The notes beneath the pieces were generated by a model. That model was not told where the DNA came from. It saw only the letters and a list, made by a program, of their open reading frames with translations, and ran no database searches. A stretch of DNA of 64,000 bases from Magallana gigas (taxonomy: Eukaryota): assembly GCF_963853765.1 (NCBI RefSeq), contig NC_088854.1:20150001-20214000 (forward strand), given 5' to 3'. Both the position numbers and the translations under genes were made by a program. This document shows positions 1-64,000 of the stretch, one piece after another; positions within the stretch are counted from its first letter, which is position 1; each line of letters opens with the position of its first letter.

Positions 1-360
1 ATAAAAGATCTATAGTTCAGAAGATCTACGCCATATGCATTTATATGTTTTATCATTCATGATTTAGCTAAGTAACAAAAGAACTTACTTTTATAGTTTG
101 ATTTGCACAGAAATATCCGGGCATGTAAGTCCAAAACACTAGTTGTAATTGTAAATACAGACACAATGAGAGCCACTTGATTCTGGAAAGAGAGGGGTAA
201 AAAATCTCAGGAAGACTGTATGTTTCAAAGTTCATCATGCAAACTATAAGGTGTAGATTTCAGTTTTTTGCTATTCTGTTCAGTGTCAAAGATAGAAGAA
301 AGAATAATGTAACCAGAGTAGAATCATAATAAAATAATGTTAAAAAAAATGCATGTTTGT

Positions 361-392
361 TCTCTCTCTCTCTCTCGCTCTCTCTCTCTCTC
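361..392. repeat. (CT)7-CG-(CT)7 microsatellite in subtype A; pure (CT)26, 28 and 27 in subtype B at 43751, 51297, 58856
   Basis: Read directly. Confidence 0.95.
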
Positions 393-1045
393 CGTATGTT
401 TCCTTTCAATCAGAATTCAACATCACTAATCTTATGATAATGTGTATCAACCCACTTTCTAGTTAGTCTACAACATATATGAATGATGTACATTATTTGT
501 TGTACTCATATCGCTTAGCCTTATAAATGTTGGATTTGAATAATGTAAATGCATGTATTTTTTTTTTGTGTATTCACTAAACAGACCTCAATCAATATCA
601 TGCAGTTAGTTGCAGGAGCAAAATAAAAAACAAAAAACACATTCATAGCTATGTTTGGTGTTTGTTATTTCTCTCATCTCACCCCCCACCCATAATTTTT
701 CTTTCAAATCTTCATTACTACTCCTGTAAATTTTACTACTCGAGTATTCATACTCTGGTCTGTAGCCGTGAACATTATGAAAAAAGCATGCACCTTGCAT
801 TACAAACCCTTGCCATGTTACTCATTTACAATTTGTTTATATCTCCTTTTTAATATCTTATTTGTGAGTTTGTGTTGTTAATGCCCCCCCCCCCCCCTTC
901 TGAACCATACCATAGTCAGATATGAATTAATAATATGTAATAACACATTATCACAGAAAAACTAGAAGGGGCTTAATGTACCTGTATAAAGTGTATATGA
1001 ATTCATTGTACTTGCATGTTTCTTTGCAACTTGCATTTGTAATTA

Positions 1046-1086
1046 AGGCATCTTTTCGAAAAATATTGGTAGCCCTGAAAAGGGCT
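1046..1086 (-). terminator. H1 3' stem-loop AGCCCTTTTCAGGGCT (1071-1086) and HDE GAAAAGATGCCT (1046-1057); present after every H1 copy
   Basis: Histone 3' hairpin followed 13 nt later by a purine-rich element. Confidence 0.93.
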
Positions 1087-1126
1087 TTTGTTGAAGGTTT
1101 GCAATCTGCAATGATGCTATGATTGC

Positions 1127-1729
1127 TTATTTTTTAGCTGCTGTCTTCTTGGGAGTCTTGGCTTTCTTTGGCTTGGCTGCTGCTGCTGCTTTTTTCGGAG
1201 TCTTGGCCTTCTTTGGCTTGGCTGCTGCCTTCTTAGGGGATTTGGCTGCCGTCTTCTTCTTGGGTGTCTTAACTTTCTTAGGTCCAGCTGCTTTCTTGGG
1301 GGACTTCTTCTTCTTCTCAGCAGTCTTTTTCTCCCCTGCCGCCTTCCTAGGCTTAACAGCTGTGGCCTTCTTTGGTTTGGCTGCCTTGGGTTTGGTGACT
1401 TTCTTCGCCTTTGGTTTTTTCTCTGTCTTTGGCTTGTCTCCTAACTTGAAAGAGCCAGTGGCGCCTGTTCCTTTGGCTTGTTTCAGAGCGCCTTTCTTCA
1501 CTCCGTTCTTGAGTGCCATTTTAAGGTGGACATTAATGGGGTTGACGTCGTTTCCCACTTTAAAGTTGGCCATTATGTACTTCAGAATGGCCTGTCTGGA
1601 AGATCCACCACGCTCTTTCAGAGATTCCAAGGCGGCCCTGATCATGTCAACGTACTTGGGGTGTGCTGCAGGTACCTTAGGCTTAGTAACCTTCTTCTTG
1701 ACTGGGGTTGTGGTTGCTGTGTCTGCCAT
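1127..1729 (-). CDS. H1: Histone H1, subtype A, 200 aa ([12 protein letters not shown]...)
   Basis: Globular domain HPKY..MI...GSSRQAI.KYI...GSF; K/A/P-rich tail with S/TPKK motifs; start set at Met40 of the listed ORF. Confidence 0.97.
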
Positions 1730-1950
1730 GGCTTCGGACGAAACGAAAACGCTGTACAATTCACTGCGAACTAATACGAGGAAATAGTGAAGTCTCACGC
1801 TCTCGCTGCTTTTGTTTACAGCGGGCGCGGACGTCCTCGAAAACATCCCTTAAAATCGAAGCGCATATGCATAGTAGAATTGATGTGTGTTTTGATGCCG
1901 ATGTTTACATCCTTGCTGCGCCGTTTAATGAGTACCGATTGCAGCTATTT
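1730..1950 (-). promoter_or_regulatory. H1 promoter: AC box AAACACA (1886-1892), GC-rich element (about 1821-1835), no canonical TATA
   Basis: The AC box is the established H1-specific promoter element; position relative to the ATG fits. Confidence 0.7.
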
Positions 1951-2699
1951 TATGAAAATCACATTGTGTGGATATATCCCTACCATATCATCTGCATATT
2001 TTACGTAAATTCTCCGCTAAAGGAACTCAAATGAAAGGAAAACGTAGGACAGAGTAGCAAATTCCAACTCCAAATGCCGATAAAGTCACGCAATGTCTTT
2101 AAAATTGATAATTATTCACAGAAAATTACTTTTTTTTAACGTCCAACATACAGACATAAGTGTATTGTATATCGTCTATTGTGTAGAAGGCCCATACATA
2201 TCTTCTTTTAAGTGAAATTCACACCAGGTCCATACACCCAGAAACACACGATACACAGAACAAGAGCAAGAGAGAATTATAAATTTTTAAAGTTGTCAGA
2301 AAGAAAAACAAATAAATAAAATAAAATAAGAAAGAAAAAGTCGTCACTTTAATAATAATATCAAAATATTCAGTGGCAAAAGTCATAGGATTTTTTGAAA
2401 AATAAAGAAAATTGAATTACATTATCTACTTTACGCGAAGTGCGATGTACAGTATAGTACGTGCAAGAAAACGGCGTTATGTTAACAAATGCACATACAG
2501 TCAAAAAGCATATCAACATAAATATAGATATACTAAGGTAGTAGTTGATCATGAATTGGGAAAAAAAACGGGTGATGAATGACGTGAATAAATAATTAGT
2601 TCATTTGTGCAATCATGATAACATTGCCAAAACTGCAGTTTTCACGTGTGCACATCTTACTTAGACCTTAATTTGTAATGCGCAGACCATGCATACGTA

Positions 2700-2717
2700 G
2701 GTGAATGTACATTCACC
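2700..2717. repeat. Perfect 18-bp palindrome GGTGAATGTACATTCACC in every H1-H2A spacer
   Basis: Equals its own reverse complement. Confidence 0.95.
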
Positions 2718-3130
2718 GTTTGGATATCAATTCAAATAGAAAAAGAATAATAATAATAATAATAAAATAACGCACAAATGATCTCCCCCATGAAACACTG
2801 TATAAAATCAGAATCGGATGTCGCAATTGTTCAAGTACATATCATTCTAACATTATGCATGCATTTATATCACTAGTTTAACCAATGTCAAACATGATCG
2901 AGATTTGAGCTCAAATTTTAATTTTTTCACACACTAATGTATTTTTGAGGGGTAGCTGATATAAATTAAATTTGTGTTTAGCATTTGAGAGCGTTGGAAC
3001 AACATCAAATTGGATATTAATTGAACATGAATAGAAATTCATGTAATAGGTTGACGGTGTGTGGCAATGCATTCAATAAACGTGTAATGGGTATCTGCAT
3101 TGTATATGTGTGCTTAATTACATGCTATAG

Positions 3131-3171
3131 AGACATCTTTTCGAAAAATATGGGTGGCCGTGAAAACGGCC
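3131..3171 (-). terminator. H2A 3' stem-loop GGCCGTTTTCACGGCC (3156-3171) and HDE GAAAAGATGTCT; repeated in every unit
   Basis: 6-bp stem, 4-nt loop, preceded by CCAAAC, followed by ACCCA. Confidence 0.93.
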
Positions 3172-3209
3172 GTTTGGTACAGACAAGTCAAGTCGACAGG
3201 GCTGACTTT

Positions 3210-3857
<648 letters not shown>

Positions 3858-4229
3858 ATGCCACCCAAAGTTGGATCTAAAGGTTCTAAGAAAGCTGCCA
3901 CCAAGGCTAAGGCCCAGAGAACTGGGGACAAGAAGAGGCGCAGGAGGAGGAGGGAATCCTACGCTATCTACATCTACAAAGTCTTGAAACAGGTGCACCC
4001 TGACACTGGAGTTTCCAGCAAGGCCATGAGCATCATGAATTCTTTCGTCAATGACATCTTCGAGAGAATTGCCGCTGAGGCCTCCCGTCTGGCCCACTAC
4101 AACAAACGCTCAACCATCACCAGCAGAGAAATCCAGACTGCAGTCCGCCTTCTCCTGCCAGGTGAATTGGCCAAGCATGCTGTCTCTGAAGGTACCAAAG
4201 CTGTCACCAAGTACACCAGCAGCAAGTAA
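3858..4229 (+). CDS. H2B: Histone H2B, subtype A ([12 protein letters not shown])
   Basis: Histone fold [14 protein letters not shown]...AVTKYTSSK. Confidence 0.99.
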
Positions 4230-4261
4230 ACTGCAGGGATATGTAGTTGACATAACCAAAC

Positions 4262-4296
4262 GGCCCTTTTCAGGGCCACACAATTTTTTCGAAAAG
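4262..4296 (+). terminator. H2B 3' stem-loop GGCCCTTTTCAGGGCC (4262-4277) and HDE GAAAAG; repeated in every unit
   Basis: Canonical metazoan histone stem-loop. Confidence 0.95.
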
Positions 4297-5065
4297 CTAC
4301 CATCATTACAATACGCAGTTACTGGTACATTAAATTTGTGTTCAATAGTCATGATTGTTTCACTATCAGAATGAGTACCCATCTTCACAGAAACTGAAAT
4401 TACAACAGGCTGTCACATCTAAGAATAAAAAAAGTTCTGTCTCTATTACTGTACACCAATTACCTATTGATCTTCATTATTCAATATTATCGTACAATTT
4501 AATATATCAAAACAGTGCAATCTACAATATGGTCATAAAATAATGAGCTAAACATTATCAGTGTCTGCTTTTTCAATCATGATTAAAGTCAATTTCACTG
4601 CCCTATATTTTAATAGTTTTAATCCTTTTCACCATAGCAATTTAATATCATTTCAACATGTAAGATAATAAAAATACAATTCTGCAGTTTTCAATTAAAA
4701 TTTCTGATTTCAATTACTTATTCTGTCATGTTTTAGACACTTACAAGAGAAATCAATGAGGGTTGGAGGATCAAATGACATGAATATATTTCTTTACATT
4801 ATCATTAAATCAATGCGCAATAACTGACCTATTTAAATTTAAACAATAGTCATCTTCTGACATGTGAAATGTGGCTTACTTTAATATCATTCTTTGATTA
4901 GGCTAAGTGTAAAAGTGATTGTTCATAACACTCATGTGACTTCCAACCACTCTTATTTCGAGTGCATGTGGCAGGGGAAATGAATGCTAACTCATTACTA
5001 ATGACAGGTAAAAGTGTAGTATGTCTCACAGAGCGTGTCGGTGTATTTCACAGCATTTGTGATAG

Positions 5066-5105
5066 AGGCATCTTTTCTAAAAGTTTGGTGGCCGTTAAAA
5101 CGGCC
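5066..5105 (-). terminator. H4 3' stem-loop GGCCGTTTTAACGGCC (5090-5105) and HDE GAAAAGATGCCT; repeated in every unit
   Basis: Hairpin with HDE 12 nt downstream. Confidence 0.93.
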
Positions 5106-5147
5106 GTTTGTTTGTTGTCAGTGCTGCAAGCACACAGGAGTGGCAGT

Positions 5148-5640
<493 letters not shown>

Positions 5641-5832
5641 TTTTACATGGAATCCACATACACACATCTTACATATTTACTGTGTCGGTTTTCTTATCAT
5701 AGTTTATACTTAATTTATATCATTAACTGTTACGAAATATTAAATATATATACATGTTTATATAAGTGTACTGCACACCTGTACAATTCATCGAAAAGAA
5801 TTAAATTGGTAATAAATGAATGTGCAGTGTGT

Positions 5833-5894
5833 AAAAAAAAAAAAAAACCAAAACAAAACAAAACAAAACAAAAAAAAGACAAAAAGAAAAAAAA
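5833..5894. repeat. A-rich tract, A15 followed by (AAAAC)n-like repeats, in the H3-H4 spacer of every unit
   Basis: Read directly. Confidence 0.9.
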
Positions 5895-6456
5895 CCTGAT
5901 CAACAGGATGTATCAAATGGAATGAGGCAAAAGATATGGTCAGAGCCAGTAGCTAAAATCTAAGAGACATTAACTGATTTCACAAAATTAATGTAATTTA
6001 TTCAAAAGACACAATATGATTCCTGTATTCCTTCTCCATAAAGGAACATACTCCTATTTTAATAATAATTAGCAGATTGACCTTTAGGAACATCATGACT
6101 ATGTTATAAATCCATAATATAAGAATGATAATGGTATTTACATTTTTGTTATAATTAAAGATATCTTCTTATTTCTTTTTTTTAATGTACACATTTGTGT
6201 TAGTTTGAGTTTTGCTCGCAGTGGGACAGTTACCATTTATAGCAATAGTTTTGACAGTTTGTGATATATCAATTCACTGTTTCTCATGTTGTCCATTTGT
6301 TAAGAAAGTTTCCACTGAAATATACTTGTATTGCTGTATTTATTTTATTCATGGGATATATGTGTGCGTGTGTTTATGCGAGCCATCTTACATATATTTA
6401 TTATAGATGAATGCACGCTTATTCAATAATTAGAGTATCAATTGTATGTAATGTGA

Positions 6457-6497
6457 AGGCATCTTTTCTAAAGGTTTTGGTGGCCGTGAAAACGGCC
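6457..6497 (-). terminator. H3 3' stem-loop GGCCGTTTTCACGGCC (6482-6497) and HDE GAAAAGATGCCT; repeated in every unit
   Basis: Hairpin with HDE 13 nt downstream. Confidence 0.93.
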
Positions 6498-6528
6498 GTT
6501 TTGAGTTTGTCAAGAGACAAAAGAGAAT

Positions 6529-7125
<597 letters not shown>

Positions 7126-8627
7126 TGAAAAAATCATTTCGATCCGGCTTTTGCACAGAATTTGTGTACTCCGAAAAATATCGTCCGTGTACTTAGTGGA
7201 ACAAAACTTTTATTCCAATTATAACTAAAACTTATTTGATTTACATAAAGTATTAAACACCATCTATATTCTACAGGATGTAATTGATACTTTAAAAAAA
7301 GCTACAACCCATTAGAATATTGCACAACTTACATTCACTCAATATTTTAACCTATTGATTCTCTGGCATTAAAATGGGAATAGTATATGCTGAATGATCA
7401 TCTGATATCTCAATTCAATTACAATAAACCCAGCATCATAACCCCCCCCCCCCCCAATAAATAAATAAGTAAATAAAGATATAGATTTATCAGAGAGAAA
7501 CATAAAAGATCTATAGTTCAGAAGATCTACGCCATATGCATTTATATGTTTTATCATTCATGATTTAGCTAAGTAACAAAAGAACTTACTTTTATAGTTT
7601 GATTTGCACAGAAATATCCGGGCATGTAAGTCCAAAACACTAGTTGTAATTGTAAATACAGACACAATGAGAGCCACTTGATTCTGGAAAGAGAGGGGTA
7701 AAAAATCTCAGGAAGACTGTATGTTTCAAAGTTCATCATGCAAACTATAAGGTGTAGATTTCAGTTTTTTGCTATTCTGTTCAGTGTCAAAGATAGAAGA
7801 AAGAATAATGTAACCAGAGTAGAATCATAATAAAATAATGTTAAAAAAAATGCATGTTTGTTCTCTCTCTCTCTCTCGCTCTCTCTCTCTCTCCGTATGT
7901 TTCCTTTCAATCAGAATTCAACATCACTAATCTTATGATAATGTGTATCAACCCACTTTCTAGTTAGTCTACAACATATATGAATGATGTACATTATTTG
8001 TTGTACTCATATCGCTTAGCCTTATAAATGTTGGATTTGAATAATGTAAATGCATGTATTTTTTTTTTGTGTATTCACTAAACAGACCTCAATCAATATC
8101 ATGCAGTTAGTTGCAGGAGCAAAATAAAAAACAAAAAACACATTCATAGCTATGTTTGGTGTTTGTTATTTCTCTCATCTCACCCCCCACCCATAATTTT
8201 TCTTTCAAATCTTCATTACTACTCCTGTAAATTTTACTACTCGAGTATTCATACTCTGGTCTGTAGCCGTGAACATTATGAAAAAAGCATGCACCTTGCA
8301 TTACAAACCCTTGCCATGTTACTCATTTACAATTTGTTTATATCTCCTTTTTAATATCTTATTTGTGAGTTTGTGTTGTTAATGCCCCCCCCCCCCCCTT
8401 CTGAACCATACCATAGTCAGATATGAATTAATAATATGTAATAACACATTATCACAGAAAAACTAGAAGGGGCTTAATGTACCTGTATAAAGTGTATATG
8501 AATTCATTGTACTTGCATGTTTCTTTGCAACTTGCATTTGTAATTAAGGCATCTTTTCGAAAAATATTGGTAGCCCTGAAAAGGGCTTTTGTTGAAGGTT
8601 TGCAATCTGCAATGATGCTATGATTGC

Positions 8628-9230
8628 TTATTTTTTAGCTGCTGTCTTCTTGGGAGTCTTGGCTTTCTTTGGCTTGGCTGCTGCTGCTGCTTTTTTCGGA
8701 GTCTTGGCCTTCTTTGGCTTGGCTGCTGCCTTCTTAGGGGATTTGGCTGCCGTCTTCTTCTTGGGTGTCTTAACTTTCTTAGGTCCAGCTGCTTTCTTGG
8801 GGGACTTCTTCTTCTTCTCAGCAGTCTTTTTCTCCCCTGCCGCCTTCCTAGGCTTAACAGCTGTGGCCTTCTTTGGTTTGGCTGCCTTGGGTTTGGTGAC
8901 TTTCTTCGCCTTTGGTTTTTTCTCTGTCTTTGGCTTGTCTCCTAACTTGAAAGAGCCAGTGGCGCCTGTTCCTTTGGCTTGTTTCAGAGCGCCTTTCTTC
9001 ACTCCGTTCTTGAGTGCCATTTTAAGGTGGACATTAATGGGGTTGACGTCGTTTCCCACTTTAAAGTTGGCCATTATGTACTTCAGAATGGCCTGTCTGG
9101 AAGATCCACCACGCTCTTTCAGAGATTCCAAGGCGGCCCTGATCATGTCAACGTACTTGGGGTGTGCTGCAGGTACCTTAGGCTTAGTAACCTTCTTCTT
9201 GACTGGGGTTGTGGTTGCTGTGTCTGCCAT
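8628..9230 (-). CDS. H1: Histone H1, subtype A
   Basis: Protein identical to 1127-1729. Confidence 0.97.
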
Positions 9231-10710
9231 GGCTTCGGACGAAACGAAAACGCTGTACAATTCACTGCGAACTAATACGAGGAAATAGTGAAGTCTCACG
9301 CTCTCGCTGCTTTTGTTTACAGCGGGCGCGGACGTCCTCGAAAACATCCCTTAAAATCGAAGCGCATATGCATAGTAGAATTGATGTGTGTTTTGATGCC
9401 GATGTTTACATCCTTGCTGCGCCGTTTAATGAGTACCGATTGCAGCTATTTTATGAAAATCACATTGTGTGGATATATCCCTACCATATCATCTGCATAT
9501 TTTACGTAAATTCTCCGCTAAAGGAACTCAAATGAAAGGAAAACGTAGGACAGAGTAGCAAATTCCAACTCCAAATGCCGATAAAGTCACGCAATGTCTT
9601 TAAAATTGATAATTATTCACAGAAAATTACTTTTTTTTAACGTCCAACATACAGACATAAGTGTATTGTATATCGTCTATTGTGTAGAAGGCCCATACAT
9701 ATCTTCTTTTAAGTGAAATTCACACCAGGTCCATACACCCAGAAACACACGATACACAGAACAAGAGCAAGAGAGAATTATAAATTTTTAAAGTTGTCAG
9801 AAAGAAAAACAAATAAATAAAATAAAATAAGAAAGAAAAAGTCGTCACTTTAATAATAATATCAAAATATTCAGTGGCAAAAGTCATAGGATTTTTTGAA
9901 AAATAAAGAAAATTGAATTACATTATCTACTTTACGCGAAGTGCGATGTACAGTATAGTACGTGCAAGAAAACGGCGTTATGTTAACAAATGCACATACA
10001 GTCAAAAAGCATATCAACATAAATATAGATATACTAAGGTAGTAGTTGATCATGAATTGGGAAAAAAAACGGGTGATGAATGACGTGAATAAATAATTAG
10101 TTCATTTGTGCAATCATGATAACATTGCCAAAACTGCAGTTTTCACGTGTGCACATCTTACTTAGACCTTAATTTGTAATGCGCAGACCATGCATACGTA
10201 GGTGAATGTACATTCACCGTTTGGATATCAATTCAAATAGAAAAAGAATAATAATAATAATAATAAAATAACGCACAAATGATCTCCCCCATGAAACACT
10301 GTATAAAATCAGAATCGGATGTCGCAATTGTTCAAGTACATATCATTCTAACATTATGCATGCATTTATATCACTAGTTTAACCAATGTCAAACATGATC
10401 GAGATTTGAGCTCAAATTTTAATTTTTTCACACACTAATGTATTTTTGAGGGGTAGCTGATATAAATTAAATTTGTGTTTAGCATTTGAGAGCGTTGGAA
10501 CAACATCAAATTGGATATTAATTGAACATGAATAGAAATTCATGTAATAGGTTGACGGTGTGTGGCAATGCATTCAATAAACGTGTAATGGGTATCTGCA
10601 TTGTATATGTGTGCTTAATTACATGCTATAGAGACATCTTTTCGAAAAATATGGGTGGCCGTGAAAACGGCCGTTTGGTACAGACAAGTCAAGTCGACAG
10701 GGCTGACTTT

Positions 10711-11130
<420 letters not shown>

Positions 11131-11358
11131 TCAACGAATAACACGCCATGCGCTGCGCCACTCTATTTAAACACTTCCACGGATTGAAATGATCCACTAA
11201 TCACAGCGCTCGTTTTAAACGCACCTCGGGCGTCCTGACCAATATGATGTTTACAAAGACGTCCGCAATTTACCTGTACGCTTCAATCCGCCTCGTGTTA
11301 TATATAAATCTACCGAGAGCAATGCGCCATTCATAGTTTCAGTCTTCACACTGTAAAC

Positions 11359-11730
11359 ATGCCACCCAAAGTTGGATCTAAAGGTTCTAAGAAAGCTGCC
11401 ACCAAGGCTAAGGCCCAGAGAACTGGGGACAAGAAGAGGCGCAGGAGGAGGAGGGAATCCTACGCTATCTACATCTACAAAGTCTTGAAACAGGTGCACC
11501 CTGACACTGGAGTTTCCAGCAAGGCCATGAGCATCATGAATTCTTTCGTCAATGACATCTTCGAGAGAATTGCCGCTGAGGCCTCCCGTCTGGCCCACTA
11601 CAACAAACGCTCAACCATCACCAGCAGAGAAATCCAGACTGCAGTCCGCCTTCTCCTGCCAGGTGAATTGGCCAAGCATGCTGTCTCTGAAGGTACCAAA
11701 GCTGTCACCAAGTACACCAGCAGCAAGTAA
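11359..11730 (+). CDS. H2B: Histone H2B, subtype A
   Basis: Protein identical to 3858-4229. Confidence 0.99.
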
Positions 11731-12648
11731 ACTGCAGGGATATGTAGTTGACATAACCAAACGGCCCTTTTCAGGGCCACACAATTTTTTCGAAAAGCTA
11801 CCATCATTACAATACGCAGTTACTGGTACATTAAATTTGTGTTCAATAGTCATGATTGTTTCACTATCAGAATGAGTACCCATCTTCACAGAAACTGAAA
11901 TTACAACAGGCTGTCACATCTAAGAATAAAAAAAGTTCTGTCTCTATTACTGTACACCAATTACCTATTGATCTTCATTATTCAATATTATCGTACAATT
12001 TAATATATCAAAACAGTGCAATCTACAATATGGTCATAAAATAATGAGCTAAACATTATCAGTGTCTGCTTTTTCAATCATGATTAAAGTCAATTTCACT
12101 GCCCTATATTTTAATAGTTTTAATCCTTTTCACCATAGCAATTTAATATCATTTCAACATGTAAGATAATAAAAATACAATTCTGCAGTTTTCAATTAAA
12201 ATTTCTGATTTCAATTACTTATTCTGTCATGTTTTAGACACTTACAAGAGAAATCAATGAGGGTTGGAGGATCAAATGACATGAATATATTTCTTTACAT
12301 TATCATTAAATCAATGCGCAATAACTGACCTATTTAAATTTAAACAATAGTCATCTTCTGACATGTGAAATGTGGCTTACTTTAATATCATTCTTTGATT
12401 AGGCTAAGTGTAAAAGTGATTGTTCATAACACTCATGTGACTTCCAACCACTCTTATTTCGAGTGCATGTGGCAGGGGAAATGAATGCTAACTCATTACT
12501 AATGACAGGTAAAAGTGTAGTATGTCTCACAGAGCGTGTCGGTGTATTTCACAGCATTTGTGATAGAGGCATCTTTTCTAAAAGTTTGGTGGCCGTTAAA
12601 ACGGCCGTTTGTTTGTTGTCAGTGCTGCAAGCACACAGGAGTGGCAGT

Positions 12649-13029
<381 letters not shown>

Positions 13030-14029
13030 TTACGACCCGTGAGAAGGCACCATACCTTGAAAAGTTCGGCAGTACAAACTAGGCGATTAGTAAAGTCAAC
13101 GCTGATTGGCTAAGGTATAAACCCGCCTCGGGCCTTATCTGTTTTACATGGAATCCACATACACACATCTTACATATTTACTGTGTCGGTTTTCTTATCA
13201 TAGTTTATACTTAATTTATATCATTAACTGTTACGAAATATTAAATATATATACATGTTTATATAAGTGTACTGCACACCTGTACAATTCATCGAAAAGA
13301 ATTAAATTGGTAATAAATGAATGTGCAGTGTGTAAAAAAAAAAAAAAACCAAAACAAAACAAAACAAAACAAAAAAAAGACAAAAAGAAAAAAAACCTGA
13401 TCAACAGGATGTATCAAATGGAATGAGGCAAAAGATATGGTCAGAGCCAGTAGCTAAAATCTAAGAGACATTAACTGATTTCACAAAATTAATGTAATTT
13501 ATTCAAAAGACACAATATGATTCCTGTATTCCTTCTCCATAAAGGAACATACTCCTATTTTAATAATAATTAGCAGATTGACCTTTAGGAACATCATGAC
13601 TATGTTATAAATCCATAATATAAGAATGATAATGGTATTTACATTTTTGTTATAATTAAAGATATCTTCTTATTTCTTTTTTTTAATGTACACATTTGTG
13701 TTAGTTTGAGTTTTGCTCGCAGTGGGACAGTTACCATTTATAGCAATAGTTTTGACAGTTTGTGATATATCAATTCACTGTTTCTCATGTTGTCCATTTG
13801 TTAAGAAAGTTTCCACTGAAATATACTTGTATTGCTGTATTTATTTTATTCATGGGATATATGTGTGCGTGTGTTTATGCGAGCCATCTTACATATATTT
13901 ATTATAGATGAATGCACGCTTATTCAATAATTAGAGTATCAATTGTATGTAATGTGAAGGCATCTTTTCTAAAGGTTTTGGTGGCCGTGAAAACGGCCGT
14001 TTTGAGTTTGTCAAGAGACAAAAGAGAAT

Positions 14030-14452
<423 letters not shown>

Positions 14453-16132
14453 TCAAATGAATGAATGAGCCAGACGGTCCTCTGTATACACTTTATACCG
14501 AGTCGACGATTAACTGTCTGCTCTCCGATATCACAGCACCCCCACTAACGACAATCGCCATTGGTGATCTTGACCGAGAGAGGTGGTCAGCGATTAGTCG
14601 ATAATAACCCGTTCCGATTGGCCAGGTGAAAAAATCATTTCGATCCGGCTTTTGCACAGAATTTGTGTACTCCGAAAAATATCGTCCGTGTACTTAGTGG
14701 AACAAAACTTTTATTCCAATTATAACTAAAACTTATTTGATTTACATAAAGTATTAAACACCATCTATATTCTACAGGATGTAATTGATACTTTAAAAAA
14801 AGCTACAACCCATTAGAATATTGCACAACTTACATTCACTCAATATTTTAACCTATTGATTCTCTGGCATTAAAATGGGAATAGTATATGCTGAATGATC
14901 ATCTGATATCTCAATTCAATTACAATAAACCCAGCATCATAACCCCCCCCCCCCCCCCCCAATAAATAAATAAGTAAATAAAGATATAGATTTATCAGAG
15001 AGAAACATAAAAGATCTATAGTTCAGAAGATCTACGCCATATGCATTTATATGTTTTATCATTCATGATTTAGCTAAGTAACAAAAGAACTTACTTTTAT
15101 AGTTTGATTTGCACAGAAATATCCGGGCATGTAAGTCCAAAACACTAGTTGTAATTGTAAATACAGACACAATGAGAGCCACTTGATTCTGGAAAGAGAG
15201 GGGTAAAAAATCTCAGGAAGACTGTATGTTTCAAAGTTCATCATGCAAACTATAAGGTGTAGATTTCAGTTTTTTGCTATTCTGTTCAGTGTCAAAGATA
15301 GAAGAAAGAATAATGTAACCAGAGTAGAATCATAATAAAATAATGTTAAAAAAAATGCATGTTTGTTCTCTCTCTCTCTCTCGCTCTCTCTCTCTCTCCG
15401 TATGTTTCCTTTCAATCAGAATTCAACATCACTAATCTTATGATAATGTGTATCAACCCACTTTCTAGTTAGTCTACAACATATATGAATGATGTACATT
15501 ATTTGTTGTACTCATATCGCTTAGCCTTATAAATGTTGGATTTGAATAATGTAAATGCATGTATTTTTTTTTTGTGTATTCACTAAACAGACCTCAATCA
15601 ATATCATGCAGTTAGTTGCAGGAGCAAAATAAAAAACAAAAAACACATTCATAGCTATGTTTGGTGTTTGTTATTTCTCTCATCTCACCCCCCACCCATA
15701 ATTTTTCTTTCAAATCTTCATTACTACTCCTGTAAATTTTACTACTCGAGTATTCATACTCTGGTCTGTAGCCGTGAACATTATGAAAAAAGCATGCACC
15801 TTGCATTACAAACCCTTGCCATGTTACTCATTTACAATTTGTTTATATCTCCTTTTTAATATCTTATTTGTGAGTTTGTGTTGTTAATGCCCCCCCCCCC
15901 CCCTTCTGAACCATACCATAGTCAGATATGAATTAATAATATGTAATAACACATTATCACAGAAAAACTAGAAGGGGCTTAATGTACCTGTATAAAGTGT
16001 ATATGAATTCATTGTACTTGCATGTTTCTTTGCAACTTGCATTTGTAATTAAGGCATCTTTTCGAAAAATATTGGTAGCCCTGAAAAGGGCTTTTGTTGA
16101 AGGTTTGCAATCTGCAATGATGCTATGATTGC

Positions 16133-16735
16133 TTATTTTTTAGCTGCTGTCTTCTTGGGAGTCTTGGCTTTCTTTGGCTTGGCTGCTGCTGCTGCTTTTT
16201 TCGGAGTCTTGGCCTTCTTTGGCTTGGCTGCTGCCTTCTTAGGGGATTTGGCTGCCGTCTTCTTCTTGGGTGTCTTAACTTTCTTAGGTCCAGCTGCTTT
16301 CTTGGGGGACTTCTTCTTCTTCTCAGCAGTCTTTTTCTCCCCTGCCGCCTTCCTAGGCTTAACAGCTGTGGCCTTCTTTGGTTTGGCTGCCTTGGGTTTG
16401 GTGACTTTCTTCGCCTTTGGTTTTTTCTCTGTCTTTGGCTTGTCTCCTAACTTGAAAGAGCCAGTGGCGCCTGTTCCTTTGGCTTGTTTCAGAGCGCCTT
16501 TCTTCACTCCGTTCTTGAGTGCCATTTTAAGGTGGACATTAATGGGGTTGACGTCGTTTCCCACTTTAAAGTTGGCCATTATGTACTTCAGAATGGCCTG
16601 TCTGGAAGATCCACCACGCTCTTTCAGAGATTCCAAGGCGGCCCTGATCATGTCAACGTACTTGGGGTGTGCTGCAGGTACCTTAGGCTTAGTAACCTTC
16701 TTCTTGACTGGGGTTGTGGTTGCTGTGTCTGCCAT
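16133..16735 (-). CDS. H1: Histone H1, subtype A
   Basis: Protein identical to 1127-1729. Confidence 0.97.
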
Positions 16736-18215
16736 GGCTTCGGACGAAACGAAAACGCTGTACAATTCACTGCGAACTAATACGAGGAAATAGTGAAGTC
16801 TCACGCTCTCGCTGCTTTTGTTTACAGCGGGCGCGGACGTCCTCGAAAACATCCCTTAAAATCGAAGCGCATATGCATAGTAGAATTGATGTGTGTTTTG
16901 ATGCCGATGTTTACATCCTTGCTGCGCCGTTTAATGAGTACCGATTGCAGCTATTTTATGAAAATCACATTGTGTGGATATATCCCTACCATATCATCTG
17001 CATATTTTACGTAAATTCTCCGCTAAAGGAACTCAAATGAAAGGAAAACGTAGGACAGAGTAGCAAATTCCAACTCCAAATGCCGATAAAGTCACGCAAT
17101 GTCTTTAAAATTGATAATTATTCACAGAAAATTACTTTTTTTTAACGTCCAACATACAGACATAAGTGTATTGTATATCGTCTATTGTGTAGAAGGCCCA
17201 TACATATCTTCTTTTAAGTGAAATTCACACCAGGTCCATACACCCAGAAACACACGATACACAGAACAAGAGCAAGAGAGAATTATAAATTTTTAAAGTT
17301 GTCAGAAAGAAAAACAAATAAATAAAATAAAATAAGAAAGAAAAAGTCGTCACTTTAATAATAATATCAAAATATTCAGTGGCAAAAGTCATAGGATTTT
17401 TTGAAAAATAAAGAAAATTGAATTACATTATCTACTTTACGCGAAGTGCGATGTACAGTATAGTACGTGCAAGAAAACGGCGTTATGTTAACAAATGCAC
17501 ATACAGTCAAAAAGCATATCAACATAAATATAGATATACTAAGGTAGTAGTTGATCATGAATTGGGAAAAAAAACGGGTGATGAATGACGTGAATAAATA
17601 ATTAGTTCATTTGTGCAATCATGATAACATTGCCAAAACTGCAGTTTTCACGTGTGCACATCTTACTTAGACCTTAATTTGTAATGCGCAGACCATGCAT
17701 ACGTAGGTGAATGTACATTCACCGTTTGGATATCAATTCAAATAGAAAAAGAATAATAATAATAATAATAAAATAACGCACAAATGATCTCCCCCATGAA
17801 ACACTGTATAAAATCAGAATCGGATGTCGCAATTGTTCAAGTACATATCATTCTAACATTATGCATGCATTTATATCACTAGTTTAACCAATGTCAAACA
17901 TGATCGAGATTTGAGCTCAAATTTTAATTTTTTCACACACTAATGTATTTTTGAGGGGTAGCTGATATAAATTAAATTTGTGTTTAGCATTTGAGAGCGT
18001 TGGAACAACATCAAATTGGATATTAATTGAACATGAATAGAAATTCATGTAATAGGTTGACGGTGTGTGGCAATGCATTCAATAAACGTGTAATGGGTAT
18101 CTGCATTGTATATGTGTGCTTAATTACATGCTATAGAGACATCTTTTCGAAAAATATGGGTGGCCGTGAAAACGGCCGTTTGGTACAGACAAGTCAAGTC
18201 GACAGGGCTGACTTT

Positions 18216-18635
<420 letters not shown>

Positions 18636-18863
18636 TCAACGAATAACACGCCATGCGCTGCGCCACTCTATTTAAACACTTCCACGGATTGAAATGATCC
18701 ACTAATCACAGCGCTCGTTTTAAACGCACCTCGGGCGTCCTGACCAATATGATGTTTACAAAGACGTCCGCAATTTACCTGTACGCTTCAATCCGCCTCG
18801 TGTTATATATAAATCTACCGAGAGCAATGCGCCATTCATAGTTTCAGTCTTCACACTGTAAAC

Positions 18864-19235
18864 ATGCCACCCAAAGTTGGATCTAAAGGTTCTAAGAAAG
18901 CTGCCACCAAGGCTAAGGCCCAGAGAACTGGGGACAAGAAGAGGCGCAGGAGGAGGAGGGAATCCTACGCTATCTACATCTACAAAGTCTTGAAACAGGT
19001 GCACCCTGACACTGGAGTTTCCAGCAAGGCCATGAGCATCATGAATTCTTTCGTCAATGACATCTTCGAGAGAATTGCCGCTGAGGCCTCCCGTCTGGCC
19101 CACTACAACAAACGCTCAACCATCACCAGCAGAGAAATCCAGACTGCAGTCCGCCTTCTCCTGCCAGGTGAATTGGCCAAGCATGCTGTCTCTGAAGGTA
19201 CCAAAGCTGTCACCAAGTACACCAGCAGCAAGTAA
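18864..19235 (+). CDS. H2B: Histone H2B, subtype A
   Basis: KKRRRRRR form. Confidence 0.99.
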
Positions 19236-20153
19236 ACTGCAGGGATATGTAGTTGACATAACCAAACGGCCCTTTTCAGGGCCACACAATTTTTTCGAAA
19301 AGCTACCATCATTACAATACGCAGTTACTGGTACATTAAATTTGTGTTCAATAGTCATGATTGTTTCACTATCAGAATGAGTACCCATCTTCACAGAAAC
19401 TGAAATTACAACAGGCTGTCACATCTAAGAATAAAAAAAGTTCTGTCTCTATTACTGTACACCAATTACCTATTGATCTTCATTATTCAATATTATCGTA
19501 CAATTTAATATATCAAAACAGTGCAATCTACAATATGGTCATAAAATAATGAGCTAAACATTATCAGTGTCTGCTTTTTCAATCATGATTAAAGTCAATT
19601 TCACTGCCCTATATTTTAATAGTTTTAATCCTTTTCACCATAGCAATTTAATATCATTTCAACATGTAAGATAATAAAAATACAATTCTGCAGTTTTCAA
19701 TTAAAATTTCTGATTTCAATTACTTATTCTGTCATGTTTTAGACACTTACAAGAGAAATCAATGAGGGTTGGAGGATCAAATGACATGAATATATTTCTT
19801 TACATTATCATTAAATCAATGCGCAATAACTGACCTATTTAAATTTAAACAATAGTCATCTTCTGACATGTGAAATGTGGCTTACTTTAATATCATTCTT
19901 TGATTAGGCTAAGTGTAAAAGTGATTGTTCATAACACTCATGTGACTTCCAACCACTCTTATTTCGAGTGCATGTGGCAGGGGAAATGAATGCTAACTCA
20001 TTACTAATGACAGGTAAAAGTGTAGTATGTCTCACAGAGCGTGTCGGTGTATTTCACAGCATTTGTGATAGAGGCATCTTTTCTAAAAGTTTGGTGGCCG
20101 TTAAAACGGCCGTTTGTTTGTTGTCAGTGCTGCAAGCACACAGGAGTGGCAGT

Positions 20154-20534
<381 letters not shown>

Positions 20535-21534
20535 TTACGACCCGTGAGAAGGCACCATACCTTGAAAAGTTCGGCAGTACAAACTAGGCGATTAGTAAAG
20601 TCAACGCTGATTGGCTAAGGTATAAACCCGCCTCGGGCCTTATCTGTTTTACATGGAATCCACATACACACATCTTACATATTTACTGTGTCGGTTTTCT
20701 TATCATAGTTTATACTTAATTTATATCATTAACTGTTACGAAATATTAAATATATATACATGTTTATATAAGTGTACTGCACACCTGTACAATTCATCGA
20801 AAAGAATTAAATTGGTAATAAATGAATGTGCAGTGTGTAAAAAAAAAAAAAAACCAAAACAAAACAAAACAAAACAAAAAAAAGACAAAAAGAAAAAAAA
20901 CCTGATCAACAGGATGTATCAAATGGAATGAGGCAAAAGATATGGTCAGAGCCAGTAGCTAAAATCTAAGAGACATTAACTGATTTCACAAAATTAATGT
21001 AATTTATTCAAAAGACACAATATGATTCCTGTATTCCTTCTCCATAAAGGAACATACTCCTATTTTAATAATAATTAGCAGATTGACCTTTAGGAACATC
21101 ATGACTATGTTATAAATCCATAATATAAGAATGATAATGGTATTTACATTTTTGTTATAATTAAAGATATCTTCTTATTTCTTTTTTTTAATGTACACAT
21201 TTGTGTTAGTTTGAGTTTTGCTCGCAGTGGGACAGTTACCATTTATAGCAATAGTTTTGACAGTTTGTGATATATCAATTCACTGTTTCTCATGTTGTCC
21301 ATTTGTTAAGAAAGTTTCCACTGAAATATACTTGTATTGCTGTATTTATTTTATTCATGGGATATATGTGTGCGTGTGTTTATGCGAGCCATCTTACATA
21401 TATTTATTATAGATGAATGCACGCTTATTCAATAATTAGAGTATCAATTGTATGTAATGTGAAGGCATCTTTTCTAAAGGTTTTGGTGGCCGTGAAAACG
21501 GCCGTTTTGAGTTTGTCAAGAGACAAAAGAGAAT

Positions 21535-21957
<423 letters not shown>

Positions 21958-23637
21958 TCAAATGAATGAATGAGCCAGACGGTCCTCTGTATACACTTTA
22001 TACCGAGTCGACGATTAACTGTCTGCTCTCCGATATCACAGCACCCCCACTAACGACAATCGCCATTGGTGATCTTGACCGAGAGAGGTGGTCAGCGATT
22101 AGTCGATAATAACCCGTTCCGATTGGCCAGGTGAAAAAATCATTTCGATCCGGCTTTTGCACAGAATTTGTGTACTCCGAAAAATATCGTCCGTGTACTT
22201 AGTGGAACAAAACTTTTATTCCAATTATAACTAAAACTTATTTGATTTACATAAAGTATTAAACACCATCTATATTCTACAGGATGTAATTGATACTTTA
22301 AAAAAAGCTACAACCCATTAGAATATTGCACAACTTACATTCACTCAATATTTTAACCTATTGATTCTCTGGCATTAAAATGGGAATAGTATATGCTGAA
22401 TGATCATCTGATATCTCAATTCAATTACAATAAACCCAGCATCATAACCCCCCCCCCCCCCCCCCAATAAATAAATAAGTAAATAAAGATATAGATTTAT
22501 CAGAGAGAAACATAAAAGATCTATAGTTCAGAAGATCTACGCCATATGCATTTATATGTTTTATCATTCATGATTTAGCTAAGTAACAAAAGAACTTACT
22601 TTTATAGTTTGATTTGCACAGAAATATCCGGGCATGTAAGTCCAAAACACTAGTTGTAATTGTAAATACAGACACAATGAGAGCCACTTGATTCTGGAAA
22701 GAGAGGGGTAAAAAATCTCAGGAAGACTGTATGTTTCAAAGTTCATCATGCAAACTATAAGGTGTAGATTTCAGTTTTTTGCTATTCTGTTCAGTGTCAA
22801 AGATAGAAGAAAGAATAATGTAACCAGAGTAGAATCATAATAAAATAATGTTAAAAAAAATGCATGTTTGTTCTCTCTCTCTCTCTCGCTCTCTCTCTCT
22901 CTCCGTATGTTTCCTTTCAATCAGAATTCAACATCACTAATCTTATGATAATGTGTATCAACCCACTTTCTAGTTAGTCTACAACATATATGAATGATGT
23001 ACATTATTTGTTGTACTCATATCGCTTAGCCTTATAAATGTTGGATTTGAATAATGTAAATGCATGTATTTTTTTTTTGTGTATTCACTAAACAGACCTC
23101 AATCAATATCATGCAGTTAGTTGCAGGAGCAAAATAAAAAACAAAAAACACATTCATAGCTATGTTTGGTGTTTGTTATTTCTCTCATCTCACCCCCCAC
23201 CCATAATTTTTCTTTCAAATCTTCATTACTACTCCTGTAAATTTTACTACTCGAGTATTCATACTCTGGTCTGTAGCCGTGAACATTATGAAAAAAGCAT
23301 GCACCTTGCATTACAAACCCTTGCCATGTTACTCATTTACAATTTGTTTATATCTCCTTTTTAATATCTTATTTGTGAGTTTGTGTTGTTAATGCCCCCC
23401 CCCCCCCCTTCTGAACCATACCATAGTCAGATATGAATTAATAATATGTAATAACACATTATCACAGAAAAACTAGAAGGGGCTTAATGTACCTGTATAA
23501 AGTGTATATGAATTCATTGTACTTGCATGTTTCTTTGCAACTTGCATTTGTAATTAAGGCATCTTTTCGAAAAATATTGGTAGCCCTGAAAAGGGCTTTT
23601 GTTGAAGGTTTGCAATCTGCAATGATGCTATGATTGC

Positions 23638-24240
23638 TTATTTTTTAGCTGCTGTCTTCTTGGGAGTCTTGGCTTTCTTTGGCTTGGCTGCTGCTGCTGC
23701 TTTTTTCGGAGTCTTGGCCTTCTTTGGCTTGGCTGCTGCCTTCTTAGGGGATTTGGCTGCCGTCTTCTTCTTGGGTGTCTTAACTTTCTTAGGTCCAGCT
23801 GCTTTCTTGGGGGACTTCTTCTTCTTCTCAGCAGTCTTTTTCTCCCCTGCCGCCTTCCTAGGCTTAACAGCTGTGGCCTTCTTTGGTTTGGCTGCCTTGG
23901 GTTTGGTGACTTTCTTCGCCTTTGGTTTTTTCTCTGTCTTTGGCTTGTCTCCTAACTTGAAAGAGCCAGTGGCGCCTGTTCCTTTGGCTTGTTTCAGAGC
24001 GCCTTTCTTCACTCCGTTCTTGAGTGCCATTTTAAGGTGGACATTAATGGGGTTGACGTCGTTTCCCACTTTAAAGTTGGCCATTATGTACTTCAGAATG
24101 GCCTGTCTGGAAGATCCACCACGCTCTTTCAGAGATTCCAAGGCGGCCCTGATCATGTCAACGTACTTGGGGTGTGCTGCAGGTACCTTAGGCTTAGTAA
24201 CCTTCTTCTTGACTGGGGTTGTGGTTGCTGTGTCTGCCAT
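23638..24240 (-). CDS. H1: Histone H1, subtype A
   Basis: Protein identical to 1127-1729. Confidence 0.97.
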
Positions 24241-25720
24241 GGCTTCGGACGAAACGAAAACGCTGTACAATTCACTGCGAACTAATACGAGGAAATAGTG
24301 AAGTCTCACGCTCTCGCTGCTTTTGTTTACAGCGGGCGCGGACGTCCTCGAAAACATCCCTTAAAATCGAAGCGCATATGCATAGTAGAATTGATGTGTG
24401 TTTTGATGCCGATGTTTACATCCTTGCTGCGCCGTTTAATGAGTACCGATTGCAGCTATTTTATGAAAATCACATTGTGTGGATATATCCCTACCATATC
24501 ATCTGCATATTTTACGTAAATTCTCCGCTAAAGGAACTCAAATGAAAGGAAAACGTAGGACAGAGTAGCAAATTCCAACTCCAAATGCCGATAAAGTCAC
24601 GCAATGTCTTTAAAATTGATAATTATTCACAGAAAATTACTTTTTTTTAACGTCCAACATACAGACATAAGTGTATTGTATATCGTCTATTGTGTAGAAG
24701 GCCCATACATATCTTCTTTTAAGTGAAATTCACACCAGGTCCATACACCCAGAAACACACGATACACAGAACAAGAGCAAGAGAGAATTATAAATTTTTA
24801 AAGTTGTCAGAAAGAAAAACAAATAAATAAAATAAAATAAGAAAGAAAAAGTCGTCACTTTAATAATAATATCAAAATATTCAGTGGCAAAAGTCATAGG
24901 ATTTTTTGAAAAATAAAGAAAATTGAATTACATTATCTACTTTACGCGAAGTGCGATGTACAGTATAGTACGTGCAAGAAAACGGCGTTATGTTAACAAA
25001 TGCACATACAGTCAAAAAGCATATCAACATAAATATAGATATACTAAGGTAGTAGTTGATCATGAATTGGGAAAAAAAACGGGTGATGAATGACGTGAAT
25101 AAATAATTAGTTCATTTGTGCAATCATGATAACATTGCCAAAACTGCAGTTTTCACGTGTGCACATCTTACTTAGACCTTAATTTGTAATGCGCAGACCA
25201 TGCATACGTAGGTGAATGTACATTCACCGTTTGGATATCAATTCAAATAGAAAAAGAATAATAATAATAATAATAAAATAACGCACAAATGATCTCCCCC
25301 ATGAAACACTGTATAAAATCAGAATCGGATGTCGCAATTGTTCAAGTACATATCATTCTAACATTATGCATGCATTTATATCACTAGTTTAACCAATGTC
25401 AAACATGATCGAGATTTGAGCTCAAATTTTAATTTTTTCACACACTAATGTATTTTTGAGGGGTAGCTGATATAAATTAAATTTGTGTTTAGCATTTGAG
25501 AGCGTTGGAACAACATCAAATTGGATATTAATTGAACATGAATAGAAATTCATGTAATAGGTTGACGGTGTGTGGCAATGCATTCAATAAACGTGTAATG
25601 GGTATCTGCATTGTATATGTGTGCTTAATTACATGCTATAGAGACATCTTTTCGAAAAATATGGGTGGCCGTGAAAACGGCCGTTTGGTACAGACAAGTC
25701 AAGTCGACAGGGCTGACTTT

Positions 25721-26140
<420 letters not shown>

Positions 26141-26368
26141 TCAACGAATAACACGCCATGCGCTGCGCCACTCTATTTAAACACTTCCACGGATTGAAAT
26201 GATCCACTAATCACAGCGCTCGTTTTAAACGCACCTCGGGCGTCCTGACCAATATGATGTTTACAAAGACGTCCGCAATTTACCTGTACGCTTCAATCCG
26301 CCTCGTGTTATATATAAATCTACCGAGAGCAATGCGCCATTCATAGTTTCAGTCTTCACACTGTAAAC

Positions 26369-26740
26369 ATGCCACCCAAAGTTGGATCTAAAGGTTCTAA
26401 GAAAGCTGCCACCAAGGCTAAGGCCCAGAGAACTGGGGACAAGAAGAGGCGCAGGAGGAGGAGGGAATCCTACGCTATCTACATCTACAAAGTCTTGAAA
26501 CAGGTGCACCCTGACACTGGAGTTTCCAGCAAGGCCATGAGCATCATGAATTCTTTCGTCAATGACATCTTCGAGAGAATTGCCGCTGAGGCCTCCCGTC
26601 TGGCCCACTACAACAAACGCTCAACCATCACCAGCAGAGAAATCCAGACTGCAGTCCGCCTTCTCCTGCCAGGTGAATTGGCCAAGCATGCTGTCTCTGA
26701 AGGTACCAAAGCTGTCACCAAGTACACCAGCAGCAAGTAA
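26369..26740 (+). CDS. H2B: Histone H2B, subtype A
   Basis: KKRRRRRR form. Confidence 0.99.
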
Positions 26741-27658
26741 ACTGCAGGGATATGTAGTTGACATAACCAAACGGCCCTTTTCAGGGCCACACAATTTTTT
26801 CGAAAAGCTACCATCATTACAATACGCAGTTACTGGTACATTAAATTTGTGTTCAATAGTCATGATTGTTTCACTATCAGAATGAGTACCCATCTTCACA
26901 GAAACTGAAATTACAACAGGCTGTCACATCTAAGAATAAAAAAAGTTCTGTCTCTATTACTGTACACCAATTACCTATTGATCTTCATTATTCAATATTA
27001 TCGTACAATTTAATATATCAAAACAGTGCAATCTACAATATGGTCATAAAATAATGAGCTAAACATTATCAGTGTCTGCTTTTTCAATCATGATTAAAGT
27101 CAATTTCACTGCCCTATATTTTAATAGTTTTAATCCTTTTCACCATAGCAATTTAATATCATTTCAACATGTAAGATAATAAAAATACAATTCTGCAGTT
27201 TTCAATTAAAATTTCTGATTTCAATTACTTATTCTGTCATGTTTTAGACACTTACAAGAGAAATCAATGAGGGTTGGAGGATCAAATGACATGAATATAT
27301 TTCTTTACATTATCATTAAATCAATGCGCAATAACTGACCTATTTAAATTTAAACAATAGTCATCTTCTGACATGTGAAATGTGGCTTACTTTAATATCA
27401 TTCTTTGATTAGGCTAAGTGTAAAAGTGATTGTTCATAACACTCATGTGACTTCCAACCACTCTTATTTCGAGTGCATGTGGCAGGGGAAATGAATGCTA
27501 ACTCATTACTAATGACAGGTAAAAGTGTAGTATGTCTCACAGAGCGTGTCGGTGTATTTCACAGCATTTGTGATAGAGGCATCTTTTCTAAAAGTTTGGT
27601 GGCCGTTAAAACGGCCGTTTGTTTGTTGTCAGTGCTGCAAGCACACAGGAGTGGCAGT

Positions 27659-28039
<381 letters not shown>

Positions 28040-29039
28040 TTACGACCCGTGAGAAGGCACCATACCTTGAAAAGTTCGGCAGTACAAACTAGGCGATTAG
28101 TAAAGTCAACGCTGATTGGCTAAGGTATAAACCCGCCTCGGGCCTTATCTGTTTTACATGGAATCCACATACACACATCTTACATATTTACTGTGTCGGT
28201 TTTCTTATCATAGTTTATACTTAATTTATATCATTAACTGTTACGAAATATTAAATATATATACATGTTTATATAAGTGTACTGCACACCTGTACAATTC
28301 ATCGAAAAGAATTAAATTGGTAATAAATGAATGTGCAGTGTGTAAAAAAAAAAAAAAACCAAAACAAAACAAAACAAAACAAAAAAAAGACAAAAAGAAA
28401 AAAAACCTGATCAACAGGATGTATCAAATGGAATGAGGCAAAAGATATGGTCAGAGCCAGTAGCTAAAATCTAAGAGACATTAACTGATTTCACAAAATT
28501 AATGTAATTTATTCAAAAGACACAATATGATTCCTGTATTCCTTCTCCATAAAGGAACATACTCCTATTTTAATAATAATTAGCAGATTGACCTTTAGGA
28601 ACATCATGACTATGTTATAAATCCATAATATAAGAATGATAATGGTATTTACATTTTTGTTATAATTAAAGATATCTTCTTATTTCTTTTTTTTAATGTA
28701 CACATTTGTGTTAGTTTGAGTTTTGCTCGCAGTGGGACAGTTACCATTTATAGCAATAGTTTTGACAGTTTGTGATATATCAATTCACTGTTTCTCATGT
28801 TGTCCATTTGTTAAGAAAGTTTCCACTGAAATATACTTGTATTGCTGTATTTATTTTATTCATGGGATATATGTGTGCGTGTGTTTATGCGAGCCATCTT
28901 ACATATATTTATTATAGATGAATGCACGCTTATTCAATAATTAGAGTATCAATTGTATGTAATGTGAAGGCATCTTTTCTAAAGGTTTTGGTGGCCGTGA
29001 AAACGGCCGTTTTGAGTTTGTCAAGAGACAAAAGAGAAT

Positions 29040-29462
<423 letters not shown>

Positions 29463-31142
29463 TCAAATGAATGAATGAGCCAGACGGTCCTCTGTATACA
29501 CTTTATACCGAGTCGACGATTAACTGTCTGCTCTCCGATATCACAGCACCCCCACTAACGACAATCGCCATTGGTGATCTTGACCGAGAGAGGTGGTCAG
29601 CGATTAGTCGATAATAACCCGTTCCGATTGGCCAGGTGAAAAAATCATTTCGATCCGGCTTTTGCACAGAATTTGTGTACTCCGAAAAATATCGTCCGTG
29701 TACTTAGTGGAACAAAACTTTTATTCCAATTATAACTAAAACTTATTTGATTTACATAAAGTATTAAACACCATCTATATTCTACAGGATGTAATTGATA
29801 CTTTAAAAAAAGCTACAACCCATTAGAATATTGCACAACTTACATTCACTCAATATTTTAACCTATTGATTCTCTGGCATTAAAATGGGAATAGTATATG
29901 CTGAATGATCATCTGATATCTCAATTCAATTACAATAAACCCAGCATCATAACCCCCCCCCCCCCCCCCCAATAAATAAATAAGTAAATAAAGATATAGA
30001 TTTATCAGAGAGAAACATAAAAGATCTATAGTTCAGAAGATCTACGCCATATGCATTTATATGTTTTATCATTCATGATTTAGCTAAGTAACAAAAGAAC
30101 TTACTTTTATAGTTTGATTTGCACAGAAATATCCGGGCATGTAAGTCCAAAACACTAGTTGTAATTGTAAATACAGACACAATGAGAGCCACTTGATTCT
30201 GGAAAGAGAGGGGTAAAAAATCTCAGGAAGACTGTATGTTTCAAAGTTCATCATGCAAACTATAAGGTGTAGATTTCAGTTTTTTGCTATTCTGTTCAGT
30301 GTCAAAGATAGAAGAAAGAATAATGTAACCAGAGTAGAATCATAATAAAATAATGTTAAAAAAAATGCATGTTTGTTCTCTCTCTCTCTCTCGCTCTCTC
30401 TCTCTCTCCGTATGTTTCCTTTCAATCAGAATTCAACATCACTAATCTTATGATAATGTGTATCAACCCACTTTCTAGTTAGTCTACAACATATATGAAT
30501 GATGTACATTATTTGTTGTACTCATATCGCTTAGCCTTATAAATGTTGGATTTGAATAATGTAAATGCATGTATTTTTTTTTTGTGTATTCACTAAACAG
30601 ACCTCAATCAATATCATGCAGTTAGTTGCAGGAGCAAAATAAAAAACAAAAAACACATTCATAGCTATGTTTGGTGTTTGTTATTTCTCTCATCTCACCC
30701 CCCACCCATAATTTTTCTTTCAAATCTTCATTACTACTCCTGTAAATTTTACTACTCGAGTATTCATACTCTGGTCTGTAGCCGTGAACATTATGAAAAA
30801 AGCATGCACCTTGCATTACAAACCCTTGCCATGTTACTCATTTACAATTTGTTTATATCTCCTTTTTAATATCTTATTTGTGAGTTTGTGTTGTTAATGC
30901 CCCCCCCCCCCCCTTCTGAACCATACCATAGTCAGATATGAATTAATAATATGTAATAACACATTATCACAGAAAAACTAGAAGGGGCTTAATGTACCTG
31001 TATAAAGTGTATATGAATTCATTGTACTTGCATGTTTCTTTGCAACTTGCATTTGTAATTAAGGCATCTTTTCGAAAAATATTGGTAGCCCTGAAAAGGG
31101 CTTTTGTTGAAGGTTTGCAATCTGCAATGATGCTATGATTGC

Positions 31143-31684
31143 TTATTTTTTAGCTGCTGTCTTCTTGGGAGTCTTGGCTTTCTTTGGCTTGGCTGCTGCT
31201 GCTGCTTTTTTCGGAGTCTTGGCCTTCTTTGGCTTGGCTGCTGCCTTCTTAGGGGATTTGGCTGCCGTCTTCTTCTTGGGTGTCTTAACTTTCTTAGGTC
31301 CAGCTGCTTTCTTGGGGGACTTCTTCTTCTTCTCAGCAGTCTTTTTCTCCCCTGCCGCCTTCCTAGGCTTAACAGCTGTGGCCTTCTTTGGTTTGGCTGC
31401 CTTGGGTTTGGTGACTTTCTTCGCCTTTGGTTTTTTCTCTGTCTTTGGCTTGTCTCCTAACTTGAAAGAGCCAGTGGCGCCTGTTCCTTTGGCTTGTTTC
31501 AGAGCGCCTTTCTTCACTCCGTTCTTGAGTGCCATTTTAAGGTGGACATTAATGGGGTTGACGTCGTTTCCCACTTTAAAGTTGGCCATTATGTACTTCA
31601 GAATGGCCTGTCTGGAAGATCCACCACGCTCTTTCAGAGATTCCAAGGCGGCCCTGATCATGTCAACGTACTTGGGGTGTGCTG
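31143..31684 (-). CDS. H1: Histone H1, subtype A, 5' end lost in the assembly gap (partial)
   Basis: Reads from AHPKY to the stop codon; N-terminal codons fall in the N run. Confidence 0.9.
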
Positions 31685-31884
31685 NNNNNNNNNNNNNNNN
31701 NNNNNNNNNNNNNNNNNNNNNNNNNNNNNNNNNNNNNNNNNNNNNNNNNNNNNNNNNNNNNNNNNNNNNNNNNNNNNNNNNNNNNNNNNNNNNNNNNNNN
31801 NNNNNNNNNNNNNNNNNNNNNNNNNNNNNNNNNNNNNNNNNNNNNNNNNNNNNNNNNNNNNNNNNNNNNNNNNNNNNNNNNNNN
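31685..31884. other. Assembly gap, 200 N
   Basis: N run; array orientation and subtype differ on its two sides. Confidence 0.99.
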
Positions 31885-33245
31885 ATACCCATTACACGTT
31901 TATTGAATGCATTGCCACACACCGTCAACCTATTACATAAATTTCTATTCATGTTCAATTAATATCCAATTTGATGTTGTTCCAACGCTCTCAAATGCTA
32001 AACACAAATTTAATTTATATCAGTTACCCCTCAAAAATACATTAGTGTGTGAAAAAATTAAAATTTGAGCTCAAATCTCGATCATGCTCATTGGTTAAAC
32101 TAGTGATATAAATGCACGCATAATGTTAGAATGATATGTACTTGAACAATTGCGACATCCGATTCTGATTTTATACAGTGTTTCATGGGGGAGATCATTT
32201 GTGCGTTATTTTATTATTATTATTATTATTCTTTTTCTATTTGAATTGATATCAAAACGGTGAATGTACATTCACCTACGTATGCATGGTCTGCGCATTA
32301 CAAATTAAGGTCTAAGTAAGATGTGCACACGTGAAAACTGCAGTTTTGGCAATGTTATCATGATTGCACAAATGAACTAATTATTTATTCACGTCATTCA
32401 TCACCCGTTTTTTTCCCAATTCATGATCAACTACTACCTTAGTATATCTATATTTATGTTGATATGCTTTTTGACTGTATGTGCATTTGTTAACATAACG
32501 CCGTTTTCTTGCACGTACTATACTGTACATCGCACTTCGCGTAAAGTAGATAATGTAATTCAATTTTCTTTATTTTTCAAAAAATCCTATGACTTTTGCC
32601 ACTGAATATTTTGATATTATTATTAAAGTGACGACTTTTTCTTTCTTTTTTTATTATATTTATTTGTTTTTCTTTCTGACAACTTAAAAAATTTATAATT
32701 CTCTCTTGCTCTTGTTCTGTGTATCGTGTGTTTCTGGGTGTATGGACCTGGTGTGAATTTCACTTAAAAGAAGATATGTATGGGCCTTCTACACAATAGA
32801 CGATATAAAATACACTTATGTCTGTATGTTGGACGTTAAAAAAATGTAATTTTCTGTGAATAATTATCAATTTTAAAGACATTGCGTGACTTTATCGGCA
32901 TTTGGAGTTGGAATTTGCTACTCTGTCCTACGTTTTCCTTTCATTTGAGTTCCTTTAGCGGAGAATTTACGTAAAATATGCAGATGATATGGTAGGGATA
33001 TATCCACACAATGTGATTTTCATAAAATAGCTGCAATCGGTACTCATTAAACGGCGCAGCAAGGATGTAAACATCGGCATCAAAACACACATCGATTCTA
33101 CTATGCATATGCGCTTCGATTTTAAGGGATGTTTTCGAGGACGTCCGCGCCCGCTGTAAACAAAAGCAGCGAGAGCGTGAGACTTCACTATTTCCTCGTA
33201 TTAGTTCGCAGTGAATTGTACAGCGTTTTCGTTTCGTCCGAAGCC

Positions 33246-33845
33246 ATGGCAGACACAGCAACCACAACCCCAGTCAAGAAGAAGGTTACTAAGCCTAAGG
33301 TACCTGCAGCACACCCCAAGTACGTTGATATGATCAGGGCCGCCTTGGAATCCCTGAAAGAGCGTGGTGGATCTTCCAGACAGGCCATTCTGAAGTACAT
33401 AATGGCCAACTTTAAAGTGGGAAACGACGTCAACCCCATTAATGTCCACCTTAAAATGGCACTCAAGAACGGAGTGAAGAAAGGCGCTCTGAAACAAGCC
33501 AAAGGAACAGGCGCCACTGGCTCTTTCAAGTTAGGAGACAAGCCAAAGACAGAGAAAAAACCAAAGGCGAAGAAAGTCACCAAACCCAAGGCAGCCAAAC
33601 CAAAGAAGGCCACAGCTGTTAAGCCCAGGAAGGCGGCAGGGGAGAAAAAGACTGCTGAGAAGAAGAAGAAGTCCCCCAAGAAAGCAGCTGGACCTAAGAA
33701 AGTTAAGACACCCAAGAAGAAGACGGCAGCCAAATCCCCTAAGAAGGCAGCAGCCAAGCCAAAGAAGGCCAAGACTCCGAAAAAAGCAGCAGCAGCCAAG
33801 CCAAAGAAAGCCAAGACTCCCAAGAAGACAGCAGCTAAAAAATAA
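33246..33845 (+). CDS. H1: Histone H1, subtype B, 199 aa, inverted copy
   Basis: ATG at 33246; four-Ala run KKAAAAKPK; stem-loop downstream. Confidence 0.97.
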
Positions 33846-34566
33846 GCAATCATAGCATCATTGCAGATTGCAAACCTTCAACAAAAGCCCTTTTCAGGGC
33901 TACCAATATTTTTCGAAAAGATGTCTTAATTACAAATGCAAGTTGCAAAGAAACATGCAAGTACAATGAATTCATATACACTTTATACAGGTACATTAAG
34001 CCCCTTCTAGTTTTTCTGTGATAATGTGTTATTACATATTATTAATTCATATCTGACTATGGTATGGTTCAGAAGGGGGAAGGGGGGGGGGGCATTAACA
34101 ACACAAACTCACAAATAAGATATTAAAAAGGAGATATAAGCAAATTGTAAATGAGTAACATGGCAAGGGTTTGTAATGCAAGGTGCATGCTTTTTTTCAT
34201 AATGTTCACGGCTACAGACCAGAGTATGAATAGTCGAGTAGTAAAATTTACAGGAGTAGTAATGAAGATTTGAAAGAAAAATTATGGGTGGGGGGTGAGA
34301 TGAGGGAAAAAACAAACACCAAACGTAGCTATGAATGTGTTTTTTGTTTTTTATTTTGCTCCTGCAACTAACTGCATGATATTGATTGAGGTCTGTTTAG
34401 TGAATACACTAAAAAAAAATACATGCATTTACATTATTCAAATCCAACATTTATAAGGCTTAAGCGATATGAGTACAACAAATAATGTACATCATTCATA
34501 TATGTTGTAGACTAACTAGAAAGTGGGTTGATACACATTATCATAAGATTAGTGATGCTGAATTCT

Positions 34567-34797
34567 NNNNNNNNNNNNNNNNNNNNNNNNNNNNNNNNNN
34601 NNNNNNNNNNNNNNNNNNNNNNNNNNNNNNNNNNNNNNNNNNNNNNNNNNNNNNNNNNNNNNNNNNNNNNNNNNNNNNNNNNNNNNNNNNNNNNNNNNNN
34701 NNNNNNNNNNNNNNNNNNNNNNNNNNNNNNNNNNNNNNNNNNNNNNNNNNNNNNNNNNNNNNNNNNNNNNNNNNNNNNNNNNNNNNNNNNNNNNNNN
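34567..34797. other. Assembly gap, 231 N, at the expected position of the (GA)n microsatellite
   Basis: Flanks match the sequences either side of the (CT)n tract in forward units. Confidence 0.95.
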
Positions 34798-35720
34798 ATT
34801 ATTTTATTATGATTCTACTCTGGTTACATTATTCTTTCTTTCTTTCTTCTTTCTTTGACACTGAACAGGATAGCAAAAAACTGAAATCTACACCTTATAG
34901 TTTGCATGATGAACTTTGAAACATACAGTCTTCCTGAGATTTTTTTCCCCTCTCTTTCCAGAATCAAGTGGCTCTCATTGTGTCTGTATTTACAATTACA
35001 ACTAGTGTTTTGGACTTACATGCCCGGATATTTCTGTGCAAATCAAACTATAAAAGTAAGTTCTTTTGTTACTTAGCTAAATCATGAATGATAAAACATA
35101 TAAATGCATATGACGTAGATCTTCTGAATTATAGATCTTTTATGTTTCTCTTTGATAAATCTATATCTTTATTTACTTATTAATTTATTAAGGGGGGGGG
35201 GGGGGGTTATGATGCTGGGTTTATTGTAATTGAATTGAGATATCAGATGATCATTCAGCATATACTATTCCCATTTTAATGCCAGAGAATCATTAGGTTA
35301 AAATATTGAGTGAATGTAAGTTGTGCAATATTCTAATGGGTTGTTATTTAATTGATCAGTTTGTTTTTGCTTTTTTTTAAAGTATCAATTACATCCTGTA
35401 GAATATAGATGGTGTTTAATACTCTATGTAAATCAAATAAGTTTTAGTTATAATTGGAATAAAAGTTTTGTTCCACTAAGTACACGGACGATATTTTTCG
35501 GAGTACACAAATTCTGTGCAAAAGCCGGATCGAAATGATTTTTTCACCTGGCCAATCGGAACGGGTTATTATCGACTAATCGCTGACCACCTCTCTCGGT
35601 CAAGATCACCAATGGCGATTGTCGTTAGTGGGGGTGCTGTGATATCGGAGAGCAGACAGTTAATCGTCGACTCGGTATAAAGTGTATACAGAGGACCGTC
35701 TGGCTCATTCATTCATTTGA

Positions 35721-36143
<423 letters not shown>

Positions 36144-38271
36144 ATTCTCCTTTGTCTCTTGACAAACTCAAAACGGCCGTTTTCACGGCCACCAAAACCT
36201 TTAGAAAAGATGCCTTCACATTACATACAATTGATACTCTAATTATTGAATAAGCGTGCATTCATCTATAATAAATATATGTAAGATGGCTCGCATAAAC
36301 ACACGCACACATATATATCCCATGAATAAAATAAATACAGCAATACAGGTATATTTCAGTGGTAACTTTCTTAACAAATGGACAACATGAGAAACAGTGA
36401 ATTGATATATCACAAACTGTCAAAACTATTGCTATAAATGGTAACTGTCCCACTGCGAGCAAAACTCAAACTAACACAAATGTGTACATTAAAAAAAAAG
36501 AAAAAAGAAGAAGATATCTTTAATTATAACAAAAATGTAAATACCATTATCATTCTTATATTATGGATTTATAACATAGTCATGATGTTCCTAAAGGTCA
36601 ATCTGCTAATTATTATTAAAATAGGAGTATGTTCCTTTATGGAGAAGGAATACAGGAATCATATTGTGTCTTTTGAATAAATTACATTAATTTAGTGAAA
36701 TCAGTTAATGTCTCTTAGATTTTAGCTACTGGCTCTGACCATATCTTTTGCCTCATACCATTTGATACATCCTGTTGATCAGGTTTTTTTTCTTTTTGTC
36801 TTTTTTTTGTTTTGTTTTTTTTTTTTTTTTTGGGTTTTTTTTTTTTACACACTGCACATTCATTTATTACCAATTTAATTCTTTTCGATGAATTGTACAG
36901 GTGTGCAGTACACTTATATAAACATGTATATATATCTAATATTTTGTAACAGTTAATGATATAAATTAAGTATAAACTATGATAAGAAAACCGACACAGT
37001 AAATATGTAAGATGTGTGTATGTGGATTCCATGTAAAACAGCTCTCGCTGCTTTTGTTTACAGCGGGCGCGGACGTCCTCGAAAACATCCCTTAAAATCG
37101 AAGCGCATATGCATAGTAGAATCGATGTGTGTTTTGATGCCGATGTTTACATCCTTGCTGCGCCGTTTAATGAGTACCGATTGCAGCTATTTTATGAAAA
37201 TCACATTGTGTGGATATATCCCTACCATATCATCTGCATATTTTACGTAAATTCTCCGCTAAAGGAACTCAAATGAAAGGAAAACGTAGGACAGAGTAGC
37301 AAATTCCAACTCCAAATGCCGATAAAGTCACGCAATGTCTTTAAAATTGATAATTATTCACAGAAAATTACATTTTTTTAACGTCCAACATACAGACATA
37401 AGTGTATTTTATATCGTCTATTGTGTAGAAGGCCCATACATATCTTCTTTTAAGTGAAATTCACACCAGGTCCATACACCCAGAAACACACGATACACAG
37501 AACAAGAGCAAGAGAGAATTATAAATTTTTTAAGTTGTCAGAAAGAAAAACAAATAAATATAATAAAAAAAGAAAGAAAAAGTCGTCACTTTAATAATAA
37601 TATCAAAATATTCAGTGGCAAAAGTCATAGGATTTTTTGAAAAATAAAGAAAATTGAATTACATTATCTACTTTACGCGAAGTGCGATGTACAGTATAGT
37701 ACGTGCAAGAAAACGGCGTTATGTTAACAAATGCACATACAGTCAAAAAGCATATCAACATAAATATAGATATACTAAGGTAGTAGTTGATCATGAATTG
37801 GGAAAAAAACGGGTGATGAATGACGTGAATAAATAATTAGTTCATTTGTGCAATCATGATAACATTGCCAAAACTGCAGTTTTCACGTGTGCACATCTTA
37901 CTTAGACCTTAATTTGTAATGCGCAGACCATGCATACGTAGGTGAATGTACATTCACCGTTTTGATATCAATTCAAATAGAAAAAGAATAATAATAATAA
38001 TAATAAAATAACGCACAAATGATCTCCCCCATGAAACACTGTATAAAATCAGAATCGGATGTCGCAATTGTTCAAGTACATATCATTCTAACATTATGCG
38101 TGCATTTATATCACTAGTTTAACCAATGAGCATGATCGAGATTTGAGCTCAAATTTTAATTTTTTCACACACTAATGTATTTTTGAGGGGTAACTGATAT
38201 AAATTAAATTTGTGTTTAGCATTTGAGAGCGTTGGAACAACATCAAATTGGATATTAATTGAACATGAATA

Positions 38272-38889
38272 TTTCAATTTCAATTTCTTTATTGCAAAGA
38301 CATACGTCTTATAGCACTTACATGTATAAATGTGAACAATACATGAATAAATAATAATAATAATGGACGGTCAGTCCTTACAAATCTATAGAATAATTTG
38401 TATTTGGAGAATGAAATAACACATATATTATATATATATTGATAGTAATAACAATTGAAATCAGCAAATGACACTTGATATAGTCAAACCATTCTGAGTG
38501 TGAGGGCTTTGTAAATGAATTTTCCTAAATTACACAATTCTTTAATATTGTTAACACTTAATAACTGTATTAATTTGTACATGGATGGTTTACACCAGTA
38601 ATACTTTTTTATGAGCTTTGATCGTAATGCTAAGTACATTGGACATACAAGTATAAAATGATATTCGTCTTCAATGTCTGTTATACAAGTTTTACAAAAT
38701 CTTTTGTCTCTTGGTATATTTTTATGTCGACCTGTTTCAATGAGCAAATTATGTGAGGACAACCTCATTTTGGAAATACATTTTTTATACAACCTTGGTA
38801 TTGATTTTTCTAAATAGTATTGTAAGCAAAAATTATCAACTAAGTGCTTGTAAATAAAACATTTTGTTTCTATTTGCATCTTGCCATGC
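38272..38889 (-). mobile_element. 5'-truncated non-LTR retrotransposon 3' fragment (618 bp): ORF2 C-terminus, 3' UTR, AATAAA and (GAAATT)n tail
   Basis: Absent from the 8 other copies of this site. Encodes RLSSHNLLIETGRH...CKTC-x8-H-x4-C, a CCHC motif typical of the C-terminus of LINE ORF2 proteins. TTTATT at 38288-38293; the tail reads GAAATTGAAATTGAAA on the minus strand. Confidence 0.88.
38484..38889 (-). pseudogene. Uninterrupted C-terminal remnant of retrotransposon ORF2 (about 134 codons)
   Basis: Element-derived part of ORF 38484-38954; no internal stops. Confidence 0.8.
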
Positions 38890-39063
38890 AATTTATGTAA
38901 TAGGTTGACGGTGTGTGGCAATGCATTCAATAAACGTGTAATGGGTATCTGCATTGTATATGTGTGCTTAATTACATGCTATAGAGACATCTTTTCGAAA
39001 AATATGGGTGGCCGTGAAAACGGCCGTTTGGTACAGACAAGTCAAGTCGACAGGGCTGACTTT

Positions 39064-39483
<420 letters not shown>

Positions 39484-39711
39484 TCAACGAATAACACGCC
39501 ATGCGCTGCGCCACTCTATTTAAACACTTCCACGGATTGAGATGATCCACCAATCACAGCGCTCGTTTTAAACGCACCTCGGGCGTCCTGACCAATATGA
39601 TGTTTACAAAGACGTCCGCAATTTACCTGTACGCTTCAATCCGCCTCGTGTTATATATAAATCTACCGAGAGCAATGCGCCATTCATTGTCTCAGTCTTC
39701 ACACTGTAAAC

Positions 39712-40083
39712 ATGCCACCCAAAGTTGGATCTAAAGGTTCTAAGAAAGCTGCCACCAAGGCTAAGGCCCAGAGAACTGGGGACAAGAAGAAGCGCAGGAA
39801 GAGGAGGGAATCCTACGCTATCTACATCTACAAAGTCTTGAAACAGGTGCACCCAGACACTGGAGTTTCCAGCAAGGCCATGAGCATCATGAATTCTTTC
39901 GTCAATGACATCTTCGAGAGAATTGCCGCTGAGGCCTCCCGTCTGGCCCACTACAACAAACGCTCAACCATCACCAGCAGAGAAATCCAGACTGCAGTCC
40001 GCCTTCTCCTGCCAGGTGAATTGGCCAAGCATGCTGTCTCTGAAGGTACCAAAGCTGTCACCAAGTACACCAGCAGCAAGTAA
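39712..40083 (+). CDS. H2B: Histone H2B, subtype B ([12 protein letters not shown])
   Basis: Histone fold; K27 and K30 counting Met. Confidence 0.99.
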
Positions 40084-41007
40084 ACTGCAGGGATAGTTGA
40101 CATAACCAAACGGCCCTTTTCAGGGCCACACAATTTTTTCGAAAAGCTACCATCATTACAATACGCAGTTACTGGTACATTTAATTTGTGTTCAACAGTC
40201 ATGATTGTTTCAAGACTATACATTCACTATCAAAATGAGTATCCATCTTCACAGAAACTGAAATTACAACAGGCTGTCACATCTAAGAATAAAAAAGTTC
40301 TGTCTCTATTACTGTACACCAATTACTTATTGATCTTCATTATTCAATATTATCGTACAATTTAATATATCAAAACAGTGCAATCTACAATATGGTCATA
40401 AAATAATGAGCTAAACATTATCAGTGTCTGCTTTTCAATCATGATTAAAGTCAATTTCACTGCCCTATCTTTTAATAGTTTTAATCCTTTTCACCATAGC
40501 AATTTAATATCATTTCAACATGTAAGATAATAAAAATACAATTCTGCAGTTTTCAATTAAAATTTCTGATTTCAATTACGTATTCTGTCATGTTTTAGAC
40601 ACGTACAAGAGAAATCAATGAGGGTTGGAGGATCAAATGACATGAATATATTTCTTTACATTATCATTTAATCAATGCGCAATAACTGACCTATTTAAAA
40701 TTAAACAATAGTCATTTTCTGACATGTGAAATGTGGCTTACTTTAATATCATTCTTTGATTAGGCTAAGTGTAAAAGTGATTGTTCATAACTCATGTGAC
40801 TTCCAACCACTCTTATTTCGAGTGCATGTGGCAGGGGAAATGAATGCTAACTCATTACTAATGACAGGTAAAAGTGTAGTATGTCTCACAGAGTGTGTAG
40901 GTGTATTTCACAGCATTTGTGATAGAGGCATCTTTTCTAAAAGTTTGGTGGCCGTTAAAACGGCCGTTTGTTTGTTGTCAGTGCTGCAAGCACACAGGAG
41001 TGGCAGT

Positions 41008-41388
<381 letters not shown>

Positions 41389-42387
41389 TTACGACCCGTG
41401 AGAAGCCACCATACCTTGAAAAGTTCGGCAGCACAAACTAGGCGATTAGTAAAGTCAACGCTGATTGGCTAAGGTATAAACCCGCCTCGGGCCTTATCTG
41501 TTTTACATGGAATCCACATACACACATCTTACATATTTAACGTGTCGCTTTTCTTATCATAGTTTATACTTAATTTATATCATTAACTGTTACGAAATAT
41601 TAAATATATATACATGTTTATATAAGTGTACTGCACACCTGTACAATTCATCGAAAAGAATTAAATTGGTAATAAATGAATGTGCAGTGTGTAAAAAAAA
41701 AAAAAAAAAACCAAAACAAACCAAAACAAAAAAAAGACAAAAAGAAAAAAAACCTGATAAACAGGATGTATCAAATGGTATGAGGCAAAAGATATGGTTA
41801 GAGCCAGTAGCTAAAATCTAAGAGACATTAACTGATTTCACTAAATTAATGTAATTTATTCAAAAGACACAATATGATTCCTGTATTCCTTCTCCATAAA
41901 GGAACATACTCCTATTTTAATAATAATTAGCAGATTGACCTTTAGGAACATCATGACTATGTTATAAATCCATAATATAAGAATGATAATGGTATTTACA
42001 TTTTTGTTATAATTAAAGATATCTTCTTCTTTCTTTTTTTTAATGTACACATTTGTGTTAGCTTGAGTTTTGCTCGCAGTGGGACAGTTACCATTTATAG
42101 CAATAGTTTTGACAGTTTGTGATATATCAATTCACTGTTTCTCATGTTGTCCATTTGTTAAAAAGTTTCCGCTGAAATATACCTGTATTGCTGTATTTAT
42201 TTTATTCATGGGATATATATGTGTGCGTGTGTTTATGCGAGCCATCTTACATATATTTATTATAGATGAATGCACGCTTATTCAATAATTAGAGTATCAA
42301 TTGTATGTAATGTGAAGGCATCTTTTCTAAAGGTTTTGGTGGCCGTGAAAACGGCCGTTTTGAGTTTGTCAAGAGACAAAAGAGAAT

Positions 42388-42810
<423 letters not shown>

Positions 42811-43747
42811 TCAAATGAATGAATGAGCCAGACGGTCCTCTGTATACACTTTATACCGAGTCGACGATTACCTGTCTGCTCTTCGATATCACAGCACCCC
42901 CACTAACGACAATCGCCATTGGTGATCTTGACCGAGAGAGGTGGTCAGCGATTAGTCGATAATAACCCGTTCCGATTGGCCAGGTGAAAAAATCATTTCG
43001 ATCCGGCTTTTGCACAGAATTTGTGTACTCCGAAAAATATCGTCCGTGTACTTAGTGGAACAAAACTTTTATTCCAATTATAACTAAAACTTATTTGATT
43101 TACATAAAGTATTAAACACCATCTATATTCTACAGGATGTAATTGATACTTTAAAAAAAGCAAAAACAAACTGATCAATTAAATAACAACCCATTAGAAT
43201 ATTGCACAACTTACATTCACTCAATATTTTAACCTATTGATTCTCTGGCATTAAAATGGGAATAGTATATGCTGAATGATCATCTGATATCTCAATTCAA
43301 TTACAATAAACCCAGCATCATAACCCCCCCCCCCTCCCCCCTCCCCTAATAAATAAATAAGTAAATAAAGATATAGATTTATCAAAGAGAAACATAAAAG
43401 ATCTATAGTTCAGAAGATCTACGTCATATGCATTTATATGTTTTATCATTCATGATTTAGCTAAGTAACAAAAGAACTTACTTTTATAGTTTGATTTGCA
43501 CAGAAATATCCGGGCATGTAAGTCCAAAACACTAGTTGTAATTGTAAATACAGACACAATGAGAGCCACTTGATTCTGGAAAGAGAGGGGAAAAAAATCT
43601 CAGGAAGACTGTATGTTTCAAAGTTCATCATGCAAACTATAAGGTGTAGCTATCCTGTTCAGTGTCAAAGAAAGAAGAAAGAAAGAAAGAATAATGTAAC
43701 CAGAGTAGAATCATAATAAAATAATGTTAAAAAAAATGCATGTTTGT

Positions 43748-43807
<60 letters not shown>

Positions 43808-44543
43808 TGTTTCCTTTCAATCAGAATTCAGCATCACTAATCTTATGATAATGTGTATCAACCCACTTTCTAGTTAGTCTACAACATATATGAATGATGT
43901 ACATTATTTGTTGTACTCATATCGCTTAAGCCTTATAAATGTTGGATTTGAATAATGTAAATGCATGTATTTTTTTTTAGTGTATTCACTAAACAGACCT
44001 CAATCAATATCATGCAGTTAGTTGCAGGAGCAAAATAAAAAACAAAAAACACATTCATAGCTACGTTTGGTGTTTGTTTTTTCCCTCATCTCACCCCCCA
44101 CCCATAATTTTTCTTTCAAATCTTCATTACTACTCCTGTAAATTTTACTACTCGACTATTCATACTCTGGTCTGTAGCCGTGAACATTATGAAAAAAAGC
44201 ATGCACCTTGCATTACAAACCCTTGCCATGTTACTCATTTACAATTTGCTTATATCTCCTTTTTAATATCTTATTTGTGAGTTTGTGTTGTTAATGCCCC
44301 CCCCCCCTTCCCCCTTCTGAACCATACCATAGTCAGATATGAATTAATAATATGTAATAACACATTATCACAGAAAAACTAGAAGGGGCTTAATGTACCT
44401 GTATAAAGTGTATATGAATTCATTGTACTTGCATGTTTCTTTGCAACTTGCATTTGTAATTAAGACATCTTTTCGAAAAATATTGGTAGCCCTGAAAAGG
44501 GCTTTTGTTGAAGGTTTGCAATCTGCAATGATGCTATGATTGC

Positions 44544-45143
44544 TTATTTTTTAGCTGCTGTCTTCTTGGGAGTCTTGGCTTTCTTTGGCTTGGCTGCTGC
44601 TGCTTTTTTCGGAGTCTTGGCCTTCTTTGGCTTGGCTGCTGCCTTCTTAGGGGATTTGGCTGCCGTCTTCTTCTTGGGTGTCTTAACTTTCTTAGGTCCA
44701 GCTGCTTTCTTGGGGGACTTCTTCTTCTTCTCAGCAGTCTTTTTCTCCCCTGCCGCCTTCCTGGGCTTAACAGCTGTGGCCTTCTTTGGTTTGGCTGCCT
44801 TGGGTTTGGTGACTTTCTTCGCCTTTGGTTTTTTCTCTGTCTTTGGCTTGTCTCCTAACTTGAAAGAGCCAGTGGCGCCTGTTCCTTTGGCTTGTTTCAG
44901 AGCGCCTTTCTTCACTCCGTTCTTGAGTGCCATTTTAAGGTGGACATTAATGGGGTTGACGTCGTTTCCCACTTTAAAGTTGGCCATTATGTACTTCAGA
45001 ATGGCCTGTCTGGAAGATCCACCACGCTCTTTCAGGGATTCCAAGGCGGCCCTGATCATATCAACGTACTTGGGGTGTGCTGCAGGTACCTTAGGCTTAG
45101 TAACCTTCTTCTTGACTGGGGTTGTGGTTGCTGTGTCTGCCAT
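44544..45143 (-). CDS. H1: Histone H1, subtype B, 199 aa
   Basis: Same protein as 33246-33845. Confidence 0.97.
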
Positions 45144-46610
45144 GGCTTCGGACGAAACGAAAACGCTGTACAATTCACTGCGAACTAATACGAGGAAATA
45201 GTGAAGTCTCACGCTCTCGCTGCTTTTGTTTACAGCGGGCGCGGACGTCCTCGAAAACATCCCTTAAAATCGAAGCGCATATGCATAGTAGAATCGATGT
45301 GTGTTTTGATGCCGATGTTTACATCCTTGCTGCGCCGTTTAATGAGTACCGATTGCAGCTATTTTATGAAAATCACATTGTGTGGATATATCCCTACCAT
45401 ATCATCTGCATATTTTACGTAAATTCTCCGCTAAAGGAACTCAAATGAAAGGAAAACGTAGGACAGAGTAGCAAATTCCAACTCCAAATGCCGATAAAGT
45501 CACGCAATGTCTTTAAAATTGATAATTATTCACAGAAAATTACATTTTTTTAACGTCCAACATACAGACATAAGTGTATTTTATATCGTCTATTGTGTAG
45601 AAGGCCCATACATATCTTCTTTTAAGTGAAATTCACACCAGGTCCATACACCCAGAAACACACGATACACAGAACAAGAGCAAGAGAGAATTATAAATTT
45701 TTTAAGTTGTCAGAAAGAAAAACAAATAAATATAATAAAAAAAGAAAGAAAAAGTCGTCACTTTAATAATAATATCAAAATATTCAGTGGCAAAAGTCAT
45801 AGGATTTTTTGAAAAATAAAGAAAATTGAATTACATTATCTACTTTACGCGAAGTGCGATGTACAGTATAGTACGTGCAAGAAAACGGCGTTATGTTAAC
45901 AAATGCACATACAGTCAAAAAGCATATCAACATAAATATAGATATACTAAGGTAGTAGTTGATCATGAATTGGGAAAAAAACGGGTGATGAATGACGTGA
46001 ATAAATAATTAGTTCATTTGTGCAATCATGATAACATTGCCAAAACTGCAGTTTTCACGTGTGCACATCTTACTTAGACCTTAATTTGTAATGCGCAGAC
46101 CATGCATACGTAGGTGAATGTACATTCACCGTTTTGATATCAATTCAAATAGAAAAAGAATAATAATAAAATAACGCACAAATGATCTCCCCCATGAAAC
46201 ACTGTATAAAATCAGAATCGGATGTCGCAATTGTTCAAGTACATATCATTCTAACATTATGCGTGCATTTATATCACTAGTTTAACCAATGAGCATGATC
46301 GAGATTTGAGCTCAAATTTTAATTTTTTCACACACTAATGTATTTTTGAGGGGTAACTGATATAAATTAAATTTGTGTTTAGCATTTGAGAGCGTTGGAA
46401 CAACATCAAATTGGATATTAATTGAACATGAATAGAAATTTATGTAATAGGTTGACGGTGTGTGGCAATGCATTCAATAAACGTGTAATGGGTATCTGCA
46501 TTGTATATGTGTGCTTAATTACATGCTATAGAGACATCTTTTCGAAAAATATGGGTGGCCGTGAAAACGGCCGTTTGGTACAGACAAGTCAAGTCGACAG
46601 GGCTGACTTT

Positions 46611-47030
<420 letters not shown>

Positions 47031-47258
47031 TCAACGAATAACACGCCATGCGCTGCGCCACTCTATTTAAACACTTCCACGGATTGAGATGATCCACCAA
47101 TCACAGCGCTCGTTTTAAACGCACCTCGGGCGTCCTGACCAATATGATGTTTACAAAGACGTCCGCAATTTACCTGTACGCTTCAATCCGCCTCGTGTTA
47201 TATATAAATCTACCGAGAGCAATGCGCCATTCATTGTCTCAGTCTTCACACTGTAAAC

Positions 47259-47630
47259 ATGCCACCCAAAGTTGGATCTAAAGGTTCTAAGAAAGCTGCC
47301 ACCAAGGCTAAGGCCCAGAGAACTGGGGACAAGAAGAAGCGCAGGAAGAGGAGGGAATCCTACGCTATCTACATCTACAAAGTCTTGAAACAGGTGCACC
47401 CAGACACTGGAGTTTCCAGCAAGGCCATGAGCATCATGAATTCTTTCGTCAATGACATCTTCGAGAGAATTGCCGCTGAGGCCTCCCGTCTGGCCCACTA
47501 CAACAAACGCTCAACCATCACCAGCAGAGAAATCCAGACTGCAGTCCGCCTTCTCCTGCCAGGTGAATTGGCCAAGCATGCTGTCTCTGAAGGTACCAAA
47601 GCTGTCACCAAGTACACCAGCAGCAAGTAA
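47259..47630 (+). CDS. H2B: Histone H2B, subtype B
   Basis: KKKRRKRR form. Confidence 0.99.
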
Positions 47631-48554
47631 ACTGCAGGGATAGTTGACATAACCAAACGGCCCTTTTCAGGGCCACACAATTTTTTCGAAAAGCTACCAT
47701 CATTACAATACGCAGTTACTGGTACATTTAATTTGTGTTCAACAGTCATGATTGTTTCAAGACTATACATTCACTATCAAAATGAGTATCCATCTTCACA
47801 GAAACTGAAATTACAACAGGCTGTCACATCTAAGAATAAAAAAGTTCTGTCTCTATTACTGTACACCAATTACTTATTGATCTTCATTATTCAATATTAT
47901 CGTACAATTTAATATATCAAAACAGTGCAATCTACAATATGGTCATAAAATAATGAGCTAAACATTATCAGTGTCTGCTTTTCAATCATGATTAAAGTCA
48001 ATTTCACTGCCCTATCTTTTAATAGTTTTAATCCTTTTCACCATAGCAATTTAATATCATTTCAACATGTAAGATAATAAAAATACAATTCTGCAGTTTT
48101 CAATTAAAATTTCTGATTTCAATTACTTATTCTGTCATGTTTTAGACACGTACAAGAGAAATCAATGAGGGTTGGAGGATCAAATGACATGAATATATTT
48201 CTTTACATTATCATTTAATCAATGCGCAATAACTGACCTATTTAAAATTAAACAATAGTCATTTTCTGACATGTGAAATGTGGCTTACTTTAATATCATT
48301 CTTTGATTAGGCTAAGTGTAAAAGTGATTGTTCATAACTCATGTGACTTCCAACCACTCTTATTTCGAGTGCATGTGGCAGGGGAAATGAATGCTAACTC
48401 ATTACTAATGACAGGTAAAAGTGTAGTATGTCTCACAGAGTGTGTAGGTGTATTTCACAGCATTTGTGATAGAGGCATCTTTTCTAAAAGTTTGGTGGCC
48501 GTTAAAACGGCCGTTTGTTTGTTGTCAGTGCTGCAAGCACACAGGAGTGGCAGT

Positions 48555-48935
<381 letters not shown>

Positions 48936-49935
48936 TTACGACCCGTGAGAAGCCACCATACCTTGAAAAGTTCGGCAGCACAAACTAGGCGATTAGTAAA
49001 GTCAACGCTGATTGGCTAAGGTATAAACCCGCCTCGGGCCTTATCTGTTTTACATGGAATCCACATACACACATCTTACATATTTAACGTGTCGCTTTTC
49101 TTATCATAGTTTATACTTAATTTATATCATTAACTGTTACGAAATATTAAATATATATACATGTTTATATAAGTGTACTGCACACCTGTACAATTCATCG
49201 AAAAGAATTAAATTGGTAATAAATGAATGTGCAGTGTGTAAAAAAAAAAAAAAAAAACCAAAACAAACCAAAACAAAAAAAAGACAAAAAGAAAAAAAAC
49301 CTGATAAACAGAATGTATCAAATGGTATGAGGCAAAAGATATGGTTAGAGCCAGTAGCTAAAATCTAAGAGACATTAACTGATTTCACTAAATTAATGTA
49401 ATTTATTCAAAAGACACAATATGATTCCTGTATTCCTTCTCCATAAAGGAACATACTCCTATTTTAATAATAATTAGCAGATTGACCTTTAGGAACATCA
49501 TGACTATGTTATAAATCCATAATATAAGAATGATAATGGTATTTACATTTTTGTTATAATTAAAGATATCTTCTTCTTTCTTTTTTTTAATGTACACATT
49601 TGTGTTAGCTTGAGTTTTGCTCGCAGTGGGACAGTTACCATTTATAGCAATAGTTTTGACAGTTTGTGATATATCAATTCACTGTTTCTCATGTTGTCCA
49701 TTTGTTAAGAAAGTTTCCGCTGAAATATACCTGTATTGCTGTATTTATTTTATTCATGGGATATATATGTGTGCGTGTGTTTATGCGAGCCATCTTACAT
49801 ATATTTATTATAGATGAATGCACGCTTATTCAATAATTAGAGTATCAATTGTATGTAATGTGAAGGCATCTTTTCTAAAGGTTTTGGTGGCCGTGAAAAC
49901 GGCCGTTTTGAGTTTGTCAAGAGACAAAAGAGAAT

Positions 49936-50358
<423 letters not shown>

Positions 50359-51293
50359 TCAAATGAATGAATGAGCCAGACGGTCCTCTGTATACACTTT
50401 ATACCGAGTCGACGATTACCTGTCTGCTCTTCGATATCACAGCACCCCCACTAACGACAATCGCCATTGGTGATCTTGACCGAGAGAGGTGGTCAGCGAT
50501 TAGTCGATAATAACCCGTTCCGATTGGCCAGGTGAAAAAATCATTTCGATCCGGCTTTTGCACAGAATTTGTGTACTCCGAAAAATATCGTCCGTGTACT
50601 TAGTGGAACAAAACTTTTATTCCAATTATAACTAAAACTTATTTGATTTACATAAAGTATTAAACACCATCTATATTCTACAGGATGTAATTGATACTTT
50701 AAAAAAAGCAAAAACAAACTGATCAATTAAATAACAACCCATTAGAATATTGCACAACTTACATTCACTCAATATTTTAACCTATTGATTCTCTGGCATT
50801 AAAATGGGAATAGTATATGCTGAATGATCATCTGATATCTCAATTCAATTACAATAAACCCAGCATCATAACCCCCCCCCTCCCCCCTCCCCTAATAAAT
50901 AAATAAGTAAATAAAGATATAGATTTATCAAAGAGAAACATAAAAGATCTATAGTTCAGAAGATCTACGTCATATGCATTTATATGTTTTATCATTCATG
51001 ATTTAGCTAAGTAACAAAAGAACTTACTTTTATAGTTTGATTTGCACAGAAATATCCGGGCATGTAAGTCCAAAACACTAGTTGTAATTGTAAATACAGA
51101 CACAATGAGAGCCACTTGATTCTGGAAAGAGAGGGGAAAAAAATCTCAGGAAGACTGTATGTTTCAAAGTTCATCATGCAAACTATAAGGTGTAGCTATC
51201 CTGTTCAGTGTCAAAGAAAGAAGAAAGAAAGAAAGAATAATGTAACCAGAGTAGAATCATAATAAAATAATGTTAAAAAAAATGCATGTTTGT

Positions 51294-51357
<64 letters not shown>

Positions 51358-52092
51358 TGTTTCCTTTCAATCAGAATTCAGCATCACTAATCTTATGATA
51401 ATGTGTATCAACCCACTTTCTAGTTAGTCTACAACATATATGAATGATGTACATTATTTGTTGTACTCATATCGCTTAAGCCTTATAAATGTTGGATTTG
51501 AATAATGTAAATGCATGTATTTTTTTTTAGTGTATTCACTAAACAGACCTCAATCAATATCATGCAGTTAGTTGCAGGAGCAAAATAAAAAACAAAAAAC
51601 ACATTCATAGCTACGTTTGGTGTTTGTTTTTTCCCTCATCTCACCCCCCACCCATAATTTTTCTTTCAAATCTTCATTACTACTCCTGTAAATTTTACTA
51701 CTCGACTATTCATACTCTGGTCTGTAGCCGTGAACATTATGAAAAAAAGCATGCACCTTGCATTACAAACCCTTGCCATGTTACTCATTTACAATTTGCT
51801 TATATCTCCTTTTTAATATCTTATTTGTGAGTTTGTGTTGTTAATGCCCCCCCCCCTTCCCCCTTCTGAACCATACCATAGTCAGATATGAATTAATAAT
51901 ATGTAATAACACATTATCACAGAAAAACTAGAAGGGGCTTAATGTACCTGTATAAAGTGTATATGAATTCATTGTACTTGCATGTTTCTTTGCAACTTGC
52001 ATTTGTAATTAAGACATCTTTTCGAAAAATATTGGTAGCCCTGAAAAGGGCTTTTGTTGAAGGTTTGCAATCTGCAATGATGCTATGATTGC

Positions 52093-52692
52093 TTATTTTT
52101 TAGCTGCTGTCTTCTTGGGAGTCTTGGCTTTCTTTGGCTTGGCTGCTGCTGCTTTTTTCGGAGTCTTGGCCTTCTTTGGCTTGGCTGCTGCCTTCTTAGG
52201 GGATTTGGCTGCCGTCTTCTTCTTGGGTGTCTTAACTTTCTTAGGTCCAGCTGCTTTCTTGGGGGACTTCTTCTTCTTCTCAGCAGTCTTTTTCTCCCCT
52301 GCCGCCTTCCTGGGCTTAACAGCTGTGGCCTTCTTTGGTTTGGCTGCCTTGGGTTTGGTGACTTTCTTCGCCTTTGGTTTTTTCTCTGTCTTTGGCTTGT
52401 CTCCTAACTTGAAAGAGCCAGTGGCGCCTGTTCCTTTGGCTTGTTTCAGAGCGCCTTTCTTCACTCCGTTCTTGAGTGCCATTTTAAGGTGGACATTAAT
52501 GGGGTTGACGTCGTTTCCCACTTTAAAGTTGGCCATTATGTACTTCAGAATGGCCTGTCTGGAAGATCCACCACGCTCTTTCAGGGATTCCAAGGCGGCC
52601 CTGATCATATCAACGTACTTGGGGTGTGCTGCAGGTACCTTAGGCTTAGTAACCTTCTTCTTGACTGGGGTTGTGGTTGCTGTGTCTGCCAT
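52093..52692 (-). CDS. H1: Histone H1, subtype B
   Basis: Same protein as 33246-33845. Confidence 0.97.
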
Positions 52693-54168
52693 GGCTTCGG
52701 ACGAAACGAAAACGCTGTACAATTCACTGCGAACTAATACGAGGAAATAGTGAAGTCTCACGCTCTCGCTGCTTTTGTTTACAGCGGGCGCGGACGTCCT
52801 CGAAAACATCCCTTAAAATCGAAGCGCATATGCATAGTAGAATCGATGTGTGTTTTGATGCCGATGTTTACATCCTTGCTGCGCCGTTTAATGAGTACCG
52901 ATTGCAGCTATTTTATGAAAATCACATTGTGTGGATATATCCCTACCATATCATCTGCATATTTTACGTAAATTCTCCGCTAAAGGAACTCAAATGAAAG
53001 GAAAACGTAGGACAGAGTAGCAAATTCCAACTCCAAATGCCGATAAAGTCACGCAATGTCTTTAAAATTGATAATTATTCACAGAAAATTACATTTTTTT
53101 AACGTCCAACATACAGACATAAGTGTATTTTATATCGTCTATTGTGTAGAAGGCCCATACATATCTTCTTTTAAGTGAAATTCACACCAGGTCCATACAC
53201 CCAGAAACACACGATACACAGAACAAGAGCAAGAGAGAATTATAAATTTTTTAAGTTGTCAGAAAGAAAAACAAATAAATATAATAAAAAAAGAAAGAAA
53301 AAGTCGTCACTTTAATAATAATATCAAAATATTCAGTGGCAAAAGTCATAGGATTTTTTGAAAAATAAAGAAAATTGAATTACATTATCTACTTTACGCG
53401 AAGTGCGATGTACAGTATAGTACGTGCAAGAAAACGGCGTTATGTTAACAAATGCACATACAGTCAAAAAGCATATCAACATAAATATAGATATACTAAG
53501 GTAGTAGTTGATCATGAATTGGGAAAAAAACGGGTGATGAATGACGTGAATAAATAATTAGTTCATTTGTGCAATCATGATAACATTGCCAAAACTGCAG
53601 TTTTCACGTGTGCACATCTTACTTAGACCTTAATTTGTAATGCGCAGACCATGCATACGTAGGTGAATGTACATTCACCGTTTTGATATCAATTCAAATA
53701 GAAAAAGAATAATAATAATAATAATAAAATAACGCACAAATGATCTCCCCCATGAAACACTGTATAAAATCAGAATCGGATGTCGCAATTGTTCAAGTAC
53801 ATATCATTCTAACATTATGCGTGCATTTATATCACTAGTTTAACCAATGAGCATGATCGAGATTTGAGCTCAAATTTTAATTTTTTCACACACTAATGTA
53901 TTTTTGAGGGGTAACTGATATAAATTAAATTTGTGTTTAGCATTTGAGAGCGTTGGAACAACATCAAATTGGATATTAATTGAACATGAATAGAAATTTA
54001 TGTAATAGGTTGACGGTGTGTGGCAATGCATTCAATAAACGTGTAATGGGTATCTGCATTGTATATGTGTGCTTAATTACATGCTATAGAGACATCTTTT
54101 CGAAAAATATGGGTGGCCGTGAAAACGGCCGTTTGGTACAGACAAGTCAAGTCGACAGGGCTGACTTT

Positions 54169-54588
<420 letters not shown>

Positions 54589-54816
54589 TCAACGAATAAC
54601 ACGCCATGCGCTGCGCCACTCTATTTAAACACTTCCACGGATTGAGATGATCCACCAATCACAGCGCTCGTTTTAAACGCACCTCGGGCGTCCTGACCAA
54701 TATGATGTTTACAAAGACGTCCGCAATTTACCTGTACGCTTCAATCCGCCTCGTGTTATATATAAATCTACCGAGAGCAATGCGCCATTCATTGTCTCAG
54801 TCTTCACACTGTAAAC

Positions 54817-55188
54817 ATGCCACCCAAAGTTGGATCTAAAGGTTCTAAGAAAGCTGCCACCAAGGCTAAGGCCCAGAGAACTGGGGACAAGAAGAAGCGC
54901 AGGAAGAGGAGGGAATCCTACGCTATCTACATCTACAAAGTCTTGAAACAGGTGCACCCAGACACTGGAGTTTCCAGCAAGGCCATGAGCATCATGAATT
55001 CTTTCGTCAATGACATCTTCGAGAGAATTGCCGCTGAGGCCTCCCGTCTGGCCCACTACAACAAACGCTCAACCATCACCAGCAGAGAAATCCAGACTGC
55101 AGTCCGCCTTCTCCTGCCAGGTGAATTGGCCAAGCATGCTGTCTCTGAAGGTACCAAAGCTGTCACCAAGTACACCAGCAGCAAGTAA
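54817..55188 (+). CDS. H2B: Histone H2B, subtype B
   Basis: KKKRRKRR form. Confidence 0.99.
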
Positions 55189-56112
55189 ACTGCAGGGATA
55201 GTTGACATAACCAAACGGCCCTTTTCAGGGCCACACAATTTTTTCGAAAAGCTACCATCATTACAATACGCAGTTACTGGTACATTTAATTTGTGTTCAA
55301 CAGTCATGATTGTTTCAAGACTATACATTCACTATCAAAATGAGTATCCATCTTCACAGAAACTGAAATTACAACAGGCTGTCACATCTAAGAATAAAAA
55401 AGTTCTGTCTCTATTACTGTACACCAATTACTTATTGATCTTCATTATTCAATATTATCGTACAATTTAATATATCAAAACAGTGCAATCTACAATATGG
55501 TCATAAAATAATGAGCTAAACATTATCAGTGTCTGCTTTTCAATCATGATTAAAGTCAATTTCACTGCCCTATCTTTTAATAGTTTTAATCCTTTTCACC
55601 ATAGCAATTTAATATCATTTCAACATGTAAGATAATAAAAATACAATTCTGCAGTTTTCAATTAAAATTTCTGATTTCAATTACGTATTCTGTCATGTTT
55701 TAGACACGTACAAGAGAAATCAATGAGGGTTGGAGGATCAAATGACATGAATATATTTCTTTACATTATCATTTAATCAATGCGCAATAACTGACCTATT
55801 TAAAATTAAACAATAGTCATTTTCTGACATGTGAAATGTGGCTTACTTTAATATCATTCTTTGATTAGGCTAAGTGTAAAAGTGATTGTTCATAACTCAT
55901 GTGACTTCCAACCACTCTTATTTCGAGTGCATGTGGCAGGGGAAATGAATGCTAACTCATTACTAATGACAGGTAAAAGTGTAGTATGTCTCACAGAGTG
56001 TGTAGGTGTATTTCACAGCATTTGTGATAGAGGCATCTTTTCTAAAAGTTTGGTGGCCGTTAAAACGGCCGTTTGTTTGTTGTCAGTGCTGCAAGCACAC
56101 AGGAGTGGCAGT

Positions 56113-56493
<381 letters not shown>

Positions 56494-57493
56494 TTACGAC
56501 CCGTGAGAAGCCACCATACCTTGAAAAGTTCGGCAGCACAAACTAGGCGATTAGTAAAGTCAACGCTGATTGGCTAAGGTATAAACCCGCCTCGGGCCTT
56601 ATCTGTTTTACATGGAATCCACATACACACATCTTACATATTTAACGTGTCGCTTTTCTTATCATAGTTTATACTTAATTTATATCATTAACTGTTACGA
56701 AATATTAAATATATATACATGTTTATATAAGTGTACTGCACACCTGTACAATTCATCGAAAAGAATTAAATTGGTAATAAATGAATGTGCAGTGTGTAAA
56801 AAAAAAAAAAAAAAACCAAAACAAACCAAAACAAAAAAAAGACAAAAAGAAAAAAAACCTGATAAACAGGATGTATCAAATGGTATGAGGCAAAAGATAT
56901 GGTTAGAGCCAGTAGCTAAAATCTAAGAGACATTAACTGATTTCACTAAATTAATGTAATTTATTCAAAAGACACAATATGATTCCTGTATTCCTTCTCC
57001 ATAAAGGAACATACTCCTATTTTAATAATAATTAGCAGATTGACCTTTAGGAACATCATGACTATGTTATAAATCCATAATATAAGAATGATAATGGTAT
57101 TTACATTTTTGTTATAATTAAAGATATCTTCTTCTTTCTTTTTTTTAATGTACACATTTGTGTTAGCTTGAGTTTTGCTCGCAGTGGGACAGTTACCATT
57201 TATAGCAATAGTTTTGACAGTTTGTGATATATCAATTCACTGTTTCTCATGTTGTCCATTTGTTAAGAAAGTTTCCGCTGAAATATACCTGTATTGCTGT
57301 ATTTATTTTATTCATGGGATATATATGTGTGCGTGTGTTTATGCGAGCCATCTTACATATATTTATTATAGATGAATGCACGCTTATTCAATAATTAGAG
57401 TATCAATTGTATGTAATGTGAAGGCATCTTTTCTAAAGGTTTTGGTGGCCGTGAAAACGGCCGTTTTGAGTTTGTCAAGAGACAAAAGAGAAT

Positions 57494-57916
<423 letters not shown>

Positions 57917-58852
57917 TCAAATGAATGAATGAGCCAGACGGTCCTCTGTATACACTTTATACCGAGTCGACGATTACCTGTCTGCTCTTCGATATCACAG
58001 CACCCCCACTAACGACAATCGCCATTGGTGATCTTGACCGAGAGAGGTGGTCAGCGATTAGTCGATAATAACCCGTTCCGATTGGCCAGGTGAAAAAATC
58101 ATTTCGATCCGGCTTTTGCACAGAATTTGTGTACTCCGAAAAATATCGTCCGTGTACTTAGTGGAACAAAACTTTTATTCCAATTATAACTAAAACTTAT
58201 TTGATTTACATAAAGTATTAAACACCATCTATATTCTACAGGATGTAATTGATACTTTAAAAAAAGCAAAAACAAACTGATCAATTAAATAACAACCCAT
58301 TAGAATATTGCACAACTTACATTCACTCAATATTTTAACCTATTGATTCTCTGGCATTAAAATGGGAATAGTATATGCTGAATGATCATCTGATATCTCA
58401 ATTCAATTACAATAAACCCAGCATCATAACCCCCCCCCCTCCCCCCTCCCCTAATAAATAAATAAGTAAATAAAGATATAGATTTATCAAAGAGAAACAT
58501 AAAAGATCTATAGTTCAGAAGATCTACGTCATATGCATTTATATGTTTTATCATTCATGATTTAGCTAAGTAACAAAAGAACTTACTTTTATAGTTTGAT
58601 TTGCACAGAAATATCCGGGCATGTAAGTCCAAAACACTAGTTGTAATTGTAAATACAGACACAATGAGAGCCACTTGATTCTGGAAAGAGAGGGGAAAAA
58701 AATCTCAGGAAGACTGTATGTTTCAAAGTTCATCATGCAAACTATAAGGTGTAGCTATCCTGTTCAGTGTCAAAGAAAGAAGAAAGAAAGAAAGAATAAT
58801 GTAACCAGAGTAGAATCATAATAAAATAATGTTAAAAAAAATGCATGTTTGT

Positions 58853-58914
<62 letters not shown>

Positions 58915-59648
58915 TGTTTCCTTTCAATCAGAATTCAGCATCACTAATCTTATGATAATGTGTATCAACCCACTTTCTAGTTAGTCTACAACATATATGA
59001 ATGATGTACATTATTTGTTGTACTCATATCGCTTAAGCCTTATAAATGTTGGATTTGAATAATGTAAATGCATGTATTTTTTTTTAGTGTATTCACTAAA
59101 CAGACCTCAATCAATATCATGCAGTTAGTTGCAGGAGCAAAATAAAAAACAAAAAACACATTCATAGCTACGTTTGGTGTTTGTTTTTTCCCTCATCTCA
59201 CCCCCCACCCATAATTTTTCTTTCAAATCTTCATTACTACTCCTGTAAATTTTACTACTCGACTATTCATACTCTGGTCTGTAGCCGTGAACATTATGAA
59301 AAAAAGCATGCACCTTGCATTACAAACCCTTGCCATGTTACTCATTTACAATTTGCTTATATCTCCTTTTTAATATCTTATTTGTGAGTTTGTGTTGTTA
59401 ATGCCCCCCCCCTTCCCCCTTCTGAACCATACCATAGTCAGATATGAATTAATAATATGTAATAACACATTATCACAGAAAAACTAGAAGGGGCTTAATG
59501 TACCTGTATAAAGTGTATATGAATTCATTGTACTTGCATGTTTCTTTGCAACTTGCATTTGTAATTAAGACATCTTTTCGAAAAATATTGGTAGCCCTGA
59601 AAAGGGCTTTTGTTGAAGGTTTGCAATCTGCAATGATGCTATGATTGC

Positions 59649-60248
59649 TTATTTTTTAGCTGCTGTCTTCTTGGGAGTCTTGGCTTTCTTTGGCTTGGCT
59701 GCTGCTGCTTTTTTCGGAGTCTTGGCCTTCTTTGGCTTGGCTGCTGCCTTCTTAGGGGATTTGGCTGCCGTCTTCTTCTTGGGTGTCTTAACTTTCTTAG
59801 GTCCAGCTGCTTTCTTGGGGGACTTCTTCTTCTTCTCAGCAGTCTTTTTCTCCCCTGCCGCCTTCCTGGGCTTAACAGCTGTGGCCTTCTTTGGTTTGGC
59901 TGCCTTGGGTTTGGTGACTTTCTTCGCCTTTGGTTTTTTCTCTGTCTTTGGCTTGTCTCCTAACTTGAAAGAGCCAGTGGCGCCTGTTCCTTTGGCTTGT
60001 TTCAGAGCGCCTTTCTTCACTCCGTTCTTGAGTGCCATTTTAAGGTGGACATTAATGGGGTTGACGTCGTTTCCCACTTTAAAGTTGGCCATTATGTACT
60101 TCAGAATGGCCTGTCTGGAAGATCCACCACGCTCTTTCAGGGATTCCAAGGCGGCCCTGATCATATCAACGTACTTGGGGTGTGCTGCAGGTACCTTAGG
60201 CTTAGTAACCTTCTTCTTGACTGGGGTTGTGGTTGCTGTGTCTGCCAT
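59649..60248 (-). CDS. H1: Histone H1, subtype B
   Basis: Same protein as 33246-33845. Confidence 0.97.
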
Positions 60249-61724
60249 GGCTTCGGACGAAACGAAAACGCTGTACAATTCACTGCGAACTAATACGAGG
60301 AAATAGTGAAGTCTCACGCTCTCGCTGCTTTTGTTTACAGCGGGCGCGGACGTCCTCGAAAACATCCCTTAAAATCGAAGCGCATATGCATAGTAGAATC
60401 GATGTGTGTTTTGATGCCGATGTTTACATCCTTGCTGCGCCGTTTAATGAGTACCGATTGCAGCTATTTTATGAAAATCACATTGTGTGGATATATCCCT
60501 ACCATATCATCTGCATATTTTACGTAAATTCTCCGCTAAAGGAACTCAAATGAAAGGAAAACGTAGGACAGAGTAGCAAATTCCAACTCCAAATGCCGAT
60601 AAAGTCACGCAATGTCTTTAAAATTGATAATTATTCACAGAAAATTACATTTTTTTAACGTCCAACATACAGACATAAGTGTATTTTATATCGTCTATTG
60701 TGTAGAAGGCCCATACATATCTTCTTTTAAGTGAAATTCACACCAGGTCCATACACCCAGAAACACACGATACACAGAACAAGAGCAAGAGAGAATTATA
60801 AATTTTTTAAGTTGTCAGAAAGAAAAACAAATAAATATAATAAAAAAAGAAAGAAAAAGTCGTCACTTTAATAATAATATCAAAATATTCAGTGGCAAAA
60901 GTCATAGGATTTTTTGAAAAATAAAGAAAATTGAATTACATTATCTACTTTACGCGAAGTGCGATGTACAGTATAGTACGTGCAAGAAAACGGCGTTATG
61001 TTAACAAATGCACATACAGTCAAAAAGCATATCAACATAAATATAGATATACTAAGGTAGTAGTTGATCATGAATTGGGAAAAAAACGGGTGATGAATGA
61101 CGTGAATAAATAATTAGTTCATTTGTGCAATCATGATAACATTGCCAAAACTGCAGTTTTCACGTGTGCACATCTTACTTAGACCTTAATTTGTAATGCG
61201 CAGACCATGCATACGTAGGTGAATGTACATTCACCGTTTTGATATCAATTCAAATAGAAAAAGAATAATAATAATAATAATAAAATAACGCACAAATGAT
61301 CTCCCCCATGAAACACTGTATAAAATCAGAATCGGATGTCGCAATTGTTCAAGTACATATCATTCTAACATTATGCGTGCATTTATATCACTAGTTTAAC
61401 CAATGAGCATGATCGAGATTTGAGCTCAAATTTTAATTTTTTCACACACTAATGTATTTTTGAGGGGTAACTGATATAAATTAAATTTGTGTTTAGCATT
61501 TGAGAGCGTTGGAACAACATCAAATTGGATATTAATTGAACATGAATAGAAATTTATGTAATAGGTTGACGGTGTGTGGCAATGCATTCAATAAACGTGT
61601 AATGGGTATCTGCATTGTATATGTGTGCTTAATTACATGCTATAGAGACATCTTTTCGAAAAATATGGGTGGCCGTGAAAACGGCCGTTTGGTACAGACA
61701 AGTCAAGTCGACAGGGCTGACTTT

Positions 61725-62144
<420 letters not shown>

Positions 62145-62372
62145 TCAACGAATAACACGCCATGCGCTGCGCCACTCTATTTAAACACTTCCACGGATTG
62201 AGATGATCCACCAATCACAGCGCTCGTTTTAAACGCACCTCGGGCGTCCTGACCAATATGATGTTTACAAAGACGTCCGCAATTTACCTGTACGCTTCAA
62301 TCCGCCTCGTGTTATATATAAATCTACCGAGAGCAATGCGCCATTCATTGTCTCAGTCTTCACACTGTAAAC

Positions 62373-62744
62373 ATGCCACCCAAAGTTGGATCTAAAGGTT
62401 CTAAGAAAGCTGCCACCAAGGCTAAGGCCCAGAGAACTGGGGACAAGAAGAAGCGCAGGAAGAGGAGGGAATCCTACGCTATCTACATCTACAAAGTCTT
62501 GAAACAGGTGCACCCAGACACTGGAGTTTCCAGCAAGGCCATGAGCATCATGAATTCTTTCGTCAATGACATCTTCGAGAGAATTGCCGCTGAGGCCTCC
62601 CGTCTGGCCCACTACAACAAACGCTCAACCATCACCAGCAGAGAAATCCAGACTGCAGTCCGCCTTCTCCTGCCAGGTGAATTGGCCAAGCATGCTGTCT
62701 CTGAAGGTACCAAAGCTGTCACCAAGTACACCAGCAGCAAGTAA
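62373..62744 (+). CDS. H2B: Histone H2B, subtype B
   Basis: KKKRRKRR form. Confidence 0.99.
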
Positions 62745-63668
62745 ACTGCAGGGATAGTTGACATAACCAAACGGCCCTTTTCAGGGCCACACAATTTTTT
62801 CGAAAAGCTACCATCATTACAATACGCAGTTACTGGTACATTTAATTTGTGTTCAACAGTCATGATTGTTTCAAGACTATACATTCACTATCAAAATGAG
62901 TATCCATCTTCACAGAAACTGAAATTACAACAGGCTGTCACATCTAAGAATAAAAAAGTTCTGTCTCTATTACTGTACACCAATTACTTATTGATCTTCA
63001 TTATTCAATATTATCGTACAATTTAATATATCAAAACAGTGCAATCTACAATATGGTCATAAAATAATGAGCTAAACATTATCAGTGTCTGCTTTTCAAT
63101 CATGATTAAAGTCAATTTCACTGCCCTATCTTTTAATAGTTTTAATCCTTTTCACCATAGCAATTTAATATCATTTCAACATGTAAGATAATAAAAATAC
63201 AATTCTGCAGTTTTCAATTAAAATTTCTGATTTCAATTACGTATTCTGTCACGTTTTAGACACGTACAAGAGAAATCAATGAGGGTTGGAGGATCAAATG
63301 ACATGAATATATTTCTTTACATTATCATTTAATCAATGCGCAATAACTGACCTATTTAAAATTAAACAATAGTCATTTTCTGACATGTGAAATGTGGCTT
63401 ACTTTAATATCATTCTTTGATTAGGCTAAGTGTAAAAGTGATTGTTCATAACTCATGTGACTTCCAACCACTCTTATTTCGAGTGCATGTGGCAGGGGAA
63501 ATGAATGCTAACTCATTACTAATGACAGGTAAAAGTGTAGTATGTCTCACAGAGTGTGTAGGTGTATTTCACAGCATTTGTGATAGAGGCATCTTTTCTA
63601 AAAGTTTGGTGGCCGTTAAAACGGCCGTTTGTTTGTTGTCAGTGCTGCAAGCACACAGGAGTGGCAGT

Positions 63669-63998
<330 letters not shown>

Positions 63999-64000
63999 TG

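What the first reader, a model, noticed from the sequence alone, without database searches (positions are those of the whole stretch)
37020..37070. Gap-free inversion junction joining two oppositely oriented histone array arms, with both breakpoints in promoters
Seen: ...CCATGTAAAACA-G-CTCTCGCTGCTTTTG... Left of 37041 is the reverse-complemented H4 upstream spacer, cut 179 bp upstream of where the H4 ATG would be. Right of it is the forward H1 upstream region, cut 70 bp upstream of the H1 ATG. The two sides share only one G, and the join forms a short imperfect hairpin (AAAACAG-ctctcg-CTGcTTTT). Most genes on both arms are transcribed toward the junction. Inference: a non-homologous break-join or replication template switch at two open promoter regions flipped the array, so the locus may be a large palindrome of histone repeats.
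Basis: partly seen in the sequence, partly recalled or inferred. Interest (0 to 1): 0.7.

Follow-up and report, generated by a model that had tools for sequence, protein, structure and literature searches.

The report
Inverted join in oyster histone array
In the Pacific oyster histone gene array, one 5.2-kb piece of a repeat unit lies backwards and is joined without homology to the next unit, but it starts at an assembly gap and I could not confirm the join in raw reads, so it is either an ordinary local rearrangement or an assembly artefact, not a large palindrome.

Summary
At 37041 the reverse-complemented H4 upstream spacer (cut 179 bp from the H4 ATG) meets the H1 upstream region (cut 70 bp from the H1 ATG). 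The join has no extra letters and one shared G.

The wider picture does not hold.
- The inverted "arm" is only 5157 bp (31885-37041). It starts directly after a 200-N scaffold gap (31685-31884).
- The roughly 69 kb of array left of the gap runs the same way as the 34 kb on the right.
- The join is unique in the 564-Mb assembly, and no reciprocal join exists.
- The proposed hairpin is no better than chance (z -0.98).
- Contigs from four public runs show only the normal arrangement on both sides. They also miss the single-copy LINE insertion 1.2 kb away, so this test cannot see one-copy features.

The inverted piece copies no assembled unit. It pairs a rare "edge" variant with the right-hand subarray's variant.

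Best reading (about 0.6): a real non-homologous inverted join, with the other end of the rearrangement hidden in the gap. Main rival (about 0.3): a chimeric read kept at a contig end. Interest is low.

The parts
37020..37070 (.). Inversion junction. The breakpoint is at 37041, and the G there is shared by both parents.
   Evidence: parent overlay, 1-bp overlap, no inserted letters; the only full-length match in the genome.
31885..37041 (-). Inverted partial histone unit of 5157 bp. It covers unit positions 3833-7549 plus 1-1283 of the following unit, read backwards.
   Evidence: minus-strand alignments to every other unit. It is the only inverted stretch in the 108-kb array.
31685..31884 (.). 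200-N run, taken to be a scaffold join between two contigs. The inverted piece starts right after it. I did not fill it.
   Evidence: The matching genome note describes YaHS scaffolding. That YaHS joins are 200 N long is my own knowledge.
31885..33176 (-). Left inverted-repeat arm (H1 upstream region, right-subarray variant). 31946-33176 is the 100% reverse complement of 37041-38271.
33246..33845 (+). Histone H1 gene of the inverted unit, transcribed toward the junction.
   Evidence: Linker_histone, E 7.6e-30.
34567..34797 (.). 231-N run inside the inverted unit. The variant type changes across it, from right-subarray type to edge type C. I did not fill it.
35733..36143 (+). Histone H3 gene of the inverted unit, transcribed toward the junction.
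   Evidence: Histone, E 8.2e-49.
34798..37041 (-). Variant-C block (the stretch carrying H3, the H3-H4 spacer and the distal H4 upstream). It has 1 substitution against the array's first unit and 23-26 against all other units.
37041..38271 (+). Right inverted-repeat arm. It holds an H1 upstream region left without its gene (H1 box near 37128-37134, TATA-like element near 37055-37066) that points leftward across the junction.
38272..38889 (-). 618-bp LINE 3' fragment found only in the unit right of the junction. It gives a unique anchor 1.2 kb from the join.
   Evidence: All four public runs show the empty site.

Best explanation
The join at 37041 is most likely a real DNA rearrangement in the sequenced Pacific oyster. 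A block of the histone array at least 5.16 kb long was turned round and re-joined without homology. It sits between two co-oriented subarrays that have each been homogenised separately. The most likely mechanism is two double-strand breaks repaired by end-joining. One break was 179 bp upstream of H4, in the variant-C/right-type hybrid unit. I infer, from the matching hybrid at the array's left edge, that this unit once began the right subarray. The other break was 70 bp upstream of an H1 gene, one or more units further on. A strand-switching replication event remains possible. The second junction of the event lies in the unassembled 200-N gap. Shown: the join, its breakpoints, the 1-bp overlap, its uniqueness, the extent of inversion in the assembly, and the mosaic variant make-up. 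Inferred: that reads support it, the size of the block, and the mechanism. The consequences are small. One H4 gene and one H1 gene are missing at this join. An H1 promoter without its gene points across the join toward the 3' end of the inverted H3 gene.
For: (1) The join links non-homologous sequence with no extra letters. An overlap assembler cannot create such a join, so it must be present in at least one read. This is inference. (2) It lies 1.2 kb from a unique 618-bp LINE insertion and directly next to rare variant-C sequence. Reads here are therefore uniquely placeable. With the 48-fold HiFi coverage reported for the matching assembly, a single chimeric read should have been outvoted by normal reads from the LINE-bearing unit. 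This is also inference. (3) The inverted piece is not a copy of any assembled unit. Positions 34798-37041 carry about a dozen private variant-C sites shared only with the array's first unit. Positions 31885-34566 match the right-hand type with 0 substitutions. The array's left edge begins with a matching hybrid of variant C and the left type. (4) A random ligation chimera would rarely pair two pieces of the same roughly 0.1-Mb locus in a 564-Mb genome. (5) The same array holds another non-homologous 1-bp-overlap join, a 1223-bp tandem duplication. It lies in gap-free sequence far from any gap.
Against: The inverted piece is shorter than a typical HiFi read and sits exactly at a contig start beside a scaffold gap. 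That is what a single chimeric read kept as a contig tip would look like. No reciprocal or second junction exists anywhere in the assembly. No contig from four public runs bridges 37041, and both sides continue into the normal parents. The join 44-mer is absent from JGI metagenome contigs and from ten other oyster-derived contigs. I saw no raw reads.
Confidence: 0.6

Rival explanations
1. Assembly or read artefact. A chimeric HiFi molecule joined a 5.16-kb fragment from an unassembled hybrid unit, in reverse orientation, to a fragment starting 70 bp upstream of an H1 gene. It survived as the first read of the right-hand contig because the array graph was tangled there.
For: The inverted piece starts exactly at the 200-N gap and is only 5157 bp long. 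The join is a singleton with no reciprocal partner. It is not seen in four public contig sets, in metagenome contigs or in other oyster contigs. A 1-bp overlap is what blunt ligation gives by chance.
Against: Both partners come from the same locus, which is unlikely for random ligation. The join is not a symmetric fold-back, because the arms are separated by a 3864-bp loop. This rules out the usual missed-adapter palindrome. A unique LINE insertion 1.2 kb away should have let many correct reads outvote one chimera at 48-fold coverage. The assembler used is also known to discard reads whose middle no other read spans (my own knowledge, not tested).
Confidence: 0.3
2. One reading: the locus is a large palindrome of two multi-unit arms facing each other. 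This needs either many inverted units hidden in the gap or a wrongly oriented left-hand contig.
For: The gap could hide any number of inverted units. The inverted piece runs past a full unit boundary without a second junction (33176/33177), so a simple inversion must include at least one more whole unit.
Against: Every assembled unit left of the gap (about 9 units, 69 kb) runs the same way as the right arm. That contig carries the array's outer edge at window -37289 and continues into non-array sequence. Flipping it would move its array part away from the gap. The two inverted arms that are assembled are only about 1.3 kb long.
Confidence: 0.07

Closest known systems
Inverted duplications in the chicken histone gene cluster (D'Andrea et al. 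1985, Mol Cell Biol; cited from my own knowledge, not checked here)
   Same: Histone genes of one cluster lie in both orientations because a block was inverted or duplicated in reverse.
   Different: The chicken cluster is an irregular, non-tandem cluster. Here a single partial unit is inverted inside an otherwise strictly tandem quintet array of 7.5-kb units, and the join is known to the base.
Tandem inversion duplications (Reams and Roth 2015), as invoked for the Drosophila Stellate arrays in PMC11195212
   Same: Two neighbouring copies of array sequence lie on opposite strands. The 1.2-1.3-kb arms flanking a 3.9-kb loop look like the product of a strand switch.
   Different: That model uses short inverted homologies in the parent sequences. 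Here the overlap is 1 bp and the hairpin is chance-level. The second junction that would define such a duplication is not assembled.
Palindromic or non-canonical units in human rDNA arrays (my own knowledge)
   Same: Inverted units are embedded in a homogenised tandem gene array and are hard to assemble.
   Different: The gene family is different. Here there is a single event in the assembly and no population evidence.
Contig-end fold-back or chimeric-read artefacts in long-read assemblies
   Same: An inverted stretch shorter than a read sits at the very start of a contig beside a gap.
   Different: It is not symmetric about the join. It carries a variant make-up found nowhere else in the assembly, and it sits next to a unique LINE anchor.

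Membership tests
Two-break inversion repaired by non-homologous end-joining | The junction has 0 to a few bp of overlap and no long homology between the parents. | tested here: met
   the parents share only the G at 37041.
Two-break inversion repaired by non-homologous end-joining | A reciprocal junction joins the two other broken ends (proximal H4 promoter to H1 5' region). | tested here: inconclusive
   all 14 other copies of each parent site are intact, and no half-copy exists anywhere in the assembly. The junction could still lie in the 200-N gap.
Two-break inversion repaired by non-homologous end-joining | The junction is present in independent DNA molecules. | tested here: inconclusive
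   it is absent from contigs of four runs, but so is the single-copy LINE insertion. No raw reads were available.
Strand-switch inverted duplication (tandem inversion duplication or microhomology-mediated template switch) | The sequence flanking the join is duplicated in reverse orientation. | tested here: met
   31946-33176 is the 100% reverse complement of 37041-38271, with a 3864-bp loop between them.
Strand-switch inverted duplication (tandem inversion duplication or microhomology-mediated template switch) | There is microhomology of 2 bp or more, or a quasi-palindrome, at the switch point. | tested here: not met
   the overlap is 1 bp; fold z -0.98.
   only 5157 bp are inverted, and the arrays on both sides are co-oriented.
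Missed-adapter or fold-back read artefact | A perfect palindrome is centred on the join. | tested here: not met
   the left side begins at unit position 3833 and the right side at unit position 1.
Chimeric read kept at a contig tip | The join lies within one read length of a contig end and has no second supporting structure. | tested here: met
   it is 5157 bp from the gap and is a singleton.

The most novel reading that the evidence does not exclude
The inverted block is real and old. It marks the boundary between two subarrays that homogenise independently: a 7505-bp type and a 7550-bp type, 97.4% alike, with different H2B isoforms. On this reading the inverted unit and the array's first unit both keep an older 'edge' variant C because they are shut out of unequal crossing-over. 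The inversion would then act as a recombination barrier that lets one histone locus split into two diverging gene sets.
Probability: 0.2. Interest if true: 0.45.

Novelty: new member of a known kind. Interest (0 to 1): 0.25.

Why it matters
If real, this is a base-resolved inversion breakpoint inside a homogenised tandem histone array. It sits at the border of two subarrays that encode different H2B isoforms. That bears modestly on how concerted evolution is partitioned within one locus, and on whether active histone promoters are preferred break sites. If it is an artefact, it flags a local error at a gap in a reference assembly. Neither outcome changes how histone loci are understood.

Tried and rejected
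- **Hairpin at the join.** It folds no better than shuffles, so I rejected it as a feature.
- **Reciprocal junction.** I searched with both intact parent sites across the whole assembly and by unit-by-unit colinearity. None was found.
- **Public reads.** Only Logan contigs were on offer. The four runs I laid show only the normal parents at 37041 and the empty LINE site. I treat this as uninformative, not negative, because the depth arithmetic shows one high-depth contig per side and low-copy branches are dropped.
- **JGI metagenome contigs.** An exact scan for the 44-mer across the join gave 0 hits.
- **Junction-spanning ORFs.** Those at 37020-37247(+) and 36969-37088(-) are not in the 15-billion-protein collection.
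- **Other oyster-derived contigs.** Ten contigs carrying the same H1, including a Crassostrea angulata scaffold, lack the join.
- **Second array on C3.** Its orientation was read from the search hits instead.
- **Symmetric missed-adapter palindrome.** Rejected on geometry.
- **Literature.** I found no paper on inverted units in oyster histone arrays. One search failed on a term that was too short.
- **N runs.** I neither filled them nor inferred their letters.

Full report
**What is there.** The window is G000:C2:20150001-20214000.
- The assembly has 563,985,803 bases in 29 sequences. This matches the published Pacific oyster assembly xbMagGiga1.1: 564.0 Mb, 29 scaffolds, 185 contigs, 48-fold HiFi, hifiasm, purge_dups, YaHS and manual curation (PMC11267148).
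- The 61,469,542-bp contig carries Magallana gigas RefSeq H1 proteins.
- The window lies inside a tandem array of histone quintet units ordered H2A(-), H2B(+), H4(-), H3(-), H1(-).
- With 80 kb of flanking sequence added, the array runs from window -37289 to 70694, about 108 kb.
- It has two subarrays. The left type has a 7505-bp unit and runs up to 31684; its last four units are 100% identical over the stretch compared.
- The right type has a unit of about 7550 bp and runs from 37041 on; its units are 99.7-99.8% alike.
- The two types are about 97.4% identical and encode different H2B isoforms, KKRRRRRRE against KKKRRKRRE.

**The observation.** The letters are as quoted. An overlay of the two parent sequences shows two things.
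- Everything up to and including 37041 is the reverse complement of the H4 upstream spacer, cut 179 bp from the H4 ATG.
- Everything from 37041 on is the H1 upstream region, cut 70 bp from the H1 ATG.

Only the G at 37041 is shared and nothing is inserted. The alignments on the two sides run for 2244 bp and 1231 bp and end at the same base, so this is a true discontinuity and not a chance resemblance.

The breakpoints are promoter-proximal.
- For H4, the cut is 30 bp upstream of a CCAAT box at -149, and a TATAA lies at -57.
- For H1, the cut lies between a TATA-like element near -90 and the ATG, with an H1 box (AAACACA) at -163.

No transcription start was measured. The suggested hairpin is chance-level: z -0.98, 28 of 200 shuffles fold as well, and the minimum-energy fold does not use it.

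- The inverted side is 5157 bp long (31885-37041) and begins immediately after a run of exactly 200 N (31685-31884). That 200 N is the length YaHS writes at a scaffold join is my own knowledge; YaHS use is reported. The inverted piece is therefore the first 5.16 kb of a contig.
- Left of the gap, every unit has the same orientation as the right arm. The assembly thus shows one inverted partial unit between two co-oriented subarrays, not two facing arms.
- The piece runs backwards from unit position 3833 through 7549 into positions 1-1283 of the next unit, without a second junction. A simple inversion would therefore have to include at least one more whole unit.
- Positions 31946-33176 are the exact reverse complement of 37041-38271. 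This gives inverted arms of about 1.2-1.3 kb around a 3864-bp loop that holds H1(+) and H3(+).
- A second N run of 231 letters (34567-34797) lies inside the piece. I did not try to fill either run.

**Uniqueness and the reciprocal junction.** The 200-bp stretch across the join has one full-length match in the genome, itself. Searches with the two intact parent sites find 14 intact copies of each on C2 and no half-copy other than the join. Unit-by-unit alignment shows no other break at these positions. A second, 86-87% similar array on C3 has all of its 13 detected units in one orientation.

**Make-up of the inverted piece.**
- Positions 31885-34566 match right-type units with 0 substitutions.
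- Positions 34798-37041 differ from right-type units by 25-26 substitutions and from left-type units by 23-26. They differ by a single substitution, plus homopolymer length, from the very first unit of the array 68 kb away.
- This variant C is a third lineage, about equally far from both subarray types, with about a dozen private sites.
- The array's first unit is variant C up to about unit position 6300 and pure left type afterwards.
- The inverted unit is variant C, and after the masked stretch it is pure right type.
- So each subarray appears to begin with a hybrid edge unit, and the right subarray's edge unit is the one that is inverted. No forward copy of that hybrid exists in the assembly.

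**Independent evidence sought.**
- All public runs offered were Logan contigs, and none were raw reads.
- In four runs from three studies, no contig bridges 37041. The left-hand contig runs on into the normal H4 promoter and the right-hand contig is preceded by the normal H1 5' region.
- The bin depths equal the sum of just those two contigs, so nothing else lies there.
- All four runs also show the empty site for the 618-bp LINE fragment at 38272-38889. This is the other single-copy feature of the region, so contigs built from a many-copy array simply do not report one-copy branches.
- The result neither supports nor refutes the join.
- An exact scan of JGI metagenome contigs, a look-up of junction-spanning ORFs and ten other oyster-derived contigs were all negative.

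**Real or artefact.** The points for a real join are these.
- An overlap assembler cannot invent a join between non-homologous sequences with no extra letters, so at least one read carries it.
- The join is flanked by unique markers: variant C on one side and the LINE insertion 1.2 kb away on the other. Reads there are therefore uniquely placeable. At 48-fold coverage, correct reads from the LINE-bearing unit should have outvoted a single chimera.
- Two fragments of the same roughly 0.1-Mb locus are an unlikely pair for random ligation in a 564-Mb genome.
- The geometry excludes the usual symmetric fold-back read.
- The array holds another non-homologous 1-bp-overlap junction in gap-free sequence. 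It is a 1223-bp tandem duplication at C2:20132678 that creates a partial H4 copy.

The points for an artefact are its position at a contig tip, a length below that of a read, its singleton status, and the lack of any independent sighting. I put a real join at about 0.6-0.65 and an artefact at about 0.3.

**Mechanism if real.**
- A 1-bp overlap with no insertion fits classical end-joining of two breaks. It is also what blunt joins give by chance about a quarter of the time, so it does not argue for a microhomology-driven switch.
- Both breaks fall at promoters, which together make up perhaps a sixth of the unit. This is a weak, post-hoc hint that open chromatin was the target. The other junction in the array does not follow that pattern.
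- The local consequences are small. No gene is fused. The join leaves an H1 promoter without its gene, pointing leftward across the join toward the 3' end of the inverted H3 about 0.9 kb away. Whether it fires is unknown.

**Comparison and verdict.** Inverted blocks in histone clusters and tandem gene arrays are a known kind of event. Examples are the chicken histone cluster and human rDNA (my own knowledge) and the tandem inversion duplications proposed for the Drosophila Stellate arrays (PMC11195212). I found no paper describing one in an oyster histone array. Interest is low. The decisive test is to count the assembly's own HiFi reads across 37041.

Noticed in passing
window 38272-38889: A 618-bp 5'-truncated LINE 3' fragment on the minus strand. 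It replaces the two letters GA of the empty site, has no target-site duplication, and is present only in the unit right of the junction. All four public runs show the empty site.
   Followed up: partly
window 1-31684 versus 37041-64000: One locus holds two separately homogenised subarrays. Units are 7505 bp and about 7550 bp and about 97.4% alike. H1 differs by one alanine in its C-terminal tail, and H2B reads KKRRRRRRE on the left against KKKRRKRRE on the right.
   Followed up: partly
G000:C2:20112862-20120562 (loci L032/L033; window -37139 to -29438): The array's first unit is a third variant, C. It mixes left-type and right-type states with private ones up to about unit position 6300, then switches to pure left type. 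The same variant C reappears only in the inverted piece at 34798-37041.
   Followed up: yes
G000:C2:20132678 (locus L034, about position 2678; window -17322): A 1223-bp tandem duplication inside one left-type unit (unit positions 3381-4603). It creates a partial extra H4 copy. Its junction is non-homologous with a 1-bp overlap and lies in gap-free sequence.
   Followed up: partly
G000:C3:37575079-37687842: A second histone array with at least 13 units, mostly spaced 8.6-8.8 kb apart. It is 86-87% identical to the C2 array in the H1 upstream region, and all units have one orientation. A few spacings are irregular (about 13-14 kb), which suggests insertions.
   Followed up: no
window 34567-34797: A 231-N run that is not the length used for scaffold joins in this assembly. 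The variant type of the inverted unit changes across it. I did not fill it.
   Followed up: no
window 33246-33845 and neighbouring H1 genes: A RefSeq model of 437 aa (XP_065933697.1, P0006) is two H1 reading frames from successive units spliced together. This looks like an annotation artefact of the tandem array.
   Followed up: partly
window 37041-37140, minus strand: An H1 promoter without its gene (H1 box and TATA-like element) points across the junction into the inverted spacer and toward the 3' end of H3(+). It could give an antisense transcript. I did not test this.
   Followed up: no
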